64,000 nt of DNA from Patescibacteria group bacterium (GTDB taxonomy: Bacteria > Patescibacteriota > Patescibacteriia > CAIXNZ01). The notes beneath the pieces are model-generated. The model was given only the letters and a program-made list of their open reading frames with translations, was not told the origin of the DNA and did not search any database. The stretch spans positions 39,834-103,833 of the forward strand of contig JAQTMG010000003.1 in assembly GCA_028714455.1 (NCBI GenBank). Reading direction: 5' to 3'. Positions 1 to 64,000 of this stretch are shown in pieces; within the stretch, counting starts at the first letter, position 1, and every line of letters starts with the position of its first letter. The translations under genes and the position numbers were made by a program.

Positions 1-438
1 CTTGATAATCTCATCCAATTTAGCTTTAATTTGCTCATCAGATATTGTTACTCCGACTTGGTCGGCTATTTTATACATGAAAATATTATCAATCAGCCGA
101 TCTTCCAAAACCGTCTTTTTGAGCTGCGCCAGATCCGGAATATTGGTAAACCCAGCCTTTCTTTGAATATTGAGATATTTATCAGCGGCTTCAAAATTTC
201 TCAAGTAATCATAAAATGGAATAAATTGGCCGTTGACGCGAGCGGCCGGGTACGGAAAAATTTTCGTGATTGCTTCGATGGCGGCGCCGTTCCAGTCAAG
301 TTTATAAATGCCCCAAGCCACCACACCTAAAAATAAAATCAGTAAGATAAGCAAGCCGGCAATTATTCCCGAAATAAATTGAAAAAGAGTTAGTTTCTTC
401 TGCTCTTTTTTGAAAGGATTTTGTAATTTGAATTTCAT
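1..438 (-). CDS. Partial (3'-truncated at window edge) membrane-anchored SurA-N-like chaperone / PpiC-type PPIase-like protein
   Basis: Reverse-complement translation from ATG at 438-436 gives MKFKLQNPFKKEQKKLTLFQFISGIIAGLLILLILFLG.. (N-terminal TM anchor) followed by a SurA-N-like region. It is antisense to the listed +ORF 31..330, which is therefore spurious. Confidence 0.4.
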   Translation of the reverse strand, partial: MKFKLQNPFKKEQKKLTLFQFISGIIAGLLILLILFLGVVAWGIYKLDWNGAAIEAITKIFPYPAARVNGQFIPFYDYLRNFEAADKYLNIQRKAGFTNIPDLAQLKKTVLEDRLIDNIFMYKIADQVGVTISDEQIKAKLDEIIK

Positions 439-442
439 TTGG

Positions 443-835
443 TTATGACTTAAAAAAATAAGACCACCATTTTGATGGATTAGTTTTGTTTGCTTCTAAC
501 AGCGAGGTGTTTTGGGCCTCTGGATTTTCGTTCTGCGGCATGACGACCAGATTTTCACCCGGTTTTTTTAGGCCCATTTTAAGCTTGGCCTCCTGTTCAA
601 TGAAAGTGTCTGACTTGAGATAATCAATCAGCTGACTTAAATCTTGATTTTGCTTCTCAAGATGGCCTATCTCCCCCTGCAAATCGTTAATCTCTGAATT
701 AACGCGATTGCTTTTAATTGTCCCTTCGGCCAGGTAGAATAAGACGGCCAAGAAAATGACAAAGCAAAAAATAAGAAAAAATTTAGAGAATAATAAATCT
801 GGAAAAATTGCTTTTTTTCTCCTGCTTTGCATCAT
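443..835 (-). CDS. Septum formation initiator FtsB/DivIC-like protein (TM + coiled coil)
   Basis: 130 aa with an N-terminal TM segment (LIFCFVIFLAVLFYL), followed by a coiled-coil stretch (NDLQGEIGHLEKQNQDLSQLIDYLK) typical of FtsB/DivIC. Confidence 0.5.
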   Translation of the reverse strand: MMQSRRKKAIFPDLLFSKFFLIFCFVIFLAVLFYLAEGTIKSNRVNSEINDLQGEIGHLEKQNQDLSQLIDYLKSDTFIEQEAKLKMGLKKPGENLVVMPQNENPEAQNTSLLEANKTNPSKWWSYFFKS

Positions 836-858
836 ATATACGCTATTATACTTCTTTT

Positions 859-1599
859 TTAGCGCCTTGTAAACTTAACTTCCTCCATTTCGTCATCGTC
901 CTTTTTATCGCTCTTTTTCAGCTCTTCCGCCAGCATTTTCTTCAGACTTAATTCGCCATAAGTCTCGCTGTACTCCTCAACCAGCTCCGCCAGATTATAA
1001 TCGTCATACTCGGCCATCTTGTCTTGGTTCAAAAATTCATCGGTTAATTTTTCTTTGGCCGCTTCACCGACATTGCTCACCTTTTTAACTTCTAACTTTT
1101 TGCCGGTATCTTGCCTAATCATGTCAACTAGCGTCTGGTTCACCCTGGCCACCTCCGTTATATTTTTGACTACCAGGTCAACGCTCTCGGCCTTAATCCT
1201 GATGGTGCCTAATTTCAAAACTGATTGCCAAAAGCCCTTAACCGAATAAGAGATATCAGAAATTTTTTCATAAGGTATCTCGGAAACGATTTTCTCAAAA
1301 AATCCTTTTTGATCTATGTCAACCACGCGCTGGCTGGTTATCAAAAAAATATTATTGTACCAAATATAAAATTCGCGACTGCCGTAGACTATGCCGGTCA
1401 GCAATAAGGCGCAAAACAAAGCCACGCCGATCTGATCAAGATAGTTAAAAAGCGGATACATCAGAAAAAATGAAAGAAAAATAATCACGACCGTGACGAG
1501 AATCTGTTTCGCGTAGCCGATCAGATGATGGTGTAAAAGCATAATCGGTTCTTCGTCTTCTCGCAGGCTTACTTTTTTAAGAAATTTTTCATTGTTCAT
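859..1599 (-). CDS. Membrane protein with bacterial PH (YdbT/bPH_2-like) domain and acidic C-terminus
   Basis: Two TM helices near the N-terminus, a PH-like region (FLITSQRVVDIDQKGFFEKIVSEIPYEKISDISYSV) and a D/E-rich tail. Confidence 0.4.
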   Translation of the reverse strand: MNNEKFLKKVSLREDEEPIMLLHHHLIGYAKQILVTVVIIFLSFFLMYPLFNYLDQIGVALFCALLLTGIVYGSREFYIWYNNIFLITSQRVVDIDQKGFFEKIVSEIPYEKISDISYSVKGFWQSVLKLGTIRIKAESVDLVVKNITEVARVNQTLVDMIRQDTGKKLEVKKVSNVGEAAKEKLTDEFLNQDKMAEYDDYNLAELVEEYSETYGELSLKKMLAEELKKSDKKDDDEMEEVKFTRR

Positions 1600-1604
1600 A
1601 TTTT

Positions 1605-2777
1605 TTATATAATATTTTTTTCGCTGAATTTGTAGCGCTCGACGCCTTTAATCGCCGCTTCAACTAATTTCTCAAAATCCCAATTTTTTTCTCTCTCAAG
1701 AATTAATTGGAGATTGGCGCGGGTGACCGGATGTTTGGGCATGTAAAGCGAACAGCAATCGTCAAAGGGTTGGATTGAAAGATTGTAGGTCTCTATTTTT
1801 CTGGCGATTTCGATTATCTCTTCTTTATTAAAACCAATCAGCGGCCTGAAAATCGGCAGGCTCGTTACTTGCGAAACGGCTGTTATGTTTTCAACCGTCT
1901 GGGAAGCCACTTGGCCCAGACTTTCGCCAGTCACCAGGGCTAAAATTCCTTCCGTGACTGCGATTTTCTGCGCCAGGCGCAACATCATTCTTCTGTAAAA
2001 TATAACTCGATAGTCATCTGGCGCAACTTTCAATATCTCTTTTTGAATTTCCAAAAAAGGTACTACATACAGCAAGGAATCGTGTTGGTAGCCATTTAGG
2101 ACATTTACTAATTCTTTAACCTTCTCCCTGTTTTCTTTCGGCGTTGCCGGATAAGAATCAAAATGCACGAAAACTATCCGCGCTCCCCTTTTCTGCATTA
2201 AATTAGCGGCGACTGGCGAATCAATACCGCCAGATATCAGACAAAGTAAGGAACCGGAAACGCCGACTGGCAAACCGCCGCGGCCAGAAATTTTGTCAAA
2301 ATAGAGAAAGGCGTAATTATCCACGATGTCTACAAAGCAATTCAAATCAAAATCTGTCAAATCGACTTTCTTTTTCATTTTCTTCATAACAAACTCACCC
2401 AGTTTCTCGGCTATCTTTTGTGAATTGAGAAAAAAACTTTTCTGCGCCCGCCTGACCGTAATTCTGAAAGTCTTGAATTTCTTTTTCTTGACCAAACCGT
2501 AAAGATCTTTCTTTATAATTTCCAGATCCTGCTCCGAATTCCAGGCAAAAGCAAAATATTCAATACCAAACACCTTTTCCAGCTGGTGCTTAATTTTTTC
2601 TAAATCAAAATTCTCTTCTGTCAAAATAATGATCCTGCCGTGCTGATGTCTTAACCAAATCTTACCAAAATCTTTCAGGGCTCTTCTGATGTTTTCAATC
2701 AACTTTGCCTCAAAAAATTTGCGGTTGCCCAGTTTCAGCGCTATCTCGCCATAATGGATGACTATGTATCTCTGCAT
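1605..2777 (-). CDS. thiI: tRNA 4-thiouridine synthase / tRNA sulfurtransferase ThiI
   Basis: THUMP-like N-terminus and a PP-loop motif (SGGIDSPVAA) over 390 aa, the typical ThiI architecture. Confidence 0.85.
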   Translation of the reverse strand: MQRYIVIHYGEIALKLGNRKFFEAKLIENIRRALKDFGKIWLRHQHGRIIILTEENFDLEKIKHQLEKVFGIEYFAFAWNSEQDLEIIKKDLYGLVKKKKFKTFRITVRRAQKSFFLNSQKIAEKLGEFVMKKMKKKVDLTDFDLNCFVDIVDNYAFLYFDKISGRGGLPVGVSGSLLCLISGGIDSPVAANLMQKRGARIVFVHFDSYPATPKENREKVKELVNVLNGYQHDSLLYVVPFLEIQKEILKVAPDDYRVIFYRRMMLRLAQKIAVTEGILALVTGESLGQVASQTVENITAVSQVTSLPIFRPLIGFNKEEIIEIARKIETYNLSIQPFDDCCSLYMPKHPVTRANLQLILEREKNWDFEKLVEAAIKGVERYKFSEKNII

Positions 2778-3061
2778 AAAATTAAATGGGAACTAAAGGA
2801 GATAAAAGAGCTACGGGATAATAGGGACGATAGGATAATAGGTTAAAAAGTTTTTACCTTTTTACCAACCCTTAGCTCTTATTAATCAACTATTTATCTT
2901 AATTCTCTATCCTATTTTCTATATTCTTAATAGTTATTTTAGCAAAATTTAAGCAAAAACAAAAGAGCCACGGCAAATGCCAAGCTCTTTTTCTTATATG
3001 ATTCTCTCAATTTATTGAGAGCTAAATCGTCAACAAGTTGGCAAAAATCAGTTGAGTGAAA

Positions 3062-4387
3062 TCAAGTTGGATTTAAAATCTCCTTCAAAACTTCTCTGGC
3101 AACTTTTCTGTCATCCCAGGGCATTACTTTGCCATTTGATTTAATACTCTGCTCTGTCCCCTTACCAGTGATTAAAACTAAATCCCCTGTTTGCGCCATT
3201 AGACAAGCTTTCTTGATGGCTAATCGCCTATCTGGCTCTTTAATCAAATCAACTTTTTCCGTCTTACCACCCTCTTTTGCGCCAACCGCGATTTCATTAA
3301 GAATTTTTTCAGTCGGCTCATCATAAGAATCCTCGTCGGTCAAAATCGTAATGTCCGCATTTTGGGCAGAAATTTTTCCCAGAACCGGTCTCTTGGCGTG
3401 ATCGCGCACGCCGCCAGCCGAACCAAAGACATGGATAATTCTTTTTATGGGAAACATTTTTAAAGTTTTAAAAAGCGTGCCAAAGGAAACGGGATCGTGC
3501 GCGTAATCGACCAGCACGAAAAATTTCTGCCCCTCATCAATCACCTCCATTCTGCCGGGGATACCAATCACCTCGGCCATAGCGTCTCGGCATTGCACTA
3601 GACTTAGGCCAAAATGCAGACCGACGGTAACCGCGGCCAGCGAGTTATAAACGTTAAACCGGCCAATCAACTTAGTTTTGAACTCAATGCCCGAGACCAT
3701 GAATTCCGTGCCATTGGCCGCCGGCTTCACATCGCCTGCCAAAACTAATTTGGTTTGAACAAGCTGCCTGTTAAACGTAATGCCGTAGCCATATTTTTTG
3801 TCAGCGCTAAAATCATGAAAATATTCCCAACTAGGATCGTCAAGATTTACAATAATCGCTTTTTCAATTTCTTGGCCGTTAATTTTTTTCTTGGAAAATT
3901 TTGAAAGCGAGGCGAAAAGTTCGCCCTTGGCTTTTTGATAATTTTCAAACGAGCCGTGAGCCTCAATATGTTCGGGTGTTAAATTAGTAAAAACCGCCAC
4001 GTCATAATTAATGCCCCAGTTGCGATTTTGCATTATGCCTTCAGACGAGGTTTCAACCACCGCATATTTGCAACCCGCCTTGACCATCTCGCGCAGCATT
4101 TTTTGCAGTTTTGTTCTGCCCTGCATGGTCATGTGAGTGGTGTTAATCCATTCTTTGTCAGCAATTTTAAAATTGGCCGTGGTCATCAAACCGACTTTCT
4201 CATTATTCGCGCTCAAAATTTGGTAAATTAAATTGCTAGTCGTTGTTTTGCCATTAGTACCGGTTACGCCGATCACGATCAGTTCTTTTGAAGGAAAGCC
4301 ATAAACCAGATTCGCCAAAATCGCCCAAAGCTTGTGGTATTGGTTAACTAAATTTTTCGGTATTAATTTTTTGATTAAAGACTTCAT
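3062..4387 (-). CDS. murE: Mur ligase, most consistent with MurE (UDP-MurNAc-L-Ala-D-Glu:diamino acid ligase)
   Basis: GVTGTNGKTTT P-loop. MurE-like central motifs are present (TTANFKI..TTHMT..ETSSEG..VFTNLTPEHIEAHGSFENY). Near the C-terminus a LTDEDSYDEP segment resembles the MurE DNPR region. Confidence 0.7.
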   Translation of the reverse strand: MKSLIKKLIPKNLVNQYHKLWAILANLVYGFPSKELIVIGVTGTNGKTTTSNLIYQILSANNEKVGLMTTANFKIADKEWINTTHMTMQGRTKLQKMLREMVKAGCKYAVVETSSEGIMQNRNWGINYDVAVFTNLTPEHIEAHGSFENYQKAKGELFASLSKFSKKKINGQEIEKAIIVNLDDPSWEYFHDFSADKKYGYGITFNRQLVQTKLVLAGDVKPAANGTEFMVSGIEFKTKLIGRFNVYNSLAAVTVGLHFGLSLVQCRDAMAEVIGIPGRMEVIDEGQKFFVLVDYAHDPVSFGTLFKTLKMFPIKRIIHVFGSAGGVRDHAKRPVLGKISAQNADITILTDEDSYDEPTEKILNEIAVGAKEGGKTEKVDLIKEPDRRLAIKKACLMAQTGDLVLITGKGTEQSIKSNGKVMPWDDRKVAREVLKEILNPT

Positions 4388-4498
4388 AATAAATCAAATT
4401 TATCATAAATCCCAGAATATTTCAACCCATAATCTTGACTGAATTTCTTAATAATGATAATGTCAAATCAGAACATTAAAAACAAAAAGGAGGAAAAA

Positions 4499-4867
4499 AT
4501 GAACGAAAGAAACGATTGGATAGTAAAGATACCTCACTTGTTAAAACCCGCGGCAATAATCGCTATCATTGGTGTAGTCGGGTTGGCTATTTTGGGAATG
4601 GTTCCAAGGCCCCCCTATTCTCATGCGAGCCAGATTGCTCCGAAACCATCATTTGAAATTTCAGTACTCGTTCCTGACCGGGTGATTTTAATCAAGGCGC
4701 ATCAACAGATGCTAAGCACCCGTATCGTAGATACCACAGACAATTTGAGTCTTGGAATCAAGGAAATTTCCAAGAAGTACGACATCAAAAACATTGCGGC
4801 AATTAACCAATATATTGATAACGGCTCGGTGACGGGTTCATTGCTGGTCATTGTTGAGCCAAAGTAA
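4499..4867 (+). CDS. Hypothetical small membrane-anchored/secreted protein
   Basis: AGGAGG RBS 8 nt upstream of ATG 4499 and one TM segment (AAIIAIIGVVGLAILG). The ORF track shows a longer form from 4454. Confidence 0.4.
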   Translation: MNERNDWIVKIPHLLKPAAIIAIIGVVGLAILGMVPRPPYSHASQIAPKPSFEISVLVPDRVILIKAHQQMLSTRIVDTTDNLSLGIKEISKKYDIKNIAAINQYIDNGSVTGSLLVIVEPK

Positions 4868-4883
4868 AAATTTTGCCATCAAA

Positions 4884-4910
4884 GGCGGAAGCAATTCCGC
4901 CTTTTTTATT
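4884..4910 (+). terminator. Rho-independent terminator
   Basis: Perfect hairpin GGCGGAAGCAATTCCGCC followed by TTTTTTATTTTT. Confidence 0.6.
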
Positions 4911-5029
4911 TTTAAATCTTGACTAAAGTTGAAAAATATATTAAAATACGAAGGCAGTATTGTTAACAAAAATCTTTATTTTTGTTATACTTATTTTAAC
5001 CAATTACTGGTTATTTTTTGTTTCAGCAT

Positions 5030-5104
5030 CGCGGGGTAGAGCAGTGGCAGCTCGCCGGGCCCATAACCCGGAGGTCGCGGGTTCAAATCCCGCCCCCGCA
5101 ACCA
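5030..5104 (+). tRNA. Initiator tRNA-fMet (anticodon CAT)
   Basis: Cloverleaf with a C1:A72 mismatch, three G-C pairs in the anticodon stem, loop CCCATAA, T-arm GCGGG-TTCAAAT-CCCGC and an encoded CCA. It is near-identical in architecture to E. coli tRNA-fMet. Confidence 0.85.
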
Positions 5105-5307
5105 GATTCATGGTGGGGGTTTCCGCCGTAGGCGGACCCGCCTCTGGCGGGCAAATCCCGCCCCCGCAACCAGATTCATGGTGGGGGTTTCCGCCGTAGG
5201 CGGACCCGCCTCTGGCGGGCAAATCCCGCCCCCGCAACCAGATTCCTGGTGGGGGTTTCCGCCGTAGGCGGACCCGCCTCTGGCGGGCAAATCCCGCCCC
5301 CGCAACA
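5105..5307 (+). repeat. Three tandem 68-nt direct repeats, each ending in the last 20 nt of tRNA-fMet (AAATCCCGCCCCCGCAACCA)
   Basis: Units at 5105-5172, 5173-5240 and 5241-5307. The third has an A>C change and lacks the CCA. Each unit is GATTCATGGTGGGGGTTTCCGCCGTAGGCGGACCCGCCTCTGGCGGGC plus the tRNA 3' end. Confidence 0.9.
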
Positions 5308-5327
5308 ATGAAAATTAAAATTATTTA

Positions 5328-5400
5328 GATCCGGTAGCTCAGTTGGTAGAGCACCTGCCTTTTAAGCAGGGGGTCCTGGGTTCAATCCCCAGCCGGATCA
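5328..5400 (+). tRNA. tRNA-Lys (anticodon TTT)
   Basis: GATCCGG acceptor, GCTC/GAGC D-stem, anticodon loop CTTTTAA, T-arm CTGGG-TTCAATC-CCCAG; no CCA encoded. Confidence 0.9.
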
Positions 5401-5606
5401 TAGGTTAATGGCTTGCCAAGACTGGCAAGCTTTTTGCGACCCCCTGCTTTATCAAAGCTACACAAAGAAGTCCTGCCTGCCCGCCGTAACGAAGTGAAGG
5501 CGGGGGTTCAATCCCCAGCCGGATCATAGGTTAATAGCTTGCCAAGACTGGCAAGCTTTTTGCGACCCCCTGCTTTATCAAAGCTACACAAAGAAGTCCT
5601 GCCTGC
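5401..5606 (+). repeat. Duplicated ~100-nt segment (tRNA-Lys 3' half + 80-nt downstream unit containing a terminator hairpin)
   Basis: The 80-nt unit TAGGTTAAT(G/A)GCTTGCCAAGACTGGCAAGCTTTTTGCGACCCCCTGCTTTATCAAAGCTACACAAAGAAGTCCTGCCTGCC appears at 5401-5480 and 5527-5606. Between the two copies a second copy of the tRNA 3' end (GGGGTTCAATCCCCAGCCGGATCA, 5503-5526) is preceded by a CCCGCC..GGCGGG hairpin. Confidence 0.85.
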
Positions 5607-5637
5607 CTCTAGCGAAGGCAGACCGGATTATTATAAG

Positions 5638-5664
5638 AATTCCCCCGTCACGGGGAATTTTTTG
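5638..5664 (+). terminator. Rho-independent terminator
   Basis: ATTCCCCCGTCACGGGGAAT hairpin followed by TTTTTT. Confidence 0.55.
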
Positions 5665-5751
5665 ATATTGACATTATCAAAATAATGTGCTAGAATTATT
5701 AATTAGTTGACAGAATCAAAACCAAAAATAAAATCCAAAAGGAGGGAAAAG

Positions 5752-6456
5752 ATGAGGACATTTACCGTAATCACTTCTTTAACCGACGGAGTTCTGAAGC
5801 ATGAAATTTTCGATTTCCTCATCCCCAAAAAGAATGAGGAACGGGCGGGAGAATGGTTTCTCCCTTTCGGTTCCACGCGGATTCCTCTTGGCAAGAGGGA
5901 TCTGGACAAGCTCCTGCAAACTGGCTGGAAGAAAATCCCGTGTTCTGCCAGGGGTGAGAGAAGGTGGAGCGGCCAGAAATCGGCCCAACCGCTGATCTGC
6001 GACAAGTGCGGAGAAAAATATGGCAACTGGCAGCCTTACAAAATCGGATTCGAATGCTTTCACCCGGCAAACGGCGAGATGGTCTTGAGCGACAAAATCA
6101 TCAGTAACGCCTTCTGCCTAAAACTGCGCGACAAGTACACGGAAGAGTACAGCGGTAAGCTTCTGCTTGTCGCGCCTGACAAGGAGCAGGAGGAAGCGCT
6201 CATTCACTGGGATCTCTCGGATCATGCGGCGCTCTTCGAAGATGGGCGAATCATAGCCCAAGACACCTGGCCGTTTCGAACCAACCATTATCTCGTTGCT
6301 CTGAAGCCAGGTTCGAGCCTGCCCGCCATCAAGTCTCATGAACAATCCGCCGCTTACACTCTGGTTCTTTCTTTCGACGGCAACAGCGTCCACGTGACCA
6401 AAAAAGAGTTGGTTGCGAGACAAGAAGTCTCTGACCAGGCTCAAATCTCGGCCTAA
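5752..6456 (+). CDS. Hypothetical protein with Cys cluster (CDKCGEKYGNW..ECFHP), in a GC-rich island
   Basis: AGGAGGG RBS before ATG 5752. Local GC content is clearly above the window average and no known family was recognised. The ORF track gives a longer form from 5707. Confidence 0.5.
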   Translation: MRTFTVITSLTDGVLKHEIFDFLIPKKNEERAGEWFLPFGSTRIPLGKRDLDKLLQTGWKKIPCSARGERRWSGQKSAQPLICDKCGEKYGNWQPYKIGFECFHPANGEMVLSDKIISNAFCLKLRDKYTEEYSGKLLLVAPDKEQEEALIHWDLSDHAALFEDGRIIAQDTWPFRTNHYLVALKPGSSLPAIKSHEQSAAYTLVLSFDGNSVHVTKKELVARQEVSDQAQISA

Positions 6457-6465
6457 GACCAAAAA

Positions 6466-6503
6466 AACAAAAGCCCCTCACTTCCTAGAGCGAGGGGCTT
6501 TTA
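6466..6503. terminator. Bidirectional rho-independent terminator between convergent genes
   Basis: AAAAGCCCCTCAC..GAGGGGCTTTT hairpin flanked by A-run and T-run. Confidence 0.6.
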
Positions 6504-6511
6504 AAATTATA

Positions 6512-7063
6512 TTATTCCATTATAAATACGGCGGCGGCCAGAACAGTGGTCCAAAGTCCGTCTTTATTCCCTTGAGCCGATTGGAAAAAATTAGTGGTTT
6601 TAAAAATATGTCCGCTGGCCTTATATTCTTGTTCCCTCTCCTCCCAGGCCTTGCTGGAATCAAATTCCACGCCCAGTGTCGTAGCTAACATGGTGGCCGC
6701 CACATCCTCGGCATACTCTCCTGATTTTTCGCCGACCTCACCCGTGGCATGATGTTCAGAAAGATAACCATAGTGATTTTCCCTATCTTTTGGCACGGCC
6801 AGACCAATCGCCGCTGAAATTAATCGGTTTGGCTCATTTGTCTCCATGCGCGCCAAAACGCAAAATGTTATTTCGCCTGCTTTTAATAAATTTAAACCGT
6901 CGTCTTTGGGAATCATTTTACATTGAGGCGGAAAGATACTGGAGACTGTCACCAGATTGCATTTTTCAATGCCCGCGTTGCGCAACGCTGATTCAAAAGA
7001 GGCTAGACGATCTTTGTGAATGCCAACGCCTTTGGTGAAAAAAACTTTTGTCGGAATTAACAT
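6512..7063 (-). CDS. pdaD: Pyruvoyl-dependent arginine decarboxylase (PvlArgDC family, archaeal/chlamydial type)
   Basis: 183 aa, the size of PvlArgDC. It starts [14 protein letters not shown] and contains the self-cleavage site motif [10 protein letters not shown] (Ser-Ser serinolysis site of PdaD/AaxB). GC content is elevated. Confidence 0.6.
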
Positions 7064-7199
7064 TTCTTCGAGATTAAAAATTAAATCAATTTAATTATAG
7101 AACTCTCGGCCAAAATATCAATAGTTTTCGCCCTGTGGATAATTAAAAAAACGGCAAACATAAAACCGTCTCGCTAAGCGGGGCGGTTTTTTTATTATA

Positions 7200-9620
7200 T
7201 TATTTTTTATTTTTCTGCAAAATTATTTTTTTCACTTCCAGCCAGAAAATTATCACGAAACTCGAAAGCAGAATCAAGACAAACTCCATAAAAGTGATGG
7301 ACGCCAACTTAAATTCTGAATTTATGACTGGCACACCCAAAATCAGAAATAGAAACACAATCACGGAAACAAGCCACCAATTCATTGTCTTGTTGGTAAA
7401 GACGCCTAACTTGTAGAGCGGAATGGTTTCTGACCTTGAGACATAAGCCAAAATTATGTGACCCAAGATCCAGGCCGTAAAAGCATATGTCTGCAAATGA
7501 ACGATGCTGGCGTCATGCGCGATAGCATAAAGATAAGAAGCCATCACAGCCACAAATAAAGTGATGCCGCCGATAAAAATCTGCGAAATCAATTTGGCGT
7601 CAAAGATCTTGGCCTTGGGATTTCGCGGCGGTCGGTTATAAATAGTCTTTTCAATCGGTTCGCCCACAAATCCGGCTGAAGCGGCCAGGTCCATAAAAAG
7701 TTCTAGCAGGATTATTTGAATGGGAGAAAATGGCAGGGGCAAGCCGAACAAAATAGGGATAAACAGAACGGAAACCAGGGCGACTTTAACTGAAAGATAA
7801 TATCTGACGCTTTTAACCAAGTTGTCATAAAATTTTCTGCCTTCGAAAATCGCGTGCGAGATTGTAATAAAATTATCGTCCGCCAAAACAACGTCAGCCG
7901 CTTCCTTGGCCGCATCAGTTCCTTTGATGCCCATGGCAATGCCAATGTCAGCGCCCTTGAGCGCCAAAGCGTCATTAATACCGTCTCCGGTGACTGCCAC
8001 TACCTCTCCGCCAGCTCTTAACGCCTTGACCAGACGATACTTGTGCTCCGGGAAAGTGCGCGCAAAAACATTAACTTCTTTGGCGACTTTTTCCAGTTCC
8101 TCGTCCGATAGCTTATCAAGGTCAGCTCCGATTAAAACCTTATCGGCTTCGATGCCGACGCTTTTGGCGATGAAAGCCGCGGTCAGCGGATGATCGCCCG
8201 TGACCATGACTGTTCTGATGCCTGCTTTTCTGGCGGTCTCTATCGTATCTTTAACTCCTTGGCGCGGCGGATCTTCCAATGATATCAGACCCACAAATTC
8301 TAAATTCTTTTCCAGTTCACCCACCGATTTATTTTTGTCTGACGCGTTAATTTCTTTTTTGGCCACGCCGATGACTCTCCTGCCTCTTTCCGTCTCTCGC
8401 TGCAAGGCCTTTCTTATTTCATCAAAACCGTCTCTGCACATCGCCAAAACTTCTTCTGGCGCGCCGCTCTCATAAAGAAAAAATTTATTGTTATTTTCGC
8501 GCAAAACGCCTTTTGTTTTTCGGTCATTGCCAAAATTTCTTTCGGAAATAATTTCTCCCAGGTTATCCAGCTTTAGTTCCTTTGCTTTTTGAATGATGGC
8601 GCTGTCAGTCGGAGTCAAGCTGATTTCAGTTGTCGCCAGATAGGCGGCTAATAAAATTTCCTCCTGCTTATTTTCCGGAAAGACTGAAGCGACGTGCATT
8701 TTACCTTCGGTAATGGTACCCGTTTTATCAGTCAGGATTACCGTCGCGTCACCCAGCACTTCGGCCGCTTTAATTTTTTTTACCAAAAAATTTTGTTTGG
8801 AAAGCCGATAAGAGCCAAGACCCAAAATCATTGTGATCAAAATCGGAAACTCCTCGGGAATAATGGCAAAAGCCAGAGCCAGACCGGTCAGGACCATGGT
8901 CTTGGTGTCCTGCCCGCGCAAAAAACCAATGACAGGGATTAAAGCGGAGAATAAGAGCGCGAACCAAACCAATTTGCCCACCAAATCTTTCATGGCCAGC
9001 TGCAGCGGCGTCTTGGGTTCTTTGATTTCCTGCGCCATCAGAGTTATCTTGCCCATTTTGGTGTCAGCGCCGGTTTTTTTTACCTCGCCCTTGCCTTCTC
9101 CGGCCACCACCAGCGTGCCGGCAAAAATTTCATCGCCCGTCTTTTTCTCAACGGCAAATGATTCGCCGGTCAGCGACGACTCGTCAACCTGCAGACTGTA
9201 TGAAGTCAAAATAATTCCGTCGGCCGAGATGCGAGTGCCTGGCGCCAAAATCAGAACATCACCGATGACAACTTCAAAAGTATCAATCTCGGTAATTTTT
9301 TCTTCGCGCAAGACCCTGGTTTTGGGTTCAGAAATTTTTGACAAAGCCGCGATAGCTTTCTTGGCGCGATATTCATTCCAGACCTCGACAAAAACCAAAA
9401 GCATAATCACGATAAAAATCGTAATCGCGTCTTCGACTTTGCCCCAAATGGAATAAATGACACCCACGAAAATCAAAAGCAAAATCATGGGCTCGGTTAT
9501 TTCTTCCTTGGCAATACCCAAAAATCTTACCTCTTTGTGTTTTTTTAAAAGATTGGGGCCGTATTTTTCCAGACGATTTTTTGCCTCGGCCGTTGTCAGG
9601 CCGGTATTTTCCAACGCCAT
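7200..9620 (-). CDS. Cation-transporting P-type ATPase (P2-type, Ca2+/Mg2+-like)
   Basis: 806 aa with the DKTGTITEG phosphorylation motif, VTGDHPLTA, GDGINDALALKGADIGIAMG and 8-10 TM helices. Confidence 0.9.
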   Translation of the reverse strand: MALENTGLTTAEAKNRLEKYGPNLLKKHKEVRFLGIAKEEITEPMILLLIFVGVIYSIWGKVEDAITIFIVIMLLVFVEVWNEYRAKKAIAALSKISEPKTRVLREEKITEIDTFEVVIGDVLILAPGTRISADGIILTSYSLQVDESSLTGESFAVEKKTGDEIFAGTLVVAGEGKGEVKKTGADTKMGKITLMAQEIKEPKTPLQLAMKDLVGKLVWFALLFSALIPVIGFLRGQDTKTMVLTGLALAFAIIPEEFPILITMILGLGSYRLSKQNFLVKKIKAAEVLGDATVILTDKTGTITEGKMHVASVFPENKQEEILLAAYLATTEISLTPTDSAIIQKAKELKLDNLGEIISERNFGNDRKTKGVLRENNNKFFLYESGAPEEVLAMCRDGFDEIRKALQRETERGRRVIGVAKKEINASDKNKSVGELEKNLEFVGLISLEDPPRQGVKDTIETARKAGIRTVMVTGDHPLTAAFIAKSVGIEADKVLIGADLDKLSDEELEKVAKEVNVFARTFPEHKYRLVKALRAGGEVVAVTGDGINDALALKGADIGIAMGIKGTDAAKEAADVVLADDNFITISHAIFEGRKFYDNLVKSVRYYLSVKVALVSVLFIPILFGLPLPFSPIQIILLELFMDLAASAGFVGEPIEKTIYNRPPRNPKAKIFDAKLISQIFIGGITLFVAVMASYLYAIAHDASIVHLQTYAFTAWILGHIILAYVSRSETIPLYKLGVFTNKTMNWWLVSVIVFLFLILGVPVINSEFKLASITFMEFVLILLSSFVIIFWLEVKKIILQKNKK

Positions 9621-9672
9621 AAAAAATTTATTTATTTTTTATAAAATGAGGCGAGTTTTTTATGCTCGCCTC

Positions 9673-9936
9673 TTAAGTAACAACTTTTACTTCATCCTCG
9701 GAAAACGATAGTCCTTTCAGCTCTCTGGGGCCAAGATTTTCTTCATTGAGATATTCAACAATATCCGGATCTAATCTTCTTTTCGCCTCTTCTATGGTGA
9801 CCTCGAAGACCGTCCTTTGTTTGCCTAAAACCACGCTTGCCACAAAAATCTTGCCAATGATCCCTTTCTTTACGCCTTCGGGCAGGTCCCTTCTGTTCAC
9901 CCTGACTATTTCAATGCGCGTAATCTTGTTTCCCAA
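9673..9936 (-). CDS. Hypothetical small protein
   Basis: 87-aa ORF with plausible codon usage (MGNKITRIEIVRVNRRDLPEG..); no family recognised. Confidence 0.35.
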   Translation of the reverse strand: MGNKITRIEIVRVNRRDLPEGVKKGIIGKIFVASVVLGKQRTVFEVTIEEAKRRLDPDIVEYLNEENLGPRELKGLSFSEDEVKVVT

Positions 9937-10025
9937 GTCAGCACCTCCTTTTTATTGAAAAAAGTACAACAATAGCTTATAATTCCATATAAACCTAATA
10001 ATATTTTATATCAAATTATATTTTT

Positions 10026-11189
10026 ATGCAATGGCCCAAAATCGCCTTAACAACCATTGGCTGCAAGCTTAATCAATCAGAAATTCAAGATTTAAAGCAG
10101 GATCTAATTGATGCCGGTTATCTTATTGTTGATAAAAATGAACCGCACGATTTGCATATTATCAACGCCTGTTCAATTACTCACGGCGCCGAACAAATCA
10201 CCCGCCAAAAAATCCGCGAAGCTAAATCTAAAAATCCAAAACTTCAAATATTTGTCATGGGTTGTTTGAATCAACCAATTCCAGAAATCAATAAAGTTTT
10301 CAAAAACAAAAAGGAGGTTTTAAAATTTATCAAAAAAATATATAAAAATACCCAAATTCGTAATTCAAAATTCATAATTCATAATTCCAGAACAAGAGTT
10401 TTGATCAAGGTCCAAGACGGCTGTAACTTCAATTGTGCCTATTGCATCATTACCAAATTCCGCGGCCAATCAAAATCAATTTCTCCAAATAAAATAATCT
10501 CTCAAATCAAACAAAAAGAAAAACAAGGCGCCAAAGAAATCGTTTTAGTCGGCGTTAATATTTTGCTTTATAAATTTGGCACAACCGATTTAGCCGCGCT
10601 GGTTAAAAGAATTTTAGATGAAACAAAAATCCCACGCATCAGATTCAGCTCGCTTGACCCTCGCCTCGTCAATCCCACTTTCCTCAATTTATTTAGGAAT
10701 AAACGCATCTGCCCACATTTGCATTTATCTTTGCAATCCGGCTCCAATAAAATTCTCAAATTAATGAACCGCCATTATACCGCGCAAAGATATTTACAAA
10801 TTATCAAAACCGCCAGAAAAATAAATCCGCTGACTTCAATAACAACGGATATAATTATTGGCTTCCCCGGCGAAACAGAAAAAGATTTTCAAGATACCTT
10901 AAATCTGGTCAAAAAAATAGATTTTCTTAAAATTCACATCTTCCCCTATTCAGCAAGAGGCGCGAGTAAAGAGCAAGGGCAAATTAACGAGAGCGTTAAA
11001 AAACAAAGATTTATAAAATTAAATAAACTCGCCGAAAAACAAAGCCAAAAATTTCTCAAAAAAATGAAAGACAAAATCATGCCCGTGCTTTTTGAACAAA
11101 AAGAAACCGGCTACACGCCAAATTACATTTTGGTCAAAAAGAAAACAAAACAAAATCTGGCGAATAAAATTATAAATGTGAAAATATAA
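10026..11189 (+). CDS. Radical-SAM methylthiotransferase (MiaB/RimO/MtaB family; MtaB-like)
   Basis: N-terminal MTTase domain (IALTTIGCKLNQSE) and a radical-SAM CxxxCxxC motif (GCNFNCAYCII). The tract IRNSKFIIHNS, encoded by an AATTCAT repeat, looks like an insertion. Confidence 0.75.
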   Translation: MQWPKIALTTIGCKLNQSEIQDLKQDLIDAGYLIVDKNEPHDLHIINACSITHGAEQITRQKIREAKSKNPKLQIFVMGCLNQPIPEINKVFKNKKEVLKFIKKIYKNTQIRNSKFIIHNSRTRVLIKVQDGCNFNCAYCIITKFRGQSKSISPNKIISQIKQKEKQGAKEIVLVGVNILLYKFGTTDLAALVKRILDETKIPRIRFSSLDPRLVNPTFLNLFRNKRICPHLHLSLQSGSNKILKLMNRHYTAQRYLQIIKTARKINPLTSITTDIIIGFPGETEKDFQDTLNLVKKIDFLKIHIFPYSARGASKEQGQINESVKKQRFIKLNKLAEKQSQKFLKKMKDKIMPVLFEQKETGYTPNYILVKKKTKQNLANKIINVKI

Positions 11190-11191
11190 AA

Positions 11192-11322
11192 GGCGAAAAC
11201 GGACATTATCGTCGTTGTAGAGACGGGGCATACCCTGTCTCTACGTCATGTATCATATGACGATAATGTAGAGACGCGGTGCACCGCGTCTCTACGGCGT
11301 TTTACGCCGTCCGTTTTCGCCC
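11192..11322. repeat. Structured palindromic repeat (REP/MITE-like), copy 1, double-core
   Basis: Outer 13-bp inverted repeat GGCGAAAACGGAC..GTCCGTTTTCGCC enclosing two 28-bp palindromes: GTAGAGACGGGGCATACCCTGTCTCTAC (11217-11244) and GTAGAGACGCGGTGCACCGCGTCTCTAC (11268-11295). Confidence 0.85.
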
Positions 11323-11405
11323 AAATAACTTTTATAAAAGAAAAACCCCGCACCTTTTGCTAGCAAAAGGTGAGGGGCAAAGTGTACAAGGTACAAGAAT
11401 CAAAG

Positions 11406-11966
11406 TTACGAAACTACGGAACGAGCGCGCAGAATGTCACCGGCACTGCCAGGGTCGCAGCAGCCGATGTACAATCCGCCACCGCCCCATCCCACGCCCG
11501 GCACACCACCATCGGAATCGCAGGAGCCAGAACAGAGTGTCACGTTGTTGATATCAAGATGCTTTCCTGCCGGCCGGTTCCAGTTATAGAAGAGCTCCAT
11601 GACAAGGCGCTCTTCCAGGGTGATGCCGTTGATGCCGCGTTTCTCGCACTCTTTGGCAGAGAGGTTCTTGTTTTCCTTGTCTGCCTCAATTCGGTCTCGC
11701 AGCCAGATGGCATAGGTCTTGTCGGTCTTGCGTACCGAAATAACGGTGTTAAGGTCATCTCTGTACTTCCATGACGTGAAGTGCTCTTTGCACTTATCAA
11801 AGAGACGGTTTGCGGTCAGGCCTGCGGCCATGATGAGTAGCCAGTTGAAGCCCTTCCGCTTTCCGGGCAGAACGATCTTTGAGAAGTCGGCCTTGATGCC
11901 GAAAACTTCTTTGTAGAAACGCTGCCATTCGGCGATCAACTTACTATATTTCCCCTTTTCCGGCAT
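11406..11966 (-). CDS. Hypothetical protein with Gly/Cys-rich C-terminus, in a GC-rich region (likely horizontally acquired)
   Basis: GGAGGG RBS before ATG 11966. Local GC content is far above neighbours. The C-terminus reads CSGSCDSDGGVPGVGWGGGGLYIGCCDPGS. A terminator hairpin GCACCTTTTGC-TAG-CAAAAGGTG lies at 11346-11375. Confidence 0.5.
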   Translation of the reverse strand: MPEKGKYSKLIAEWQRFYKEVFGIKADFSKIVLPGKRKGFNWLLIMAAGLTANRLFDKCKEHFTSWKYRDDLNTVISVRKTDKTYAIWLRDRIEADKENKNLSAKECEKRGINGITLEERLVMELFYNWNRPAGKHLDINNVTLCSGSCDSDGGVPGVGWGGGGLYIGCCDPGSAGDILRARSVVS

Positions 11967-12118
11967 GAACAGTTCCCTCCTTTCGCTTTTGGGATTTTTG
12001 CGTTTTGCCTCTAGGTAACTCGTTTTCGTTTTATAGTCAAAGAAATTTTAATGTTCAGGAATAGTTAAATTTAGCACCTTCTCATTTGAATGTCAAGATA
12101 GAAAAATATTCCAATTCC

Positions 12119-13216
12119 CTACTTCCTCGCCACTTCCGAGATCAAATCCACATATTTTTTCGCCGCGTCTTTATCAATCATGGTCAGGATATTGCGATTC
12201 AAGGTCTGGCGCTCGGCCGGATTTTTCATTAACAAACCTATAGCCACAAAAAATGTTTCCTTATTCAAATCATTTTGTGACAAAATTTTGACCGCGTTAT
12301 ATTTGGCAAAGTATTGAGCGTTAGCTTCTTGATGGCCGGGTAATGGGATTAAAATTGTTGGCTTACCCAAAACCGAAAGTTCAGTGAGCGTTGAAAAACC
12401 GGAACGCGAAATAACCAAATCGGCCATGACTAAAGCATCAAAAATCTCTTTATTCAAAAATTCATAGGAACGATAACGCGCCTCAATCAATTTCATTGAT
12501 TCGCGATTATAAAAATTTTCAAATTGATCAGAAATTCCCTTGCCCTTACCGGTTATATGAATCACCTGATAATTTTCAACTAGTTTGCCAACTGTCTCCA
12601 AAACATTTTCATTTATAATTTGGGCGCCGGTGCCGCCGCCCATAATCAAAATGGTTGGAATGGCCAGATCTAGTTTAAAAAATTGCGCCGCTCTTTCTTT
12701 ACTGCCGCTAAAAACTTCAAGGCGCACCGGGTTGCCTATCTTATATGTTTTTTTGGAATCAAAATTTTTAATCAAATCATCAAAAGTAGTCGTAATTACG
12801 GTGGCTTTTTTCGCCATCAATCTATTGGCTAAACCAACTTCCAGATCCTGCTGATGCACAAAACGCGGCATACCCAATAACCAGGCCGCGTAAATGACTG
12901 GTACGGCCACAAAACTGCCGGCCGTTAAAACAGCATCTGGTTTAAATTTTTTTAAAATGAGGAGACTCTGGAGAAAAGCGGCCAAGACAAAAAAGGGTGT
13001 AAATAAATTAGCTAAAGAAAAATATTGGCGCCACTTGCCCGCGATTATCGGTTTAAAAGGAATCTGATAAGCGCCTAAAAAATCTTTTTCCGGCCCGTTT
13101 TTTGTGCCCAGCCACAAAACCTCGAGATTCGCGTCTCGATTTTTTAATTCTTCAAAAATTGCAACCAGCGGTGAAACGCTTCCCATCGTACCACCTCCCG
13201 CGAATAAAACTTTCAT
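12119..13216 (-). CDS. murG: UDP-GlcNAc:MurNAc-pentapeptide-PP-undecaprenol GlcNAc transferase MurG
   Basis: MKVLFAGGGTMGSVSPLVAI N-terminal Gly-rich motif and GT28 architecture, in dcw context. Confidence 0.85.
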   Translation of the reverse strand: MKVLFAGGGTMGSVSPLVAIFEELKNRDANLEVLWLGTKNGPEKDFLGAYQIPFKPIIAGKWRQYFSLANLFTPFFVLAAFLQSLLILKKFKPDAVLTAGSFVAVPVIYAAWLLGMPRFVHQQDLEVGLANRLMAKKATVITTTFDDLIKNFDSKKTYKIGNPVRLEVFSGSKERAAQFFKLDLAIPTILIMGGGTGAQIINENVLETVGKLVENYQVIHITGKGKGISDQFENFYNRESMKLIEARYRSYEFLNKEIFDALVMADLVISRSGFSTLTELSVLGKPTILIPLPGHQEANAQYFAKYNAVKILSQNDLNKETFFVAIGLLMKNPAERQTLNRNILTMIDKDAAKKYVDLISEVARK

Positions 13217-13243
13217 AAAAATATGATTAATAAATGGTGGAAC

Positions 13244-14359
13244 TTATTCCCTTGTTTGTCTAGAAATATTGATCACAATCCCGCAGGCTGCCATTAAAAC
13301 CACCAGGGCGGTTCCGCCATAGCTGACAAAAGGCAGGGGCACGCCGGTTAAGGGCAGTAAGCCAACCATAGCGCCAATATTAACAAAGGTTTGGATTATA
13401 ATCCAGCTAATCACGCCCACCGTGAACATCTTGGCAAATTTATCCGGCGAACTTTCGGCGATCTTAAACCCGCGATAAGCCAGATACACGTAGGCAAAAA
13501 TTAACAAACTCGAAACTATCCAGCCCATTTCTTCGGCAATGATGGCAAAAATCGAATCGCCTTCAACTTCAGGCAGATATTGAAATTTCTGTCTCGACAT
13601 GCCAAAGCCTCGACCCCAAAACCCGCCGGAGCCGATGGCCAAAAAGGCCTGGTTGATGTGATAACCGATTCCCTGCGGATCCAATTCCGGATGCAAAAAA
13701 ACCGTCAGTCTGGCGGCGCGATAAGGCGCGATCTTGGCCAGACCGATGATGGACAGAAGCGCCGCCGTAATCAAACCGAGAACGTGCAAGATATTGGCCC
13801 CGCCGGCAAAATAAACGGCCAGAGAAAAAGCCACGATAATCGTCATCGTGCCCAGGTCAGGCTGTAAAAATAAAAGTATGGCGATAAGGCCGAGTATTAT
13901 TAAAAACGGAATCAGGCCTTCAGACACATGGCTAACCTTTTTTTCCTCGCGATTTTCCAGCCAGGCCGCCAGATAAATTAGAAAGGTCAGCTTGGCCAAC
14001 TCCGAAGGCTGAAAAGAAAGGCCGAAAATATTTATCCAACTGTTGGCCGTGCCATAATTGGCGCCCACGTGCGGTAAAAAAACCGCCACCAGCAAAACGA
14101 TCGTCAGCACCAGAAGATAAAAAGCGATCTTGCGCCAAAATCTGTAATCGATTATTGAAAAAAGAATGAGAAAAAAAAGTCCGGGCAAAAAACCGTTGAC
14201 CAGCTGATGTTTTAAATAATAATAGTTGTCTTGAAATTTATTAAATGAAATTGCCACGCTAGCCGAAGAAAGCATGATTAAACCAAAGGCCACGATCGCC
14301 GCCAGCGTGATGATAAATTTATAATCGGGTTTATGATAGGATCTGCCGAAAATTTTCAT
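13244..14359 (-). CDS. ftsW: SEDS-family cell division protein FtsW/RodA
   Basis: 371-aa polytopic membrane protein with FtsW/RodA hallmarks, between murD and murG. Confidence 0.85.
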   Translation of the reverse strand: MKIFGRSYHKPDYKFIITLAAIVAFGLIMLSSASVAISFNKFQDNYYYLKHQLVNGFLPGLFFLILFSIIDYRFWRKIAFYLLVLTIVLLVAVFLPHVGANYGTANSWINIFGLSFQPSELAKLTFLIYLAAWLENREEKKVSHVSEGLIPFLIILGLIAILLFLQPDLGTMTIIVAFSLAVYFAGGANILHVLGLITAALLSIIGLAKIAPYRAARLTVFLHPELDPQGIGYHINQAFLAIGSGGFWGRGFGMSRQKFQYLPEVEGDSIFAIIAEEMGWIVSSLLIFAYVYLAYRGFKIAESSPDKFAKMFTVGVISWIIIQTFVNIGAMVGLLPLTGVPLPFVSYGGTALVVLMAACGIVINISRQTRE

Positions 14360-15741
14360 TTGAATTTTTTTACTTCTTTATTAAATTGGTCTCCCCGATC
14401 AAACTCATTAATAAATAGGCCGAAACTAGCCGCGCCAGGAGACAATAAAAATATATCACCGCGTTCCAGCATCTGCTTTGCCTCGTAAAACGCCTCGCTC
14501 ATACTGTCAGCCAAAATTATCTCATTATCAAATTTTGCCCGGCGTAATTCTCTGATTAATTTTTCCGTGGCCGTGCCATTAAATAAAATCAAGTGTTTTG
14601 TTTTTTTCTTAATAACTCTGGCCGCTTCTTTAAAATCAAGCTTCTTGTCAGTGCCGCCAGCCAGCAAAACTACTTTTTTATCAAATGAATTTAGCGCGGC
14701 AACCAGGGCATCAGGCGCAGTGGCTGTCGTGTCGTTGTAAAATTTGACGCCATTTTTAATCGCTACCAATTCAAGGCGACCGCTTAGCCCTTTATATTTT
14801 TTAATTGCCTGTCTAATTATGCTAATCGGCACTTTCATGGCCAGGCTCAAGGTTATGGCCGCTAAAATATTTTCTTCATTATGCTGGCCGATTAATCTGA
14901 CATTTTTTAATTTAATCACGCTAATTATCTTATTGCCTTCCTTAAATTTAAACCAACCGTTCTTGATAAATCCCCCATTTTCTTTTTCACCCAAATTTTT
15001 TCTGGTATACCAAAAAACCCTGGCCTTTGATTTTTTGGCCATGACTCGAGTGTACTCATTATCTCTGTTAAAAACGGCTATGTCATTTCTGCTTTGAAAT
15101 TTCGTAATCAGCGCTTTGGCGCTGGCATAATGAGTCATGCCATCATAAGTATTAAGGTGGTCGCGCAAAACATTGGTCACTAAGGCAAAACGCGGACTGA
15201 TTTTTTTTCGGCCAAGACCTTCCAATTGCCAGGAAGAAAGCTCCAAAACAACTGGCGTGTCTTTTTTAATCTTTGGCAATGATTCCAACGGCGAAATTCT
15301 GATATTGCCGCCAAGCACCGCGTCCTTTTTATATAATTTCATAATCTCGTAGACCAAACCGGTTGTCGTACTCTTCCCCTTAGTACCGGTGATGCCGATG
15401 ATATTTTTCGAAGGGCAGAGTTTAAAAAATAAAGTTAAATCGGTTTCAATCGGAATATGATTGGTTTGGGCAATTCTTAAAAATTCAGAATCGCGGGGTA
15501 CGCCTGGATTTTGAATTATCATGGCCGCCTCTTTAAAATCATTTTTATCATGTCTGCCTAAAACATATTTTATTTTAAATTTCTTCAGTTCTTTGAGGGT
15601 GGACATTAGTTGTTTTCGACTTTTCAAATCAGTGATCGTTAATCTCGCACCTTGCCTGGCTAAAAACTTGGCCACGCCCAAACCGCCTCCGTGCAAACCG
15701 AGACCCATGATGGTTATTTTTTTGTTTTTGAATTCCAGCAT
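14356..15741 (-). CDS. murD: UDP-N-acetylmuramoylalanine--D-glutamate ligase MurD
   Basis: KKITIMGLGLHGGG Rossmann N-terminus and Mur ligase P-loop GITGTKGKSTTT; overlaps ftsW by 4 nt. Confidence 0.85.
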   Translation of the reverse strand: MLEFKNKKITIMGLGLHGGGLGVAKFLARQGARLTITDLKSRKQLMSTLKELKKFKIKYVLGRHDKNDFKEAAMIIQNPGVPRDSEFLRIAQTNHIPIETDLTLFFKLCPSKNIIGITGTKGKSTTTGLVYEIMKLYKKDAVLGGNIRISPLESLPKIKKDTPVVLELSSWQLEGLGRKKISPRFALVTNVLRDHLNTYDGMTHYASAKALITKFQSRNDIAVFNRDNEYTRVMAKKSKARVFWYTRKNLGEKENGGFIKNGWFKFKEGNKIISVIKLKNVRLIGQHNEENILAAITLSLAMKVPISIIRQAIKKYKGLSGRLELVAIKNGVKFYNDTTATAPDALVAALNSFDKKVVLLAGGTDKKLDFKEAARVIKKKTKHLILFNGTATEKLIRELRRAKFDNEIILADSMSEAFYEAKQMLERGDIFLLSPGAASFGLFINEFDRGDQFNKEVKKFK

Positions 15742-15849
15742 ATAAAAATTATATCAATTTATTCGGTTTTTTTCAATAATTTGGCGATAAGACAAAATTA
15801 TTTCATAATAAAATATTCCGTTAAAAATTAAAGCGCAAACCGCGTTTAA

Positions 15850-15990
15850 TGTTCACCGGGGTTTGGGGGCGCAACTAACCTACGTTAGCCGTAGCTAACT
15901 TCGGTTAGCGAAGGCTAAGCGTCTATTTGCATTTGCGACCCCAAAAGTTTTTGGTACTTTTTGCTTACAAAAAGTACGAAAATAATTATT
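15850..15990. ncRNA. Candidate structured small RNA / leader element (unknown class)
   Basis: An outer stem GGGGGCGCAA..TTGCGACCCC encloses nested hairpins GTTAGC-CGTA-GCTAAC and CTTCG-GTTAG-CGAAG. It is followed by the palindromic hairpin GTACTTTTTG-CTTA-CAAAAAGTAC, in a 297-nt gap between murD and the next gene. Confidence 0.25.
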
Positions 15991-16038
15991 TCAATTAAAA
16001 AATCCCTCAAGGCGAGAGATTTTAAATGTTATAAAAAA

Positions 16039-16848
16039 TTAAAATTTCACCGGAATACTCACCATATTTTCTTCAACGCCAGATGCGCTTAAATCGTAAA
16101 TCTCAACAAAACCTTCTTTGGTCGTAGAAAACTCATAATTTATTTTACGAAAAAAACTTCCATAACCATCAGTTCCCAGCTCGGAAAGCGACGCTTGTTC
16201 AGAAATCAAAACTTTGTTACTGGTATTTTTAACGCGGATAAAAACTTTATCGCTGGAAATTTTAGCCGTGCCTGAAACGGTAAAGGGCGAACTTAATTGC
16301 TCATCTGCTTTTGGCGAATTAACGATAATGGCGCCGGAATTTTCAGGCACGCTGGTCGTATTTTTGCTGCATTTTATCAATTGTAAAAGTTGACTATCGC
16401 AGCTGTTATACCAGCCTTCTTTGGTAGTGCCGATGTATTTACAGACTTTGAGGCATTGGCCCTGCTTACATTCTTTTCTAAACAAGGCCCACTCATCGCA
16501 AATACTTTTATCGGAAAAAACGCAGATGCCAAATTGACCGCTATCGTTGGTGTACATTTCAATTTTAGCACCGGCCACCACGCATTCGTCAGAAGCCGGA
16601 TTGGCTATCTGTAAATTTAAATTTGTATTTAATTTTGGCGCCACGGTCGGAGTCGTGTCATTAAGATGGCCGCACCAAGCCGGCGTATAATTCTTGCCCT
16701 GAATACTATTAATCTCATTACAAATTGGCGAAAAAATATCTTTAATAATTTTATAATTCAAAAAATTAACAAAAAAATAAGTCCCCAGGAAAAGGATAAA
16801 TACAATGTTTAAAATGATAGAGAATTTGTTGATGGATCTTTTGTGCAT
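16039..16848 (-). CDS. Hypothetical Cys-rich secreted/membrane-anchored protein
   Basis: N-terminal TM anchor, 13 Cys in the mature part and a C-terminal beta-rich domain. Confidence 0.45.
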   Translation of the reverse strand: MHKRSINKFSIILNIVFILFLGTYFFVNFLNYKIIKDIFSPICNEINSIQGKNYTPAWCGHLNDTTPTVAPKLNTNLNLQIANPASDECVVAGAKIEMYTNDSGQFGICVFSDKSICDEWALFRKECKQGQCLKVCKYIGTTKEGWYNSCDSQLLQLIKCSKNTTSVPENSGAIIVNSPKADEQLSSPFTVSGTAKISSDKVFIRVKNTSNKVLISEQASLSELGTDGYGSFFRKINYEFSTTKEGFVEIYDLSASGVEENMVSIPVKF

Positions 16849-16891
16849 AAAAAATAGTTAATTACTTAATAAGTATACCATTTTTCAAAAG

Positions 16892-16924
16892 AAAAACCCA
16901 CCGCTATTCACGGTGGGTTTTAAA
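16892..16924. terminator. Rho-independent terminator
   Basis: AACCCACCG-CTATTCA-CGGTGGGTT hairpin flanked by A/T runs. Confidence 0.6.
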
Positions 16925-16925
16925 A

Positions 16926-17366
16926 TCAACGCCGGAACGAAAGAGAAATACGCGACCAAATTCCTGTGTGATATTTAAAGGGCGTATTGAAAAAGAACAG
17001 CTCCCCCTCTCCTTGATTGGAAGATGAATCGTAACTGCCGAGATAAAAGATATATGAATACGGGCCCAGGGCTACTTTTGTTCCCTCAAAAATATCACCC
17101 AAGATATAGAGAACAACGAGATCATGATTTACGATACTTCTGTCTTCGGCTCTGGAAATGTGCATCATGGAGTTCGAGATACAATGAATCTCGGCAATGG
17201 CAGAAATAACTTTGCCTGATTTAAATTTTAAGGAAAACGATTGAGCTACCCGATGGGCAAAGGCAGAATACAAATTGTTATGATCCGGACCGCTGGTAAT
17301 TTGTACCTTGCACAATCGAAAGCCATTGACCTCCCTTTGGTGGTTTACCAGATCTTTTCGTTTCAT
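16926..17366 (-). CDS. Hypothetical protein (moderately GC-rich, C-terminal aromatic-rich end)
   Basis: AGGAGG RBS before ATG 17366 (MKRKDLVNHQ..). The ORF track's longer form to 17444 lacks an RBS. Confidence 0.4.
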   Translation of the reverse strand: MKRKDLVNHQREVNGFRLCKVQITSGPDHNNLYSAFAHRVAQSFSLKFKSGKVISAIAEIHCISNSMMHISRAEDRSIVNHDLVVLYILGDIFEGTKVALGPYSYIFYLGSYDSSSNQGEGELFFFNTPFKYHTGIWSRISLSFRR

Positions 17367-17506
17367 GTCTTCCTCCTTGCGCCAAACACGGGCTTTTGCG
17401 CGTGTTTGGGGCGTCTTGAAATGAACATTTACTTTGTCTGTCAAAGTAATCCGCCACCTTGGTCGGATAGTTCAAGTTAACAAAAAAATGGTGTTTTTGT
17501 CAATAG

Positions 17507-17590
17507 GGGCGAAAACGCTTTAACGAAAGTAGAGACGCGGTGCACCGCGTCTCTACAATATAAAATAATTTTTTATAAGCGTTTTCGCCC
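17507..17590. repeat. Structured palindromic repeat, copy 2
   Basis: GGGGCGAAAACGC..GCGTTTTCGCCC outer IR around core GTAGAGACGCGGTGCACCGCGTCTCTAC (17529-17556). Confidence 0.85.
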
Positions 17591-17604
17591 AGCCTCAACA
17601 AATT

Positions 17605-18651
17605 CTAATATATCTTATCCAGCAAAGTTAAAATAATACCAAACACGGCCGTGACCATGCCAATGAGCCAGAACCTCATAACCACTTTGCATTCTGGCCA
17701 GCCAATTGCCTCCAGGTGATGATGAATCGGCGCTGACAAAAAAACTTTTCTCTTAAAAATTTTCTTGGAGCACATCTGAATAATAACGGAAAGTGATTCA
17801 ATGACAAAAGGCAAGCAAATTATAGGCAAGATAAGCGCTGAATTTGTGAGCATGGCAATCACGCCCAGAGTCACGCCCAGCCCCATCGAACCAGTGTCTC
17901 CCATAAAAAAACGAGCTGGCGGAATATTGAACCATAAAAAAGCCAAAAGCGCGCCGACAACCACGCCGCAAAAAGTCGCCAAATCAAATCTGCCTTGAAC
18001 AAAAGCAATCACGCCAAAAGTCGCGAAAGCCGCGGCCAGTAAGCCGCCGGCCAGACCATCCAGGCCGTCAGTCTCGTTGACGGAAAAGGACGTGGCTACG
18101 ATGACAATCATAAAAATTGGGATGTACCACCAGCCGACTTGAAAATCGCCGATAAAAGGTATTCTCATCAGGTCCCAATCAAGTTTGAAAAAAAACCAGA
18201 AAGCGCCGATTAGGGCAATCGCCGAATAAATCAAAAGTTTGTATCTCAATTGCAGTCCGCCGCCTTTTGGTCCCACCCCCCTGACATTTAAAATGTCGTC
18301 AAAAAGTCCCACCAGTGCTGAAGCAACCAAAGCTCCAAGCGGCAAAAATGTCTGCGAGCGAGTCAAAAAATTAAATTTATCAAAAATCGGAATATCCGTG
18401 AATCTCGCCAGATAAAAAGCGCCCAATGATAGTACCAGGACCGTCGCCCAGACCAAAATTCCTCCCATGGTCGGCGTACCGGCCTTGTGCGCGTGCAGGT
18501 TGGACATAATGGGCGCACTCTCGCCGTCACGAATATTTTTCCCCAATTTGTATTTGTACAAAAAATTAGTCAAAAGCGGAGTCCAGACCATGGCCAGCAC
18601 AAACGAAAGAGTCGTGAAGAGAAAAATTTTGATGATGACTAGCGTGTCCAT
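17605..18651 (-). CDS. mraY: Phospho-N-acetylmuramoyl-pentapeptide transferase MraY
   Basis: 348 aa, polytopic, with MraY conserved blocks (KAGTPTMGG, NETDGLDGLA, GDTGSMGLG). Confidence 0.9.
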   Translation of the reverse strand: MDTLVIIKIFLFTTLSFVLAMVWTPLLTNFLYKYKLGKNIRDGESAPIMSNLHAHKAGTPTMGGILVWATVLVLSLGAFYLARFTDIPIFDKFNFLTRSQTFLPLGALVASALVGLFDDILNVRGVGPKGGGLQLRYKLLIYSAIALIGAFWFFFKLDWDLMRIPFIGDFQVGWWYIPIFMIVIVATSFSVNETDGLDGLAGGLLAAAFATFGVIAFVQGRFDLATFCGVVVGALLAFLWFNIPPARFFMGDTGSMGLGVTLGVIAMLTNSALILPIICLPFVIESLSVIIQMCSKKIFKRKVFLSAPIHHHLEAIGWPECKVVMRFWLIGMVTAVFGIILTLLDKIY

Positions 18652-18660
18652 AAAATAAAT

Positions 18661-19047
18661 TTAAATGTTTAAGAGGATGACAAATATCGCAGCCGCGAAT
18701 AAAATTATTTGCAAAAGAGTTTGGGAAATAACCAGGGCATAGCTAATGACTTTTTCCTGAATGTAAAAAAAATATCCCAAAAAACTATTAAAAGCAATTA
18801 TAAAAAGACCCAGCAGCGGAATTACGAACGCCTCATACCAATAGCCGATATTATCAATGCCAAAATAAAGATTGTAGTGTAAATAAATTTGTCCCGAATC
18901 AGTGGTATAAGAAAGAGAATGAAGCTTAAAATATAGAATCGCCCACATCAAAAAATTCAAGGCGAGACTGACTATAAAATTTATCTTAACAATCCTATCT
19001 TCTCTATAAGGATGCTCAAAGAATTTTGAAATATTGTAACCAAGCAT
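18661..19047 (-). CDS. Hypothetical membrane protein
   Basis: Four predicted TM helices. Start taken at MLGYNISKFF to avoid overlap with iscS. Confidence 0.35.
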   Translation of the reverse strand: MLGYNISKFFEHPYREDRIVKINFIVSLALNFLMWAILYFKLHSLSYTTDSGQIYLHYNLYFGIDNIGYWYEAFVIPLLGLFIIAFNSFLGYFFYIQEKVISYALVISQTLLQIILFAAAIFVILLNI

Positions 19048-19051
19048 ATTT

Positions 19052-20281
19052 TTATTTAATCGGCGACATCTTGCGCAAACGGGAAATAATGACGGGCAAA
19101 ACCTCAATTACTTTATCGATTTCTTTTTTGGTCGTAAACTTGCCCAAAGAGAAACGCAGCGAAGCATGGCAAACTTCCGGCGACAAACCCAGCGCCAATA
19201 GAACATGCGAGGGCGCCAGGGAGCCAGAGGCACAGGCAGAGCCCGTGGAAGCCGCGATGCCTTCCAGATCCAGCATCAGCAGCATACTCTCGCCTTCTGC
19301 GTTTTTAAAACTCAAATTAGCGTTGGCCGGCACCCTTTTCGCCATGTCGCCGTTAACGATAGTCTCGGGAATTTTTTTAAGCAAATTTTCAACCAAATAA
19401 TCTCTTAGCTCGCCGATTTGTTTATTAATCTTTTCATTTTCTTTTTTATCGTTGATCATTTCTACGGCTGCGCCCAAACCAACAATCTGCGCCACATTAT
19501 AAGTGCCTGGTCTAATATTATATTCTTGATGGCCGCCAAAAGTAACCGCGCGTAGTGGCGTTCCTTCTTTTATGTAAATCGCCCCAACGCCCTTGGGCCC
19601 ATAAATTTTATGGCCTGAAATTGTAATTAAATCAACGTTTAAATTCTGCACCTTCATATCGCAATAGTGGGCGGCTTGCACGGCATCGGTGTGAAAATAA
19701 ACCTTATCAAAATTTCCAAATTTAGAATTTTTCTTGGCGCGTTCCTCATTTATCTTTTTGATGGCTACTCCGATTTCTTTAATGGGCTGAATCGTGCCGA
19801 TCTCATTATTCACGTACATTATGGAAACCAAAATTGTATTCTCTTTAATAGCTTTAACAACCTCATCAACCTCAACTAACCCCATTTTATCAACCCCAAT
19901 AACAGTCAGTTCTGCTAATCCTTCTTTTTCTAATTCTCTGCACGGTTCCAAAACAGCCGGATGTTCAATGGCCGAAGTTATAATGTGAAATTTTTTGTTC
20001 CAGTTTTCTTTTTTGGCGTAACGAAAAGCCATCAAAAGACCGCGCAAAATCAGATTATTACTTTCTGTGGCGCCAGAAGAAAAAATAACCTCTTTAAATT
20101 TACAGCCAAAGAGTTTGGCGACTTCTTCACGCGCCCAGTCAACGCCCTTCATGGCCTCCTGACCGAAACTATGCTGCGATGAAGCGTTGCCAAAAACATC
20201 TTTATAATACGGCAACATCTTTTTCAACACGATTGGGTCAACCGGTGTTGTGGCGTTATGATCTAAATATATTTTTTGCAT
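19052..20281 (-). CDS. iscS: Cysteine desulfurase (IscS/NifS family)
   Basis: PLP-lysine motif SGHKIYGPKGVGAIY, catalytic Cys region SSGSACASG, 409 aa. Confidence 0.85.
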   Translation of the reverse strand: MQKIYLDHNATTPVDPIVLKKMLPYYKDVFGNASSQHSFGQEAMKGVDWAREEVAKLFGCKFKEVIFSSGATESNNLILRGLLMAFRYAKKENWNKKFHIITSAIEHPAVLEPCRELEKEGLAELTVIGVDKMGLVEVDEVVKAIKENTILVSIMYVNNEIGTIQPIKEIGVAIKKINEERAKKNSKFGNFDKVYFHTDAVQAAHYCDMKVQNLNVDLITISGHKIYGPKGVGAIYIKEGTPLRAVTFGGHQEYNIRPGTYNVAQIVGLGAAVEMINDKKENEKINKQIGELRDYLVENLLKKIPETIVNGDMAKRVPANANLSFKNAEGESMLLMLDLEGIAASTGSACASGSLAPSHVLLALGLSPEVCHASLRFSLGKFTTKKEIDKVIEVLPVIISRLRKMSPIK

Positions 20282-20325
20282 AATATTACGGCTTAGAGCT
20301 CAAAGCCCAGAGCTTTTATAAAAAA

Positions 20326-20556
20326 TTAAACAGCGACAACTTCTTTAATTCCTTTAATTTTTTTCTTCAATTCCGCTTCAATGCCTGCCTTTAAGGTTAA
20401 TTGAGACATCGGACAATGAGCGCAGGCGCCAACTAATTTAACTTTAACAACTCCAGTTTTTTCATCCATATCAACAAGCTGCACATCGCCGCCATCAACC
20501 TGCAAAGATGGCCTTAATTTTTCGATTATTTTTTCTACTTCTTTTTTCATAATCAA
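20326..20556 (-). CDS. Nfu/NifU C-terminal-domain Fe-S carrier
   Basis: 76 aa with a CxxC motif (GACAHCPMS). Confidence 0.7.
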   Translation of the reverse strand: MIMKKEVEKIIEKLRPSLQVDGGDVQLVDMDEKTGVVKVKLVGACAHCPMSQLTLKAGIEAELKKKIKGIKEVVAV

Positions 20557-20593
20557 ATTTTAATTCTAAATTCTCTATTCTCTGTTCTAAATT

Positions 20594-21022
20594 CTAACAA
20601 TGTTCTCCCTCCACTTCTTTTTCTTCCTCTGTCTTTTCGATTGTTTCACCGCGATATTGAGCAATAGCTTTTTTTAAACCCTCGGTAGCCAAAATTGAAC
20701 AATGGATCTTCTCTTTGGGAAGTCCGCCTAATTTTTCGGCAATCTGTTCGCGCGTGATTTTTAAAGCGTCTTTCAGCTTTATGCCTTTGACCATTTCGGT
20801 CAGCATAGAAGTTGAGGCAATGGCCGCGGCGCAACCGAGTGTCTGGAACTTAACATCTTTAATATAATCATCGCCGTCTTTGTCTTTTTCTACCTTTATG
20901 TAGATTTTCATCATATCACCGCAAACGGGATTGCCGACTTCGCCCACCCCGCTCGCATCTTGCATTTCACCCTGATTTTTAGGATGTTTAAAATGCGCCA
21001 TTAAAATATCAGAATAATTCAT
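20594..21022 (-). CDS. iscU: Fe-S cluster scaffold IscU/NifU-like
   Basis: Conserved Cys ligands in GNPVCGD, GCAAAIAS and HCS. Confidence 0.85.
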   Translation of the reverse strand: MNYSDILMAHFKHPKNQGEMQDASGVGEVGNPVCGDMMKIYIKVEKDKDGDDYIKDVKFQTLGCAAAIASTSMLTEMVKGIKLKDALKITREQIAEKLGGLPKEKIHCSILATEGLKKAIAQYRGETIEKTEEEKEVEGEHC

Positions 21023-21105
21023 AATTTAGTAATTGGTTATTAGTTATTGGTTAATTGATTATTATTATAGTAAATTTAAAGAAATATTTCAAATGCTCAA
21101 TTCTA

Positions 21106-21134
21106 TTGACATAGCCCAAAATCTTTGCTAATAT
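21106..21134 (+). promoter_or_regulatory. Sigma70-like promoter upstream of rpmA
   Basis: TTGACA (21106-21111), a 17-nt spacer, then TAATAT (21129-21134). Confidence 0.4.
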
Positions 21135-21192
21135 ACCCTATATCCTAATTTTGATTTCAGAATTCGTAATTCATAATTCATAATTCGAGTTT

Positions 21193-21477
21193 ATGTCACA
21201 TAAAAAAGCAGGTGGCTCCACAGCGTTAGGACGCGATTCACAAGCCAAACGCTTAGGCGTGAAATGTTATGACGGCGAGGTTGTTCGAGCTGGTAATATT
21301 TTAGTGCGCCAGCGCGGTTTTGAGGTCCGACCTGGCCAAAATGTTCAAAGCGGCAAAGACCATACTCTGTTTTCAGTCGTTAATGGCATTGTCAAATTCT
21401 CGCAAAAGAAAATCAAAAAATTCAACGGCGACCTCATTAAAACAAAGTTTGTGCAGGTTTTACCGGAAAAAAAATAA
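21193..21477 (+). CDS. rpmA: 50S ribosomal protein L27
   Basis: [24 protein letters not shown].., typical L27. Confidence 0.9.
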
Positions 21478-21537
21478 AACCACTACTACAAAAACAAAAA
21501 AACTCCGCTTGCTTAGGCGGATTTTTTGTTTGTCTTT

Positions 21538-22224
21538 TTATTTAATGGCAAAAATAAAACCCAAATTATCGGCGAATTTTGATTTTGTAGTTTTAATCTT
21601 AAAATTATTCTGTTTTAAAATATTTTCCAGTTCTTCATGCTTAAAATTTAAAAAATCATGATATTCCAAAATAACCGAATTAATTTTGTCCCAATCGGCT
21701 TGTTTCAAACTATTTAAAACTTCAAATTCAGCGCCCTCGATATCCATTTTTAATAAATCAATTTGATTAACATTATACTTATCACAAATATCGCCAAGAG
21801 TTAAACCTTGAACCTTAACTTTGCGCGCGATTTTTTTGACTAAGTTTTTGTTCAAGCTATGGTCGTGAAAATCTTTGGACACAAAAAAATCGCGTACGCT
21901 GTGCGTGCCAGCCAGCGCTGACGAGACAACATCAACATCCTTAATATTATTTTGCGAAAAATTATTTTCCAGCGCCGCCAAATTTTCCTCATCCGGTTCA
22001 ATCGCAATAATTTTAACTTCTGGGTTTAAAGCTCGCGCGTAAAGACAAAAAAAGCCGGCTTGGCTACCGGCATCAATAATATAATTTTTCGCGCTTCTAA
22101 TTTTTTCTTCAGCAGCTTTGTATTCTCCCAATTTAAAAATTTCTTTAAAAACACTTTTGTCAGCCTGGCTGCGCAAAGTTAAAATTAATTCCCTGCCGCT
22201 TAAAACAATTCTCTCCTCTTTCAT
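21538..22224 (-). CDS. FkbM-family SAM-dependent methyltransferase
   Basis: SAM-binding motif IIDAGSQAGFF and FkbM-like length. Confidence 0.6.
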   Translation of the reverse strand: MKEERIVLSGRELILTLRSQADKSVFKEIFKLGEYKAAEEKIRSAKNYIIDAGSQAGFFCLYARALNPEVKIIAIEPDEENLAALENNFSQNNIKDVDVVSSALAGTHSVRDFFVSKDFHDHSLNKNLVKKIARKVKVQGLTLGDICDKYNVNQIDLLKMDIEGAEFEVLNSLKQADWDKINSVILEYHDFLNFKHEELENILKQNNFKIKTTKSKFADNLGFIFAIK

Positions 22225-22246
22225 AACTTCAAAAAATTTATATTGT

Positions 22247-22930
22247 TTATTCTTCCGAAATTTTGTCAGCCATCTTTTTTATAAAATCTTCAATTACTTC
22301 TGAATCTACTTTTTCGCCAGTTCGCCAAACGCCTTGCTCTAGCAAAAACTCTTTTATCAAGGGATTCGCTTTAATATCCTTAGCGAATTTTACTCCAAAT
22401 TTTTTTGATGTGACATCGCCCTTTTCTATAAATTTTTCCATGATCTCGTTGCTCTGCGATATTACTTCACGGACATATTGATAATAGTCAATAAAATTCT
22501 TAAACTTTGTTAACTTGCCAGCATCTTTAAATTTCTTGAATTTTTCTTCCAAATATTTGAGGATCTTGGGGTCATATTTTTCAAGTCTTTTTAGGCCTCT
22601 TTGCCAAGCAGAATTTTCTTCAGCCAATCGGTCGTTATCATTTTCTACTTCTTTCTCTCTTAGATGACCCAGTTCATGGATAATCACGACAAAACTTAAT
22701 AACACATCACCTCCCGCTGGATATCCTATCTTAAACTCTTTTTTATCATAATCGGTTCTACCATAACCCTGCAATTCAATGGGTATTTCAACTCCTTCTT
22801 CGGCTAAACCCGCAAAAACTTGTTCATTTCTTTTTCTCAATTCCGAATTTTCATCTAAGGCAACTATATTCTCTGGCTTTGGGAAATATTTTTTCTTTTG
22901 CTCTTTTTTTTCACCAAATCGTTCAGCCAT
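22247..22930 (-). CDS. Hypothetical protein with HExxH zinc-peptidase-like motif
   Basis: VVIIHELGHL motif; otherwise unrecognised. Confidence 0.35.
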   Translation of the reverse strand: MAERFGEKKEQKKKYFPKPENIVALDENSELRKRNEQVFAGLAEEGVEIPIELQGYGRTDYDKKEFKIGYPAGGDVLLSFVVIIHELGHLREKEVENDNDRLAEENSAWQRGLKRLEKYDPKILKYLEEKFKKFKDAGKLTKFKNFIDYYQYVREVISQSNEIMEKFIEKGDVTSKKFGVKFAKDIKANPLIKEFLLEQGVWRTGEKVDSEVIEDFIKKMADKISEE

Positions 22931-22969
22931 AATTTATTTTTAAAATTTTTAAATAATAAATTATTAAAA

Positions 22970-24589
22970 TTAGCTAATCGCCGCTTTAATAAATTCCCGA
23001 AAAAGCGGATGTGGTTTTAGCGGCCTGGATTTGAATTCCGGATGGAATTGCGAGCCCACAAAAAATTTGTGACCGACAACCTCAATTATTTCCACCAATT
23101 TGTTATCTGGCGAAGTCCCGGCGATTCTTAAACCCTTTTCGGTTAAAATTTTTCTGTATTCATTATTAAATTCGTAACGGTGTCTGTGGCGCTCGCTGAT
23201 TCTTTTCTGTCCGTAAGCTTTTAAACTAATGGAATCTTTGGCCAAAACGCAAGGATAAGCGCCCAAACGCATAGTGCCACCCATCTTCTTTTCTTCAATT
23301 TTTTTGGCCTGGTCGGCCATAATATGAATTACCGGAAAGGGTGTGCTTTTATTGATTTCCGTGGTGTTGGCATTTTTTAATTTGGCGACGTTGCGGGCAA
23401 ATTCAATTGTGGCCAGTTGCATGCCGTAACAAAGACCCAGATACGGAATATTATTCTCTCGGCAATATTGAATAGCTAAAATCTTGCCTTCAACTCCCCT
23501 ACTGCCAAAACCGCCGGGCACGATAATGCCATCATATTTTTTTAATTCAGCCAGTTTGTCTTCGTCTTTTTCAAATTCTTCGGAATTAATCCAGCAAAGT
23601 ACTGGCCTTTTTTTATAAAACCAGGCAGCGTGCTTGATCGCCTCGATAACCGAGATGTAAGAATCAGCCAGCGTAAAATTACCAGTTGAAAAATACTTAC
23701 CCACGATGCCGATGTGAACTTCGTTCTTGGCTGTTTTGGCGATGCGAACCAACTTCTTCCAATCAGTCAGGTCTTTTTTTCTGCCCTTGAGTTTAAATTT
23801 CTCAAGAATTTTTTCCGCGAATTTTTCTTTTTCAAAATTCAAGGGAACCTCATAAATCACTTCGACGTCCGGCGCCGAGATTGCGTTACCCTTGGCGATG
23901 TTGCAAAAAGTCGCCAGTTTTTCTTTTCTGACTTCATCAAGCGGCACTTCAGCTCGGCATAAAATAAAGTCTGGAAAAATTCCAGCCGAGTTTAATGTGC
24001 GAACCGCCGTCTGGGTAGGCTTGGTCTTCATTTCGCCGATCTTGGAAGGAATCGGCAAATAGCTGACCATGACAAAAACCACGTCAGCGGGAAATTCCGT
24101 CCTTAACATTCTGGCGGCTTCTAAAAACAAAATATTCTGATATTCACCGACTGTACCGCCGATTTCAATTATCGTGAAATCTGCCTTGGCTTTTTTGGCC
24201 GCGGTTTTTATGCGGTTAATAACTTCTTCGGGAACATGAGGCACCACCTCGACACATTTGCCGCCATATTCCAAATTCCTCTCTCTCTGGATGACGCTTA
24301 AATAGACGCGACCGGTGGTCATGTAATTCGTTGAGAGAATATCTTGATCAAGAAATCTTTCGTAATTGCCGATATCCTGATCTGTCTCGTCGCCATCGTC
24401 GGTCACAAAAACTTCGCCATGTTCGGTCGGGTTCATGGTGCCGGCATCAACGTTAATGTATGGGTCAATCTTAATAGCCGTTACTTTATAACCCTTGGTT
24501 TGTAGAATCTTGCCGATCGAGGCGCAAGCGACTCCTTTACCCACGCCAGACATCACGCCGCCGGCCACAAATATATATTTATGTGTCAT
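22970..24589 (-). CDS. pyrG: CTP synthase
   Basis: N-terminal synthetase domain (FVAGGVMSGVGKG) and C-terminal class I glutamine amidotransferase, 539 aa. Confidence 0.9.
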   Translation of the reverse strand: MTHKYIFVAGGVMSGVGKGVACASIGKILQTKGYKVTAIKIDPYINVDAGTMNPTEHGEVFVTDDGDETDQDIGNYERFLDQDILSTNYMTTGRVYLSVIQRERNLEYGGKCVEVVPHVPEEVINRIKTAAKKAKADFTIIEIGGTVGEYQNILFLEAARMLRTEFPADVVFVMVSYLPIPSKIGEMKTKPTQTAVRTLNSAGIFPDFILCRAEVPLDEVRKEKLATFCNIAKGNAISAPDVEVIYEVPLNFEKEKFAEKILEKFKLKGRKKDLTDWKKLVRIAKTAKNEVHIGIVGKYFSTGNFTLADSYISVIEAIKHAAWFYKKRPVLCWINSEEFEKDEDKLAELKKYDGIIVPGGFGSRGVEGKILAIQYCRENNIPYLGLCYGMQLATIEFARNVAKLKNANTTEINKSTPFPVIHIMADQAKKIEEKKMGGTMRLGAYPCVLAKDSISLKAYGQKRISERHRHRYEFNNEYRKILTEKGLRIAGTSPDNKLVEIIEVVGHKFFVGSQFHPEFKSRPLKPHPLFREFIKAAIS

Positions 24590-24662
24590 ATTGATTGAAT
24601 AAGAAATACGAAATAAAAAATACGATTTGTTTATTTCCTATTTCCGATTTCCTATTTCTTAA

Positions 24663-25109
24663 TTATTCCTCTCTAGCGACAGTTAGTCCCAGCTTGGCAC
24701 TGACGCCGCCGCCAAAGTCCAGGGCGACTTCATGGTAACCCAAACTCTTGATCGGCTCTTCAAGCTTTATATATTTAGGCTCAATTTCAAAATTTCTCTC
24801 TTTCAGCTCTTGTGCGATCTTTGACGCGCTCACAGAACCAAAAAGCTTTTTCTTGTCATCGGCCTTGGCTTTTATAATCAACTTGAAATTATTTAATTTT
24901 CTGGCCATCTCTTTAAATTTCAAAGATTGCTTCTGCGCGGCTTTTTCTCTCTGTATTCTGTCGTTTTCCAATTCTTTCACTGTCTTTTTAGTAGCCAGTT
25001 TGGCCAGATTATTGGGCAACAAAAAATTGCGCGCGTAACCTTCCTTAACTTCTTTGGTCTCCCCCATTTTGCCCAGGCCATTGACATTTTTTATTAATAT
25101 AACTTTCAT
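24663..25109 (-). CDS. rplI: 50S ribosomal protein L9
   Basis: MKVILIKNVNGLGKMGETKEVKEGYARNFLLP; start moved to this Met. Confidence 0.8.
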   Translation of the reverse strand: MKVILIKNVNGLGKMGETKEVKEGYARNFLLPNNLAKLATKKTVKELENDRIQREKAAQKQSLKFKEMARKLNNFKLIIKAKADDKKKLFGSVSASKIAQELKERNFEIEPKYIKLEEPIKSLGYHEVALDFGGGVSAKLGLTVAREE

Positions 25110-25129
25110 ATGTATTGATTTTAATACAA

Positions 25130-25513
25130 CTACTCTTTTTTGCCAAATAATCTGCCCCAAAAGCCGCCATTTTCTTCTTCAGCCTCCGCAGCTTTGGCAG
25201 AGGAAGCTTCTTTGTCCTCACCTAAAATTTGAGTATAAATTCTTTGAGCCTCTTGTCTGATAACGTCAGAATCATAATCGCCGCTGTGAGCCGTATAGCC
25301 TTCATAAGAAGCCTTTTTCTGGTCAAGGTGCAAATTCAAAACCAACGGATTCTCCGAATTTACGTACAAATGGAATCTCGGATAAAAATCATTGCGTAGC
25401 CTTCTCACGTAACTAACCTGGCCGGTTTTGCCATCTCTAATCTGCCCATAACCGCAACGTCGGACGAGCAGGTCAGCCGAGACAGAAAGCTTTTGGTTAA
25501 AATCTATTTTCAT
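25130..25513 (-). CDS. Hypothetical protein
   Basis: 127-aa ORF between ctpA-like and rplI with coding-like composition. Confidence 0.35.
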   Translation of the reverse strand: MKIDFNQKLSVSADLLVRRCGYGQIRDGKTGQVSYVRRLRNDFYPRFHLYVNSENPLVLNLHLDQKKASYEGYTAHSGDYDSDVIRQEAQRIYTQILGEDKEASSAKAAEAEEENGGFWGRLFGKKE

Positions 25514-25560
25514 AAAATAGCAAATCGTAAACTCTCGGCTTTTTACCGAGAGTTTTTGTT

Positions 25561-26817
25561 TTATTTATTTGCGTTCTTGCTGGTAAGAATTTGTACCGCC
25601 TTATCAAGCTGCGGATCTTTATTCTCGTTAAAATCCTGATCGGTTAATTTTATCTGAATATCCGGCTCGATCCCCTGCCCGTCAATCGTGTTTTCATTGG
25701 GCGTTAGCCAGAGAGCGATTGTCAACTTGATTGAAGAACCGTCATCCAGCGGAAACAAAGTCTGCACCGAACCCTTGCCAAATGTCTTTTCTCCGACCAG
25801 TGTCGCCAGTTTATAATCCTTAAGAGCGCCGGCAACTATCTCGGAGCCTGAAGCGCTGCCGCCGTTTATCAAAACAACCGTCGGAAAATCTTTAAAAAGA
25901 GCTTTCCCATTTGCGTCATTGGCTTTGAGTTTGCCGTCCGCTGACTTTTCATAAACTACGACTCCCTTATCAACCCATTCACTAGTTACGTCAACGGCCG
26001 TGTCCAAAAAACCGCCAGGGTTGTTTCTCAAATCCAAGACAATCCCCTTGGGATTTTTCGCAATTATTTGATTAACGATCTTGCTAAATTCGGCTGACGT
26101 GTCTTCGTTAAAATATCGCAGATCGATTTGGGCGATGTCGTTGTCCAACATTTTCCAAGTTACGCTCTGGATCTTAATGGTTTGTCTGGTGAGTTTTATT
26201 TCTTTTGGTTTATCCCAGCCCTCGCGATTAATTGTCAAAACGACGTCCGTTCCCCTTTGACCGCGAATTTTATTAACGGCATAATCCAGACTCATGGCTG
26301 TCGTATCCTCGCCGTCGATGGCCAAAATTTTATCGCCTGACTTGAGCCCCGCTTTTTCCGCCGGGGAGCCCGGTAACGAGGCAATAATCGTGATCACGTT
26401 ATTTTTTATGGCTACCTCGGCGCCGATGCCGTCAAAATTTCCCTTTAATTCGTTGGTGAATTTTTGGGTTGTCTCGGGGTCGAAAAAAACAGAGTGCGGA
26501 TCGCCCAGTGAGGCAACACTCCCGGCCATCGCCCCGTAAAGCAATTCTGTCTCGGAAACCGGCTGATGAACGTAATTTTTTTTGATTATGTCCCAGGTCT
26601 GCCAGAACAGATCGAAATTCGCGTTTTTAGATAAAAAGCCGGACCTCATGTTCTGGTTCGTAACCGATCCGCTGACAAAGTTTTGGTTGGTGGAAACGCC
26701 GCTCTGCCTGCCTAAAAAAATGCCGCCCAAAAAAACAAATAGAATCAATAAAATGACTAAGTAATAATTGATGAATTTTTTGAAAAAAATATTCTCTCTC
26801 ATCTTATCCCAAATCAT
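25561..26817 (-). CDS. Carboxyl-terminal processing protease (S41 family) with PDZ domain
   Basis: TM anchor, PDZ domain (GSPAEKAGLKSGDKILAIDGE) and S41 catalytic region (LINGGSASGSEIVAGALKD). Confidence 0.8.
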   Translation of the reverse strand: MIWDKMRENIFFKKFINYYLVILLILFVFLGGIFLGRQSGVSTNQNFVSGSVTNQNMRSGFLSKNANFDLFWQTWDIIKKNYVHQPVSETELLYGAMAGSVASLGDPHSVFFDPETTQKFTNELKGNFDGIGAEVAIKNNVITIIASLPGSPAEKAGLKSGDKILAIDGEDTTAMSLDYAVNKIRGQRGTDVVLTINREGWDKPKEIKLTRQTIKIQSVTWKMLDNDIAQIDLRYFNEDTSAEFSKIVNQIIAKNPKGIVLDLRNNPGGFLDTAVDVTSEWVDKGVVVYEKSADGKLKANDANGKALFKDFPTVVLINGGSASGSEIVAGALKDYKLATLVGEKTFGKGSVQTLFPLDDGSSIKLTIALWLTPNENTIDGQGIEPDIQIKLTDQDFNENKDPQLDKAVQILTSKNANK

Positions 26818-26931
26818 AATATAATATTAATAATAACGTTATTACCATTATACCAGATTTTACTCTATGTTCAAGGTTGCCCCTTGAAAAAAATGCTAAA
26901 ATTTTCTATAATGAGTTTAACAAATAAACCT

Positions 26932-28182
26932 ATGGAACAATATATCATCAACGGCAATAAAGTACTCGGTGGCGAAATAGCTGTAGCCGGAGCCAAAAAC
27001 CAGGCGCTTAAAGTGCTGCCGGCCGCTATTTTATGTCAAAATCCTTGTCTGCTGAAAAACGTGCCGGAAATCGAAGATGTCGAGAGAATGATCGAACTTT
27101 TAACGGATTTGGGCGCCCAAATCACGCGCAAGGGCAAGGGCGAATATGAAATCTCCACTAAGGAAATAAATAAGACAAAATTAAAGCCAGAGCTGGTAAA
27201 AAAGCTCCGCGCCTCAATTATGGTCGCTGGACCGATGCTGGCGCGCTTTGGCGAAGTCACACTCGCTCATCCGGGCGGCTGCATTATTGGACAACGTCCG
27301 ATTGATTTATTTATCGAGGGATTTCAAAAATTAGGAGCGCAGATGTCAGAAGACGGCGATATCTTTACTCTGCGGGCCGAAAAACTAAGAGGCGCTGAAA
27401 TAATTTTGCCTCGCGTCTCTGTCACGGTCACGGAAAATTTGATGATGGCCGCCACTTTAGCCGAAGGGACAACACATATCAAAAATGCCGCCATGGAGCC
27501 AGAGATAGTGGCGCTGGCCGAATTTTTAAATCAGCAGGGTTCAAAAATTAAAGGTGCTGGCACGCCGGAGATTCTCATCGAGGGCGTTAAAGAATTAAAA
27601 GGCGGCGAAGTAAAAATTATTCCGGATCGCATCGAGTGCGGTACTTTTATCATGCTCGGCCTTATCACCAACGGCCAGATAAAAATCACTAACTGTGAGC
27701 CGAAACACATTGAAAATCTTCTCTACTCCCTGGATAAAGCCGGAGCTAAATTAGAAATCGGTCAGGATTATATCGTAACTCATCCTTCTAACCTGAAAGG
27801 CGTAGATATTGTCACTCACGAATATCCTGGCTTCCCCACGGATTTACAGGCACCTTTTACAGTGCTCATGACTCAAGTTAAAGGAACTAGTCTGATTCAT
27901 GAAACGATTTTTCCAGGCCGTTTATTTTACACGGACATACTAAATCAAATGGGCGCCAATATCATTATGTGCGACCCGCATCGCGTGGTGGTCACGGGCC
28001 CGACCAAATTATACGCCAAAAAATTAGTCAGCCCGGACTTGAGAGCCGGCATGGCTCTAATTTTGGCGGCTTTAGTCGCTGAAGGCAGTTCCATTATTGA
28101 AAATATCTATCAGATTAATCGCGGCTATGAAAATATCGTGGCGCGGCTGCAGAAAATCGGCGCCGACATCAAGCAAGTCTAA
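26932..28182 (+). CDS. murA: UDP-N-acetylglucosamine 1-carboxyvinyltransferase MurA
   Basis: GEIAVAGAKNQALKVL, the catalytic Cys-containing loop and EPT fold. Start chosen at MEQYIING; the ORF track extends to 26884. Confidence 0.85.
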   Translation: MEQYIINGNKVLGGEIAVAGAKNQALKVLPAAILCQNPCLLKNVPEIEDVERMIELLTDLGAQITRKGKGEYEISTKEINKTKLKPELVKKLRASIMVAGPMLARFGEVTLAHPGGCIIGQRPIDLFIEGFQKLGAQMSEDGDIFTLRAEKLRGAEIILPRVSVTVTENLMMAATLAEGTTHIKNAAMEPEIVALAEFLNQQGSKIKGAGTPEILIEGVKELKGGEVKIIPDRIECGTFIMLGLITNGQIKITNCEPKHIENLLYSLDKAGAKLEIGQDYIVTHPSNLKGVDIVTHEYPGFPTDLQAPFTVLMTQVKGTSLIHETIFPGRLFYTDILNQMGANIIMCDPHRVVVTGPTKLYAKKLVSPDLRAGMALILAALVAEGSSIIENIYQINRGYENIVARLQKIGADIKQV

Positions 28183-28188
28183 AAAAAT

Positions 28189-29565
28189 ATGACTCTAAAA
28201 ACCAGAAGAATAATCATGTTTGTTTTTATCGGGGCTTTTTTTATAATAGCTCCGATTTTGGTTTTTTATGCCTCGGGTTATCGTTTTGATTTCAAAAGAG
28301 AGAGGGTGATCAAAACCGGCACTCTGATGCTTCAGGCCAATGATGTCAAGGCCAATCTTTATATAAACAATGAATTGTATGAGACGCAATTTAACGACAA
28401 AATTTTTGTGTATAACCTGCTGCCTGGCGATTATGACATTCGGCTGGAAAAAAACGGATATTATTCCTGGGAGAAAAAATTGAGCGTCTACAGCAACACC
28501 ACGACTTTTGCCCAGAATATCATTCTGTTTAAAAAAGAGGTACCGCTGCAAGTCGTCGACGGCAAGATAATTAATTTTTCCATCACGCCGGATTTTCAAA
28601 AATTAGTCTATCTGCTTGAAGTAAATTCATCTTGGAATTTATATGATTACAACATAGGAACCAGAGAAAACGCGCTTTTGGCCGCTCTTACGCCGGGCAA
28701 GAGCTCTGAATTATCTTTCGCGGCCAGCAACAAAAAAATTCTGCTAAAAGTGGGTAGTCAATATTTTGTTTATGACATCGAGAATCAAAAAAGCGGATCC
28801 GATCTTAAAAGCATTATCAGCTTCGCGCCCCAAAATTTAAAATGGGACCTCCAGAGCGACAACCTCTTATACGCGGAGTATAAAAATTCGATCTACAGCG
28901 TCAACATCTTTGACAAAAAAGTGGAAAAAATCTTTGAAAATAAAGAAAACATTAACTCGGAATTTTATCTGGAGGGCAATGACGTTTTTTACATCCAACA
29001 AGAAAAAGATAGAAACACTCTTTACAAATACAATCTGATTTCAAAAACAACCAAAAGAGTTCTTGACCTGGCCGAATCGAAAAACTATTTATTCACAAAA
29101 AGCAATGGCAGTTACATCGGCCTGATTGACAGAGACCACGCTAAATTTTATTTAATCAAAAAAACCAACGAGGGCCAGGAAATCAGCATAAATTCCGGAG
29201 AACCCATAAAAGAGTTTAACGCCAAGGGAGCACTCTGGGACAGGGACGGCAAGCAGGTCTTACTCTATAATGATTTTGAGATTTACATCTACAACCCATC
29301 AACTGGCGAAGAAAACATTATCAATCGATATGGCGAGGTAGTTCAAAAAGCTCTTTGGTACCCAAACCTCTATTATATTGTCATTCAGTTCGACGACTCC
29401 GTGCAGATTATCGATCTGACACTCACTAACGGCACCCACGCGGTTACCGAAATTTTAGGCGCCGACAAAATATCGAATTTTTATCTTGACGAAAACGGCA
29501 ACACGATATTTTTCGACGGCTCGCTGGGCAAACAAGAAGGCCTCTATAAATTAAAAATAAGATAA
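28189..29565 (+). CDS. Hypothetical membrane-anchored protein with PEGA-like domain and C-terminal beta-propeller-like region
   Basis: N-terminal TM segment; PEGA-like segment LPGDYDIRLEKNGYYSWEKKLSV. Confidence 0.4.
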   Translation: MTLKTRRIIMFVFIGAFFIIAPILVFYASGYRFDFKRERVIKTGTLMLQANDVKANLYINNELYETQFNDKIFVYNLLPGDYDIRLEKNGYYSWEKKLSVYSNTTTFAQNIILFKKEVPLQVVDGKIINFSITPDFQKLVYLLEVNSSWNLYDYNIGTRENALLAALTPGKSSELSFAASNKKILLKVGSQYFVYDIENQKSGSDLKSIISFAPQNLKWDLQSDNLLYAEYKNSIYSVNIFDKKVEKIFENKENINSEFYLEGNDVFYIQQEKDRNTLYKYNLISKTTKRVLDLAESKNYLFTKSNGSYIGLIDRDHAKFYLIKKTNEGQEISINSGEPIKEFNAKGALWDRDGKQVLLYNDFEIYIYNPSTGEENIINRYGEVVQKALWYPNLYYIVIQFDDSVQIIDLTLTNGTHAVTEILGADKISNFYLDENGNTIFFDGSLGKQEGLYKLKIR

Positions 29566-29598
29566 CAAAAATACCCCCGCGGAACGGGGGCATTTTTA
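29566..29598. terminator. Bidirectional rho-independent terminator
   Basis: ACCCCCG-CGGAA-CGGGGGC hairpin flanked by an A-run and a T-run. Confidence 0.6.
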
Positions 29599-29602
29599 TA
29601 TT

Positions 29603-30403
29603 CTATTTTTTGAATTCTATTTCATCGCCATAAATTTCCCGAAGCAAAGATTTTACGTCAAATTCTTCAATTATCGCCGCTCTCATATTGGCTCGCAATA
29701 AAGAGGCAAAAGTGCCCGCGTCAGTCCAGGCATGACACAAAATCTCATAAGTCATGCCGCCCGATCTGACGTAAAAATTATTTACGTCGGTGATTTCTAG
29801 TTCTCCCCTGCCAGATGGTTGCAGACTGCTGATAATATCCCAAACTTGCTTATCGTACATGTAAAGCCCGGTCACGGCCAAATTGGATTTTGGTGAAAGA
29901 GGTTTTTCTTCGATCTCCGTTATCTTGCCGCCTTCAATATTAGCCACGCCAAATCTCTCCGGATCAGGAACTTTCTTCAAAAATATCTTTGCGCCACCTA
30001 CCTGTTTTTGAAATTCAATGGCAGCGCCGGCGATATCATCCTCAAAAATATTATCGCCTAAAATCACGATGATTTTCTCATTTCTGGCAAAGTCTTTGGC
30101 CAGGTCCAGGGCCTGCGCGATGCCGCCCGGATTTTTTTGCACGGCAAAACTGAACTTTATGCCAGCGAAATCAGGGTTTTTATCAAAGAGGCGCTTAAAA
30201 TGATCAGCGTGCTCTTTGCCGCTGACAATCATAATATCGTTTAGGCCAGCCTTAATCAGAGTGCGCAGAGGATAATAAATCATGGGCTTGTTAAAAACCG
30301 GCAGTAGATGCTTATTTGTTACGGCAGTGCAGGGAAAAAGTCGCGAACCGGTTCCGCCCGCCAAAATTATACCTTTCATAGGTTTATAATTAGCAATTTT
30401 CAT
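29603..30403 (-). CDS. rfbA: Glucose-1-phosphate thymidylyltransferase (RmlA-like nucleotidyltransferase)
   Basis: GIILAGGTGSRLFP and LGDNIF motifs. The alternative start MKGIILAGG at 30379 may be the true one. Confidence 0.7.
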   Translation of the reverse strand: MKIANYKPMKGIILAGGTGSRLFPCTAVTNKHLLPVFNKPMIYYPLRTLIKAGLNDIMIVSGKEHADHFKRLFDKNPDFAGIKFSFAVQKNPGGIAQALDLAKDFARNEKIIVILGDNIFEDDIAGAAIEFQKQVGGAKIFLKKVPDPERFGVANIEGGKITEIEEKPLSPKSNLAVTGLYMYDKQVWDIISSLQPSGRGELEITDVNNFYVRSGGMTYEILCHAWTDAGTFASLLRANMRAAIIEEFDVKSLLREIYGDEIEFKK

Positions 30404-30496
30404 ATATCAATTTGCAATAAATTTTCAATTTAACAATTTTCAATTTTTTGGCAGTTGATCATTGATAATTGATAATTTAATGAAAATTGTAAATTG

Positions 30497-31348
30497 TTAA
30501 TTGTTAATTGATTTAATATATTCTTTTAACGCCTTCTGCCAATTCCTCGTTTTCGGCAATTTTGTGTTTATTAAAGACGAGTACGGCGGCCTTTTGGCCG
30601 GCAAAGGATATTCTGCCGTCGAGCAGGGCCTGACTTTAACTTTCAGCTTCTGCAACTTGCAGATCTTTTTCGCAAATTCATACCAGGTAATGCCGCCTTT
30701 TTTCGTCTCGTTGGTGATGTGATAAATACCAAAAGGCAAATCATTATTTAAAATATATAAAATTTGCCTGGCCAAGTCAACCGTGTAAGTCGGCTTGCCA
30801 AACTGATCATTGATAACTTTCAACTCTTTTTTTTCTCGGCCCAAGCGTGAAATCGTATCCACGAAATTTTTGCCATGTCTGCCATAAAGCCATGAAGTTC
30901 TAACCAAATAATATTTATCTAGCTTCGCCAGTGCTTTTTCGCCAAGCAGTTTTGAGGCGCCATATATGCTCGATGGCCAAAATTCTTGCGAATTTTCAAT
31001 GTAACCTTTCTTATTTTTTCCGTCAAAGACATAATCAGTGGAGATCTGGACAAAAATGGCCCCTATTTTCCTGGCTATATCAGTCAGATAACCAACTGCT
31101 AACCCGTTCACCATCGTGGCCTTATCAACCTCCTCTTCGCAAGCGTCAACATTAGTAAAAGCAGCGCAATTAAGTATAATATCTGGTTTCAAATCGCCAA
31201 TTTTTGAGTCAACCTGATTTTTATCAATAATATCAATATCATCAAAATCCCAAAGCGTCAAATTATAAAACGAGAAAATCTTGGCTAAATCAGTGGCCAG
31301 CATTCCCTTCGCTCCCAAAATCAATATTTTTTTATTCTTATCTAGCAT
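30497..31348 (-). CDS. rfbD: dTDP-4-dehydrorhamnose reductase
   Basis: KILILGAKGMLATDL Rossmann motif and RmlD-like length and motifs. Confidence 0.7.
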   Translation of the reverse strand: MLDKNKKILILGAKGMLATDLAKIFSFYNLTLWDFDDIDIIDKNQVDSKIGDLKPDIILNCAAFTNVDACEEEVDKATMVNGLAVGYLTDIARKIGAIFVQISTDYVFDGKNKKGYIENSQEFWPSSIYGASKLLGEKALAKLDKYYLVRTSWLYGRHGKNFVDTISRLGREKKELKVINDQFGKPTYTVDLARQILYILNNDLPFGIYHITNETKKGGITWYEFAKKICKLQKLKVKVRPCSTAEYPLPAKRPPYSSLINTKLPKTRNWQKALKEYIKSINN

Positions 31349-31431
31349 GTCTTAAATTTTAGCCGAAAAATTAATTTTTAGCAATAAAAAAGCCCCTATC
31401 AATGATAAGAGCTTTTAGGCGCTTCCTTTCT

Positions 31432-31872
31432 CTACGGCGGCTTATAAGTAGATTCAATCTTTTTAAACAAGATTGCGAGAATTAATCCCGCCCAATATTC
31501 TTCCTTTGGCATTCCTCTGGCTGCCTTAAGCACGCATCTCTTGGCTTCATCCCATTCGCCTTCTTCTTTGAAATAATGTGCCAAAATACCATAGATAAGC
31601 GGCACCTTCTCGTCTTTGTTGATTTCCTTAAGCCACTTGATTATTTGAACCCTGAAAACTGTGGAGTCCAACTTCTTCATCTCCAGATTCATAAAGGCCT
31701 CGAACTCATCCTTGTTGAATTTTTCATTCAGCCGCAGAATCTTTAACCTTACCTCTTCGAGGAATTTGGCATCTTGAGAATTGGCCACCCAGATCACCTC
31801 CTTTTTAAGGTTCTCTTTTTGATTAATAACTATAGCAAAAGCAGCAGTTTTGTCAAGCCATAGATTTGACAA
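31432..31872 (-). CDS. Hypothetical protein
   Basis: 146-aa ORF with coding-like composition. Confidence 0.3.
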   Translation of the reverse strand: MSNLWLDKTAAFAIVINQKENLKKEVIWVANSQDAKFLEEVRLKILRLNEKFNKDEFEAFMNLEMKKLDSTVFRVQIIKWLKEINKDEKVPLIYGILAHYFKEEGEWDEAKRCVLKAARGMPKEEYWAGLILAILFKKIESTYKPP

Positions 31873-31927
31873 TTCAACTTAAATATGCTATAATTATATT
31901 ATAAAATAGTATTTAACTTTATATTTT

Positions 31928-32515
31928 ATGGAACAAATACAACAACCAACAAAAAAACCTATTGGATATAGGGCCTTGTCAGAAAGTCAGCAAGACCCCA
32001 CTCCCAGAAGAAAAAGGGGCGGGATTAAACAAATAGAGATTCCCGAAGAAGAACAACCCATAGATAAGGTAGAGGGTGTTGTAACTTTGGGTGAATTTGA
32101 AGGAGAAACGGGTCGAGAGCGCGAACAAAAAAAGATTCAAGAGTTAGCAATCCTTGAAAAAGGTTTTGAATCAAGCACTCCTGCCGATCTTTATAAATTT
32201 ATCTCCATGGCGGAAAAAATTAAGGAAACAGATCCTGATATTAAAATATTCCCGGAGCTAAGCGACAAATATGACAACCTGATTGGTAAGGCCATGAACT
32301 TACTCAAAACAAAAAATATACTAGATTTGACTACTAAAGAGATCCTGGATTTGAGAAAAAATAAACTGTCACCAGAACAAAATTTCGCGGCCAAAGAAGA
32401 AATAATTAATCGTATAAACACAATTGTATCTATTGCTAAAACGGCCAGAAGTACTGGGCAGATTAAAAAATTTATCGATGACCTGAATACGCTAAAAGAA
32501 TCATTATATCAGTAA
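31928..32515 (+). CDS. Hypothetical protein (charged, helical)
   Basis: 195-aa ORF followed by a strong terminator. Confidence 0.35.
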   Translation: MEQIQQPTKKPIGYRALSESQQDPTPRRKRGGIKQIEIPEEEQPIDKVEGVVTLGEFEGETGREREQKKIQELAILEKGFESSTPADLYKFISMAEKIKETDPDIKIFPELSDKYDNLIGKAMNLLKTKNILDLTTKEILDLRKNKLSPEQNFAAKEEIINRINTIVSIAKTARSTGQIKKFIDDLNTLKESLYQ

Positions 32516-32517
32516 TA

Positions 32518-32554
32518 TAAAAAAATCGTCCCGCTTATGGGACGATTTTTTTGT
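32518..32554. terminator. Bidirectional terminator
   Basis: ATCGTCCC-GCTTAT-GGGACGAT hairpin between an A7 run and a T7 run; overlaps the stop codon of the VanZ-like gene. Confidence 0.6.
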
Positions 32555-32981
32555 TTAGCTTTAAGAGTTCTTTGTGCCGGTGGTTAATATATATGAGCCA
32601 GGCCGAAATTAACGCTCCGGTTGAATCAATTAAAACGTCTCGATAAGTTCCGACCCTATTTAAGGTAAATGTCTGGTGGAATTCATCGGAGATGGCGTAC
32701 AAAATTGTGAAAATTAATGCCCAAACTATATTCCAGATATAATGCCTCTTCTCTGTTTGCCCCAAAATACGAAAAATCAGGAGGGTTAAGACCGCGTATT
32801 CAAACATGTGGGCTATCTTTCTTAAAATAAATTCCCAGATGTCAGTCGCAACTATAAAGTTAAGCGATTTTGAGGATAAATAATAAATCGCCAGCATCCA
32901 GATGATCGCTGACGCCCATTTTTCATAACTCTGAAAATTTTTATTGGCCAAAATTTTCTCAATTTTTGATTTCAAGCCCAT
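32535..32981 (-). CDS. VanZ-like family membrane protein
   Basis: Four TM helices plus VanZ motifs (RKIAHMFEYAVL, SDEFHQ). Confidence 0.55.
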   Translation of the reverse strand: MGLKSKIEKILANKNFQSYEKWASAIIWMLAIYYLSSKSLNFIVATDIWEFILRKIAHMFEYAVLTLLIFRILGQTEKRHYIWNIVWALIFTILYAISDEFHQTFTLNRVGTYRDVLIDSTGALISAWLIYINHRHKELLKLNKKIVP

Positions 32982-32983
32982 AT

Positions 32984-33991
32984 TTATCTTTCTTCGTACT
33001 GTTTTTTATAATAATCTTTATATTCCCCAGATTTAATTTTTTTCCACCACTGCTGATTATTTTTGTACCATTCAACCGTTTGCCTCAAACCATCTTCAAA
33101 TTTAATCCGCGGCTGCCAGTCCAGCTCTTTTTTTATTTTGGAAAAATCAACGGCATAGCGCCTGTCATGCCCTGCCCTGTCTTTGACATATTCAATCATT
33201 TCTTCGCCCTGGCCAAATTCATTTAAAATAAATTCTGTGATTTCCAAATTTGTTTTTTCACTGGCGCCGCCCAGACAATATGTTTCGCCAATTTTGCCAT
33301 TGTGCAAAATCAAATCAACTCCCCTATTATGGTCATCGACATGTATCCAGTCGCGCACATTCAAACCATCACCATAAACCGGCACTTTTTTCCCCTCAAT
33401 TAAATTGGTCACAAAAAGTGGAATCAATTTCTCGGGAAACTGATATGGTCCATAATTATTTGAGCAATTGGAAATAGTAATCGGTAGGCCAAAACTATGA
33501 TAATAAGAGCGCACCAGATGGTCAGAAGCCGCTTTACTGGCCGAATACGGGCTTCTGGGGTCATAGGGCGTTTTTTCATTAAAAGCCTTGTCTTCGGGGC
33601 CCAATGAACCGAAAACCTCATCAGTAGAAACGTGGTGAAATCTTTTATTACCATTTAATTTGGCGGCATCCAATAAAGTTCTTGTGCCCTCGATATTTGT
33701 TTTCACAAAATCACCGCTGTCAATTATTGAACGGTCAACGTGAGTTTCCGCGGCAAAATTAATAATTGCGTCGACTTCTCCAACTAATTTATTCACCAAA
33801 TCAAAGTCGCATATATCACCTTTCACAAATTTATAATTGGAATTATTCTCAATGTCTTTCAAATTCTCCAAATTGCCGGCATAAGTCAATTTGTCCAAAT
33901 TAACAATCTGATCATTTGGATGATTTTTCAAATAATAGCGTATAAAGTTTGAACCGATAAACCCGGCGCCGCCGGTAATAAGTAGTTTCAT
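32984..33991 (-). CDS. rfbB: dTDP-glucose 4,6-dehydratase
   Basis: MKLLITGGAGFIGSNF and catalytic YSASKA with RmlB-like length; start moved to MKLLITGG. Confidence 0.85.
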   Translation of the reverse strand: MKLLITGGAGFIGSNFIRYYLKNHPNDQIVNLDKLTYAGNLENLKDIENNSNYKFVKGDICDFDLVNKLVGEVDAIINFAAETHVDRSIIDSGDFVKTNIEGTRTLLDAAKLNGNKRFHHVSTDEVFGSLGPEDKAFNEKTPYDPRSPYSASKAASDHLVRSYYHSFGLPITISNCSNNYGPYQFPEKLIPLFVTNLIEGKKVPVYGDGLNVRDWIHVDDHNRGVDLILHNGKIGETYCLGGASEKTNLEITEFILNEFGQGEEMIEYVKDRAGHDRRYAVDFSKIKKELDWQPRIKFEDGLRQTVEWYKNNQQWWKKIKSGEYKDYYKKQYEER

Positions 33992-34203
33992 AGTATTATG
34001 AACCACGAAATTTTTTCACGAAAGGCACTAAAATTTCGTGTTATTTAGTGAATTATTTTCGTGTTTCAGATATCAATATTTATAAATCCAATTTATCAAA
34101 AAAACCATAATAAATCAACCCAAAATAAAAAGTCCCGCCGCGAGTGCAACGGGACTTAAAATTGAATTTTTCAAAAGTTCAAAAACATCAAGATTTCAAG
34201 GGT

Positions 34204-34999
34204 TCAAAAACTGAACTTCCGAGATAGGACAACGCGCAAGTCGTCATCGGAGCAATCGACCAAGCCGCCGCTGACAATGAGGCCACCGGAACCAAAGACG
34301 CCGACACCGACGCGGTTGTCATTGGAAGCCGCCGTAGCACCCCAATGGTACCAGTCTTCCGCAATTCGCTCGCCGTTATTGACCATAAAAATGGTCAGGA
34401 TGGCTTCGGCAAAGGCTGCCTCATGACAACGTTCGTAGCCCGCGCCCAGTTCGGTTATCGCTTTTCCCTGCTCCACCCAATTCATGTTGGCGAACTGGCC
34501 GCGGAAGTTGATGAGGTAATAGCCGGTTTGGGGCCTGAAAGTCGCCCACTTGTCCTCGTCGCTCTCGAGCCACCAGTCGTCGTTGGCAAAGGTGTCAAAA
34601 CAGGGCTGTTCGGCCCTATTAACGCCGCGCTTTTCTCTCTGCTCGCGCAGAGAAAGGCCATTGATGTAAACTAGACGCCAATCTTCGCCTTGTTCATTCT
34701 CTTTAGCCGCGTGACGCAAGGTTGCCTTGGAATAGAGGACTTTATCGTCTTTTGGCGACTCCAGTCCCCAGACCCCGGCAGATTGCTTTGCGACAATAAC
34801 ATTATCCCTCCCAAAAAGACGTAAAATAAACTCCCAATCTGGATATTCCCTGGCCTCAAAGGGATTTTTGTGGTCAATCAATGCCTGCAGATGGTCCGTA
34901 TCCAAAGAACCTCGTTTGAGCTGCGAAAAAATTTCCGCCATTTGGTTAATCACCTTTTGACCTGCCCTTACGGACAAATCTTCCTGACGATCTTTCATC
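34204..34999 (-). CDS. Hypothetical protein in a strongly GC-rich island (likely horizontally acquired)
   Basis: GGAGG RBS before ATG 34999 (MKDRQEDLS..). GC content is far above flanks and no family was recognised. A terminator hairpin GTCCCG..CGGGAC lies at 34136-34162. Confidence 0.45.
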
Positions 35000-35247
35000 G
35001 CCTTTCCTCCTTTGCCTTTTTCAAGGCATGTTTTTTCGCCCATACGGACGATGTTTTGTGGTTAGTTAACCAGTTACGCGTTTTTATCTCAAATTTACAA
35101 AGAACTTATTGATTTAAAAATGTATCACTTTTTTATAAAGATGTCAATTAATACAGATGCGCTAACTAGCTGGATCGCGCGAACACTTTAGTGTGAGCCA
35201 GTCTAGTCGACACTAAAGTGTCTCTGCGAGTAGTGGCGTAAACGCAA

Positions 35248-35925
35248 TTATTTCTCGCCCTCAACCTCTTGCCAAAACCTGTCAAAAAATTTCACCATAA
35301 AATCGTGTCTTTCTTGAGCAAATTTTTTGCCTGTTTTGGTTAAAATTTTATCTTTAATCCTTTTTAATTTAAATTCATATTCCATAATGCCAGTGTCATC
35401 GACAGTATAAGAGCGATCAATTCCTCTCTGCGCATAATATTTTTCCTTGCCAGTATAAAGCGCGGTTTTATGATAGCCAGCAAAGAGAAAATCTCGGCCG
35501 ATTCCCACTGCGCCAATTGAATCTAATTTATCAGCATCATAAATTACCTTGGCTTCAATTGTTTTTGGCGCTAAACTTTTACGAAAGCGATGCGCTTCGA
35601 TACAATGTAAAATATTATCAATTTGCTCTTTGTCTAATTTATATTTTTTCAAAATCGGCTTGGCTAATTTGGCGCTTTCCTGCGCGTGACAAATTTTGCC
35701 CTTGCTTTGCATTTCTTTTTTTCTGGCAATGTCATGCCATAAAGCAGCGATTTCAATCACGCCCAAATCAGCTTTTTCTTTTTTGCCAATTTGCAAAGCC
35801 AGATTTCTCACGCGCTCAACATGCGTCCAGTCATGGCAACCGCTGGCGCCGATAAAATATTTTTTAGCTTCTTTTTCTATGGCTAAAATTATTTTTTTAG
35901 TAATTTTCATTTTATCTATATTCAA
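35248..35925 (-). CDS. HD-domain phosphohydrolase
   Basis: HD-domain motif (H..HD) within CHDWTHVERV, plus a downstream His (WHDIAR). Confidence 0.65.
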   Translation of the reverse strand: MNIDKMKITKKIILAIEKEAKKYFIGASGCHDWTHVERVRNLALQIGKKEKADLGVIEIAALWHDIARKKEMQSKGKICHAQESAKLAKPILKKYKLDKEQIDNILHCIEAHRFRKSLAPKTIEAKVIYDADKLDSIGAVGIGRDFLFAGYHKTALYTGKEKYYAQRGIDRSYTVDDTGIMEYEFKLKRIKDKILTKTGKKFAQERHDFMVKFFDRFWQEVEGEK

Positions 35926-36430
35926 TTAATTCCTTGCTATCTCTCAAAATTTTATTATCTAATTTTTCTTTGGGGTCAGGATAGCCGACCAATAGTAAAG
36001 AGATTGGTTTAAATTTTCTCTGGATATTAAATAATTTCTGGATATCTTCTTCTTTTCGAATATCATTAAATTTATGGCCAGACAAATAAACACAACCCAG
36101 GCCAAGATCGTGAATTATTAAAGCCATATTTTGTGACGCCAAAACTCCATCTTCTACAAAACTGATTGGTGATTTTTCCATGTCCACGCAAATTACTATT
36201 ATTAAATTACACGATAGAATTGCGTCCTTATTATATTTATGATTTATTTGAGAAAATTTGTTTATCAAATCCCTATTTTTTACAATAAAAAATTGCCAGG
36301 GTTGAGAGTTCTCTGAAGAAGGAGCGCACCTACCAGCATCTATAATTTTTTCAATTATTTCAGCGGGGATATCCTTAGCTAAAAATTTCCTTCTAGATCT
36401 TCGGGTTTTAATACATTGAAAAGCTTCCAT
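35912..36430 (-). CDS. Nitroreductase-family protein
   Basis: TRRSRRKF..RCAPSSENSQPWQF N-terminal signature. Confidence 0.7.
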   Translation of the reverse strand: MEAFQCIKTRRSRRKFLAKDIPAEIIEKIIDAGRCAPSSENSQPWQFFIVKNRDLINKFSQINHKYNKDAILSCNLIIVICVDMEKSPISFVEDGVLASQNMALIIHDLGLGCVYLSGHKFNDIRKEEDIQKLFNIQRKFKPISLLLVGYPDPKEKLDNKILRDSKELIEYR

Positions 36431-36433
36431 GGT

Positions 36434-36832
36434 TTAATAAATAATTTTATTCCTTAATTTCTTTTTTTCCGATATTTTCTTTTTAGTCGTAATCCTCTTT
36501 TCTTTTGAACCATGAGTCGGCTTGGTCGCAATCCTTTTTATTTCCGGCGTTAAAATTTTATTAACCAGCCAATTCAATTTTTCGATTACAGATTCTTTAT
36601 TTTGTATCTGCGAGCGTTCGCTTTGCGCGTATAAAACCAATTCTCCTTTTTCAGTAATTTTATCGCCCAATTTGTGCAAAAGCAGATATTTTTGTTCAGG
36701 CGCCAAAATATGGGAATTATACAAATCCCATTTCAAAACGGCTTTGGTAGCAACCTTATTCACATTTTGCCCGCCCTTGCCGCCGCTGCGAGCAAAAGTA
36801 ATCTCTAATTCTTTTTCGGGAATTATAATCAT
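36434..36832 (-). CDS. arfB: Peptidyl-tRNA hydrolase ArfB (RF-1 domain, GGQ motif) ribosome rescue factor
   Basis: SGGKGGQNVNKV GGQ motif, 132 aa, with a basic C-terminal tail. Confidence 0.75.
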   Translation of the reverse strand: MIIIPEKELEITFARSGGKGGQNVNKVATKAVLKWDLYNSHILAPEQKYLLLHKLGDKITEKGELVLYAQSERSQIQNKESVIEKLNWLVNKILTPEIKRIATKPTHGSKEKRITTKKKISEKKKLRNKIIY

Positions 36833-36879
36833 AAAAAAATTATTATTCCTTTCACTAATACCTAATCCCTAATACCCAA

Positions 36880-37296
36880 TCACTTAATATTTTCCCTTAT
36901 TTTTTGGGAAACCTCTTCTGCCTCTTTGGCTTTATAACTTTTACCTGGCCAGTGCTGTAAGCCATCCTCGGCAGTTCTGGGCACGATATGCCAGTGTAAA
37001 TGTGGCACAATCTGACCGGCCAACCTGCCGTTATTTAATTCCAGATTAAAGGCATCATAACCCAGGCCAGCCAAAACCGCCTTGGCAATTTTTTGTGTGG
37101 CCAAAATCATGGCTGCCAATGTTTCTTCATCGGCATCCAAAAGATTAACAAAATGTTTTTTGGGCATCACCAATGCGTGGCCGGGATTAACCGGGTGAAT
37201 ATCCAAAATCGCGAGAATTTTATCATCTTCATAAACTTTCGTAGCTGGTATTTCGCCGGCGATAATTTGGCAAAAAAGGCAATCTTCATTGGGCAT
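36880..37296 (-). CDS. HIT-family nucleotide hydrolase
   Basis: Histidine triad HLHWHIV. Confidence 0.8.
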   Translation of the reverse strand: MPNEDCLFCQIIAGEIPATKVYEDDKILAILDIHPVNPGHALVMPKKHFVNLLDADEETLAAMILATQKIAKAVLAGLGYDAFNLELNNGRLAGQIVPHLHWHIVPRTAEDGLQHWPGKSYKAKEAEEVSQKIRENIK

Positions 37297-37321
37297 ATGT
37301 GTTTTAGTAAATAATTAAATA

Positions 37322-37750
37322 TTAAGAATTTATGATTTTAGCCGCCTCTTCGTAAAACCATCTTAGGGCATATTCCTGCGCGCTGGATTTACTGCCTTTG
37401 AGAATATCTCTGATTGTCATCATAATATTGCTTGGATCGGTAGATCCAATCCTGCGCGTCGCCTCCAAACAATAATTTAACTTTCTAATTATCTCTTTCA
37501 TTTCTGTCTCTGACATTTTCTCTTTTTTGAGATCTTCAAGTATCTCCAGATATTGCTTGTAAATTGGCGCCAGATATTTTTTAATGAATAATTCTTTTTC
37601 TTCTTTTTTAACCCAGCCCGTACTCAAGGCGTAATCGACTGATTCATCGACATAATCCCCCTCCGATTTTATTTTTAAGTCTTCTTCGATTTTTTTTCTT
37701 GATCTTTCTTCCGTCGACGGTTGAAGAGGATTTAATTTTTCTTTATTCAT
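37322..37750 (-). CDS. Hypothetical protein
   Basis: 142-aa ORF with coding-like composition. Confidence 0.3.
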   Translation of the reverse strand: MNKEKLNPLQPSTEERSRKKIEEDLKIKSEGDYVDESVDYALSTGWVKKEEKELFIKKYLAPIYKQYLEILEDLKKEKMSETEMKEIIRKLNYCLEATRRIGSTDPSNIMMTIRDILKGSKSSAQEYALRWFYEEAAKIINS

Positions 37751-37794
37751 AATATATAAGGTATAAGGCTTAAATTTTAAATTAAAAATTATAA

Positions 37795-38460
37795 TTATTT
37801 TTTAATATCGTCAGTTAGTCGGGGATAATTCAAACTGGTATATTGCCAATTTTCAGGCAAGCCATGCTTCAAATGATTATAAACTGTATAATTATAATGA
37901 TGATCCCAGTCCCTTTGCTTTTTTAAATGATTTTGATGAAAGCGGATAAAGTGGTCGTAAAAAGATAATTGCCATTTAAATTTTGGGTAAGGACTGCTAT
38001 TGCCAAATTTTTTTATAAATTCTTCCTTATAATGTTCAAGGTTTATTTTCCTCTCATTAAAATCATCAAAATTCCCATTAAATAAATTAAGCAACCTCAT
38101 CCTCATCCTTCGTAGGCGAAACGACGTCGTTTCGCCTACGAAGAGCGGTGAATTTTGATTAATCGTATATCCCATCACAATATTAACATTGCGTGAAAAA
38201 TTTTCTTTTAACGATTTGATTATTTTTGAAATATTATATTGGTTATTAGGTTCAATTATTAAATTAATATGATCATAAATTATGGAAAAGGCATACAGCT
38301 TAAATCCCTTTAATTGTTTACAAATCCCTAAATTCTCAATAAACAAGCTGCAAAAAATCGTCTCTTTAAAATATGGGAAATTATTCTTCGTCTTGATTAC
38401 GATGTAATATATAGCACCTGGAAAATATATCCGCTTAGAATAATTTTTGTGCAATTTCAT
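37795..38460 (-). CDS. IS200/IS605-family Y1 transposase-like protein (RAYT-like, HuH degenerate) carrying an in-frame palindromic insertion
   Basis: N-terminal YYIVIKTKNNFPYF, a degenerate HuH (DHINLI) and a C-terminal SFYDHFIR..Y motif shared with the paralogs at 53983 and 56300. A 38-bp perfect palindrome CTTCGTAGGCGAAACGACG/CGTCGTTTCGCCTACGAAG at 38111-38148 is translated in-frame (SFRLRRMRMR). Confidence 0.5.
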   Translation of the reverse strand: MKLHKNYSKRIYFPGAIYYIVIKTKNNFPYFKETIFCSLFIENLGICKQLKGFKLYAFSIIYDHINLIIEPNNQYNISKIIKSLKENFSRNVNIVMGYTINQNSPLFVGETTSFRLRRMRMRLLNLFNGNFDDFNERKINLEHYKEEFIKKFGNSSPYPKFKWQLSFYDHFIRFHQNHLKKQRDWDHHYNYTVYNHLKHGLPENWQYTSLNYPRLTDDIKK

Positions 38461-38483
38461 TTTATTTTTGTTTTAATTGAAAA

Positions 38484-38783
38484 TTATTTTAAGCCATCAA
38501 AAACCGTAACTTCTCCGTCATCATATTCCCCCGTTTCAAATCCATCATAAACAAAATGGTCCCCATCCTGAAAAAACCAAAGCGAAAATTTTTTATCTAG
38601 AGTGATGATAAAGCCGCGGGAACTATCGGATAACGGCTGAATATCAATTCTTTCGCAATCAGAAAATAATCTTTCGGCATAACCTATTTTTTTAGGGTCA
38701 AAATTATTTTCCAAAACCGCCTGTCTTAAAAAACTCCTTGGAAAAAATTTAATATATAATTTAGTCAACCAATCTATCTTCAT
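38484..38783 (-). CDS. Hypothetical protein
   Basis: ORF overlapping rfbC; start chosen at MKIDWLTK. Confidence 0.3.
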   Translation of the reverse strand: MKIDWLTKLYIKFFPRSFLRQAVLENNFDPKKIGYAERLFSDCERIDIQPLSDSSRGFIITLDKKFSLWFFQDGDHFVYDGFETGEYDDGEVTVFDGLK

Positions 38784-38785
38784 AA

Positions 38786-39238
38786 TTACACTATTTTGAA
38801 CGGCGAAACAGGATCTGCCTCCCACCTAATTTCATCAACTTCCTCTTTTTTTCCTTCGCCTTTATAAAGTTTATCGGGCAAATTAATGACCAGACCGGGT
38901 TCGGTTGAAATACATTTATAACCGTGAACAACGCCAGGCGGCACAATAACCATGGTCGGCTCATTTTCGCCAACGGTTAATTTAAAATTTTGACCCCTTG
39001 TTTCGCTGTCTTCCCTGTTATCCCAAAGAAAAAGCTCAAAAATCCCAGGACCGGGAAAAATAAAAAAGTCGCTCTGAAATTTGTGTTCATGCGGACCGCG
39101 CGCTATGCCCGGCTTTGTCACCGAAAGATAACTCATGGCTGGTTTATAATCTGACTCGTCACTGCGCCAAAATTCAGCCAGATAACCGCGGCTGTCAGAA
39201 AGTTTTTCTAATTTTTTAATAATCACTCCAGAAATCAT
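38786..39238 (-). CDS. rfbC: dTDP-4-dehydrorhamnose 3,5-epimerase-like cupin (RmlC family)
   Basis: SDSRGYLAEFW and RGPHEHK motifs typical of RmlC. Confidence 0.6.
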   Translation of the reverse strand: MISGVIIKKLEKLSDSRGYLAEFWRSDESDYKPAMSYLSVTKPGIARGPHEHKFQSDFFIFPGPGIFELFLWDNREDSETRGQNFKLTVGENEPTMVIVPPGVVHGYKCISTEPGLVINLPDKLYKGEGKKEEVDEIRWEADPVSPFKIV

Positions 39239-39239
39239 A

Positions 39240-39629
39240 TTATTCTTTTTTAATTGAAGTAAATAAAAAGGTAACGCAAATTATGGCCGCGCAGGCGCCG
39301 ACCAAAATACTCAAGTAGCCCATGCCCTGCAAAAAATAAATGACAAATATGCCAAAAAGTGTTGAGAGCAAAATCATCGTGGAATAATCCAGAAATTTCA
39401 TTTTCTTCTGTTCGCCTTCTTCTTTCGGATAAAATAAAACTGTAATCGCGCCGAGAATCAATAAAATCGCCAAATAAATTCCCAGATTAATATAGTTCAA
39501 AAAAATTCTTGGCTTAAAATATTCAATAAAAGCAAAAATGGTGAGAATCGCGAACATCGCCAAAAATAAATCGCGAATAATTATCAAAATTATTTTCTTA
39601 AAATTATCGGGCAAATTGAACTTTGGCAT
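39240..39629 (-). CDS. Hypothetical membrane protein
   Basis: Four TM helices. Confidence 0.35.
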   Translation of the reverse strand: MPKFNLPDNFKKIILIIIRDLFLAMFAILTIFAFIEYFKPRIFLNYINLGIYLAILLILGAITVLFYPKEEGEQKKMKFLDYSTMILLSTLFGIFVIYFLQGMGYLSILVGACAAIICVTFLFTSIKKE

Positions 39630-40188
39630 AATTGTAATAATTTAATAAATTATTATATAAACCTTCTTGTAAAAGCGGCGCGCGCTCTAATGTTATTTTA
39701 ACACGCCTAATGAAAACCGGCTTGTCCGCGCTCAAACCAGGAATTGAAATCATAAAGCGCAGTTTTCCCTTATTTATATTTTTACCAGCCATATCATAGA
39801 CCAAGCTACTGATTTTGTATCCGTCATCTGCCGAAGAACTATTATCAAGCGGCTTTAACTCCCAATCAGCGCCGATATTTGGTCCAATTTTTATTTTGTA
39901 TTTAAAATCATCTTTATATTCTATTTCTAAATCGGCTTTCTGGAAATCGCGAGGCAAAGATAAATCAAAATAAACAGGATCGTCCAAAACCTCGGGCGTC
40001 GAATCAATATTAATTAAACCCTGCGGTTTTAAAATGGAAAAATATGGAGTAAATTCTTTGAAGTCAGTAGAAACGATCAGTTTGCCGCTCCAAACCAGAT
40101 CCCGCGCGATTAAAAAAAATGCCAGGCATAATGATAAAAAAATAACCGCGGCGACAATGATAGCTGGAATGTTTTTTTGATTATTCAT
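39604..40188 (-). CDS. Hypothetical membrane-anchored protein
   Basis: N-terminal TM segment followed by a beta-rich domain. Confidence 0.35.
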   Translation of the reverse strand: MNNQKNIPAIIVAAVIFLSLCLAFFLIARDLVWSGKLIVSTDFKEFTPYFSILKPQGLINIDSTPEVLDDPVYFDLSLPRDFQKADLEIEYKDDFKYKIKIGPNIGADWELKPLDNSSSADDGYKISSLVYDMAGKNINKGKLRFMISIPGLSADKPVFIRRVKITLERAPLLQEGLYNNLLNYYNYAKVQFAR

Positions 40189-41818
40189 TGGAAAATTTAA
40201 TTTTATATAAATAATCGGTGTTCAAAATCCAAGCCCCAAAAATCAACGTTAAATTATTTTTCGTCAGCTCCTGCCTGACTGACGCGGTCTCACCATTACT
40301 GGTTGAAAAATAATAGAGCGGAACCCCCGTGTTGAGTAATTTCGACAAACTTTTTACTTCACTGGAATTGAAAATCACGACCTTTCTTTCTGGAAAAAAT
40401 ATCTTATCGCTGCGCTGACTGACAATAACCGCGTTGTTTTCGGTCATACCGATAACAATCTTATCAATTTTTGTGTAATCGGCTATATTTTGTTTAATCT
40501 TTATAAGATTGTCATTGCCGGAAATAAAAACTACGTTGATTGACAGAGCCAAGAATAAAATTATCAAAAATAAACTTAAAAGCAAACGAATCTTTTTGTT
40601 CTGAAAAAGATTAATTAAATAAACAAAAAATAAAACGGCGAAAGGCAGCGATAAAATATAAATCGGCAAAAAATACCGCACGTACGAAATACCAATCATG
40701 TTTAAGGCCAGAGTCAATTTATCTTCAAATAACCAGCTGCCATAATAAATGGTCAGGTACAGACTGGCGAAAATTGAGCACGCGGCAAAAACTATCTGAT
40801 CTTTTTTCGCCTTTATTTTCCAAAGCACGAGTATGCCAAGCAGCGCCGGCAAAGAAAGCCACCAAAAAAGTGCAAAATAATATTTTATGATATTAATAAA
40901 AGCCAGGCCGGGATTAAAACCAAAAGGCAGGAAAAGAAACCCGACAAAATTTAGAATCAAGGCGTCGTTACCTACTCTGAATTCGGCTGGCAGTTGCGAA
41001 ATTAAATTTCCACCCTGACCCAAGCGCAGATAACCAAAAGATAAGAAGCTGCCGTAGGTTTCGGCGTTGCACAAAAGAATCGGCAAAAAAACCAAAGCCA
41101 TCACGGCCAAAAAAATTATGGCATACCACCACTCGATTTTTTTGTAATAAATTGCCAGCAGCGCGATAACAATGGGTAAAACCCAGAAAAATTCATTTGT
41201 TCTTATTGTTAAAGCCAGTGAAATGAAAAACGAACTCAAAATCAAAAACAATATATTATTTTTTTTGTTAAACTTATCAATTTTAATAAGATAATAAAAA
41301 CCTATTATCAAAAAAGTCAGAAAGCTAACATTGGGCAACATGAAAAAACTGGCATAATACCACCAGGCCGGATTAATAAAAAATAAAAGCGCTGACAAAA
41401 AACCAATTCTCTTTCCAAAAATTAATTTAATCAATTTATAAAAATAAATACCCGCGATTATTGCCAAAAGGGGTGTCAGTAAAACAACCAGATCAAGGCC
41501 GACCACTTTCCCTATCAGGCCATAAATTAAAAGCATGCCCAAAAAAGAACCTGGCACCAAAGCCCCTTGATAAACGTTAAAGCTGCGCGGCTTGACTACT
41601 TCATCGGCAATCAAATTAAGAGGCTCTGAAACCGATAAATTGCTGGTCTGGATATAATTTTTGATGAAAAAATAGTTGGCCGTTTCGTCGGGCCAGGTGA
41701 ATTTTGCCGATAAATTATTATAAATCAAAAAAGAATAAACAAAAAAGAAAATAACCGCCAGCGCAGCTAAAATTAAGGAAATTATCACATTATTGAATTT
41801 TTTGCGGATTACCTCCAT
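40181..41818 (-). CDS. GT-C-fold polytopic membrane glycosyltransferase-like protein (ArnT/PMT-like)
   Basis: 545 aa with more than 10 TM helices. It has aromatic-rich loops and the typical GT-C/PMT_2 topology. Confidence 0.45.
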   Translation of the reverse strand: MEVIRKKFNNVIISLILAALAVIFFFVYSFLIYNNLSAKFTWPDETANYFFIKNYIQTSNLSVSEPLNLIADEVVKPRSFNVYQGALVPGSFLGMLLIYGLIGKVVGLDLVVLLTPLLAIIAGIYFYKLIKLIFGKRIGFLSALLFFINPAWWYYASFFMLPNVSFLTFLIIGFYYLIKIDKFNKKNNILFLILSSFFISLALTIRTNEFFWVLPIVIALLAIYYKKIEWWYAIIFLAVMALVFLPILLCNAETYGSFLSFGYLRLGQGGNLISQLPAEFRVGNDALILNFVGFLFLPFGFNPGLAFINIIKYYFALFWWLSLPALLGILVLWKIKAKKDQIVFAACSIFASLYLTIYYGSWLFEDKLTLALNMIGISYVRYFLPIYILSLPFAVLFFVYLINLFQNKKIRLLLSLFLIILFLALSINVVFISGNDNLIKIKQNIADYTKIDKIVIGMTENNAVIVSQRSDKIFFPERKVVIFNSSEVKSLSKLLNTGVPLYYFSTSNGETASVRQELTKNNLTLIFGAWILNTDYLYKIKFSNE

Positions 41819-41857
41819 TTGCTCTTAATTTTAGCAAAAATATGCTAAAATTGAAAT

Positions 41858-43912
41858 ATGGCAAAGATAATAAAACTAATTAGCTTTTTTTGTTTACTTT
41901 TAGCGGTTTTGATCAATTTTGACTGGTTAAAAATTCCAGCCTTAAGTATAATTTTAGGCTTGGTTTATTTTTTAATCTTTGGCTATCTGCTGGGGAAAAA
42001 TATCTTCAAAAGCCAGGAAGTTAGTTTCCAAACAATTCTCGGCATTTTCTCATTGATTTCTCTCTACTCCCTACTGGGAGCTGTCATCTATTATCTCTAC
42101 CAACTTGATACTTTAGCTATCAACGTTTTGCTCGTCATAATCTCTGGCTGTATTCTCTATCCAGAAATTGTAACTGAAAGCAAAATGCCAGAAATAAAAT
42201 GGCCAAAAACAAACCCGGCTTCAATTATTTTAACTATCACCTACCTTATAATCACCGCTGCCAGCTTTATCGTTCTTTGGCATTCGCAAACCACCGAAGC
42301 CATTTTTACTCCCTGGCAGGTCATACCCAGAGAATTTTTCGCGCTTTATGTTTTGGCCACAGTCAATTTATTACTAATAATTTTTAGAAATAAAAATTTT
42401 CTCACCCCGTTTTTGATTGTTATGCATTACTTTCTGACAATCAGCGTGGCACTCATAATTTACAAGCTCGGCTATGGCTTTGATCCTTTCATTCACCAGG
42501 CCACGGAAAAAGTAATTTTTGACAAAGGTCTAATTTTGCCAAAACCATTTTATTATCTTGGACAATATTCTCTGGTTGTTTTCCTGGCTAAATTTTTACA
42601 ACAATCGGTTGATTTAATTGACAAACTCCTGCTGCCCATCTTACTTTCAGTATTTTTGCCTTACACGATTTACAAGAGTTTAAAAAAAACTTTTGACTGG
42701 CAAAAAAGCATTACTTTAATTTTGGGATTAAGTTTCCTGCTTCTTCCTTTCGGCCTTTTTATCGCCACCACGCCGCAAGCTCTGGCGGGATTTTATTGTC
42801 TGGTAATTATTTTCTTGTCTTTTTTATATTTTCAGAATAAACAAATTCCTCTGGCCGCTCTTATTTTATTGGCTCTGACGACCATTGCCATCCATCCAAT
42901 CGCCGGCCTGCCGATTTTAATCTACCTTATTATTCTGTATCTTGTAAAAAACTTAAATAATCTCGCGGTGAAAATAATCTTGCCGATTTTCTGCGCGCTC
43001 TCGGCTTTTATTTTGCCGATTGCCTTGCTTTTCAATTCATTTATCTCAATAAACAAAGTCAGCTGGCTGCCAAATTCAGTCAGCTTCATTGATTGGCCCA
43101 GCATCTTTATGACTCAATTCAGATTTTTTCCTGATCTGGCTTATCTTTACCGAAATTTTATCTATTGGCTTTTCATTCTGATTGCCCTAATCACCTTCGC
43201 CTATTTAATTAAAACGAAAAGGGCCAAAATCTTTGTCGCGTCACTCATAACTTTTGCCATTCTGGTTATCAACGCTTTTTTACTAAATTTTATTAAAGTT
43301 AATTACATTATTAATTACGAACAAGGCGATTTTAGTCGACGAGTCTGGCAAATAGCTTTTTATTTTCTGCTACCGATTGTTTGTTATGGACTTTATTTCT
43401 TCATTCAAAAAGCCTGGCAAAAATCCGCTGTCTATAAAATATTTTTAATCGTTTCTCTTACCCTTTCTCTCACTCTTTGCTTATATTTAAGTTATCCGCG
43501 CTTTGATGACTATGACAACAGCAAGTTTATCAATGTCAGCGCCGCGGATTTTCAAGCCGTTCAATTCATCGACAAAGACAGCGCCGGACAAAATTACATT
43601 GTGCTGGTCAACCAGATGACCAGTGCCGCCGCCCTGCAAACATTTGGCTTCACAAATTATTACAACAATAATTATTTTTACCCGATTCCAACCGGCGGCG
43701 ATCTTTATAAATATTATGAAAAAATGATTTACACCGAGACCTCAAAAAAAACAATGGTCGCGGCCATGGATTTTGCCAAAGTAAAACTCGCCTATTTTGT
43801 CTTGCCGACTTATCTTAAAACATTTACACAAATCGACCAGAAAGCCGAGAGCAGCGCCGATATGGTCTATAACATCGGCGATAAGATCTATATTTACAAG
43901 TACTCAAAATAA
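41858..43912 (+). CDS. Large polytopic membrane protein (possible GT-C-like glycosyltransferase / YfhO-like)
   Basis: 684 aa with more than 12 TM helices, divergent from the preceding GT-C-like gene. Confidence 0.4.
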   Translation: MAKIIKLISFFCLLLAVLINFDWLKIPALSIILGLVYFLIFGYLLGKNIFKSQEVSFQTILGIFSLISLYSLLGAVIYYLYQLDTLAINVLLVIISGCILYPEIVTESKMPEIKWPKTNPASIILTITYLIITAASFIVLWHSQTTEAIFTPWQVIPREFFALYVLATVNLLLIIFRNKNFLTPFLIVMHYFLTISVALIIYKLGYGFDPFIHQATEKVIFDKGLILPKPFYYLGQYSLVVFLAKFLQQSVDLIDKLLLPILLSVFLPYTIYKSLKKTFDWQKSITLILGLSFLLLPFGLFIATTPQALAGFYCLVIIFLSFLYFQNKQIPLAALILLALTTIAIHPIAGLPILIYLIILYLVKNLNNLAVKIILPIFCALSAFILPIALLFNSFISINKVSWLPNSVSFIDWPSIFMTQFRFFPDLAYLYRNFIYWLFILIALITFAYLIKTKRAKIFVASLITFAILVINAFLLNFIKVNYIINYEQGDFSRRVWQIAFYFLLPIVCYGLYFFIQKAWQKSAVYKIFLIVSLTLSLTLCLYLSYPRFDDYDNSKFINVSAADFQAVQFIDKDSAGQNYIVLVNQMTSAAALQTFGFTNYYNNNYFYPIPTGGDLYKYYEKMIYTETSKKTMVAAMDFAKVKLAYFVLPTYLKTFTQIDQKAESSADMVYNIGDKIYIYKYSK

Positions 43913-43999
43913 GGGGCGAAAACGCTTTCACGTAAAAAACGCTGCCGTAGAGACAGGGTATACCCTGTCTCTACTTTTTATTCAAGGCGTTTTCGCCCC
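43913..43999. repeat. Structured palindromic repeat, copy 3
   Basis: GGGGCGAAAACGC..GCGTTTTCGCCCC outer IR around core GTAGAGACAGGGTATACCCTGTCTCTAC (43947-43974). Confidence 0.85.
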
Positions 44000-44030
44000 A
44001 AAGAAAAAGCCCCATCAATTGATAGGGCTT
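43999..44030 (-). terminator. Rho-independent terminator of the RT gene
   Basis: GCCCTATCAATTGATGGGGC hairpin followed by TTTTTCTTT on the minus strand, abutting the RT stop codon. Confidence 0.55.
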
Positions 44031-45256
44031 TTAATATTTCCCAATATTTTTTACGTAAGTTCCTGCTTCGCCCGAATAACGAATCAAAAAAACGTCATAA
44101 AGAACCGCGTCTACCTCTTGCCACAAATTCTCGGCCGTTTCTCTAATAATGAAACACTGCATGCCGCTTAGCTTAAGATACAACGGCCAAATTTTTGTCT
44201 CAAAATCATCCTTTTGTTCAAGCGCTTTTTTTAGGTTAAAAATGGTCAGGCGCAAACGCAACTTAAACTTCCGAGTATTGCGCACCTGGCCATCAACCAC
44301 ATTCAGTCCTAACGTGTGCAGAATATGCCCTCGTCTGGCAAAATATGATTTATGCAAATAGTAGCGCTGATAATAGGCTCCTTTATTTTGCCACCAACCA
44401 TCTGGGTCAGGCGCCTCTTTCAGTTCATAACCCCTTTTAGCGATACGAAAAACCGCTGAAATAACGGGCGCATGCCACACAATGCAACCGCGATATTTCT
44501 CAATATCTTCCTGACCCGCTGGTTTCACAAAGTAATCGTCAGCGGAGGGATCATCTGGCCGTTCTTCGCCGCGCTCAATGTGTCTTTTTTTTGTTTCCGG
44601 CCAAAATTCTGGCGCTGTGATAAAAATGTTGTCCGCGTAACGTACGTAAGTACCCCTGATGTTCTTGGCTAGCTCGGAAAGCTCGTAATCAAAGGGTTCA
44701 AAACAAAAATCAAACAAGCGCGGGCTGGTTGGCGCGCCTTGTGGCAAACCAAAAGCCGGTAGCCCCTTTTTCTTTTGATTAAACCAGGTCGTCAAACAGG
44801 TCAAATAATAAGAGGCGTAATAACCGTACTTTTTTGACTTGAAAAAATTGAAGACCGCGCGACCGCTTGTCGAAGGAAAAGCATCCTTCACGTCAGTCGT
44901 AAAAACCGCCTGGTCTGCCTTAGCAATAGCCAATGCCGCCTCTTTGACTCCACCGCCAGAAAATCCATAGACATTTCTATGACGGTCCAGCGGCTCAAGA
45001 ATATTTTTGTTGACAGCCCGCTGAATTGTCATCAAATCAGGGTGCGGAATCTGTAAAATTCTTCTGCCGCCGCTTCTTTTAGCAATTGTAATGGTTGAAT
45101 AAAGCCATGGACTCCTGACAATTGCCGCCCACAAAATTCTACGGAATTTTTCGAAATCATTAAAAGGATAATTCAGTTCAGCGAACAAATACCAGGCTGC
45201 TTTTCTGCCTGATTCCCTTAATAAGGGATTTTTAATGCGCTCACGCGATTTCAACA
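44031..45256 (-). CDS. Stand-alone reverse transcriptase (retron/DRT-like; motif C = YADN)
   Basis: RT motifs in order: 1/2 RRILQIPHPDLMTIQRAV, A FTTDVKDAF, B' GLPQGAPTSPRLFD, C YVRYADNIF. The proposed start is TTG 45256, 8 nt after AGGAGG; the ORF track's ATG 45383 would add 42 aa lacking an RBS. GC content is elevated. No maturase, endonuclease or other fused domain was recognised. Confidence 0.75.
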
Positions 45257-45294
45257 ATATTATCACCTCCTTTCCATGTTTTTTGTTTTCAAAG

Positions 45295-45695
45295 AAAAGG
45301 GAGGGGTAAATTCCCCTCCCACCGCTGGTTACTCGCGAATCGCAAGCTGTGCGTGTACCGATCAAGAACCGGGTGATTTGCATATTGCCGTCAGAATTCT
45401 GACAGCCCCTTTCGGCTATTTTAGGATCTCTTAGGGTTCCGGCAATAAAGCTAACTGTCTTGATCTAATTTCGGATTTTAGGGTTAGGGAGGGGTGCAAG
45501 ATTTATACATTTACTTCAAGTTTTGGTTATCCCCTCTCCTTCTAATTAAACCGAATTACCGAGCCAGTTACCTTCGCCGAAAATTATCTAGAGAAGGATA
45601 CGCAGTTTATGTACCTAACTCAAGTTTCGGCTAATCCTTCTCTTTATCCTATTTGGCCTCAAAGCTCGCTAACCAGCGAATGATAATACTTTAGT
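45295..45695 (-). ncRNA. Candidate RT-associated structured ncRNA (about 380 nt) directly upstream of and co-oriented with the RT
   Basis: Minus-strand promoter-like TTGACT-17 nt-TAAAGT at 45716-45688. Two paralogous long hairpins have conserved loops (AAACTTGA..GTA.ATAAA) and different, individually complementary stems (GAGAAGGAT/ATCCTTCTC versus GGAGAGGGG/CCCCTCC). There is a 14-bp palindrome GTCAGAATTCTGAC. The 3' end is a GC-rich hairpin GGGAGGGG-AATTTA-CCCCTCCC followed by TTTTCTTTG just before the RT RBS. Confidence 0.4.
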
Positions 45696-45766
45696 TAAAA
45701 TTTATTAAAAAGTCAAGAAAAAAAGAACCTACATTTACGGGGCTCTTTTAATTTATTTTAACCTAT

Positions 45767-47158
45767 CTATTGTATTTTCCCGTCAATTACCGAGACCGCG
45801 TTTGAGCAACTAAAATTATCCGAGTTATCCACACTGCAAACTTTATAATAATATGCTCCCACGCTGGTGATGTTAACTTCTTTGTCTAAATAATTTTCCT
45901 CCTTGATTTTTCTGGTCGTAAGTTTATCGGCTGAATACGCAGGTGACATATTATAAGCCGAACGCAAAATCGCATACTCTTTAAAATCAGAATCAGAATT
46001 TTTCGTCCAGTTTAAATTAACGCCGCTTTCAGAAATGGTGGCTGACAAAACCGGCGCCCGGGGCGGAGTCGTATCTTTAACTTCTTCGGCTTGGCCAAAC
46101 TGCGCGCCGATAACGTTGCCGCAAGCTACGTTGCCATCCAGCTTCACCACGCAGATTCTATAATAATATTTCTTGCCCTGCTCTGGCGAGGCATCGAGAT
46201 AAGAATTGGTTTCTTTGCCATCAAAAGATTTAATCGAACCATCGGCTGGAAATTTCGGCGAGGCGTTTGTTTCAGATCTGACGATTTGATAATTTTTGAA
46301 ATCATCGCGATTGTAGACAGACCAGGCCAGATAAATACCATTCTCTTTATTGGTCAGAGTTAAAAGTAGGCTGTCAATGACTGTTTCAAATTTGGGAGCG
46401 GTTTGGACTGCCGGGTTTAAACCTTTGTCTAAATCAAAATTCCATTTGTACCAAGGGTCGCTTTGCTGCAAGCCGGCGCTGGCAAAATTATCAATTTTTA
46501 ATATGTCTTTTTTGGCCGCAGACAAATTCAGACTGGCTTTTTCGTTCGGATCTAGACGCATGCCGACAATCAAATTATTATCGGCGTCTCGCGCTTCAAC
46601 TTCCACTTTTTTGTCAATCGCCAATACGGTTACGCTTTTTGACGCCGTCTCATTAATTACTTCGAATTTCGTGCCAAGCGCGGTTACTATCGCGTTTTGG
46701 GCCATAACCTTATAATTCGCGCCAACGCTCAAGTTGTAATAAACCCTGCCCTGCGTCTGCTTGACTATAAAATTTGTTTCGTCGGTATCTTGAAAAATGA
46801 TTTCCGTATTTTCCGCCAGCCTGATTATCGAGCCGTTTTCAAAATTCAAAATCGCTCGGCCATCGGCTGCCGTCTTTATTTTATCGCCCCGATGAATTAT
46901 CGTGTCAACGACTGCGGTCGCGTAATCTTTGTTTTCCACTGACATCTGGACGCCGCCGTAAATGCCAGACAGGCTCATTAAAATATTTTTACTTGACGCT
47001 ACCTGATTATTTTCGGCGGCCGGTTTCCCGATTTCAATTTTCGAAAAATAATTCGTGTAAAACCAGTATAAGAAAAATCCCGCGGCGACAATCACTCCGG
47101 CCGCGATCAGCCACTTGACGGGACTGGCCTTTCTTTTGTAATAATAAATCGCGCTCAT
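45767..47158 (-). CDS. Membrane-anchored FecR-domain protein with fibronectin-III-like repeats
   Basis: TM anchor, FecR-like segment DGRAILNFENGSIIRLAENTEIIF and two FN3-like Cys-containing modules. Confidence 0.45.
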   Translation of the reverse strand: MSAIYYYKRKASPVKWLIAAGVIVAAGFFLYWFYTNYFSKIEIGKPAAENNQVASSKNILMSLSGIYGGVQMSVENKDYATAVVDTIIHRGDKIKTAADGRAILNFENGSIIRLAENTEIIFQDTDETNFIVKQTQGRVYYNLSVGANYKVMAQNAIVTALGTKFEVINETASKSVTVLAIDKKVEVEARDADNNLIVGMRLDPNEKASLNLSAAKKDILKIDNFASAGLQQSDPWYKWNFDLDKGLNPAVQTAPKFETVIDSLLLTLTNKENGIYLAWSVYNRDDFKNYQIVRSETNASPKFPADGSIKSFDGKETNSYLDASPEQGKKYYYRICVVKLDGNVACGNVIGAQFGQAEEVKDTTPPRAPVLSATISESGVNLNWTKNSDSDFKEYAILRSAYNMSPAYSADKLTTRKIKEENYLDKEVNITSVGAYYYKVCSVDNSDNFSCSNAVSVIDGKIQ

Positions 47159-48333
47159 AGACTCAAAAGCTTATAAATATATTTTTTGATATCAAATTCC
47201 TGTGCCTTTATTTTAGCATTTTCCGAGAGATGAGAAAAATTGCCGATGTTTTGCAGGCTCAAATTCAGCTTGTTCAACAGACTAATCCTGTTGTTCGGTT
47301 CAAACAAATAGCCGCAAACGCCTTCCTGAATCAACTCGGGAATGCCGCCGATTGACGAGGCGATGACAGGTGTGGCGAATTTAAAGCTGTCATAAATCAC
47401 GCTCGGAGAATTTTCATAGCAAAGTGAAGGCACAATCGTGTAATGAACTTTTTTAAAAACCTCTCTGCCCAGCAGATTCGAGGAGATAAAGCCCAAAAAC
47501 TCGACCCAGTCGGCGTTCTCATATTTCTTTTTTAATTCATCTTCCAGACTCCCTCGACCCACCACCAAAAGCCGGCACTTGCCATTTTTATTAAATTCGG
47601 AAAAAACGTCCAGCAAAAAGGAGATGCCTTTATGCTTTTCCAGCTGACCCAGAAATAAATAATTTATTTTGTCATCTTCCAATTTTTTGTGCCAATTCGC
47701 GTCTTCCAAAATAATCGGGTTGGGCAAAACAACTTCTTTGGATTTTTTGAAAAAACCGCGCTGATGATAAAAATCCAAAAGCCATTTTGACGGGGAGACC
47801 ACGACCTCGGGGTTATTAAATAATTTCTGACAAATTTTGGCGTAAATTCGCGAAAGCCAACCCTCGCCTTCTTGACCGTAAATTATCAGACCAGAGGGAT
47901 TGACCAGTTGAACATCGTGAAGCGTATGAATATTTTTTAAACCCAAACTTTTAACGGCCGTGGGCGTTAAATAGCCAATACCTTTTAAATTATGCGTTAA
48001 AACAAGGTCTGGTTTTTCCTGCCGCAGGATTTCCTTAACTTGAAAATACGAATGTAAATTAAAAGCATCAATAATGTGCCACAAAAATCTTTTCCAGGCG
48101 GGTTGTTTGCCTATTTCCACAAATGAAAACAGGTTCAGAGGATAAAAACGATATATTTTAATATCATCCATCAGCGAAACAAAGAATTTTTTCTTGTCCT
48201 TGTGCCTGGAAATTGTGATAACAAAAACATCATGGCCGTCTTTTTTTAGTTCTTTGACAATGTTCGAAAATACAACCTCGGCCCCTCCCCGTTTATATGG
48301 CTTATACAAACTATTTATCAACGCAATTTTCAT
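47155..48333 (-). CDS. Glycosyltransferase family 4 (GT-B)
   Basis: MKIALINSLYKPYKRGGAEV N-terminus and a C-terminal E-X7-E-like region. Confidence 0.7.
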   Translation of the reverse strand: MKIALINSLYKPYKRGGAEVVFSNIVKELKKDGHDVFVITISRHKDKKKFFVSLMDDIKIYRFYPLNLFSFVEIGKQPAWKRFLWHIIDAFNLHSYFQVKEILRQEKPDLVLTHNLKGIGYLTPTAVKSLGLKNIHTLHDVQLVNPSGLIIYGQEGEGWLSRIYAKICQKLFNNPEVVVSPSKWLLDFYHQRGFFKKSKEVVLPNPIILEDANWHKKLEDDKINYLFLGQLEKHKGISFLLDVFSEFNKNGKCRLLVVGRGSLEDELKKKYENADWVEFLGFISSNLLGREVFKKVHYTIVPSLCYENSPSVIYDSFKFATPVIASSIGGIPELIQEGVCGYLFEPNNRISLLNKLNLSLQNIGNFSHLSENAKIKAQEFDIKKYIYKLLSL

Positions 48334-48451
48334 ATGCCTGAATTTACGAATATACTAATGTTAATTTTATTAAATTCCGAATCATTTGTTCTCAATTCTT
48401 TAGTATTCTTTATTCTAACCTCATATAACTTCATAAACATCATAAACTCCA

Positions 48452-49630
48452 TTAACTCTTGAGCAAATCTTCATAAATACCAACCAGCCTCCTAATCAAA
48501 TATTCCTGGCCAAAATATTTTTCAGCCTTTTGCCTACCCTGCTGGCCCATTTTTTCCCGAAGCTGATCGTCTGACAATAATTTGCTGACTCGGTTCGCCA
48601 AATCACCTTCATTTTTAACCTCAAAAAGAAAACCGTCAACCCCATCGCTAATCACACTGCGCACACCAGGCAAGTTTGAAGCGACTACCGGCTTGCCGCA
48701 GGCCATAGCTTCAATCAGGGTAATGCCAAACGCTTCGGATCTGTCAACCGAGGGCAGGACAACCAGATCGGCGAGGTTATAATAGTCGGCGATTTTTTCG
48801 TCCGTGACTGGATCAGCGAAAATTATTTTCCCGGCCAGACCCGCCTTGGACACTTCGTCTTTATATTTATTTTTTAGATTCCCCTCACCGACAATCAATA
48901 GCTTAACGTGATAATTAGAATCCTGACCGCCCGAATAATCGAGAACGTTGAAAGAATCAATCAAAAATTTAATGCCCTTGAAATAATGGGCCTTATCCAG
49001 CGCGCCGACAAATAGCATGACTCTATCAATTTCTGAATTTATTCCATATTTATAGAGCAGCTCCTTATTTTTCTTGGAGGGAAAAAACTTTTCCAAGTCA
49101 ACGCTCGGCGGCAATTCCAAAAATTTTTCCGGAGTTTTGGCCACCAGGGCGTTAATATTCGAGGTCTGCGCGTAGTCAAGCGAGGTGACAATAACTTTAT
49201 CAGCGGAATTTATTATGCGAGGCATGATGAACTTGGTATGAAAACTAAAAAATGGTTTCATAAAAATTCCGCCCACCACATCCATATGATAAGTGATCAC
49301 CAGATTTATTTTGCTCTCGTTTAATAGCTTAGCCAGCCAAACCACTTCAGCGCCGCCAAAAAAGGGATAATGCAAGTGCACAATATCAAAATCTTTTAAG
49401 GACCAGAGCAATTGCGGCAAAAAAGCGCCGTTGCCGAGCCGGCCAAAAGTCGAGAGCCGCTTAATCTCAAACTCATCGCTCTTATAATTTTTATCATCTA
49501 CGTTATAAAGCGGCGTAAAAACCGTGACTTGGTGCCCCAATTTGGCCAAACCTAATGATTCCTCGGCGGCCATATTACTGATACCGCCTTTGTAGGGCTT
49601 AAACCGACAAACTATTTGAGCTATTTTCAT
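48452..49630 (-). CDS. Glycosyltransferase family 4 (GT-B)
   Basis: GT4 hallmarks: C-terminal E-X7-E-like region (SEAFGITLIEAMACGKPVV) and an N-terminal GGxxxxxxE-like motif. Confidence 0.7.
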   Translation of the reverse strand: MKIAQIVCRFKPYKGGISNMAAEESLGLAKLGHQVTVFTPLYNVDDKNYKSDEFEIKRLSTFGRLGNGAFLPQLLWSLKDFDIVHLHYPFFGGAEVVWLAKLLNESKINLVITYHMDVVGGIFMKPFFSFHTKFIMPRIINSADKVIVTSLDYAQTSNINALVAKTPEKFLELPPSVDLEKFFPSKKNKELLYKYGINSEIDRVMLFVGALDKAHYFKGIKFLIDSFNVLDYSGGQDSNYHVKLLIVGEGNLKNKYKDEVSKAGLAGKIIFADPVTDEKIADYYNLADLVVLPSVDRSEAFGITLIEAMACGKPVVASNLPGVRSVISDGVDGFLFEVKNEGDLANRVSKLLSDDQLREKMGQQGRQKAEKYFGQEYLIRRLVGIYEDLLKS

Positions 49631-49716
49631 AATAATACTAATTTACTAATTCATGTTAATTATATGGATATTCACCGATCGGTATTATTCGTAATTATCC
49701 GTTTATTAGTATCCAA

Positions 49717-50760
49717 CTACCAAACTATCAAGTGTTTTATTATTTGCCAATATAAATTAAAAACCGGATTGGCGATTTTCTTTATAAAAAAATTATCAAT
49801 TTCCTGAAATTCAATTCTGCCGGTAAAAAATTTTATAACCTCTTTATCCCCTGTTACTCTTTTTGCCCGTTTCTCCCTTCTTTCTCTTCTGATTTTCTTC
49901 CACGTCTTCGGCTTTAAAAAATATCCGCAAACTTTTAACTTCTCTAACCAAAAACCAGACTTGATTGAAAAAATGAATAAACCGATTTCCATCAAGAGCC
50001 AAGTCGGAAAAATTAAAATCAAAGTGCCCAGTTTATAATTTTCCAAAAGGCAGATCAAACGGTTTCTTTCCATGAAATAATATTTTTTGATGCTCTTGGA
50101 AAATTGATATTTATGATAAACAACTGCCTCTGGCACAAGTAAAATATCGTAGCCGGCCAGCCTCGCGCGCCAACCCAAGTCAAGATCCTCGTGGTACATG
50201 AAAAAATCCGGGTCGAAAAGACCAATCTTTTTTAAAACCTCGGTCTTGATTAAAACCGCGGCGCCGCTGGCGTAAGCGATTTCCCTGGGCGTCAAATTCC
50301 CGCTAAACTTCTGGTAACCGCCGCTGGAAAAACCAAAGCCCAAAAAATGAATTGAATTGCCCAGCGAATTAACCTTATCTTTTTCCGGCCAGAGCATCAA
50401 TCGCGGTTGTACCGCCGCGACTCTCTCGTCTCTCAAAACCGAAATTAATTTATTGAGAGAATCGGGCTCTGAAACCGTATCCTGATTGATGAGATAAACA
50501 AAATCAAAGCTCTCGGCCACGGCTTTTTCCAGGGCCAGATTATTACCAGCCGCAAAACCCAAATTTTCTTTGTTGATTATCAAATCGACAGCCGGATAAT
50601 TATGCTTGACAAATTCAAGCGAGTCATCGGTTGAGGCGTTATCAACTAAAAATATTTTTAAATCCTCTTTCGGGTAATCCAAATTCAAGAGTGACTTCAG
50701 GCAATCGTCAAGATATTCCCTGCCGTTGAAATTAACGATTATTACCGCGACTTTATCCAT
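49717..50760 (-). CDS. Glycosyltransferase family 2 (GT-A) with C-terminal TM segments
   Basis: AVIIVNFNG, DNASTDDS and a DxD-like region. Confidence 0.7.
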   Translation of the reverse strand: MDKVAVIIVNFNGREYLDDCLKSLLNLDYPKEDLKIFLVDNASTDDSLEFVKHNYPAVDLIINKENLGFAAGNNLALEKAVAESFDFVYLINQDTVSEPDSLNKLISVLRDERVAAVQPRLMLWPEKDKVNSLGNSIHFLGFGFSSGGYQKFSGNLTPREIAYASGAAVLIKTEVLKKIGLFDPDFFMYHEDLDLGWRARLAGYDILLVPEAVVYHKYQFSKSIKKYYFMERNRLICLLENYKLGTLILIFPTWLLMEIGLFIFSIKSGFWLEKLKVCGYFLKPKTWKKIRRERREKRAKRVTGDKEVIKFFTGRIEFQEIDNFFIKKIANPVFNLYWQIIKHLIVW

Positions 50761-50817
50761 ATAGTTTTAAAAAGGTAGAGACGGCTCTACCCTTTTATTT
50801 ATAATATTTTTCAGGTG

Positions 50818-51846
50818 TTAGCCTTTTATTTCCGTGTGATTCCAGTCAACCAAAACTTTATGCGCCTTGGCGAATTCAATCGTCTCGGCCAGACCCTGGT
50901 CAAGAGTCACGACCGGGAACCATTCCAGCTTATCTTTGGCCAGACTGATATTCGGTATGCTCAAGCGAGACATGAAAAGCAGCGGATCTGAATATTGTAT
51001 TTCTGATTTTGAGCCGGTCATTTTTATAATCATTTTAGCCACGTCTGAAACTTTATATTCCTGTGAGGCGCCTACGTTAAACGGGCCTGCCTCGCTTGAG
51101 GCCATCATTTTCAGCGCCGCGTCAATCGCGTCTGAAACATAGCAAAGCGTCATGGTAAATTTTGTGTCTCCGTAAATCTTAAGCGGCTGATTATCCAAAG
51201 CCGCCACGATAAAATCCGGAATCATATGACCGACAAACAGGGGCATGCGCGGCCCATAAGTCGTAAAGATTCTTAAAATTTTCGCGTCAAGGCCGTAAAA
51301 TTGTTTGTAAGTGTAGACTAATGTTTCGGCAAACCTCTTGCCTTCGTCATAACAGGCGCGGGGTGTCAAGGGACTGGTGGCGTGATAACTTTCTTCAGCA
51401 ACAATCGGCTTTTTCTCGTCGCGCGGTCCATAAACAACGGAAGAAGAAAAATGCAAAAATTTGGCCTTGTATTTGATGGCCAGCTCAAGGCCTCTGATAG
51501 TGCCCAGGCTGTTGGTCTTGGCGCTCTCAACGATTGTCTCGGAAAAATTTTTGGGGCTGGTCGGGCAGGCCAGATTATAAATCTCCTGAATGCCCTGAAA
51601 TTTCACCTTGAATCTTTCTAGCTCTTTATATTTTTCCAAATCAATAAGATTGTTGACATCATCGTTAATAAAAATAAAATTTTCCTGCGACATTAGATTT
51701 TCAATGTTCTCGCGTTTGCCAGAAATAAAATTATCAACGCAAATCACATTATTATCGGCAACTAACTTATCGCAAAGATGAGAGCCTAAAAATCCGGCTC
51801 CTCCCAAAACCAGAATGTTTTTCTTGGCAAAAACTCCGTTTGGCAT
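50818..51846 (-). CDS. NAD-dependent epimerase/dehydratase (UDP-glucuronate decarboxylase/UXS-like)
   Basis: ILVLGGAGFLGSHLCDKL Rossmann motif and a YDEGKR catalytic motif. Confidence 0.65.
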   Translation of the reverse strand: MPNGVFAKKNILVLGGAGFLGSHLCDKLVADNNVICVDNFISGKRENIENLMSQENFIFINDDVNNLIDLEKYKELERFKVKFQGIQEIYNLACPTSPKNFSETIVESAKTNSLGTIRGLELAIKYKAKFLHFSSSVVYGPRDEKKPIVAEESYHATSPLTPRACYDEGKRFAETLVYTYKQFYGLDAKILRIFTTYGPRMPLFVGHMIPDFIVAALDNQPLKIYGDTKFTMTLCYVSDAIDAALKMMASSEAGPFNVGASQEYKVSDVAKMIIKMTGSKSEIQYSDPLLFMSRLSIPNISLAKDKLEWFPVVTLDQGLAETIEFAKAHKVLVDWNHTEIKG

Positions 51847-51970
51847 ATTGTTGTAATTCTTAATTAATAATTACTAATTTTAATAATTTTAAATTAGTCA
51901 TTAAATAAAAATTTAAAATTAATCATTGATGTATATATATTTTATCAAAAATAACGGAATAGATAAAGGG

Positions 51971-52396
51971 TTAATTTTTGGCTAACTTTAAATCTTTTTT
52001 GAACGTCCAATATTTATTGGCGAAAAAATTCCAAAATAAACCCAGGGCGATGGCCACAAGCTTGGCCAGAAGGTCAAAAACGTTCAGATATTTTACGCTA
52101 AAATAAAAGATGGCGTTGTACAAAATAAAGTAAAAAATCGCTATCAAAAAAAATTTCAGATACTGGCTGGCCAGCTTATTTTCAAAATTGCCAAACGTCC
52201 AGTACTTATTCGCGAAAAAACTGAAAGTCATGGCCACCAGCACCGAGACGATGTTGGCGTAAAGAAAATACAAACCCAGCGCTCGGCTAAAAAATAAATA
52301 GACACCATAATCGATAATGGTGTTAAGGATTCCGACCAGGCAAAATTTTAAAAACTGCCTGACGATTTCTTTTTTTGTATATTTTTCAATCATCAA
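51971..52396 (-). CDS. GtrA-family membrane protein
   Basis: 141 aa with four TM helices and GtrA-like motifs (FLKFCLVGILNTIIDYGVY, KYWTF repeated twice). Confidence 0.65.
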   Translation of the reverse strand: MMIEKYTKKEIVRQFLKFCLVGILNTIIDYGVYLFFSRALGLYFLYANIVSVLVAMTFSFFANKYWTFGNFENKLASQYLKFFLIAIFYFILYNAIFYFSVKYLNVFDLLAKLVAIALGLFWNFFANKYWTFKKDLKLAKN

Positions 52397-53982
52397 TTTA
52401 AATTGGCTGCTGAAAAAAGACCCTTATCGGCGTCAATCGAGGTTGCGCCGGCGATTTCAGCGGCCAGATCATAAGCCGCCGAGCTGTCAATCGGAGCGCC
52501 GCTTTGATAATTGGCGAAAAATGAATCCGGCACGTCCTTAACTTTATTTTGCCAAGCAGATCCGAAAATCGAGAGTGCCAGGTCCTCTGATTTAACCCAG
52601 CGCAAAACCCCGCCGCGAGAAACCGCATAGACTTTGGGATCGGTGGCGATTTTCACCAAACTGCCTGGCTTGAGATTCACCACGCCGCCAAATGGAATCT
52701 CCGCCAAACTCGCGTCAGATATTTTTTGCACGCCGCTAAAATCAAGATACCAGCTTAGATAGGTCTGTTTATCTGGAAAGGCGTAGCGCTTGCCGTCAGC
52801 GCCATGATAATAAACCGTATCTTGAGACCCTTTGATGAGCGGATTGGCTACCGGCACGACGTTCAGAGCTTGAAAAATTTTAACCGGATTAATCAGCCCG
52901 TGACCCATTTCACCGGCAAATTGCGGACTGTTCGCGTCCAGGTTATCGGCATTATTTAAAATCAAGTCCATTATTTCCTGGCCGTTTAAACTCGGCTTAA
53001 ACGATTTAATAAGCGCCGCGAGTCCCGAGACGACCGGTGCCGCTAGCGAAGTGCCTGAATATCCCCCGCCGAAATAAGCGCTAAACGAGGCGTTGTTCGC
53101 GTCAAATAAAAGCGTGCCCCAAAAATCCTCGCCTGGCGCTATCACGTCAATGCAACTTGAACCAAAATTGGAAAAATTGGCGAGCCGGTCGTTTTTATCG
53201 CTGGCGCCCACGCCGAGCACGATGTTCTCGCCGTTAGTCCCCTGGAAACAGACCGGATACATTTTGATAGAATCCAGATTGATTGAATGGCCGAAAGAAC
53301 TTTCATTACCGGCGGCCGCTATAACCAGAATGTTATTTATATAAGCCCTCTCCACGGCTTTTTCCAGCGAAGCGTCGTAAGTGTCGCCGACAAAACTTAG
53401 ATTTATAATACTCGCCCCGTTATCAATGGCGTAATTGACGGCTCTGACCACGTCCGAAGTATCGCCCGCGCCGTTTTCATTCAAGACGCGCAGCGGCATA
53501 ATTTTTACGGTCCAGGCCAGGCCGACCGTCCCAAAACCATTATTGCCGACGGCGCCGATTACTCCGGCAATCAGAGTGCCGTGCAAGATCGCCTCCTTGG
53601 TACAGGTGGAAGCGGCCAGACAGTTCTCGCCAAATTTCGGCGTCGGATTATTATTATTTTCAATAAAATCCCAACCGTTGAGATCGTCAATATAGCCATT
53701 ATGATCATTGTCAATTCCGTCATTGGCAATTTCCTTTTGATTTACCCATATATTGTCATGCAAATCGGGGTGTGAAATGTCCACGCCAGAGTCAATCACG
53801 GCCACGATAACACTGCCGCTGCCCGTTTCCTGACCCCAGACTTTTGGCATCTGTAAATCGCTTAAATACCACTGTTTGGAATAATCGGAATCGTTTGGCA
53901 CCAATTCCGCGGCCAAACAAAAATTGCCCAAAGAAAACAGGGTCATAAAAATAATTAACTTTAAAATATTTTTATTTTTCAT
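52393..53982 (-). CDS. Secreted subtilisin-like serine protease (S8) with C-terminal shared ~115-aa domain
   Basis: Signal peptide; catalytic Asp, His and Ser regions (DSGVDISHPDL, HGTLIAGVIGAVGN, GTSLAAPVVSGLAAL); C-terminal domain homologous to those in 54576..56273 and 57099..61037. Confidence 0.85.
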   Translation of the reverse strand: MKNKNILKLIIFMTLFSLGNFCLAAELVPNDSDYSKQWYLSDLQMPKVWGQETGSGSVIVAVIDSGVDISHPDLHDNIWVNQKEIANDGIDNDHNGYIDDLNGWDFIENNNNPTPKFGENCLAASTCTKEAILHGTLIAGVIGAVGNNGFGTVGLAWTVKIMPLRVLNENGAGDTSDVVRAVNYAIDNGASIINLSFVGDTYDASLEKAVERAYINNILVIAAAGNESSFGHSINLDSIKMYPVCFQGTNGENIVLGVGASDKNDRLANFSNFGSSCIDVIAPGEDFWGTLLFDANNASFSAYFGGGYSGTSLAAPVVSGLAALIKSFKPSLNGQEIMDLILNNADNLDANSPQFAGEMGHGLINPVKIFQALNVVPVANPLIKGSQDTVYYHGADGKRYAFPDKQTYLSWYLDFSGVQKISDASLAEIPFGGVVNLKPGSLVKIATDPKVYAVSRGGVLRWVKSEDLALSIFGSAWQNKVKDVPDSFFANYQSGAPIDSSAAYDLAAEIAGATSIDADKGLFSAANLN

Positions 53983-54564
53983 TTAATATTCAATGAAATC
54001 TGTTTTAAAAATTGATTGATCACCGATTTCATAATTTCGCCAGGAAGAATAGGGATATTTTGAAATATCTTCAACTAAGCGAGCAGAAATCGGATTGTTG
54101 TGGATATAATTTAATTTTTCGTTAAATTTCTTGCCAGAATAGATATTAAAGTCGTAAAAACTGGGCTGCCAGATTCTCCTCATCCTCCGGGTAGCCAAGG
54201 CCCCTGCGCCTTGGCTTTTTAAGGGCAAGGCGTATGAGCCTTGCCTACCTATAAAAGAGATGGGTGGGTCTTGCCGACCCGACATGGAATCAAATAAATA
54301 TTCATTAATCAACCTGGAACTATATCCTTTCACCCCGTGCATTATTCTGGAAATGGTTAATTTCGGATTTTCAAAATAAACCAACAAATGGACATGGTCA
54401 GGCATAATACAATACCCATATATCTTCAAATTAAATTTTTTCCGATAATAATCGAGGTTATCTAAAAACAACCGACAGCATTTATCATCTGTAAAAAATT
54501 TTTGTCTGCCGTGTGTATTGGCCGTTACAAAATGGATATGACCCAAATCATTAAATCTGTGCAT
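53983..54564 (-). CDS. IS200/IS605-family Y1 transposase-like protein (RAYT-like) with in-frame structured insertion
   Basis: HuH motif MPDHVHLLV and C-terminal YDFNIY..NYIHNNPISARL (RAYT-like). A roughly 110-bp insert at 54178-54290 contains hairpins CCAAGGC..GCCTTGG and GGCAAGGC..GCCTTGCC and is translated in-frame (RRMRRIWQ..). Confidence 0.6.
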   Translation of the reverse strand: MHRFNDLGHIHFVTANTHGRQKFFTDDKCCRLFLDNLDYYRKKFNLKIYGYCIMPDHVHLLVYFENPKLTISRIMHGVKGYSSRLINEYLFDSMSGRQDPPISFIGRQGSYALPLKSQGAGALATRRMRRIWQPSFYDFNIYSGKKFNEKLNYIHNNPISARLVEDISKYPYSSWRNYEIGDQSIFKTDFIEY

Positions 54565-54575
54565 CTAATTTCCGT

Positions 54576-56273
54576 CTACGTGTGCGGCACAATTACAATC
54601 TTATCCTCGCTAATCGAAGTCGCGTTCGCCGTTGCTGTCAGCGGACTGAAATCTCCCACTAACGCGATGTCCGCGCCAACATTATAGTTCACGAAAAACG
54701 CGTCGGCCACGTCTTGGACTAAAGTGGCCCAATTATCGCCATAAAGAGCTTTGGCCAGCGCTTCGGTTTTTATCCAGCGCAAAGTACCGTGGGCATCAAC
54801 CGCGTACACTTTCGGATCAGTTGTGATTTTTATCAATTTTACACCCGGCTTATACGTCACATTGCCGCCGATGGAGATGGCCGCGAGTTGCGCGTCGGTA
54901 ATCGTCTTGACTGTTGAAAAATCCGGATACCAGGTCAAATACGTATTGAGCGTGGGAAAAACATAGCGCTTGCCGTCAGTGGCATAATAATAAACAGCCG
55001 GACCCGATGCCTTAATCAAATCGCCGTAAGAAATATTGGCCCCGACCAGTCCGGGCGCGTTAATCGTAATTGAGAGAGTGCCGATAACCTGATTATCCAC
55101 TTTAACTGATACTGTCTTAACGCCCAAAGAGGTGGATCTTGCTTCAAAAATTATTTTGCCGTTCACGTCTGAATTATTATTAGGAATAGTGATGATAACT
55201 CCCGAACTGGCGTCGACCACGATTTGTTTATTGGGAAGTGGCTGCCCCATGGAATCCTTAATGGTCACGGTAATGGTTGATTTATCTAAGCCATCATTGG
55301 CCAAAACGATTTTATCGGCCGCGACCGAGGAATTGGAGACCGAGAATGTCTGCGCGTGCGCGCTGACTGTAATCGAGCCTGTCTGCGTAAAATTTCCCCA
55401 GCCATCATGGGCCTGCAAACTGATGGTGTGCGTGCCGTCGCTGATGTTTTCCCAGTCGTAACGCCAGGTGTAAAAATTAACATCCATTTCCTGCACTGGA
55501 TATTCCTGACCGTCAATAAAGATATTGAAATCGCGGATATAACTGCCGCCCTCGTCTCTGGCCATGCCCTGGATCATTAAGCTGTTGGTGTTTAAAATCT
55601 GGCCGTCAAATAAATTGGTAATAACCAGTTTGGGTCCGAACATATCAATGGAATAGGTGCTGACTACCTGGCTGTTCGCGTTTGTCACATTGTCATCGGT
55701 CGGTCCGTTATTTTTGGCAGCCGTGAAAACGCCGAAATCGCCCACGTCAAAAAGGCCATTGGCATTATTGTCCGTAAGAATCGGAATCTGCATCAAAATC
55801 GTGGCCGTACTCGTGTAGTCGGAGAATGTTTCTACGGAGACAAAAAATCTTTTGCCAATGCTTGCGCTTTCATTCAAATTTTGAATATACCAAGATTCAT
55901 AAGTCGTGGTGTAATTAAAATTGCCGATTACCCGGTCAACACCCATGCCTTGAAATCCGGCTGGCCCGTCATCGGCCCAGAGCGTCATGTATTTTATATG
56001 GCTTAAATAATTGGCCGTGCCCAGATTTTTCAAGCCGAGAGCGTTAAGCGTGTCTGTGCCGCTGATATTAAGCGTGAAATCCATAATCAGGCCGTCAAAA
56101 GTCGCTCGATAAAAAGTCGCGTAAGGCGCCTGCAGGTTAATAACTGAACTGGTGGTAAAGGCCAGAGATGGCTGCGCGCCCAAAATCGTCAGCGCCAAAA
56201 TCGCGATGATGATAAAAATTTTTCTTCCGCCAAAGGCAGACCCGCCTCTGACGGGCATAATGTTTTTTTGCAT
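54576..56273 (-). CDS. Membrane-anchored surface protein with Ig-like (Big) domains and C-terminal shared ~115-aa domain
   Basis: N-terminal TM/signal, Big-like beta-sandwich repeats and a C-terminal block AVYYYATDGKRYVFP..DPKVYAV..LRWIKTE. Confidence 0.5.
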   Translation of the reverse strand: MQKNIMPVRGGSAFGGRKIFIIIAILALTILGAQPSLAFTTSSVINLQAPYATFYRATFDGLIMDFTLNISGTDTLNALGLKNLGTANYLSHIKYMTLWADDGPAGFQGMGVDRVIGNFNYTTTYESWYIQNLNESASIGKRFFVSVETFSDYTSTATILMQIPILTDNNANGLFDVGDFGVFTAAKNNGPTDDNVTNANSQVVSTYSIDMFGPKLVITNLFDGQILNTNSLMIQGMARDEGGSYIRDFNIFIDGQEYPVQEMDVNFYTWRYDWENISDGTHTISLQAHDGWGNFTQTGSITVSAHAQTFSVSNSSVAADKIVLANDGLDKSTITVTIKDSMGQPLPNKQIVVDASSGVIITIPNNNSDVNGKIIFEARSTSLGVKTVSVKVDNQVIGTLSITINAPGLVGANISYGDLIKASGPAVYYYATDGKRYVFPTLNTYLTWYPDFSTVKTITDAQLAAISIGGNVTYKPGVKLIKITTDPKVYAVDAHGTLRWIKTEALAKALYGDNWATLVQDVADAFFVNYNVGADIALVGDFSPLTATANATSISEDKIVIVPHT

Positions 56274-56299
56274 ATTTTTTAAAATTATAATTTTAATAA

Positions 56300-56878
56300 T
56301 TAATTTAAAATGTTAAATTCAACCGCCTCTTTGGGATTATCACGATCAAATTCCCAATTTACCGGATTATTGGCAATATATCCTTTTATCCGCGCGTAAT
56401 CTTCATCGTTTTTGATAATGTGTTCGTAATAATTATCTTGCCATTTGAAATCAAGGTTATTTTCATGGCATTTGCGCGTAACGGCACCTTTAAATGTATT
56501 AACGACAGACGATAATGATTTTGGTTTGACGTGGCCAAATTTATTCCGTGTAGAGACAGGGTATACCCTGTCTCTACAATTTTTTGCAAAATCATTTTCG
56601 TCGCATTCAATTTCAATTATCCCATGAACATGATTTGGCATGATTATCCAATCGTCCAATCTTATATTATTAAAATGCTTTGGTATCTCCAACCAACAAT
56701 CAAAAACGACTTTCCCAACCTCCGATAAATAAACATTATTATCCTTAATTTCACCCAAATCGTATATTCTGTCTTTGGTGCAAATTGTCACGAAATAAAA
56801 ACCTCCTTTGGCATAATCCCATTCCATCAAACGCATACTCGCCACGCGATATTTATTTTTAAAATATTCGTCCCCCAT
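56300..56878 (-). CDS. IS200/IS605-family Y1 transposase-like protein (RAYT-like) carrying a copy of the GTAGAGAC palindromic repeat in-frame
   Basis: HuH motif MPNHVHGII and C-terminal WQDNYYEHIIKNDEDYARIKGYIANNP (RAYT-like). The core GTAGAGACAGGGTATACCCTGTCTCTAC lies at 56549-56576 inside the ORF, translated RDRVYPVSTR. Confidence 0.6.
   Translation of the reverse strand: MGDEYFKNKYRVASMRLMEWDYAKGGFYFVTICTKDRIYDLGEIKDNNVYLSEVGKVVFDCWLEIPKHFNNIRLDDWIIMPNHVHGIIEIECDENDFAKNCRDRVYPVSTRNKFGHVKPKSLSSVVNTFKGAVTRKCHENNLDFKWQDNYYEHIIKNDEDYARIKGYIANNPVNWEFDRDNPKEAVEFNILN
56549..56576. repeat. Structured palindromic repeat core, copy 4 (intragenic)
   Basis: Identical to the core of copy 3; no outer GGGGCGAAAACG inverted repeat. 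Confidence 0.85.
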
Positions 56879-57036
56879 TTTTTATTTTTATTTTCCTACC
56901 TCTATTTTACACCAAAAACCCAATATTAACCAAACACAACCCCCGCGTTCTCCCCTCCTTTTCAAGGAGGGGTTCGGCCTGCCTGCCAAAGCTTCAGCGC
57001 AGGCGGGGCAGGTGGGGTAAAAAATTTCCCCAATCA

Positions 57037-57068
57037 AAACAGCCCCGCGAGCGCGGGGCTGTTTTTTC
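57037..57068 (-). terminator. Rho-independent terminator of the adhesin gene
   Basis: CAGCCCCGCG-AG-CGCGGGGCTG hairpin flanked by A and T runs. Confidence 0.6.
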
Positions 57069-57098
57069 TATATCAACGAATCAACAAATTTAGATCAA

Positions 57099-60000
57099 TT
57101 AGGGCTTCACTAAGGCGTTGGCATAAATGCCGCCGCGGAAGATGACATCATCCTCAACATAGTTACCACCATTGTAATTGATACTCCAATTCAGGTTAGG
57201 TGTTGATGCAGCAGCGTCGTTTAACAGAAGCTGGACTGAATCACCAAGGTTAGTCATAGCAGCGGTATTACCGTAAATATACAGTTTCTTGGTCTGACCC
57301 TTTGGTATGACAAAGTCCTTCTGGGCAAACAAGAATGCAGCAGCAGCAGGAGTACAGATATCTGTTGCGGCCAGAGTGGCATTATCCAAGATATTACCAT
57401 CTTCATCCTTCAAAACAAGGCCGGCGCTAGGTCCAGCGGTGCAGTGAGAAGAGATAGTAATCTTCAGTGTGTTTGCGCCAACGACTGGAAGAGTTGGACC
57501 ATCGAAAGTAACATCATCATTATTATCAGCCTTAACATTGAAGATAGCTAACAAAGTGTTAGCACCTGGTACTAGAGCGCCTGATGGCGAACTAGCATTC
57601 AAGCTGAAGTATGGTCGTGACTCATAAGCGAAATGGGTAGCAGGAATTGCTGCTTGCGCATTGGCTGTCTGTTGGCCAGATGACTTACCAGTTACATGGA
57701 TATCACCGGCGGCAAAAACTCGAGCCTGGATAGGATCGGCGTTACCTACGGTAACAGCATCAACCGGAGCGACATCAATTTTAACTGTCAAGGTAACACT
57801 GCCATTGGCCGGAATAGTAACTGTGTTGTCAGCCAAGACAAAGGTGGCTACAGATCCGCCAGAAGCAACAGCAACAGGATCGGTGATAGCACCGCCGTCA
57901 GCTCTTGAACTTGAATATAGATACCAGCTAGTTGCTACTGGTCCAAGAAGCGCTGTGGTTCTGTTAGTTCTAGCCCAAGTACCAGTTGTACCAACGACTG
58001 TAACAACAGTAGCAGATGACACAGTAAAGTTATTAACGCCGAAAGTAGTAACCGTGAAAGGACCGCTGCCTAATACTGGAGTAGAATCGGTTCCGCTCAA
58101 TCTGACAGTGTCACCGGTTGCGAGACCATGACCAGCGGAAGTAATAACTGGTAATGCTGTCCAGGTGCCTGCCGTAGCTGATGTTACACAACCAACGGGG
58201 GCGGCATAAGTAAAGGTAGCAGCGCCAGTTGTTGTAGCAGCAAATGTACCATTACATGTGCCATAAGCAGCGCCATTGACTGTAATGTTTATTGTAGAAC
58301 CAACAACTATTGGCAATGTGTGGTTAACAGCAGAAGTTACAGTTACTGTGCCAGCGGCCGAAACGATACCAGTAGTAGCACCAGTTGTTAAGCTGATTGC
58401 AGTGATAGCACCATTAGTACCTGTATCAGTCACCCTTACATCGTCAATGTCTAAATCCTCAACATTGTTAGCCTGTAATTTATAGACGGCCACAGTTTGC
58501 TTTGTTGAGCTAGCTATTAGCAATGATTTGCTTGGTGATGAAGCGTCTAATGATGTAGTTAAGATACCGGCAGCCGAATCAGTCATTTGCTGACCAGCGC
58601 CGCTATAAGCTACTGCAGGTGTGTTGCCTGTAGATTTGCCCGAAGCGGTTACGGCAGAAACATTCATGGTATGTCTATTTGGAGTAACAGTGTCACCCAG
58701 AGTAGACAAATCACCAACCACCGCAATCTTTACATAGCTACCCTTTGGCACAGTAATAACTTGAGTCAAAGAAATGGCTTTTGTAGCGGGGCTAACACCA
58801 GCAGCTGGCTGTTCATTGTTAGAGACTTTGGTCTCATACGCGTCGCCGCGTGTTGAGCTAGCTGGAGTTAAATCAGCCCAGATTGATAAATTCTGAATCT
58901 CTCTAAAGTCAGCACCTACTACAACGCTAGTAAAGGTGTCTCTAACTGTAACTGCGGAAACTCTCACATCTTCGCCAGAAGCAGTTGCGTCTAATGAAGC
59001 AGTTGCCCAGACAAAGTTTTGAGTACCGACAGCCACAGTGCGAGCGGCGGGTTGAGTTAAAGTTGCAGCACTCAAGGCAACAGCCAATATAGTTTGGACA
59101 TTGCCGTTTGCTGCAGCTGTAGAGATCGTCATGTTGTCCCTAGTGTTCATGCCAGTAGCAGTGATGTCAGTATTTGGAGTAGCAATATCAGCGCGAATAG
59201 TGCCGACAGCAGCTACGCCTGCGTTAGCAATAATATCAGTCTTAAAGGTGAATTTATGAGTACCTGTTGGCACAATATATGTATCTGTAAATACAGCGCA
59301 AACGCCAACAAAGCCGCAAGTAGCGCCAGTAGCATCATTGGTTATTGCTCTTGGACCAGCAATCGTGCTGCCAGTTTCATCAACCAATTTAGCGTTTGTT
59401 ATATTTGCCGGTAATAGACCTCCACCTAGAGTCAATTTAACTATAGTTCTTGTAATTTTGGCTGCTTCACCTCTAACTTCAAAAGCCCAAGTCGTCAAGG
59501 GCTGTTCTGAAGCTTGAGTGATATTGCCAGTTGCAGGAGAAGAGACATCCTTAGTTATATTTAAGATGCCGGTATTAACTGTTTGGTCAGTACCCTTACC
59601 ATCCCAACCATTAAGTATGACTGGAGTAAGGTAGAAACCATAAGTATTACCCTTAACAGTAACTAGGGCGTCTGTACCATCGGTTAAATCAAGGTTCAGA
59701 GTATTACCCGAACCGCTGACCACGTCGGTGTAGACCTGGAAAATATGTTTTGCGCCCTTTGGAATCACTACGTTCAAGGTACTAAAAGTAACTCTTGAAT
59801 TAGCATCAAAGGCAGCGACAGTTCCCAGAGTTCTACCCTCTGTCAAGCTGTACAATTCAATGTTGGCATAATCAACATTGCTAGCCGTACCAGCTTCTAA
59901 CAAGCTGATGGTCTCAACTGTTAGATCTTCGCCGGGACCAGCATTAACTTCAAATTGAGAAACCTGGACCCTCTTAGAGCCAGCGTCTGGCTTGCTGTCT

Positions 60001-61037
60001 GGCGGCAAAGCGTTTTTATCAACGCTAACAGAGCCTAAATCAGCCACCAAAACTACACTCATATAATTTCCCATAACAGGGAAAGCGCCAGTTACGGTGC
60101 CAGCATCCAAAACAACATCAGAAGCTGTTGAAATACCTAGAGCGATTGTATTGCCCCAAGGTGCCAAGCCAATACTTGCTCTGATAAAATAAGAAACAGA
60201 GGTATTGGCAGGGATAGATAATGATGGCACAAAAGTAACTAAAGCTTTGCTATTTGAACCCAAGCTAGCTACGCTACCAACAGTTGCGCCATTCATAGCC
60301 ACTAATTTGATGTTTGAAACATCATCATTAGAGCTTAAGCCAGTGCGTGTGATGTACATTGACTTAACTGTAGCAGCGGTATTGCCTGCGCTTAAAGTAA
60401 TTTTAGTAAAATTAGCAGAAGCAGTATCAGCTACCGTAGAAGCAGCTGGAGTATCAGAAGCCAAAGAAACATTTAGATTGCCACCTGTTGTAACTGAACC
60501 AGCTAAGCCCTTATCAACGTTAATTGATTGAGCGCCAGCTGTTGCGGCAGATGGAGAATAATCAGAAGCATTGTTTATCGGTGCGCCAACAGTGTAGTTG
60601 GTGAAAAATGCGTCTGACACATCCTCAACCTTGCTTGTCCAGGTTGCTCCGTACAAAGTAGAAGCAATGGATTCAGTAGTAATCCATCTTAATTGACCAT
60701 TAGCGGCTACGGCATAAACTTTGGGGTCAGTGGTAATTTTTACCATCTTAACGCCTGGTTTATAAGTAACGTTGCCTCCAATAGCGATAGTAGCTAATTC
60801 GCCGTCAGTGATTGTTCTCACTGTGGAAAAATCAGCGTACCATGTCTTGTATGTCTTCTCATTTGGGAAAACATATCTCTTGCCATCAGCACCGTAGTAA
60901 TAAACGGCTGGTAAAGATGCCTTGATCAAATCGCCCGAGCTGAAAGTTACAGCTTGCGCGCTTGGAACAAAGCCTGCCAAACCGATTGACCACATAATGG
61001 TCACCACCACAATACTGACAGTAAAAAACTTTTTCAT
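57099..61037 (-). CDS. Giant secreted surface protein/adhesin (Thr/Ala/Gly/Val-rich beta-sandwich repeats) with N-terminal shared ~115-aa domain
   Basis: Signal peptide MKKFFTVSIVVVTIMWSIGLAGFVPSAQA (start moved to this Met; the ORF track extends to 61121). It has an N-terminal AVYYYGADGKRYVFP block and roughly 1200 aa of low-complexity Ig-like repeats. Confidence 0.6.
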   Translation of the reverse strand: MKKFFTVSIVVVTIMWSIGLAGFVPSAQAVTFSSGDLIKASLPAVYYYGADGKRYVFPNEKTYKTWYADFSTVRTITDGELATIAIGGNVTYKPGVKMVKITTDPKVYAVAANGQLRWITTESIASTLYGATWTSKVEDVSDAFFTNYTVGAPINNASDYSPSAATAGAQSINVDKGLAGSVTTGGNLNVSLASDTPAASTVADTASANFTKITLSAGNTAATVKSMYITRTGLSSNDDVSNIKLVAMNGATVGSVASLGSNSKALVTFVPSLSIPANTSVSYFIRASIGLAPWGNTIALGISTASDVVLDAGTVTGAFPVMGNYMSVVLVADLGSVSVDKNALPPDSKPDAGSKRVQVSQFEVNAGPGEDLTVETISLLEAGTASNVDYANIELYSLTEGRTLGTVAAFDANSRVTFSTLNVVIPKGAKHIFQVYTDVVSGSGNTLNLDLTDGTDALVTVKGNTYGFYLTPVILNGWDGKGTDQTVNTGILNITKDVSSPATGNITQASEQPLTTWAFEVRGEAAKITRTIVKLTLGGGLLPANITNAKLVDETGSTIAGPRAITNDATGATCGFVGVCAVFTDTYIVPTGTHKFTFKTDIIANAGVAAVGTIRADIATPNTDITATGMNTRDNMTISTAAANGNVQTILAVALSAATLTQPAARTVAVGTQNFVWATASLDATASGEDVRVSAVTVRDTFTSVVVGADFREIQNLSIWADLTPASSTRGDAYETKVSNNEQPAAGVSPATKAISLTQVITVPKGSYVKIAVVGDLSTLGDTVTPNRHTMNVSAVTASGKSTGNTPAVAYSGAGQQMTDSAAGILTTSLDASSPSKSLLIASSTKQTVAVYKLQANNVEDLDIDDVRVTDTGTNGAITAISLTTGATTGIVSAAGTVTVTSAVNHTLPIVVGSTINITVNGAAYGTCNGTFAATTTGAATFTYAAPVGCVTSATAGTWTALPVITSAGHGLATGDTVRLSGTDSTPVLGSGPFTVTTFGVNNFTVSSATVVTVVGTTGTWARTNRTTALLGPVATSWYLYSSSRADGGAITDPVAVASGGSVATFVLADNTVTIPANGSVTLTVKIDVAPVDAVTVGNADPIQARVFAAGDIHVTGKSSGQQTANAQAAIPATHFAYESRPYFSLNASSPSGALVPGANTLLAIFNVKADNNDDVTFDGPTLPVVGANTLKITISSHCTAGPSAGLVLKDEDGNILDNATLAATDICTPAAAAFLFAQKDFVIPKGQTKKLYIYGNTAAMTNLGDSVQLLLNDAAASTPNLNWSINYNGGNYVEDDVIFRGGIYANALVKP

Positions 61038-61415
61038 AAGTAAATTCTTTAAATTGCTCTCGATCCAGAATCTGGCTGCTGGAAAATAAGGTTTTGACAT
61101 CCGTCTTCGCTTCGCCTCCAAGCCAACTCGGAGTCGACCTTTGCCAAAGCAAATGGGATCCCTATAGTCCGCTTAACCAAACCGTGAAAAGAGAGTGTTA
61201 ATTAGCTTCTTACCTCGCGGTAAGAAAATCCTCGGCCTTGCGGCCTCGGTTTTACTCACACCTTTCGGTATGAGCCAGCCCCAAACCGTCTGGTTTAGGG
61301 GTGGATGAACCACACTGCGATAATCACCAAATTCCAAGCATCAAATCCCAAACAATATGGATAGTAGTTATAACAGTGTGATTCACCCAAATATATTTAA
61401 TTATTAATTTTCAAT

Positions 61416-62753
61416 TTAACTCTTTGTCTCTGTTTCTATCGCCTCGACCTTGGCAGAATCTGCTGGTTTGTCCGCCTCCTGATTTTCAACCGGCGCGACC
61501 AGGTACTGGCTGTTGGCGTCAATAACTTTATTAATGGTTGATAAAATATCATCGGCCTGATTTACCTGCACAAAGGCCTGCGAGACCGAGTTGCTCTTCA
61601 GATATTCCTCGGCTTTGGCCAACAGTTTTTCTATCTGGGCCGGCTTATCTTTCATCTCTTCAATAGTCGGCAAAACCTCGACTGGCGCTTCTGGTTCTAG
61701 CGCGGAAATATCGCTGTTGATATTCGTATTTGAATTGGTATTTAAATTTACATTCGAATTGGTGTTTAAATCAGTTCCGGAATTTGTATTTGTGTTGGCA
61801 TTTGAATTTGACTGTTCCTTATCAGCCTCGGTCGTAGTTGTTTTAGTCTTATCGATTGCCGTTGCCGCGTCCTCTTGCTTTTTCTCTGCCTCGACTTTGG
61901 CCGCTGCTTCAGCTTCGGCTTTAGCCTTGGCTGCTTCGGCTTTGGCCAGTTCCTCGGCTTTGGCCTTATTATCAATAATAGTCTGAATGTCTGTCTTGGC
62001 CCCCTCATTGTCTTTTTTCAAGCCCTCGATTCTTTCGCTAAGTTTCAATTTGAGCTCATCAAGTGAAACGTCTTCACTGCCGCTTTCAAATTCGTTAAGC
62101 ATAACTGAAAGCGCTTTATCGCCGGTTGCCTTGGAAACAATAATAGCGTCTGTCGTGTTGGAATCAGACTTAATTTCATCGCTCCTTAAAAGATCAACGT
62201 AGACGCTGGCCTGGCGGTCAACCATGTCAGCCAATTTCAAGGCCTTGCCTTTATCAGTCATTTCCAGCTTGGCCAGATTGCTTTTCACGTTCGCCATGTT
62301 CTCCTGATATTTTTTCAGAGGCAGTTCAAGTTTGGACTTATCGTTTGTTCGGCTCATCACTTTCTTCGCTTCATCCAAACGCAGACCGGCAAAGGACATT
62401 TCCAGATTTGTTTTCTTCTCATCGTTAAGCGCCAGATTAACCTGCAGGCGCTCGCCTGTCAGTTTTAAGCCCCAAAGCAAATCACCGGGCAAACTATTTT
62501 TAGTGGCGCCGACTCCGGCCGCCCAGATGCCGGAAACCGCGATCAGAATCGCGAAAGTCATGGCGACAGGCCTTAATATGGTAAAAGCAAATTTTTGAGC
62601 CAACACTTTTGACAATTTATTTGAATCAAGCTCACTTGTCTGGGCGATAATTTGGGCATGCAAAATCTCCCGGCTTTTTTCTTTCCAGGTTTGGTTGGGC
62701 AAAATCTTATTTTGCAAATTATTGAGTTGTCGCAAGAGTTCTTTTTTCTTCAT
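61416..62753 (-). CDS. Putative anti-sigma factor-like membrane protein with low-complexity (TNxN) C-terminus
   Basis: Immediately downstream of the ECF sigma gene; one TM segment (FAFTILRPVAMTFAILIAVSGIWAAGVGA); coiled-coil and Asn/Thr repeats. Confidence 0.4.
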   Translation of the reverse strand: MKKKELLRQLNNLQNKILPNQTWKEKSREILHAQIIAQTSELDSNKLSKVLAQKFAFTILRPVAMTFAILIAVSGIWAAGVGATKNSLPGDLLWGLKLTGERLQVNLALNDEKKTNLEMSFAGLRLDEAKKVMSRTNDKSKLELPLKKYQENMANVKSNLAKLEMTDKGKALKLADMVDRQASVYVDLLRSDEIKSDSNTTDAIIVSKATGDKALSVMLNEFESGSEDVSLDELKLKLSERIEGLKKDNEGAKTDIQTIIDNKAKAEELAKAEAAKAKAEAEAAAKVEAEKKQEDAATAIDKTKTTTTEADKEQSNSNANTNTNSGTDLNTNSNVNLNTNSNTNINSDISALEPEAPVEVLPTIEEMKDKPAQIEKLLAKAEEYLKSNSVSQAFVQVNQADDILSTINKVIDANSQYLVAPVENQEADKPADSAKVEAIETETKS

Positions 62754-62771
62754 TATATTAGAAGTTGAAAT

Positions 62772-63341
62772 TTATTTTTTTGGCTCCTTGGCCACGAGTT
62801 CCTTAAGGGTGTTTAACGCTCGGTAGAGCAGCACCCTCACGTTGCCTTTTTTCTTTTCAATGATTTCGGCAATTTCGCCTATTGATAGATTCTCAATGTA
62901 GCGCAAGACAATTACTTCCCTGTATTCATCTTTCAGTTCCCGCAATTTTGTTTCCAGATCTTCTATGTCCAGGCCGACATCTATTTTTTCTAAGCTGCTT
63001 GTCGCCGCGCCCATTCTTTCATCTAAATTATCTTTCTCTTTTTCCAAAGATATTTCCGTTCCCTTGCTGGCTCTTCGGTAATAATCAACGATTAAATTTC
63101 TGGCGGTCTTGTAGAAAAATGCGTTCAAATTTTTTACTTTTTTTCCGTCCGCGATGTACTGCCAGGTTTTCAAAAATACTTCGGAGGAAAGGTCCTGGGC
63201 ATCTTCCGCGTTGGCAACTTTAAAAAAAATAAAGCGATAAATCCTGTCCAGATACAAATCGTAAACCTTGCTAAAGGCCTCCGGATCTTTATTCTTCGCT
63301 TTAAACAGTAAGTATTGATTTTTAAGTAAATTACCTTTCAT
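62772..63341 (-). CDS. RNA polymerase sigma factor, ECF (sigma-70 group 4) family
   Basis: Region 2 (FSKVYDLYLDRIYRFIFFKV) and region 4 HTH (LSIGEIAEIIEKKKGNVRVLLYRALNTLK). Confidence 0.85.
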   Translation of the reverse strand: MKGNLLKNQYLLFKAKNKDPEAFSKVYDLYLDRIYRFIFFKVANAEDAQDLSSEVFLKTWQYIADGKKVKNLNAFFYKTARNLIVDYYRRASKGTEISLEKEKDNLDERMGAATSSLEKIDVGLDIEDLETKLRELKDEYREVIVLRYIENLSIGEIAEIIEKKKGNVRVLLYRALNTLKELVAKEPKK

Positions 63342-63550
63342 CTTATAAGACGTAAAATTAAAAAAAATGTTACAGTTTTGTGCATAACATTTTCTTGAAA
63401 ATATGTTTCTAGGTGTTTTTGGGCATATGAGATTATCCTAATTATAAATCAAGGACAGAAATAAATCAAGCAAAATGTCAAGGCGTTAAATTAACAAAAT
63501 TTCGCTGAAATTAAGGCCTTTTATCCAAAATCAACTGTGTAAAACTTTCC

Positions 63551-63617
63551 TTGCCAATATTATTGTTATTTGTGCTATAATATTAGTAATAGTCTAATTG
63601 TCTAGATTATTCTAGAC
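63551..63617 (+). promoter_or_regulatory. Putative promoter (TTGCCA .. TGcTATAAT) with palindromic operator GTCTAGATTATTCTAGAC
   Basis: -35-like TTGCCA 63551-63556, extended -10 TGCTATAAT 63573-63581, and an 18-bp palindrome 63600-63617 just upstream of the HTH gene. Confidence 0.3.
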
Positions 63618-63640
63618 AAAAATACATATTATCACAACTT

Positions 63641-63919
63641 ATGCCGGAAATCAATTCAATTAGGATCTCTGTCTCCGAAGCCGCCCGCTTATTTGGCATT
63701 GACCCCAAAACAGTCAGACGAGCGCTGAAGGCGCAAGAGCTGCGCTATATAGTCGTACGCGGCCGGTACAAGCTTCATTTTGAGAGTCTGGTCAAGTGGT
63801 CGCAAAAGAAACCCACGGTTAAAAATAAGAGCGATAAATTCGGGCTGGGCCAGTATGTAGAAAAGTGGAAAATAAATAACAAGCACTACTCCCCTAATCC
63901 GAAGCAGCTGGAAAAATAA
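63641..63919 (+). CDS. Small HTH DNA-binding protein (excisionase/MerR-like HTH_17)
   Basis: SVSEAARLFGIDPKTVRRAL helix-turn-helix, 92 aa. It is followed by the palindrome GGCTCGAACACTTAAGTGTTCGAGCC at 63971-63996. Confidence 0.5.
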   Translation: MPEINSIRISVSEAARLFGIDPKTVRRALKAQELRYIVVRGRYKLHFESLVKWSQKKPTVKNKSDKFGLGQYVEKWKINNKHYSPNPKQLEK

Positions 63920-64000
63920 TATTGGCCGCTAATTACGCTCAACTAACTTTGCCAACCTTCCCCCAAAAGGCTCGAACACTTAAGTGTTCGAGCCGTGATT

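Follow-up and report, generated by a model that had tools for sequence, protein, structure and literature searches.

Putative double-foot GTAG REPs nested in a second palindrome, and their presumed RAYT, in a Patescibacteria genome

To our knowledge, REP-RAYT systems have so far been studied almost only in Proteobacteria. One well-defined group of the enzymes, TnpA_REP subclass 2.4 (Quentin et al. 2018, PMC6006769), is the equivalent of RAYT group 4 (Bertels et al. 2017, PMC5581495). Its members harbor the motifs NH[IFV]H, WQ and YIxNNP within a length of around 194 amino acids, and the REPs associated with them are of the "long" or "double foot" type, with a 5' GT[AG]G and a 3' C[TC]AC (PMC6006769). 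The presence of in-frame REPs inside tnpA_REP itself, between HuH and Y, has been described as a striking trait found in this subclass only (PMC6006769). GTAG-tagged REPs have also been brought together as a superfamily (Di Nocera, De Gregorio & Rocco 2013, PMC3733652); the portion of that account available to us reports none from Bacteroidetes or CPR, does not contain the string GTAGAG, and lists no family that matches the present repeats by sequence.

The repeats considered here are found in a stretch of 64,000 nucleotides from a Patescibacteria group bacterium, the whole of which is referred to below as the window. We regard it as probable, with good though not complete confidence, that the cores of these repeats are double-foot GTAG REPs recognised by a transposase encoded in the same window, RAYT-A, and that they are here usually nested in a second palindrome and in part terminator-like. 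An ultra-small CPR bacterium with a reduced genome houses three RAYT genes, each with an in-frame GTAG...CTAC palindrome, together with nested REP units of tightly constrained architecture. Among the papers that literature searches listed, none deals with RAYTs in Patescibacteria or CPR, and the literature available to us has no description of the arm-framed composite architecture; searches with the core 8-mers returned primer coincidences only.

Repeat cores and composite units in the window

The core has the form GTAGAGAC-N12-GTCTCTAC. Five exact matches are present in the window against none in 100 dinucleotide-preserving shuffles and, together with the three units that bear outer arms, they establish as real the repeat family that the original prediction had proposed. 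The cores lie at 11217-11244, 11268-11295, 17529-17556, 43947-43974 and 56550-56577, and all five carry GTAG...CTAC feet. Each is 28 nt in length and folds into a 12-bp stem with a 4-nt loop. The GTAGAGAC 8-mer itself is matched 11 times in the window, where 0.25 matches are expected, and outside the cores it is found only at 50775. Three centres occur, GGGGCATACCCT, GCGGTGCACCGC and AGGGTATACCCT. All had been put forward as palindromes in their own right, and this applies to the latter two, which are perfect; in GGGGCATACCCT, however, there is one G.T pair and a loop CATA, and the palindrome is imperfect. Four of the five cores are extragenic and sit at gene 3' ends. The remaining, intragenic core had been placed at 56549-56576, one base away from its actual position.

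The extragenic cores are found within three composite units that are bounded by outer inverted repeats built on GGCGAAAACG / CGTTTTCGCC. Arms of this kind do surround all three units, as had been claimed, but the exact consensus as originally written fits the third copy only. Unit 1 (11192-11321) extends from arm GGCGAAAACGGAC at 11192-11204 to arm GTCCGTTTTCGCC at 11309-11321, and begins 2 nt past the stop codon of a MiaB-like gene (10026..11189). It contains two cores, the first (11217-11244) with centre GGGGCATACCCT and the second (11268-11295) with centre GCGGTGCACCGC, and in its interior ATTATCGTC/GACGATAAT form a further, inner stem and GGCGTTTTACGCC a small hairpin. Unit 2 (17507-17590; arms GGGCGAAAACGCTT / AAGCGTTTTCGCCC) has a single core at 17529-17556 with centre GCGGTGCACCGC. 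A GT4/MraY-like gene on the minus strand (17605..18651) has its stop codon 14 nt upstream of the unit, which in turn lies directly upstream of an outward TTGACA. Unit 3 (43913-43999; arms GGGGCGAAAACGC / GCGTTTTCGCCCC) has its core at 43947-43974 with centre AGGGTATACCCT, and begins directly after the stop codon of the plus-strand gene 41858..43912, between convergent genes. With stop-codon gaps of 2, 14 and 0 nt, the intergenic copies are indeed located at gene 3' ends, as first proposed.

On either strand, units 1-3 each fold into a single long nested structure, far more stable than their shuffles, with z values from -8.6 to -13.4, the extreme being unit 1 at -86 kcal/mol (z -13.4). A Logan contig of the same organism has its end inside unit 1, as is expected because repeats break assemblies. 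The arms of the single-core units are without GTAG feet, and for this reason, and since two cores are found in unit 1 only, an identity of the units as REPINs was considered and rejected. Nor are the copies a local duplication, the alternative that had been raised against the family, because they have different flanks and are spread over 45 kb, and because the orthologous site of a genome only about 75% identical also has copy 2.

The sole GTAGAGAC 8-mer outside the cores forms part of a short hairpin, GGTAGAGACGGCTCTACC, at 50774-50791, with A and T runs on its flanks. A shorter relative of the family had been predicted at 50772-50791, and a hairpin with the 8-mer is what the sequence contains there. 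It is compatible with a core that has lost its 12 central nucleotides, and is plausibly such a deletion derivative, which now resembles a terminator, with the flanking runs of a bidirectional one.

The transposase genes and their embedded palindromes

The window contains three Y1_Tnp genes, at 56300..56878, 53983..54564 and 37795..38460, as the original prediction had stated. The first of these, RAYT-A, is on the minus strand and encodes a Y1 HUH transposase of 192 amino acids (MPNHVHGII ... KWQDNYYEH ... YIANNP), in which IIMPNHVHGIIEIECDENDFAKNCRDRVYPVSTRNKFGHVKPKSLSS is followed by KWQDNYYEHII and then by GYIANNP. That the gene housing the intragenic core is a RAYT itself had been overlooked, as had the fact that such a placement is a hallmark known from the literature. 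The embedded REP occupies 56508-56602 on the minus strand; its core (56550-56577) is in frame, codes for RDRVYPVST, and is located after the HUH motif and ahead of the catalytic Tyr. This copy had been described as core only, which is incorrect: it has 16-nt arms of its own, GACGATAATGATTTTG at 56508-56523 and CAAAATCATTTTCGTC at 56587-56602, that are 94% complementary. One of these arms codes for the conserved PKSLSS, and the other for DENDF within a variable insert. The centre of the embedded core, AGGGTATACCCT, is identical to that of the core in unit 3.

RAYT-A scores 63.2 bits (E = 2e-17) against the NCBIfam model NF047646, REP_Tyr_transpos, for which the curated cut-off is 80, and 25.7 bits against Pfam Y1_Tnp (cut-off 23), in the C-terminal half only; the match is split by the insert. 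E. coli TnpA_REP (4ER8) is the sole relative among PDB entries, with very low sequence identity (24 bits), and the alignment consists of two blocks around a 34-aa insert that includes the hairpin-coded RDRVYPVST. Among the best 120 of 1771 significant homologues, the HUH motif is in most cases followed by the hairpin peptide, read in either of the two stop-free frames, as RDxxxxVST or VETxxxxSL, and sometimes in 2-5 copies, which indicates a conserved or repeatedly inserted DNA hairpin in place of a constraint at the level of the protein. For annotation, the hairpin explains the recurrence of these peptides in "transposase" proteins as well as assembly breaks at the repeats. The best homologues of the Y1 proteins of the window come from Patescibacteria/Parcubacteria.

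All the features of subclass 2.4 are found in RAYT-A: NHVH, KWQ and YIANNP, a length of 192 amino acids, and an in-frame REP in the insert. It follows that the core is best read as a double-foot GTAG REP and RAYT-A as the enzyme presumed to be cognate to the GTAGAGAC REPs. The REP/RAYT reading of the original prediction is borne out in this way, by the GTAG foot, a covarying hairpin, the location at gene 3' ends, and a RAYT in the window with the same hairpin in frame.

The other two genes, both on the minus strand, are more divergent from this pattern. RAYT-B (53983..54564; PDHVHLL / WQ / YIHNNP) reaches 113 bits with REP_Tyr_transpos and embeds, at 54190-54249, an inverted REP pair, GTAGGCAAGGC...GCCTTGGCTAC, which is the REPIN form; no further copies of this REP type were found within the window. 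RAYT-C (37795..38460) is a divergent Y1 gene with 30.6 bits for Y1_Tnp, and its HUH motif reads DHIN. It embeds a perfect 36-nt palindrome at 38108-38143, with the core GTAGGCGAAACGAC|GTCGTTTCGCCTAC at 38112-38139, that codes for VGETTSFRL; variants in the family are VGDTPTCRL and EGDTSTCRL, and both the place and the frame of the peptide are kept across the family down to around 40% identity. In all three Y1 genes of the window, a GTAG...CTAC palindrome thus separates the HUH motif from the WQ motif, and only the RAYT-A type of REP has dispersed copies in the window.

Distribution and turnover in other genomes

A scan for GTAGAGACNNGGNNNACCNNGTCTCTAC in one genome per GTDB species, with an estimated chance expectation of about 0.3, returned at least 116 loci with the same 8-bp stem base, from at least some 90 species and more than 12 phyla. 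Represented among the matches listed are Bacteroidota, Patescibacteria, Chloroflexota, Cyanobacteria, Gammaproteobacteria, Campylobacterota and Acidobacteriota, as well as Planctomycetota, Spirochaetota, Ignavibacteria, Desulfobacterota, Myxococcota and Marinimicrobia. A RAYT surrounds the hairpin in around 10 of the at least 116 loci, and the remainder are dispersed copies. The lower 8 bp of the stem are fixed by the search pattern, which leaves four upper pairs informative for covariation; over 65 distinct cores, 99.9% of the cells in this upper stem are paired, with 78 double-sided changes compared with 17 in shuffles. In many core copies G.T wobble is confined to one strand, as expected for a hairpin that is read on a single strand. 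Among the matches listed, one centre is dominant in each genome, cores outside Patescibacteria are mostly naked, and the intergenic cores fall between tandem genes in 50 cases, convergent genes in 32 and divergent genes in 4, counts that are based on rough gene calls. Carriage by phages was also considered and rejected, as only 2 core matches were found in the viral contigs of IMG/VR.

The composite units were sought in metagenomes with a pattern of one arm and a core, GGCGAAAACG-N5-35-core, for which the estimated chance expectation is about 0.01, and 38 loci were found. A partner arm, which is not part of this pattern, is present on the far side in 37 of 43 oriented composite matches. The composites are 81-90 nt long, or 130 nt in unit 1 with its two cores, and their arms of 11-14 bp read (G)GGCGAAAACGSC. 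Covariation is seen at the inner arm ends (GCC/GGC, CT/AG, GAC/GTC), which argues for pairing and against conservation of a protein site. The two spacers sum to around 36 nt, as about 11 + 26 or about 17 + 18, and the latter type often includes the small hairpin GGCGTTTTACGCC. No target-site duplications or flanking direct repeats were found in the 33 elements examined. Where the end of a long ORF is nearby, 10 of 19 arm-framed units start between -1 and 6 nt past the stop codon, and an outward TTGAC is found within 25 nt of 11 of 33 units, which is 8 times the background (p = 2e-7). In this way the units fill the space from a stop codon to the next promoter or to the terminator of a convergent gene.

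The arms are also found around quite different interiors (L120:893, L137:6326, L139:3099 and L158:10780), and so are not simply part of the REP. Being GTAG-less and able to hold non-REP cargo, they may belong to a different element. Among the six matches that lack a partner arm are two RAYT genes (L123 and L145) in which GGCGAAAACGAAT codes for GENEF/Y, 27-30 nt before the core. Three leads on the origin of the arms were noted: the DENDF codons of RAYT-A (GACGAAAATGATTTTG) align with GGGGCGAAAACGCTTT at 12 of 16 positions, the distance from GGCGAAAACGAAT to the core in L123 and L145 matches the long-spacer geometry, and the palindrome stem of RAYT-C, GGCGAAACGAC, resembles arm GGCGAAAACGGAC. 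Each of these could be due to chance in low-complexity sequence. A dispersed REP of the GTAGGCGA type was not found in any locus examined.

Comparison with relatives had been proposed as a test for presence or absence of the copies, and such differences do occur: copies 1 and 2 are absent from one relative, L135, and copy 2 is present in another, L134. In L134, unit 2 again follows the GT4/MraY-like gene at the corresponding position. It is 84% identical to that of the window, whereas identity is 73% in the final 300 nt of the gene and 62% in the downstream sequence, and its core differs only in the loop (TGCA against TATA). Contig L135 is syntenic, with proteins 44-84% identical over nine genes; there, the site of unit 2 holds other sequence, and at the site of unit 1 the MurG-MiaB gap is 58 bp, compared with 930 bp in the window, where it accommodates unit 1 and the ORF 11406..11966. 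In pairs of loci from other lineages, the unit keeps its site and the interior is altered. In L124 and L152, with flanks around 89% identical by BLAST, the centres are GCATTGCAATGC and GCGCCATGGCGC, respectively, with eight differences that are all transitions and are mirrored in both arms; between L119 and L137 (about 90%) the centre and both spacers have been replaced, and between L118 and L151 (about 82%) the interior is inverted.

As the same sites are kept across a nucleotide divergence of around 25%, most copies must be old residents and not recent insertions. The units can accordingly be described as long-lived residents that are gained or lost now and then, while the sequence between their arms turns over actively. 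The pattern fits the vertical persistence reported for REPIN-RAYT systems in the parts of that literature available to us. A series of sites with presence, absence, swapped interior and inverted interior represents a natural experiment on REP turnover, and orthologous sites of this kind could tell in-place replacement of hairpins by RAYTs from spread to new sites.

Alternative readings, proposed mechanism and known systems

The units might instead be gene-end markers that the host selects at the RNA or DNA level, as terminators, stabilisers of mRNA 3' ends or insulators, and that are related to RAYTs only historically. This reading is compatible with the REP interpretation, and we hold it to be possible but somewhat doubtful as the explanation of the family. 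The abutment of 10 of 19 composites on a stop codon, the outward TTGAC near 11 of 33 units, the scarcity of copies between divergent genes, and the greater conservation of orthologous-site units than of their flanks (84% versus 73% and 62%) all favor it, as do runs of T, oriented with the upstream gene, after 17556-17529 on the minus strand, 43947-43974 on the plus strand and 50774-50791. With its T-tract the unit 2 core receives a terminator-like score on the minus strand, and with TTTTT the unit 3 core does so on the plus strand. The combination of a hairpin with an oriented U-tract is seen in these two cores and 50774-50791, but is absent in unit 1 and in most metagenomic composites, and no T-tract follows the arms in most composites. 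Beside copies 1 and 3 there are ordinary terminator hairpins (11351-11372 and approximately 44005-44032), and a role as terminator leaves unexplained both the wholesale interior swaps at fixed sites and the two-frame hairpin in RAYT genes. Some copies (17529-17556, 43947-43974 and 50774-50791) resemble intrinsic terminators of the upstream gene and are probably also used by the host. As a candidate Rfam RNA family the units were rejected: only tRNAs in the window reach gathering score, and permissive scans give generic long-hairpin (miRNA precursor) matches far below threshold. Of the original reading, the label "MITE-like" is the weaker part. The arms do resemble terminal inverted repeats in their behavior, arm sequence is conserved while the interior varies, overall length is constant at 81-90 nt, and alternative cargo can be held between the arms. 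The units as classical MITEs of 84-130 nt, with 13-bp arms bound by a DDE enzyme as terminal inverted repeats and the REP as a passenger, are nonetheless very improbable, principally because no target-site duplications are present in 33 elements. The scanned ORFs, which are part of the window's set, include no DDE transposase or matching IS ends, and the inner arm ends covary in the manner of paired strands, not of a protein site.

Association with retroelements was suggested by the neighboring genes, since each copy had been claimed to abut a GC-rich, foreign gene. This is correct in so far as ORF 11406..11966, which is 100% identical to PHC97_02385, belongs to a Patescibacteria-specific family, has no counterpart at the syntenic site in L135, and has homologues that adjoin bAvd and an RT in a DGR-like cassette in L156 and L157. 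It does not extend to the family as a whole, as the composites in relatives adjoin many unrelated genes. ORFs 11406..11966 and 16926..17444 have no match in Pfam, NCBIfam or PADLOC, and on comparison are unrelated to each other. The hairpins could on these grounds be retroelement accessories, such as the cruciform that lies downstream of a variable repeat and directs DGR retrohoming; the homologues beside bAvd and RT in L156 and L157, an arms-type element in L158 at the same 84-nt distance downstream of an ORF 11406..11966 homologue, and the RT gene that abuts copy 3 are in its favor. Yet a template/variable repeat pair is absent from the window, with no repeat of 11380-11700, the RT beside copy 3 is retron-like and not DGR-like, neither core nor arms are found at the corresponding position in L156 and L157, and the composites have many unrelated genes as neighbors. 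A DGR target-site hairpin was rejected for the first two of these reasons, and we consider the wider retroelement reading scarcely credible and largely refuted.

For the preferred reading, as REPs served by RAYT-A, a mechanism can be outlined from better-studied enzymes. On the model of E. coli TnpA_REP and of the TnpA of IS200/IS605 (PMC6006769, PMC3479197), RAYT-A would bind the folded hairpin together with its GTAG foot on single-stranded DNA. It would then, as in E. coli TnpA_REP and IS608, cut near the hairpin and rejoin the DNA, and cut-and-rejoin of this type would be able to spread or exchange hairpins without target duplications. The units themselves are inherited at orthologous sites, and over time their interior is replaced or inverted. 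We infer from these analogies that the REPs are mobilised by the RAYT. A more speculative proposal, which we think rather unlikely, is that the arms form a fixed frame after stop codons and the interior a cassette, which the RAYT would swap, turn round or template anew in place. In-place replacement and fold-back copying would keep the centre palindromic, and the in-frame REP of the RAYT would act as master template or autoregulatory site. Were this true, REPs would evolve mainly by site-specific replacement of cargo and less by transposition to new sites, and the rule that a RAYT carries its own REP in the coding sequence would reach beyond subclass 2.4, given that it applies to all three Y1 genes of the window.

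In comparison with known systems, the closest likeness is to subclass 2.4/RAYT group 4 (PMC6006769, PMC5581495), with which the present system shares double feet, a long hairpin, the protein motifs, the in-gene REP and a scatter over many phyla. Patescibacteria are absent from the 2018 sample (PMC6006769), however, and the dispersed copies here are enclosed by a second palindrome that is non-GTAG and has a constant overall length. The in-gene REP, called unique to that subclass (PMC6006769), is also found here in the divergent RAYT-B and RAYT-C. E. coli REP/BIME and TnpA_REP (4ER8; Messing et al. 2012, PMC3479197) have in common with the window a single-domain HUH/Tyr enzyme, the GTAG foot and an extragenic location at gene 3' ends, but the E. 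coli REPs are single-foot, have bulged stems and are organised as BIMEs, in which respects the units here differ, and REPs lie on the flanks of the E. coli RAYT (PMC3479197), whereas RAYT-A is interrupted by one.

Similarities with the REPIN-RAYT systems of Pseudomonas (Bertels & Rainey 2011, PMC3116915; RAREFAN 10.1101/2022.05.22.493013), as far as the available parts of those accounts describe them, include non-autonomous hairpins linked to a single-copy RAYT, which are passed on vertically and stay for long at orthologous sites. A REPIN nevertheless consists of two inverted GTAG REPs, whereas here one or two full palindromes lie inside non-REP arms, and the RAYT is of a different group. From the GTAG-tagged superfamily, in the portion of PMC3733652 available, come the parallels of a GTAG tag, a palindromic body, unidirectional or convergent sites and occasional intragenic copies. 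The peel-and-paste elements of the IS200/IS605 family (IS608, ISDra2) likewise combine a Y1 HUH enzyme with single-stranded hairpins and an absence of target duplication, but in the present system there is no transposase gene between two hairpin ends, and the elements are non-autonomous and 28-130 nt in length. Double-foot REPs with subclass-2.4 RAYTs, the in-gene copy included, are thus of a kind already described; new are the Patescibacteria host, the arm-framed composites with their behavior at orthologous sites, and the in-gene REP in two divergent Y1 genes.

Sequence features around the Y1 transposase genes

At its HUH motif RAYT-C, one of the Y1 transposase genes of the window (37795-38460), reads H-u-N, and the same change, in the forms DHIN, DHVN and DHFN, is found in most of its close relatives (among homologues P0233-P0291). 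The H-u-H form is kept in more distant members of the family, and the embedded palindrome is conserved despite the H-u-N change. RAYT-C could be a Y1 protein that has been domesticated and altered in its catalysis. On either side of a second of these genes, RAYT-B, lies a large gene for a secreted protein (region 52393-56273): 52393..53982 encodes an S8 peptidase, and 54576..56273 (minus strand) an Ig-domain protein. The two flanking genes have in common a 41-nt stretch of 85% identity (at 52775 and 54955, respectively).

The inverted-repeat arms that frame REP hairpins are also associated with a widespread repeat, GTCATTCNGAGCG(N)AGCGAAGAATC ... GGGATGACAAAG, which occurs in comparison loci L137 (6326-6435), L139 (3099-3208) and L121 (about 3230-3260). 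Arm-framed units carry it as cargo, and it is also found beside another composite; the same frames thus also house small palindromic elements of a second family.

Repeats next to tRNA genes and a conserved block

Downstream of each of two tRNA genes (5030-5101; 5328-5400) lie tandem repeats in which the 3' end of the tRNA recurs: three copies of a 68-nt unit (5084-5306) after the first gene and two copies of a 104-nt unit (5378-5607) after the second. These units (region 5030-5610) look as if the tRNA ends had been partly duplicated several times in series, for example as old integration scars. Part of the tRNA-adjacent repeat (5121-5289), the 33-nt sequence TTCCGCCGTAGGCGGACCCGCCTCTGGCGGGCA, contains two small CCGCC/GGCGG hairpins and recurs with 88% identity at 56225-56257, within the first codons of the Ig-domain protein gene and 43 nt downstream of a third Y1 transposase gene, RAYT-A.

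Upstream of ORF 16926..17366, and just downstream of TTGACA-17-TTAACT, lies a 20-nt block, TCCGACCAAGGTGGCGGATT (17461-17480, minus strand), that is 100% conserved in comparison locus L134 (about 3750-3770), the surrounding sequence being about 62-75% identical. The block may represent a leader or the 5' end of a small RNA ahead of this ORF, for which no homologue was detectable in L134 or in the syntenic locus L135.

Likenesses to DGRs and retrons

The protein family of ORF 11406..11966 is restricted to Patescibacteria (112 homologues, with all named matches from this group); its members are usually about 233 aa long, and the window copy is short at 186 aa. The ORF has no counterpart in L135, and no template repeat for it was found within the window. 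Since the family adjoins bAvd and a reverse transcriptase (RT) in two loci (L156, 10001-12514; L157, 240-2753), it has the appearance of a family of DGR targets.

The RT of the window itself (44031..45383, minus strand) is retron-like, matching PADLOC RT_III-A with 115 bits and the NCBIfam retron St85 model with 112 bits, the latter below its cut-off. Upstream of it is a 380-nt non-coding stretch (45384-45766) with TTGACT-17-TAAAGT, which could harbor an msr/msd RNA. The RT with this stretch would be a retron candidate from a CPR genome.

Follow-up and report, generated by a model that had tools for sequence, protein, structure and literature searches.

A probable stand-alone DGR target gene with a Gly/Cys-rich variable region in a Patescibacteria genome

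The gene at positions 11406-11966 of a 64-kb stretch of Patescibacteria DNA (referred to here as the window) is very probably the target gene of a diversity-generating retroelement (DGR) of the Patescibacteria (CPR) lineage, and the Gly/Cys-rich tail of its 186-aa product is then the variable region (VR) of that target. A DGR is a reverse-transcriptase system which rewrites one stretch of a gene. The kind of system is already known; the gene itself is an unannotated, stand-alone variable-protein gene of this kind. The features of the locus are given below.

12068-12096 (reverse strand): promoter-like TTGACA-17-TAAATT with TG extension, a consensus match only
11967-12023 (reverse strand): untranslated in-frame remnant TSYLEAKRKNPKSERRELF of the end of the N-terminal domain, by tblastn (15 homologues run past the ATG)
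11976-11981 (reverse strand): Shine-Dalgarno AGGAGG, 9 nt upstream of the ATG and, by frame analysis, within former coding sequence
11406-11966 (reverse strand): coding sequence, 186 aa, putative DGR variable (target) protein with a predicted divergent C-type-lectin/FGE-like fold
11409-11531 (reverse strand): VR, residues ~146-186, holding the Gly/Cys/Asp/Ser-rich tail; aligns with the template repeats (TRs) of 31 relatives
11409-11432 (reverse strand): IMH-like constant GC-rich 3' end of the VR, CTGCGCGCTCGTTCCGTAGTTTCG, encoding LRARSVVS and common to the 3' ends of the family TRs
11378-11405 (reverse strand): pyrimidine-rich 28-nt spacer with CTTG/CTTT words at 8-nt spacing, directly after the stop codon
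11336-11377 (reverse strand): GC-rich inverted repeat (11346-11377) with T-run, an intrinsic terminator, fold -25 kcal/mol, listed as terminator-like
11192-11321 (no strand assigned): MITE/REP-like palindromic element of 130 nt with terminal inverted repeats GGCGAAAAC and two inner GTAGAGAC..GTCTCTAC hairpins

The gene, its protein family and its variable region

The strong ribosome binding site and separate terminator reported in the first-pass annotation were both confirmed, and so was the high GC content in comparison to the neighbouring genes. GC and GC3 are 0.53 and 0.67 for the gene, 0.34 and 0.36 for the MtaB-like neighbour and 0.40 and 0.41 for murG; the GC3 value tops all genes called in the window, which has an overall GC of 0.41. 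The MtaB-like radical-SAM gene (10026-11189) is oriented convergently to the target gene and shows the UPF0004 + Radical_SAM architecture of the MiaB/MtaB tRNA methylthiotransferases. The Gly/Cys-rich tail CSGSCDSDGGVPGVGWGGGGLYIGCCDPGS is present as had been described, at residues 145-174, but it is not the end of the protein, as 12 further conserved residues AGDILRARSVVS come after it. An independent assembly of the locus (Logan SRR22315509, contig L001, 4559 nt) encodes the identical protein; this contig breaks off in the region of the hairpin and repeat, 77 nt past the stop codon. The repeat evidently disrupts short-read assemblies.

No significant match to the 186-aa protein was found in the curated libraries (Pfam, NCBIfam, PHROGs, PADLOC and PDB sequences), and to this extent the earlier statement that it belongs to no recognisable family stands. 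A large protein collection, however, contained 112 homologues, so the protein is not an orphan. Every named homologue is from Patescibacteria (CPR), most are 225-240 aa long, and two paralogues (P0005 and P0046) belong to the same MAG as the window, on other contigs. A scan of a genome collection with one genome per species yielded 112 more relatives, the best 80 of which were retained as loci, and the family comparison set consisted of 83 related loci. The family has its own set of conserved motifs (RDRIEADEE, HLD and TLCSGS), and L179 and R182 at the 3' end of the VR are almost invariant.

The structure prediction proposed in the first pass was run with AlphaFold2 on the 112-sequence alignment and gave a confident globular fold (pLDDT 96.4, pTM 0.93). 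According to this model the product carries its VR on a divergent C-type-lectin fold, and a Foldseek search against the PDB returned no significant match for the 186-aa protein. No signal peptide was seen by eye in the family proteins of 186-240 aa. The protein would be a ligand-binding one without a Sec signal.

The DGR architecture is visible in the relatives. In 31 of the 83 loci the 3' end of the gene is present a second time as an imperfect direct repeat of ~120 nt, which in 30 loci lies 233-329 nt downstream of the gene and in the remaining one upstream. Among the 29 ungapped pairs, 566 of 603 mismatches (94%) fall at adenines of the second copy, and in some pairs all of them do so (L003 28/28, L029 24/24, L048 24/24). 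The substitution spectrum at the TR adenines is A>G 67%, A>T 20% and A>C 13%. The repeat is followed by an ORF of ~350 aa, which was identified as a reverse transcriptase (RT) in all seven loci tested (Pfam RVT_1, E 1e-20 to 1e-26); TR and RT are both present in 29 loci. Both the adenine bias of the VR/TR pairs and the RT identity of the downstream ORFs were tested, and both hold. The repeat, the adenine mismatches and the RT together are the VR/TR/RT signature of a DGR. This signature agrees with the published CPR-restricted DGR clade, the targets of which have no recognisable domains (PMC8144416; PMC5758913). No avd gene is found between target and TR in these cassettes. Some cassettes contain a pair of target copies, placed on either side of the RT or ahead of it (L017, 8001-8582 and 10263-10844; L087, 4861-5730 and 6001-6798). 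In L087 the RT (7673-8801) is spread over two ORFs, possibly through a frameshift.

In the linked relatives, the RT would copy the nearby TR RNA into cDNA with misincorporation opposite the template adenines, and the cDNA would then take the place of the VR, the final ~120 nt of the target gene. Such a replacement is expected to alter AAY codons on the putative ligand-binding face of the C-type-lectin-fold domain.

The same pattern was found in the window copy. Its last 150 nt were aligned to the 31 family TRs, with the family TR consensus (not the TR of this copy itself) taken as the reference. At the 30 adenine columns of the consensus the window VR has A in 8, G in 20 and T in 2, so that 22 of 30 are changed, whereas at the 58 other columns 51 are matched and 7 are changed (Fisher p = 1.2e-8 against the adenine columns). 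Mutagenesis biased to A>G turns AAY (Asn) mostly into GGY (Gly) and also into TGY (Cys), GAY (Asp) and AGY (Ser), and this accounts for the composition of the tail. In comparison to the closest relative (L002, a locus in another genus; 68% amino-acid and 79% nucleotide identity), dN/dS is ~0.25 in the scaffold, which reflects purifying selection, and ~1 in the VR, with the dS of the VR lying below that of the scaffold. A low VR dS together with a dN/dS of ~1 is as expected if silent positions are reset from a template.

The region behind the VR also shows features of DGR targets. The sequence CTGCGCGCTCG... at the VR end is common to the TR 3' ends, as expected of an IMH, and the segment 11409-11432 is therefore a candidate IMH-like segment under the definition of the IMH given in PMC5758913. 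The hairpin at 11346-11377 occupies the position which the GC-rich inverted repeat takes downstream of the IMH in characterised DGRs. Similar hairpins occur after most family genes, and 11336-11377 is ~88% identical to the L002 flank. In both target families of the window, the GC-rich hairpin is separated from the stop codon by a pyrimidine-rich spacer of ~27 nt with CTTG/CTTT words; the spacer of the second family (considered below) is at 34170-34203 (reverse strand), following its stop codon. The CTTG-periodic spacer was found in 36 of 74 family loci and in 40 of 726 control genes, i.e. about 9-fold enriched. A copy or complement of it in the TR/RT region of the cassette was searched for, and the matches were no better than those of shuffled controls. 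One conjecture is that the spacer may be a target-site element.

GC3 excess and the adjacent repeat element

The high GC content of the gene had been read as a single-gene island of foreign origin, and this reading is not supported by the family. The GC of the gene is above that of the flanks in 81 of 83 loci (mean 11.5 points), and GC3 is above that of the other genes of the locus in 76 of 78 loci (mean +19 points), so that the excess is a trait of the whole family. Mean GC3 is 0.61 in the scaffold, 0.67 in the VR, 0.35 in the adjacent RT and 0.41 in other genes; the target thus exceeds the RT of its own cassette by ~25 points. Both C3 and G3 are raised, C3 most, and A3 and T3 are lowered equally. 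Along the ORF the excess is even, and it is gone within 100 nt of either end; the GC3 of the target correlates with that of the host (r = 0.61). The second target family (loci L085-L088 and window 34204-35043) has the same excess. The second-highest GC3 in the window (0.60) belongs to an ORF at 5707-6456 (forward strand, 249 aa) with no Pfam match.

Several explanations of the excess were considered and rejected. Avoidance of adenine does not agree with the equal fall of A3 and T3 and the largest rise in C3; regional gene conversion is not supported, as the flanks are without excess; and horizontal transfer of the whole cassette is at odds with the host-like GC3 of the RT (0.35 against 0.41). 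Bias linked to expression is unlikely, the L27 gene of the window having a GC3 of 0.41.

The repeat copy reported beside the gene is real, being the 130-nt element at 11192-11321 (DNA fold -53 kcal/mol, z -12.9). The family of elements to which it belongs is built of a GTAGAGAC(N12)GTCTCTAC hairpin flanked by terminal inverted repeats GGGGCGAAAACG. Further copies are present at 17506-17591 and 43913-43999, and the hairpin alone is present at 56550-56577. The 130-nt element forms a complete unit and is situated entirely downstream of the terminator, within the convergent intergenic gap. An Rfam search of the window returned two tRNAs only and nothing at the repeat element. Three IS200-like Y1_Tnp genes are present in the window (37795-38460, 53983-54564 and 56300-56878), and these transposases could mobilise the element family. 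The copy at 43913-43999 adjoins a retron-type RT at 44031-45383 (reverse strand, 450 aa; Pfam RVT_1 6e-12, PADLOC RT_III-A 9e-34). The tRNA genes at 5030-5101 and 5328-5400 are overlapped by tandem repeats (68 nt x3 at 5077-5306 and 126 nt x2 at 5378-5607), and the repeats at 5030-5607 look like partial tRNA duplications.

Alternative readings and the status of the window copy

Three readings other than a DGR target were weighed. A horizontally acquired, GC-richer single gene, delivered or fixed beside a REP/MITE-like repeat as had been proposed also for 16.9 kb and 44 kb, is quite improbable. It would agree with the contrast in GC to the window, the truncated 5' end, the MITE-like element 24 nt beyond the terminator and the presence of the Y1 transposase genes. 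The lack of a conserved gene order also gives it some support: no neighbour in the window recurs next to homologues, with the exception of one common gene ~7 kb away. The comparison of the site across relatives, suggested earlier, found murG or mtaB next to a homologue in 0 of 83 loci; neither homologues with a housekeeping function nor the same gene at the syntenic site in all relatives were encountered, and the gene is an accessory, non-housekeeping one. The GC3 excess, on the other hand, is family-wide, follows the host, ends with the ORF and is not shared by the RT of the cassette, which argues against foreign origin. The supposed association with repeats is borne out insofar as other copies lie beside the retron-type RT and an unknown ORF, but the link of the gene to the repeat is unproven and the element is outside the gene. 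No copy is present upstream, so the gene is not bracketed as a cargo of REP/MITE or IS200-like elements would be. Moreover, the 3' flank of L002 is homologous through the terminator into the first bases of the GGCGAAAAC inverted-repeat element, and the same start of the element at the same place in another genus indicates an old element and not the scar of a recent delivery. For the protein itself, an FGE-like enzyme or an ordinary lectin of fixed sequence, resembling DGR targets in fold only, is very unlikely. No match to Pfam FGE-sulfatase (PF03781) above noise was obtained, the likeness to FGE being in the fold alone; adenine-biased VR/TR pairs followed by RTs are present in 29-31 loci of the same family, and the window VR has the same column-specific pattern. 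The resemblance of the tail to a precursor peptide or small secreted factor, seen in the first-pass annotation, gave a further candidate, a RiPP precursor with the Gly/Cys C-terminus as core peptide, perhaps processed by the adjoining radical-SAM enzyme. Its probability is next to negligible. The tail is rich in Gly and Cys and the radical-SAM gene does adjoin, but the tail is predicted as beta-strands with pLDDT >90 throughout, inside the globular domain. It aligns with the conserved family core HLDxxNVTLCSGS..DG.VP.V.W....LRAR..VS and is followed by the conserved residues mentioned above. A globular protein of this length and without a signal peptide is unlike the short leader-core peptide with an unstructured core and a dedicated maturase that defines a RiPP precursor. 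The neighbouring enzyme is convergent, of the tRNA-modifying type by its architecture, and absent from all homologue loci, and AAY to GGY/TGY changes account for the Gly/Cys content.

The DGR target reading being preferred, the relation of the window copy to a cassette has to be considered. In the 64-kb window no TR was found by blastn-short of the gene against the window or by self-comparison of the window. No DGR-type RT was found there either, tblastn with seven family RTs giving only weak matches to the retron-type RT at 44 kb. For this reason we regard the copy as an orphan or unlinked target rather than a complete DGR. It is not exceptional in this, as 30 of the 66 informative family loci (those with 3 kb or more of flank on each side) are without TR and RT, and L002 is likewise unlinked. 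The window copy lacks the N-terminal domain of ~45 aa of the family. The tblastn alignments with a KRxNPF-like motif extend to 12005-12023, and the in-frame stop before the remnant TSYLEAKRKNPKSERRELF marks the 5' truncation. The copy is a stand-alone derivative which has lost the N-terminal ~45 aa and has its own promoter-like site, ribosome binding site and terminator.

A second, distinct DGR-target family is also represented in the window by the ORF at 34204-35043 (reverse strand, 279 aa), which has a small N-terminal domain in common with the first family. Its relatives (L085/L086, 6001-8725; L087, 4861-8801) have bAvd, TR and RT, with mismatches at TR adenines in 19/20 and 11/11 cases. 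The window from 32.5 to 41.8 kb is collinear with L085 over ten genes, and the 2-kb Avd-TR-RT module present in L085 between the target and an epimerase gene is replaced by 197 nt in the window. The absence of this module at 34204-35043 suggests a loss of DGR in the lineage.

We lean slightly, with a little better than an even chance, towards a cassette at another place in the genome rewriting the window copy in trans, now or until recently, an assessment drawn from sequence comparison. DGR targets that are not adjacent to, or are remote from, the rest of the system are documented (PMC5758913). The reading that competes most closely is a frozen fossil, in which the cognate TR and RT have been lost from the genome and the protein has a fixed specificity or is decaying; its chance falls somewhat short of even. 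The main argument for the fossil is the missing Avd-TR-RT module at the syntenic site of the second target gene, by which the lineage has lost at least one DGR engine. The lack of TR and DGR RT in the 64 kb and the truncated 5' end point the same way, as does, weakly, the fact that among the best 120 of 7845 matches to a family RT none came from the known contigs of the MAG. A search of JGI metagenomes with a degenerate TR pattern gave 0 matches, the organism probably not being in that collection. Against a fossil, the ORF is intact with its promoter-like site, ribosome binding site and terminator, the scaffold is under purifying selection, and conservation extends to the IMH-like end, the spacer and the hairpin. 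The two other family-1 paralogues of the MAG, being on other contigs, could sit with a cassette. The comparison with L002 bears on the question indirectly. The VRs of the two copies differ at 16 of 31 adenine columns and at 8 of 57 other columns, the latter being better kept than the scaffold, in which nucleotide divergence is 25%. Since both copies are unlinked, this adenine-specific divergence would mean that adenine-directed change continued after the split of an unlinked ancestor, which points to rewriting in trans.

Comparison with known systems and significance

DGRs of Patescibacteria (CPR) were reportedly the subject of Paul et al. 2017. The family shares its host group with the CPR DGRs named 'clade 2' by Roux et al. 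2021 (PMC8144416) and the 'CPR set' of Wu et al. 2018 (PMC5758913). DGRs of CPR form their own clade, in which the targets as a rule show neither a transmembrane nor a conserved domain that can be recognised and in which novel C-Lec variants are to be expected (PMC8144416). The order target - TR - RT, the C-terminal VR of ~120 nt, the dominance of adenine among the TR/VR mismatches (at least 94%), the lack of a recognisable transmembrane or Pfam domain and the C-type-lectin-like fold (here from the predicted model) are all in agreement with these systems. Unlike them, the window holds the target gene alone, without TR, RT and Avd, and the N-terminal domain is missing. The family may already be described among the published unnamed VR classes (UVR1-6).

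TvpA of Treponema denticola and TaqVP of Thermus aquaticus are DGR variable proteins with an FGE-type C-type-lectin fold. Identity of the window protein to them (PDB 2y3c and 5vf4, respectively) is 13-16% and the Foldseek comparison is not significant. In contrast to these proteins, the window family is without a lipoprotein or Sec signal, is much smaller and has its own motif set. In the Bordetella phage BPP-1 Mtd system an IMH and a GC-rich inverted repeat are described (PMC3240598; PMC5758913). In comparison to it, the inverted repeat of the window also resembles a plain intrinsic terminator, a CTTG-periodic spacer of 27-28 nt separates the stop codon from the inverted repeat, the first-family cassettes are without the avd gene between target and TR (the second family has a bAvd gene), and the spectrum is biased to A>G.

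Our analysis moves an unannotated family of hypothetical proteins into an identified class, the DGR variable proteins, with a divergent C-type-lectin fold as predicted by modeling. The family is large: the protein collection contains more than 100 members, and species-representative genomes have relatives at 112 places. No Pfam, NCBIfam or PHROG model exists for it. The Gly/Cys-rich tail has a mechanistic explanation and is not to be mistaken for a peptide precursor. As ~45% of the family copies have no TR or RT nearby, surveys which require an adjacent RT miss them. The second target gene, whose module has been lost from the syntenic site, offers a clear case of DGR decay in a reduced genome.

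The GC3 excess and the CTTG spacer are not mentioned in the two DGR surveys that were searched for them, and both can be tested cheaply in existing data sets. As a rather unlikely proposal, the ORF-confined excess and the spacer may be functional requirements or by-products of retrohoming in the CPR clade, for example through a target-recognition element or through recombination or repair acting on the whole target ORF. If this is true, unlinked copies such as 11406-11966 would be kept as trans targets.

Follow-up and report, generated by a model that had tools for sequence, protein, structure and literature searches.

A probably inherited, layered spacer between mraY and murD in the dcw cluster of one Patescibacteria clade

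Organization of the mraY-murD junction

The window, a 64,000-nucleotide stretch of a Patescibacteria genome, contains the division and cell wall (dcw) genes mraY (348 aa; 17605..18651; Pfam Glycos_transf_4, 1e-32, and MraY_sig1), murD (461 aa; 14356..15741; MurD-like_N, Mur_ligase_M, and Mur_ligase_C), ftsW (13244..14359), and murG (12119..13216). All four are identified by Pfam and lie co-oriented on the minus strand in the canonical order, but mraY and murD are not directly adjacent. As the initial annotation of this DNA had noted, an interval of about 1.9 kb separates them. This spacer (15742..17604; 1,863 bp) contains two genes along with three terminator-like hairpins and as many predicted promoters. 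That annotation also correctly took adjacency to be the usual state: the mraY-murD gap measures 10 to 120 bp in Firmicutes as well as in several other CPR genomes (L002, L005, L007, L013, L046, L057, and L059).

The locus was compared with 111 fetched loci (L-numbers), giving a set of 112 sequences and 1.2 Mb with the window included; the relatives are unevenly sampled metagenome contigs, many of which are short. MraY of the window shares 67 to 84% identity with MraY of the 16 related contigs that span the junction (75 to 84% in a set of related Patescibacteria), and a look-up of its exact sequence gave no record. Synteny across the related contigs gives a clade-wide gene order of Rrf2-iscU-nifU-iscS-tm128-mraY-(slot)-DUF333/Gmad2-DUF350-murD-ftsW-murG, where the slot is a position of variable gene content. 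This layout is held by one Patescibacteria clade, which is Buchananbacteria/Falkowbacteria-like. Other CPR lineages can carry an amidohydrolase or an Asp/Glu racemase in the same junction. The interruption between mraY and murD is supported as a derived state in comparison with other bacteria and with other CPR lineages.

The DUF333/Gmad2 gene

The murD-proximal gene of the spacer (16039..16848, minus strand) encodes a membrane-anchored, extracytoplasmic protein of 269 aa. An N-terminal membrane helix is followed by a DUF333 domain (6e-14; 52.4 bits against a Pfam gathering threshold of 25), a Cys-rich linker, and a Gmad2 Ig-like domain (4e-10; 40.2 bits against 25.7). The Cys-rich character recognized from the sequence at the outset is confirmed by 10 cysteines, all of them invariant among 14 orthologues and likely forming five disulfides. 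Both domains occur in 36 of 39 homologous clusters. Each of the 16 distinct related contigs covering this part of the locus has the gene between mraY and murD, a fixed place for which no description was found in the literature searched. Published fusions of GMAD2 with GERMN and LysM suggest a connection with peptidoglycan (PMC2732212), and both the DUF333/Gmad2 protein and the DUF350 protein encoded next to it in relatives may act in the cell envelope.

A putative extended -10 promoter element for this gene, TGgTATACT, is read from the sequence at 16872..16880 (minus strand) and has counterparts, TGCTATAAT / TGCTATCAT, at the equivalent position in L082, L083, L110, and L111. An intrinsic terminator with a 10-bp stem and a U run follows the gene at 15999..16023 (minus strand), as seen in the fold of the adjacent gap.

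The orfX gene and its leader

The mraY-proximal gene, orfX (16926..17366, minus strand), encodes a cytoplasmic protein of 146 aa, annotated by NCBI as a 172-aa product from a TTG start. An open reading frame, an AAGGAGG ribosome-binding site, and an intrinsic terminator with a 12-bp stem and a U run (16893..16921, minus strand) bear out the gene and terminator first called here. The terminator hairpin recurs just ahead of the Gmad2 promoter in L082 (twice), L083, L107, L110, and L111, with a compensatory C-G to T-A change. The accompanying description of orfX as moderately GC-rich and foreign looking does not hold. Its GC content of 0.417 and GC3 of 0.435 are native to the window, whose 58 long open reading frames average 0.404 +/- 0.052 and 0.44 +/- 0.079, and mraY itself, at 0.46, is richer in GC.

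OrfX belongs, as a divergent member, to a tiny family restricted to the clade. A profile search of 5.8 billion proteins recovers nine clusters (about 10 in total), and an exhaustive HMMER search of 1.84 billion representatives recovers one remote homologue, P0002. A second candidate, P0003, is spurious, being a repetitive 1,019-aa protein matched over a stretch of 33 residues. A word-indexed protein database returns orfX itself alone, and there is no match in Pfam, NCBIfam, PADLOC, PHROGs, or PDB sequences, nor in phage genomes by tblastn. Homologues are present in nine distinct related contigs. About half of the relatives carry the gene, and it lies directly 3' of mraY in all eight contigs that show its neighbors. 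It was not seen away from mraY where context is visible, nor in phage records or plasmid-like contexts. The complete family members have open frames of 108 to 153 aa and share the motifs GPNxWxL and YF-A-Y...R-G. The family evolves under purifying selection, with dN/dS values of 0.17 to 0.56 (below 1 in every pair) compared with 0.04 to 0.07 for mraY, and orfX identity is 16 to 32% between genomes whose MraY proteins are 82 to 87% identical. An AF2 model of the family member P0004 reaches a pLDDT of 76 and a pTM of 0.71, compared with a pLDDT of 53 for the unusable model of the window's own protein. Fold searches with the better model return no credible neighbor.

A predicted sigma-70-type promoter (17474..17503, minus strand) consists of TTGACA at 17498-17503 and TAACTT at 17474-17479; the arrangement TTGACA-17/18-TAAnTT precedes every member of the family. 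The 5' leader (17367..17469, minus strand) contains the hairpins H1 (17449-17468) and H2 (17430-17448), an extra hairpin H3 (17383-17408), and the AAGGAGG site (17372-17378). All 12 family leaders are predicted to form H1 and H2, and covariation supports them: 84% of cells pair, compared with 31 to 53% with slid partners, and six pairs are changed on both sides. Over 122 nt, the leader is 79% identical to that of L082, while the two proteins are 31% identical. A covariance model of the leader finds no matches beyond the known orfX leaders, and Rfam gives none. The conserved block before the ATG was considered as an N-terminal extension and rejected, since in the window the H1 block falls in another frame, and its conservation is at the nucleotide level.

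The 297-nt gap and the murD promoter

The gap of 297 nt between the DUF333/Gmad2 gene and murD is noncoding and, as first noted, structured, with a folding z of -5.1 against shuffles. Its main structure is a nested GC-rich palindrome at 15863..15945, GGGGTCGCAA ... TTGCGCCCCC, which has inner TTAGC / CGAAG hairpins and is unique within the window and the fetched loci. The palindrome has a z of -4.6 for the minus and -4.0 for the plus strand, and the energies on the two strands are -36.0 and -36.7 kcal/mol. This equal folding is the behavior of a DNA palindrome and tells against the earlier label of an RNA-like element. Rfam 15 agrees. In the whole window only two tRNAs reach the gathering score, and within 15600..17700 all matches down to an E value of 5 score at most 25 bits against cutoffs of 45 to 195. 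A tRNA/tmRNA scan of the region finds none. The palindrome occupies the position of the relatives' DUF350 gene, and this replacement is the sole change specific to the window. A DUF350 pseudogene was looked for in the gap, and no remnant was found.

The predicted murD promoter (15748..15776, minus strand) consists of TTGAAA, 17 nt, and TG-n-TATAAT, with 11 of 12 consensus matches and the TG extension. The element TGnTATAAT also lies 6 to 8 nt upstream of the murD ATG in L001, L091, L095, L097, L100, L107, and L111. In the window, 6 nt separate the end of the -10 element from the murD ATG, so that the mRNA looks leaderless. The predicted promoter and terminator of each gene, together with this conserved leaderless-type promoter, lead to the prediction that mraY and murD are not cotranscribed.

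REP-like palindromes and a RAYT-like gene

The repeat copy reported in the spacer was found as a REP-like nested palindrome at 17506..17591, beginning 14 nt past the mraY stop. The outer arms (17506-17518 and 17579-17591) form the inverted repeat GGGGCGAAAACGC and enclose a 28-nt GTAG...CTAC palindrome (17529-17556), GTAGAGACGCGGTGCACCGCGTCTCTAC, of the pattern GTAGAGAC-N12-GTCTCTAC. The inner palindrome occurs five times in the window, compared with zero copies expected from shuffles; four copies are intergenic and one lies within a RAYT-like open reading frame. The family thus has the properties of a REP, a palindrome of 20 to 40 nt in multiple, mostly extragenic copies. The element after mraY folds with -46 and -48 kcal/mol on the two strands and fits a terminator-like pattern. 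It probably ends the mraY transcript or stabilizes the 3' end of the mRNA. Among the 112 sequences, it is found in the window, L083 (3626-3709), and L111 only, always right after the mraY stop, and L001 and L082 have ordinary terminators at its spot. The claim that a repeat inserted into the cluster therefore stands, as a secondary insertion within these three genomes.

A second member of the family, with two inner palindromes, lies at 11192..11323 beside the GC-rich gene orf186 (11406..11966; GC 0.535), which is absent from relatives and has no match in phage genomes (tblastn) or IMG/VR. Nowhere in the window except in this murG-miaB region (11199..11966) does a REP adjoin a compositionally odd, lineage-specific gene. 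The third composite member lies between convergent genes (43913..43999). A reading of the composite as a duplication-generating MITE was dropped, since none of the three copies shows a visible target-site duplication. The RAYT-like tyrosine (HUH) transposase gene (56300..56878, minus strand) matches Pfam Y1_Tnp with 25.7 bits (cutoff, 23) and NCBIfam REP_Tyr_transpos with 63 bits, under the cutoff of 80. Within the 64 kb of genome examined, its one 28-nt palindrome lies inside the open reading frame (56550-56577) and not in flanking position. The gene is likely the partner of the repeat family.

Origin of the spacer

The spacer is probably the normal architecture of the clade, built up in layers, and not a single repeat-borne insertion. 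The first layer would be old and fixed and comprise the gene for the membrane-anchored, disulfide-rich DUF333/Gmad2 protein, usually followed by that for a small DUF350 membrane protein. The second, also old but variable, would be the slot between mraY and the Gmad2 gene, whose complement of accessory genes ranges from none to three or more. About half of the relatives would have orfX there, a unit with its own promoter, two-hairpin leader, and terminator, kept under purifying selection while diverging far faster than its neighbors. Cassettes in the slot would be lost and exchanged through recombination between related genomes. Recent changes would form the third layer: insertion of the REP-like palindrome after the mraY stop in the subclade of the window, L083, and L111 and, in this genome alone, replacement of the DUF350 gene by the 297-nt spacer with another palindrome.

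The content of the slot documents its variability. It is empty in L001, L085, L089, L097, L107, and L110 and elsewhere contains orf236/243, DUF3841, TrmB plus NTP_transferase, or AAA_33/acetyltransferase cassettes. Mosaic signals indicate that exchange between genomes does occur. The DUF3841 segments of L105 and L096 are 90.6% identical where mraY is 74% identical, orfX similarity is incongruent with MraY similarity, and between L091 and L105 dS is 0.39 for orfX and 1.44 for mraY. A terminator hairpin duplicated around the L082 cassettes could drive deletions. These signals, with the patchy presence of orfX, are also the case for regarding the junction after mraY primarily as an integration or recombination hotspot and orfX as a mobile accessory cassette of a defense, symbiosis, or immunity type. 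Its divergence would then reflect diversifying selection and allele replacement. That account differs from the layered architecture in emphasis only and is possible but not favored, given the constant position of orfX beside mraY, its absence from phage records and plasmid-like contexts, the lack of PADLOC or PHROGs matches, and dN/dS values below 1 throughout. No recent import of the window's allele is apparent either, the leader being 79% and the 3' end of mraY 77% identical to L082. On the layered reading, orfX may be ancestral with losses or may have been gained repeatedly by exchange.

The initial annotation proposed that the repeat family and its cargo insert even into the conserved operon, and in its explicit form a REP family or RAYT transposase would have carried the 146-aa and Cys-rich genes into an intact mraY-murD operon. 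A REP composite does lie at the mraY end of the segment, a RAYT-like gene is present in the window, and the double REP copy next to orf186 sets a repeat beside a foreign-looking gene missing from relatives. The synteny comparison that the annotation had suggested nevertheless largely refutes the cargo reading: related genomes share the gene order with the DUF333/Gmad2 gene in place, and both genes occupy this site in REP-free relatives as well, the REP being absent from seven of the nine orfX-bearing related contigs. The segment has a single REP copy on one side only, with no second boundary, and no target-site duplication, integrase, or transposase was found flanking it. It does not resemble a mobile element or island, as GC and GC3 of both genes are native, no recombinase is encoded, and the genes are present in relatives. 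REP/RAYT elements are not known to move kilobase-sized cargo. Transport as cargo is thus extremely improbable, and of the proposed gene flux what stands is a variable, recombining junction after mraY. The REP and the turnover of the slot may be loosely linked, because the REP and the adjacent TATTGACAAAAA promoter, common to three genomes, precede orfX in the window and L083 and orf236 in L111.

That the 146-aa frame is no gene and the conserved part a noncoding RNA after mraY (a leader or sRNA) is scarcely credible: the leader is far better conserved than the protein, which models poorly in the window and belongs to no known family, but open frames with shared motifs in every complete member, a strong ribosome-binding site at the right distance, the dN/dS range, the pLDDT of the family model, and the lack of an Rfam match all argue against it.

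Significance

An interrupted conserved operon beside a repeat tempts a reading as a mobile insertion, and the relatives show an inherited, lineage-specific layout instead. General understanding of the dcw cluster is unchanged by this finding. The DUF333/Gmad2 and DUF350 proteins are candidates for the poorly known cell wall machinery of Patescibacteria, and directly after an essential gene there is a permissive, recombining slot in which cassettes are gained, lost, and exchanged. OrfX represents a tiny orphan family with a conserved structured leader, adjoining mraY wherever neighbors are visible. A more speculative and rather doubtful suggestion is that orfX and its two-hairpin leader form an undescribed clade-restricted module functionally tied to MraY or lipid I synthesis; as a fast-evolving cytoplasmic protein, orfX might then modulate or protect MraY and perhaps be autoregulated through the leader. 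If so, the strict linkage of orfX to mraY would be functional rather than accidental, and orfX, DUF333/Gmad2, and DUF350 would be lineage-specific cell wall or division components of ultrasmall bacteria.

Comparison with known systems

The locus agrees with the dcw cluster of other bacteria in the order and common orientation of mraY, murD, ftsW, and murG. It differs in that two to three additional genes occupy the mraY-murD junction, an isc operon and a small membrane protein gene lie upstream of mraY in place of murE/murF, and each gene has a predicted promoter and terminator of its own.

Stem-loops at the 5' end stabilize mRNAs in the ompA leader of Escherichia coli and the aprE and ermC leaders of Bacillus. 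The orfX leader is similar in having two stable hairpins with compensatory changes within a few nucleotides of the predicted start. Unlike those elements, its motif is specific to one tiny family, and the transcript start is a predicted one. The leader could equally well be a protein operator or a DNA operator.

With GMAD2 (PF10648) and DUF333 (PF03891) envelope proteins, the spacer-encoded protein shares both domains above the Pfam thresholds. It differs in combining DUF333, a Cys-rich linker, and Gmad2 on a signal anchor, an arrangement seen here in Patescibacteria only.

REPs of the GTAG superfamily are defined by a GTAG tag that stays unpaired beside one end of their hairpin (PMC3733652). 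Like these GTAG-tagged REPs and their RAYTs (PMC3733652, PMC3116915), the repeats of the window have a 28-nt GC-rich palindrome that starts with GTAG and occurs in several copies, most of them 3' of genes or between convergent ones, with a terminator-like shape, no target duplication, and a RAYT-like gene in the same genome. Unlike them, the window's GTAG pairs with a terminal CTAC, the palindrome is nested in the outer inverted repeat, and the observed copy number is low (5 in 64 kb). The RAYT-like gene likewise departs from known RAYTs in scoring below the NCBIfam cutoff and in carrying the palindrome within its reading frame rather than between flanking REPs.

Organization of the mraY-murD Region

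The genes mraY (17605..18651), murD (14356..15741), ftsW (13244..14359) and murG (12119..13216), all assigned by Pfam, lie on the minus strand, like every other gene of this region. The 1,863-bp spacer 15742..17604 confirms the separation of mraY and murD by ∼1.9 kb reported in the initial annotation. Upstream of mraY, a 128-aa membrane protein (tm128) and an iscS-nifU-iscU set are found; murE and murF are not located there. A REP-like nested palindrome begins 14 nt past the mraY stop codon, with an outer inverted repeat GGGGCGAAAACGC (17506-17518 / 17579-17591) and an inner 28-nt palindrome (17529-17556). It is followed by a predicted promoter (TTGACA-N18-TAACTT), a leader of ∼100 nt with AAGGAGG at its end, the 146-aa ORF orfX (16926..17366) and a terminator with a 12-bp stem (16893..16921). 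An extended -10 element (TGgTATACT) precedes a 269-aa ORF (16039..16848), behind which lie a terminator (15999..16023), an 83-nt GC-rich nested palindrome (15863..15945) in an AT-rich spacer and a predicted murD promoter (TTGAAA-17-TGaTATAAT) ending 6 nt upstream of the murD ATG.

Inheritance of the Spacer

A genome-collection scan with MraY places the window among the Patescibacteria, the best match being a Candidatus Buchananbacteria MAG with 75% identity. The interruption is derived, since mraY and murD are only 10 to 120 bp apart in Firmicutes and in the CPR loci L002, L005, L007, L013, L046, L057 and L059. About 25 related contigs, collected by scanning metagenomes for the clade-specific 128-aa protein and by looking up individual proteins, share the order Rrf2-iscU-nifU-iscS-tm128-mraY-slot-DUF333/Gmad2-DUF350-murD-ftsW-murG followed by a convergent miaB-like gene, the slot being the mraY/Gmad2 junction. 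The interruption is therefore not private to the window genome. Other CPR lineages carry a gene for a 521-aa protein of the amidohydrolase family or a murI-like Asp/Glu racemase gene downstream of mraY at the same junction with murD (L014, L016, L019, L023, L029 and L035), which makes interruption common in the radiation.

The 269-aa protein shows an N-terminal hydrophobic helix, DUF333 (6e-14), Gmad2 (4e-10) and 10 cysteines, so that its description as Cys-rich and secreted is fair. All 10 cysteines are invariant across 14 orthologues. Its 39 homologous clusters, of which 36 contain both domains, bear source-given names exclusively from Patescibacteria groups; the orthologue in the related contig L001 lacks the DUF333 part. 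The gene had been regarded as inserted cargo, a reading contradicted, by the initial annotation's own standard of refutation, by its presence between mraY and murD in 16/16 distinct contigs covering the site (MraY 67 to 84% identical). Within one Patescibacteria clade, the spacer is a layered feature that is for the most part inherited.

The 297-nt Gap and the murD Promoter

A DUF350 gene follows Gmad2 in every sufficiently long relative, including the closest, L110 (Gmad2 70% identical). It is absent from the window without a detectable remnant, and its place is taken by a 297-nt gap with a unique palindrome; both features are private to this genome. The gap has an overall fold z-score of -5.1, arising from the terminator, an AT hairpin and the nested palindrome. 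The description of the gap as RNA-like does not hold: it shows no match in Rfam, and its palindrome, with nearly the same folding energy on either strand (-36.0 / -36.7 kcal/mol), is a DNA palindrome with no strand-specific RNA structure.

The extended -10 box TGnTATAAT is kept 6 to 8 nt 5' of the murD ATG in the window (15741..15776) and in most relatives (L001, L091, L095, L097, L100, L107 and L111). This spacing suggests a conserved leaderless murD mRNA and predicts independent transcription of murD.

The Variable Slot Downstream of mraY

The slot is empty in L001, L085, L089, L097, L107 and L110. It contains orfX alone in the window, L083, L091, L095 and L100, orfX with DUF3841 in L087, L096/L102 and L105, orf243 with orfX in L082, orf236 alone in L111, and TrmB-containing sets in L098, L108 and L109. 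The genes orf243 (L082 1630..2361) and orf236 (L111 399..1109) form a second orphan family without a family match, alternating with orfX. The DUF3841 cassette lies on the opposite strand. Its segments in L105 (2378..3278) and L096 (6500..7387) are 90.6% identical, compared to only 74% for mraY, and between L091 and L105 the dS is 0.39 for orfX and 1.44 for the adjacent mraY. Both comparisons show recombination between related genomes, and the first indicates a recent exchange of slot cassettes. A conserved terminator hairpin, CCCACYGTGAATARCRGTGGG, always lies just 5' of the Gmad2 promoter in the window's sub-clade and is duplicated around the cassettes in L082, where it could plausibly serve as a substrate for the deletion of cassettes. 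The junction after mraY tolerates gene flux.

The Orphan Gene orfX

The composition of orfX (GC, 0.417; GC3, 0.435) is close to the average of the long ORFs of the window (0.404 ± 0.052 and 0.44 ± 0.079), and its designation as moderately GC-rich is not upheld. A word-indexed protein search matched only orfX itself, and HMMER, run exhaustively against 1.84 billion representatives, gave one real relative, P0002, with 32% identity, encoded on L082 in the order tm128-mraY-orf243-P0002-DUF333/Gmad2. Inspection of the mraY/Gmad2 gaps of other relatives revealed further members of 108 to 153 aa with the common motifs GPNxWxL(I/V)I..L and YF.A.Y...R.G. The family is tiny, with only 9 clusters found by profile search among 5.8 billion proteins, and wherever neighbors are visible, its members directly follow mraY. 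No matches were obtained in Pfam, NCBIfam, PADLOC, PHROGs, PDB sequences or phage genomes. The model of one member shows a small α+β domain (pLDDT, 76; pTM, 0.71), for which a structural neighbor search gave nothing convincing.

orfX is a coding gene, with dN/dS values of 0.17 to 0.56 compared to 0.04 to 0.07 for mraY. It diverges far faster than its neighbors: between the window and L082, the identities are 84% for MraY, 80% for tm128, 62% for Gmad2 and 31% for orfX, and between L082 and L083, they are 87% for MraY and 25% for orfX. The orfX coding sequences of the window and L082 do not align at the DNA level, whereas the 122 nt 5' of orfX reach 79% identity, close to the value for the mraY 3' end (77%). 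All 12 leaders open with a pair of neighboring hairpins, H1 and H2, a few bases past a conserved TTGACA-17/18-TAAnTT promoter. When 11 leaders are aligned, 84% of the cells pair, compared to 31 to 53% with slid partners, and both sides change at 6 pairs; a covariance model found only these leaders in 368 kb. A third GC-rich hairpin is located just 5' of the ribosome-binding site in the window, L082, L083, L090 and L105, the last two having identical leaders. The leader is read as a candidate 5'-terminal stabilizer or operator.

REP-like Elements

The inner palindrome, GTAGAGAC-N12-GTCTCTAC, occurs in 5 copies in the window compared to 0 in shuffles. Three composites combine the inner and outer repeats (11192-11323, 17506-17591 and 43913-43999), and the fifth palindrome copy is bare, within a RAYT-like (REP-associated tyrosine transposase) gene (56300..56878). 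This gene scores 25.7 bits with Pfam Y1_Tnp and 63 bits, short of the 80-bit cutoff, with NCBIfam REP_Tyr_transpos. In place of the usual REP flanks, it has the single 28-nt palindrome inside its reading frame (56550..56577), where it encodes the residues CRDRVYPVST, past the HUH motif and ahead of the C-terminal part. A 450-aa reverse transcriptase gene (44031..45383; Pfam RVT_1, 6e-12) adjoins the composite 43913..43999. A second repeat family in the region 5084..5607 consists of a 68-nt GC-rich unit in three tandem copies, the first of which begins within the tRNA-Met 3' end, and a 104-nt repeat with a spacing of 126 nt after tRNA-Lys; a related 33-mer (56225..56257) adjoins the RAYT-like gene.

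Where murG and the miaB-like gene converge, a double REP composite accompanies orf186 (11406..11966) within the stretch 11192..11966. orf186 has its own terminator and the most atypical composition of the window (GC, 0.535; GC3, 0.668), and none of the libraries contains a match to it. The murG/miaB-like gap measures only 37 to 61 bp in the relatives L087, L095, L102 and L107, and orf186 looks like a genuine lineage-specific insertion beside a REP.

Beyond the window, just two of the 111 fetched loci (1.2 Mb with the window included) contain the palindrome, L083 and L111, each time directly after the mraY stop codon. In all three genomes, TATTGACAAAAA comes after the REP; the window and L083 have orfX behind this promoter, and orf236 in L111 would likewise be driven by it. 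The REP is younger than the spacer genes, since orfX also occurs in 7 distinct relatives that have no REP. The initial annotation was correct in placing an inserted repeat copy (17506-17591) inside the cell-division cluster, but the delivery of foreign cargo into the operon by this repeat family is not supported.

The composite 17506-17591 folds alike on the two strands (-46.2 / -48.0 kcal/mol) and is therefore a DNA palindrome with no strand-specific RNA structure. No target duplication is visible at the REP; for HUH-type elements, none is expected. The REP matches the terminator pattern, and L001 and L082 have ordinary terminators at the site that it takes in the window. Published REPs lie downstream of ORFs, are likely transcribed and have a role in termination or mRNA stability (PMC3733652), and the window REP agrees with them in position and terminator pattern.

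What the first reader, a model, noticed from the sequence alone, without database searches (positions are those of the whole stretch)
37795..38460. In-frame perfect palindromes embedded in all three IS200/RAYT-like Y1-transposase paralogs (RPE-like behaviour)
37795..38460 carries the 38-bp perfect palindrome CTTCGTAGGCGAAACGACG|CGTCGTTTCGCCTACGAAG. 53983..54564 carries a roughly 110-bp block of three hairpins. 56300..56878 carries the genome's GTAGAGAC repeat core. In each case the reading frame is preserved. Two of the inserts begin with the same CTCATCCTC (encoding R-M-R). Palindromic elements inserting in-frame into protein genes are a known but rare phenomenon (Rickettsia palindromic elements). 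Here they specifically occupy the putative REP-mobilising transposase genes. This suggests either target preference of the element for its own mobiliser or inactivation/domestication of these genes.
Basis: partly seen in the sequence, partly recalled or inferred. Interest (0 to 1): 0.75.

Follow-up and report, generated by a model that had tools for sequence, protein, structure and literature searches.

The report
REP hairpins inside RAYT transposase genes
Three domesticated "REP-associated tyrosine transposase" genes of a Patescibacteria genome each carry, in frame, a copy of the DNA hairpin that such enzymes normally recognise. This was described in 2018 for one enzyme subclass, and it is shown here to be conserved and compensated in two further lineages.

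Summary
All three ORFs are Y1 HUH proteins whose closest solved structure is E. coli TnpA_REP (4ER8). Each carries a GTAG...CTAC "double-foot" REP, or an inverted REP pair, inside a low-confidence surface loop.

These are not recent RPE-like insertions and they do not inactivate the genes.
- All 37 full-length homologues of paralog 1 have a palindrome at the same position. Its sequence differs between genomes through compensatory changes (97.6% paired, 11 of 14 pairs changed on both sides), and it is read in at least two frames.
- Paralog 2 homologues keep an inverted GTAG-REP pair whose stems covary.
- Paralog 3 homologues, from Patescibacteria to Cyanobacteria, keep GTAGAGAC...GTCTCTAC, translated as RD..VST or VET..SL.
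- Where extragenic copies flank the gene, they often match the in-gene copy at 0-1 of 28 nt, which indicates concerted evolution.

Quentin et al. 2018 (PMC6006769) already described REPs inserted in frame in subclass 2.4 tnpA_REP genes and listed GTAGAGAC REPs. Paralog 3 is therefore a known case. Paralogs 1 and 2 extend the phenomenon to non-2.4 lineages, at a different loop (alphaC-beta4). The function of the in-gene hairpin remains inferred.

The parts
37795..38460 (-). Paralog 1 (P1): a 221-aa RAYT-like Y1 protein. Its HuH motif is degenerate (D-H-I-N). The WQ motif and the Tyr (YTVYNH) are kept.
   Evidence: ORF. Pfam Y1_Tnp 4e-7. NCBIfam REP_Tyr_transpos is the best hit, 57 bits, below the cutoff of 80. 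The AF2 model's top Foldseek hit is 4er8_A.
38108..38143 (.). 36-bp perfect palindrome (double-foot REP, core GTAGGCGAAACGAC|GTCGTTTCGCCTAC). It encodes LFVGETTSFRLR in the alphaC-beta4 loop.
   Evidence: RNA fold -33.5 kcal/mol, z = -6.3. A homologous palindrome is present in 37 of 37 family loci. Covariation. The encoded residues 101-135 have pLDDT below 50.
53983..54564 (-). Paralog 2 (P2): a 193-aa canonical RAYT with DHVH, WQ and YIHNNP motifs.
   Evidence: Pfam 6.7e-15. NCBIfam REP_Tyr_transpos 112.9 bits, above the cutoff of 80. The family profile hits 4er8_A at 2e-14. AF2 pLDDT 88.
54190..54249 (.). In-gene REPIN-like pair: two GTAG-footed hairpins in inverted orientation. On the + strand they read GGTAG-CCAAGGC..GCCTTGG and GGCAAGGC..GCCTTGCC-TACC. 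They encode GRQGSYALPLKSQGAGALAT.
   Evidence: The two REPs pair into one long hairpin when folded as ssDNA or RNA (z = -3.9 and -4.0). The same architecture, with covarying stems, occurs in homologues L130-L136.
54266..54280 (.). Weak 5-bp hairpin that is a degenerate partial duplicate of the REP left arm. It encodes SGRQDPP and is unique to this protein.
   Evidence: The insertion is absent from all homologues in alignment A2.
56300..56878 (-). Paralog 3 (P3): a 192-aa TnpA_REP of subclass 2.4 type, with NHVH, WQ and YIANNP motifs.
   Evidence: The motifs match Table 1 of PMC6006769.
56549..56578 (.). 30-bp perfect palindrome: a GTAGAGAC...GTCTCTAC double-foot REP. It encodes CRDRVYPVST in the beta3-alphaC loop.
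   Evidence: The inner 28 nt are identical to the extragenic copy at 43947-43974. The same foot and stem occur in homologues from other phyla, in other reading frames.
43947..43974 (.). Extragenic GTAGAGAC double-foot REP, 28 of 28 nt identical to the P3 in-gene copy. It is nested in a composite element (43913-43999) with outer inverted repeat GGGGCGAAAACGC.
17529..17556 (.). Extragenic GTAGAGAC double-foot REP (centre GCGGTGCACCGC), inside composite element 17506-17590.
11217..11295 (.). Two extragenic GTAGAGAC REPs: 11217-11244 (imperfect) and 11268-11295 (perfect). Both lie inside composite element 11190-11322.
38096..38104 (.). The 9-mer CTCATCCTC. Its second copy is at 54179-54187. Each copy lies 2-3 nt outside the palindrome foot and encodes R-M-R.
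   Evidence: Not conserved among P2 homologues. Significance unresolved.

Best explanation
All three ORFs are domesticated, vertically inherited TnpA_REP/RAYT-class Y1 HUH proteins, not insertion sequences. Each carries a copy of a cognate-type REP inside its own reading frame, in a permissive and probably disordered surface loop.
- P1: a double-foot G[TA]AG...C[TA]C palindrome, between alphaC and beta4.
- P2: an inverted REP pair (REPIN-like), also between alphaC and beta4.
- P3: a double-foot palindrome between beta3 and alphaC.

Shown here:
- The in-gene element is ancestral to each family.
- It is kept as a nucleic-acid palindrome by compensatory change.
- The encoded peptide is a passenger, because the frame and sequence vary.
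- The in-gene copy evolves in concert with extragenic copies next to the gene.

Inferred:
- The in-gene REP is selected as the enzyme's own cis-linked ssDNA hairpin substrate, a resident or 'master' REP. This would guarantee co-inheritance of the enzyme and its hairpin in very compact genomes.
- RAYT-dependent cleavage and rejoining at the GTAG foot would exchange or homogenise it with nearby REPs.
- Fold-back copying of one arm from the other is the simplest explanation for symmetry that runs through the hairpin centre.
- In the P1 clade the change from HuH to HuN may have weakened cleavage while hairpin binding was retained.
For: Identity of the proteins:
- Pfam Y1_Tnp hits all three.
- NCBIfam REP_Tyr_transpos is the best hit for all three, and P2 scores above the cutoff.
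- All three family profiles hit only or best 4er8 TnpA_REP.
- The Foldseek top hit for P1 is 4er8_A.

Not insertion sequences:
- The paralogs are mutually divergent (A2 against A3: 22% identity; A1 against A2: E = 2.7e-12).
- They are packed among housekeeping genes on the same strand.
- The arrangement big protein / P3 / P2 / Big_1 / S8 peptidase is syntenic in another MAG.

Conservation of the palindrome:
- 37 of 37 P1-family loci carry a 22-56-bp palindrome at the same position, in genes of 25-41% G+C.
- Over 14 pairs, 97.6% of cells are paired against 72% in shuffles. Eleven pairs change on both sides, 123 cells in all, with 0 of 500 shuffles reaching this. Slide controls give 33-52%.
- G.T and A.C mismatches number 6 and 4, so there is no wobble excess.
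- The two central pairs are complementary in 33 of 36 and 32 of 36 sequences.

Frame independence:
- P1 family: EGDxxxCRL against KATSRDVAF.
- P3 family: RD..VST in 58, VET..SL in 30, plus other frames, among 112 complete homologues. This was verified on DNA in Tolypothrix and other loci.
- P2 family stems covary (GGCAAGGC, CCGAAGC, CCAAGAGCA, TCGAGGC) while the GGTAG...CTACC feet stay constant.

Passenger peptide: the REP-encoded residues have pLDDT of about 50 or less, against a core above 90.

Concerted evolution: 12 of 37 P1 loci have flanking copies. In 7 of these the flank copy differs from the in-gene copy by 0-1 of 28 nt, while the nearest other genome differs by 1-6 nt. The P3 in-gene copy is identical to the extragenic copy at 43947. 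Tolypothrix has the same REP 20 bp upstream of the start codon.

Specificity control: only about 4 of 66 distant Y1_Tnp relatives carry such a palindrome.

Literature: PMC6006769 reports in-frame REPs within subclass 2.4 tnpA_REP genes and double-foot REPs, with 25 GTAGAGAC entries in its Table S1.
Against: - No biochemical or expression data exist for any of these proteins, so a substrate relationship between each protein and its in-gene hairpin is inferred from family knowledge (E. coli TnpA_REP, PMC8266576, PMC3479197).
- Within this 64-kb window the P1 and P2 palindromes have no extragenic copy. A 'REP family' for them is shown only in other genomes.
- None of the three genes here sits in a classical REPtron.
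- Most P1-family feet read GAAG rather than the canonical GT[AG]G.
- The P1 HuH is degenerate, so that paralog may not cleave at all.
- Universal retention could also come from recurrent re-insertion at a hot spot rather than from selection for a function.
- Covariation counts on related sequences overstate independence.
- The fold-back step is purely inferential.
Confidence: 0.6

Rival explanations
1. Recent, sporadic RPE-like insertion of a mobile palindrome into the genes of its own mobiliser, leading to inactivation or decay.
For: GTAGAGAC REPs are dispersed in this genome. They can land in frame in unrelated genes elsewhere: an RND transporter in L018 and cobN in Tolypothrix. Intragenic GTAG REPs in many genes are documented (PMC3733652). 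P2 has a private extra partial REP copy.
Against: The element sits at the same position in 37 of 37 P1 homologues down to 35% identity, in all P2 homologues examined, and in P3 homologues across phyla. The ORFs are intact, the cores are conserved and fold well. The HuN change in P1 is clade-wide, not linked to the insert. Synteny is conserved.
Confidence: 0.05
2. The palindrome acts at the mRNA level: a strong mid-ORF RNA hairpin throttles translation or serves as an RNase or protein binding site, giving autoregulation of a potentially toxic nuclease. The DNA-level REP identity is secondary.
For: The predicted RNA hairpins are very stable: -33.5, -52.3 and -24.7 kcal/mol, with z from -4 to -6. 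The structure is conserved and compensated in all families. REPs are known to act as RNA elements in 3'UTRs (abstract of PMC3733652).
Against: Symmetry extends through the four central nucleotides, which an RNA hairpin does not need. There is no excess of G.U-compatible over A.C mismatches (6 against 4). The same palindromes, with the same feet, occur outside genes and upstream of start codons. The conserved G[TA]AG...C[TA]C feet are the hallmark of ssDNA recognition by TnpA_REP (PMC6006769). No T-run follows the hairpins. No Rfam family matches.
Confidence: 0.2
3. A neutral passenger at a hot spot. The loops are simply the only places in a RAYT gene that tolerate insertions, and REPs generated next to the gene (local hopping in a REPtron) keep re-inserting or gene-converting there. 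The in-gene copy has no function.
For: The encoded peptides lie in low-confidence loops. Quentin et al. suggest little impact on activity. Copy number and length vary: 1-5 tandem units in P0104, P0008, P0023 and P0040, and two in-gene copies in L022. Identity with flanking copies fits ongoing exchange.
Against: There is no loss in any of 37 P1 loci or in the P2 set, although palindromes are prone to deletion and these genomes are streamlined. In this window the P1 and P2 in-gene copies persist without any extragenic copy in 64 kb. Twenty-five of 37 P1 loci have no flanking copy within 3 kb, so there is no nearby source for re-insertion.
Confidence: 0.15

Closest known systems
TnpA_REP subclass 2.4 (Quentin, Siguier, Chandler, Fichant 2018, PMC6006769), which corresponds to RAYT Group 4 of Bertels et al. 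2017. These genes carry REPs inserted in frame within tnpA_REP.
   Same: P3 matches in every listed respect: NH[IFV]H, WQ, YIxNNP, about 194 aa, a variable insertion between beta3 and alphaC, a double-foot GT[AG]G...C[TC]AC REP, and a REP inside the gene without frame disruption. GTAGAGAC REPs are listed 25 times in that paper's Table S1.
   Different: P1 and P2 are not 2.4. They have DH.H or DH.N, YIHxNP or YTVYNH, and the insertion lies between alphaC and beta4. Their REP sequences (G[TA]AGGCGA..., GTAGGCAAGG) are absent from that paper's table, which called in-gene REPs unique to 2.4. Patescibacteria are not mentioned in its main text.
E. coli TnpA_REP / REPtron (4ER8; Messing et al. 2012, PMC3479197; Corneloup et al. 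2021, PMC8266576)
   Same: It is the closest solved structure for all three families. It shares the HuH + WQ + Y...NP core and recognises a GTAG-footed ssDNA hairpin.
   Different: In E. coli the REPs flank the gene and are imperfect, bulged hairpins. Here the REP is inside the ORF and is a perfect palindrome or an inverted pair. No flanking REPs are present in this window.
Intragenic GTAG/CGTC REPs and Rickettsia palindromic elements (Di Nocera et al. 2013, PMC3733652; RPEs as cited there)
   Same: Short palindromic repeats are tolerated in frame inside protein genes and encode extra loop residues. The same behaviour is seen for a GTAGAGAC REP in an RND transporter (L018) and in cobN (L137).
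   Different: Those insertions are scattered in unrelated genes, at non-conserved sites. In the RAYT genes the position is fixed family-wide and the palindrome is maintained by compensatory change. The RPE-1 type elements are much longer, and no cognate enzyme is known for them.
REPINs (Bertels & Rainey 2011, PMC3116915)
   Same: The P2 insert consists of two inverted REPs that fold into one long hairpin.
   Different: REPINs are defined as abundant extragenic populations. The P2 element is a single intragenic copy in this window.

Membership tests
TnpA_REP / RAYT (class 2 TnpA_Y1) | Y1 HUH fold with an HuH motif, the W[QE] motif, and a single catalytic Tyr in Y...NP | tested here: met
   P2 has DHVH, WQ and YIHNNP. 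P3 has NHVH, WQ and YIANNP. P1 keeps WQ and the Tyr but has DHIN and YTVYNH, so it is only partly met for P1. 4er8 is the best PDB hit for all three.
TnpA_REP / RAYT (class 2 TnpA_Y1) | NCBIfam equivalog NF047646 at or above its cutoff of 80 bits | tested here: inconclusive
   P2 scores 112.9 bits and passes. P1 (57.2) and P3 (63.2) fall below the cutoff, but this model is still their best hit, ahead of IS200.
TnpA_REP / RAYT (class 2 TnpA_Y1) | Low copy number, divergent paralogs, housekeeping-like context; not an IS with identical copies, terminal hairpins or tnpB | tested here: met
   The three paralogs are about 20% identical to each other. No tnpB is adjacent. The context is syntenic in another MAG. 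Homologues sit within same-strand housekeeping arrays.
TnpA_REP / RAYT (class 2 TnpA_Y1) | Association with a family of GT[AG]G-footed REP hairpins flanking the gene (REPtron) | tested here: inconclusive
   In this window no REP flanks any of the three genes, and only the P3 type has extragenic copies. In other genomes, 12 of 37 P1-family loci and the Tolypothrix P3 homologue have matching flanking REPs. The P1-family foot is often GAAG.
Subclass 2.4 TnpA_REP (Quentin 2018) | NH[IFV]H, WQ and YIxNNP motifs; median length about 194 aa | tested here: met
   Met for P3 only: NHVH, WQ, YIANNP, 192 aa. P1 and P2 do not meet it: they have DHIN and DHVH.
Subclass 2.4 TnpA_REP (Quentin 2018) | A variable insertion between beta3 and alphaC that holds a double-foot REP, in frame | tested here: met
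   In P3 the palindrome lies directly after the HuH strand and before the SLSSVVNTFK helix. For P1 and P2 the insert is between 4er8 residues 85 and 90 (alphaC-beta4), so the feature is not met for them.
Rickettsia palindromic elements (RPE) | A Rickettsia-specific family of palindromic repeats, most of them longer than REPs, scattered in frame in many unrelated genes, with no associated enzyme | tested here: not met
   The elements here are 28-60 bp, GTAG-footed, sit at a family-conserved site in RAYT genes, and have a candidate cognate enzyme. The only resemblance is that they are tolerated in frame.
IS200/IS605 insertion sequence | Multiple near-identical copies, subterminal left-end and right-end hairpins, Y...Q motif, often tnpB | tested here: not met
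   The Y motif is Y...N[PH]. The IS200 NCBIfam model scores below its cutoff. There are no identical copies and no terminal hairpins.
REPIN | Two inverted REPs forming a long hairpin, present as an abundant extragenic population | tested here: inconclusive
   The structural criterion is met by the P2 insert. The abundance criterion is not met within the 64-kb window. The whole genome was not available.

The most novel reading that the evidence does not exclude
The in-gene hairpin is not a tolerated insertion but the obligatory 'master' copy of each RAYT-REP pair. Enzyme and substrate would form one heritable unit. Extragenic REPs would be spawned from, and homogenised against, the in-gene copy. 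The palindrome would be periodically regenerated by RAYT cleavage at one foot followed by fold-back (snap-back) copying of one arm from the other. That mechanism would explain why symmetry runs through the centre and why both arms change together. The HuN clade (P1) would then be a derived hairpin-binding, non-cleaving version.
Probability: 0.2. Interest if true: 0.7.

Novelty: new member of a known kind. Interest (0 to 1): 0.42.

Why it matters
What RAYTs and REPs do for the cell is still an open question. The 2018 description treated in-gene REPs as a curiosity of one subclass that probably had no effect on the protein.

The data here add three points. The in-gene hairpin occurs in at least two further Patescibacteria-centred lineages, at a second structural site. 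It is retained in every homologue examined. It is kept palindromic by compensatory change while co-evolving with neighbouring extragenic copies.

This makes a concrete hypothesis testable: that the enzyme and one copy of its hairpin are selected as a unit. It also offers very small natural enzyme/substrate pairs for biochemistry. On the practical side, peptides such as VETQNFASL, RDxxxxVST and VGxTxxxxRL in 'transposase' annotations are translated REPs, not protein motifs.

Tried and rejected
- The metagenome scan with the P2 alignment returned mostly distant Y1 proteins at 21-44% identity, not close P2 homologues. I used it only as a negative control. Close P2 DNA came from exact-protein look-ups.
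- The apparent 'upstream REP copies' in L136 (4047 and 4242) are duplicated gene fragments beside a run of N. They were discarded as REPtron evidence.
- I considered that the outer inverted repeat of the three composite elements (GGGGCGAAAACGC) might be the extragenic counterpart of the P1 palindrome (GGCGAAACG). It was not supported. The resemblance is only 9-10 nt, and a similar composite in L005 has an unrelated outer repeat.
- Rfam has no family at any of the hairpins.
- Look-ups for P0026 and P0001 found no record, so a possible fourth paralog on the same contig (P0001, 92% identical to P3) could not be placed.
- One regular expression for REP peptides was badly written. That count is ignored.
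- Intrinsic-terminator reading: no T-run follows any of the three hairpins.
- Protein-level conserved loop: rejected because of the alternative reading frames and the low pLDDT.
- P2 could not be assigned to a Quentin subclass. Its motifs are intermediate between 2.2, 2.6 and 2.7, and those authors' HMMs are not available here.
Full report
**What is there**

The window (40.7% G+C) comes from a Patescibacteria/Parcubacteria-type genome. The identical P2 protein is annotated from a Patescibacteria MAG, and the closest homologues are all Patescibacteria.

Three minus-strand ORFs hit Pfam Y1_Tnp:
- P1, 37795-38460, 221 aa
- P2, 53983-54564, 193 aa
- P3, 56300-56878, 192 aa

Each contains a G+C-rich palindrome:
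- P1 has a 36-bp perfect palindrome at 38108-38143.
- P3 has a 30-bp perfect palindrome at 56549-56578 with the GTAGAGAC core.
- P2 has two GTAG-footed hairpins in inverted orientation (54190-54249), plus a weak upstream hairpin (54266-54280) that is a degenerate duplicate of the REP arm.

Every palindrome starts with GTAG and ends with CTAC. This is the "double foot" REP of Quentin et al. 2018. The two P2 hairpins fold together into one REPIN-like long hairpin.

None of this is chance. GTAGAGAC occurs 11 times against 0.25 expected. Perfect palindromes of at least 28 bp are expected about 2e-4 times per window (my own arithmetic), and five are present.

**What the proteins are**

- NCBIfam's REP-associated tyrosine transposase model is the best hit for all three. 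P2 is above the cutoff.
- Profiles of all three families hit E. coli TnpA_REP (4ER8) best or exclusively among solved structures.
- The AlphaFold model of P1 has 4er8_A as its top Foldseek match.
- P2 has DHVH, WQ and YIHNNP. P3 has NHVH, WQ and YIANNP. P1 has WQ and the Tyr, but D-H-I-N in place of HuH.
- P1 and P2 are sister lineages (hhalign probability 99.9, E = 1.6e-36). P3 is more distant (E = 2.7e-12).
- They are not insertion sequences. The paralogs are about 20% identical, have no tnpB and no terminal hairpins, and lie in same-strand gene arrays.
- The order large surface protein / P3 / P2 / Big_1 protein / S8 peptidase recurs in another MAG (L136). That MAG also carries a P1 homologue (L002).

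**Where the inserts lie**

Against 4ER8, the P1 and P2 inserts fall between residues 85 and 90, which is the alphaC-beta4 loop just before the WQ motif. The P3 insert lies just after the HuH strand, between beta3 and alphaC.

In the AlphaFold models the cores are confident: P2 mostly above 95, P1 about 90. The REP-encoded residues have pLDDT of about 50 or less.

**The key test: orthologues**

P1 family. A scan of GTDB genomes gave 37 full-length loci at 35-78% identity. Every one has a perfect or near-perfect palindrome of 22-56 bp at the same position, in genes of 25-41% G+C.
- Aligned on their centres (A4), 14 pairs are 97.6% complementary against 72% in column shuffles.
- Eleven pairs change on both sides (123 cells), with 0 of 500 shuffles as high. 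Slid registers give only 33-52%.
- The inner six pairs use three or four different Watson-Crick pair types each.
- The palindrome is read in at least two frames: EGDxxxCRL or VGExxxFRL, and KATSRDVAF.
- Four loci have frameshifts elsewhere in the gene, but never in the palindrome.

P2 family. Eight further genes examined at DNA level in seven loci (L130-L136) keep the GGTAG...CTACC feet. Their stems differ with full compensation. In two genes the pair has collapsed into one long double-foot palindrome.

P3 family. Homologues from Patescibacteria, Cyanobacteria, Bacteroidota and Omnitrophica all carry, at the same loop, either RD....VST or VET....SL. DNA from Tolypothrix (L137), L138 and L136 shows that these are two reading frames of the same GTAGAGAC...GTCTCTAC palindrome. 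Some proteins have 2-5 tandem copies.

Control. Among 66 distant Y1_Tnp relatives, about four have such a palindrome and 40 have no hairpin of at least 8 bp at all.

The conserved feature is therefore nucleic-acid structure, not peptide. It is ancestral to each family.

**Relation to extragenic REPs**

In the window, the GTAGAGAC type has four extragenic copies, at 11217, 11268, 17529 and 43947. The last is identical over 28 nt to the P3 in-gene copy. All are nested in three 85-133-bp composite elements with outer inverted repeat GGGGCGAAAACGC. The P1 and P2 palindromes have no other copy in the 64 kb.

In other genomes, 12 of 37 P1-family loci have the same palindrome within 3 kb of the gene. 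In seven of these the flanking copy differs from the in-gene copy at 0-1 of 28 positions, while the most similar in-gene copy from another genome differs at 1-6. Tolypothrix has an identical copy 20 bp upstream of the start codon. This is concerted evolution between the in-gene and neighbouring REPs.

**DNA or RNA?**

The RNA hairpins would be very stable. However:
- Symmetry runs through the centre. The two central pairs are complementary in 33 of 36 and 32 of 36 sequences, although a hairpin loop needs no such symmetry.
- G.T and A.C mismatches are equally rare, at 6 and 4.
- The same elements occur outside genes.
- The conserved feet are the known ssDNA recognition motif of TnpA_REP (PMC6006769; PMC8266576).

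I therefore favour a DNA-level constraint, and I keep an mRNA role as a rival at about 0.2.

**Comparison with the literature**

Quentin, Siguier, Chandler and Fichant (2018, PMC6006769) defined TnpA_Y1 subclass 2.4: NH[IFV]H, WQ, YIxNNP, about 194 aa, found in Cyanobacteria, Bacteroidetes and various other phyla. They state that, as "a unique feature", REP sequences are found inserted within the tnpA_REP genes themselves without disrupting the frame, in a variable beta3-alphaC region. They also note that this subclass has double-foot REPs. Their Table S1 lists 25 GTAGAGAC REPs.

P3 is therefore a textbook member of a known case.

P1 and P2 are not 2.4. Their motifs differ, their insert is at alphaC-beta4, and their REP sequences are absent from that table. 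I found no later paper describing in-gene REPs in these lineages or in Patescibacteria.

Di Nocera et al. 2013 (PMC3733652) documented in-frame GTAG REPs in many unrelated genes. I saw the same for a GTAGAGAC REP inside an RND transporter ORF (L018) and inside cobN (L137).

**Verdict**

The interpretation as recent RPE-like insertion or inactivation is not supported.

The best-supported reading is a conserved, compensated in-gene cognate REP in three RAYT lineages. One of these was already described. The other two extend the phenomenon to a new site and to new lineages, including a clade with HuH changed to HuN (44 of 52 members).

Two parts of the explanation are inference: that the in-gene copy is selected as a cis-linked substrate or master copy, and that it is homogenised by fold-back copying.

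Noticed in passing
window 11190-11322, 17506-17590, 43913-43999: Three MITE-like composite elements of 85-133 bp. Each has a 13-14-bp outer inverted repeat (GGGGCGAAAACGC...GCGTTTTCGCCCC) enclosing one or two GTAGAGAC double-foot REPs. All lie just downstream of genes. A similar nesting, with an unrelated terminator-like outer repeat, occurs in L005 5500-5600. REPs may insert into hairpin loops.
   Followed up: partly
window 44031-45383 (-): A 450-aa ORF with an RVT_1 reverse-transcriptase domain (Pfam 6e-12) lies about 30 bp from the end of the 43913-43999 composite REP element. Its type (retron, group II intron or DGR) was not determined.
   Followed up: partly
window 52393-61121 (-): P2 and P3 are interleaved with three large secreted or surface proteins: an S8 peptidase, a Big_1/Invasin_D3 protein and a 1340-aa protein. 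All three share a roughly 110-aa module (..YYYxxDGKRYxFPxxxTYxTWYxDFSxV..TDPKVYAV..LRWI..). The arrangement is syntenic in MAG CAZPVP01 (L136).
   Followed up: partly
L018 4808-4835: A GTAGAGAC double-foot REP lies in frame (VETRRGVSLQ) inside an RND/AcrB-type transporter ORF of more than 868 aa in a Peribacteria MAG. This is an intragenic REP in a non-RAYT gene.
   Followed up: yes
L137 4584-4613 and 7952-7981: In Tolypothrix sp. NIES-4075, one GTAGAGAC REP lies inside the cobN ORF. Another, identical to the in-gene RAYT copy, lies 20 bp upstream of the RAYT start codon.
   Followed up: partly
P1 family (alignment A3; proteins P0185-P0243): The second His of the HuH motif is Asn (DH[VILF]N) in 44 of 52 homologues. 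Only the most distant members keep HuH. The Y motif is YTVYNH.KH rather than Y...NP. This may be a non-cleaving or altered-metal clade.
   Followed up: partly
P0104 (Tolypothrix brevis), P0118, P0008, P0023, P0040: Some subclass 2.4 homologues carry 2-5 tandem copies of the REP-derived peptide, for example TDVETRNF repeated five times. The in-gene element therefore expands and contracts.
   Followed up: no
window 50773-50790: A short GTAG-footed hairpin, GGTAGAGACGGCTCTACC, is followed by a T-run, so it looks like an intrinsic terminator. It may be a minimal REP derivative.
   Followed up: no
window 63969-63994: A 26-bp perfect palindrome, GGCTCGAACACTTAAGTGTTCGAGCC, lies in an intergenic region. 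It has no GTAG foot and is unrelated to the REP families.
   Followed up: no
L136 4047-4300: Partial duplicates of the P3-homologue gene flank a run of N in a MAG scaffold. The repeated RAYT paralogs or palindromes may be breaking assemblies. The Logan contig carrying P2 (L139) also ends about 90 bp upstream of the Big_1 gene, close to where the P3 gene would lie.
   Followed up: partly
protein P0001 (not placed): A 186-aa protein, 92% identical to P3 and carrying the same CRDRVYPVST segment, is listed with a longest contig of the same length (110,823 bp) as the contig carrying P2. It may be a fourth paralog outside the window.
   Followed up: partly
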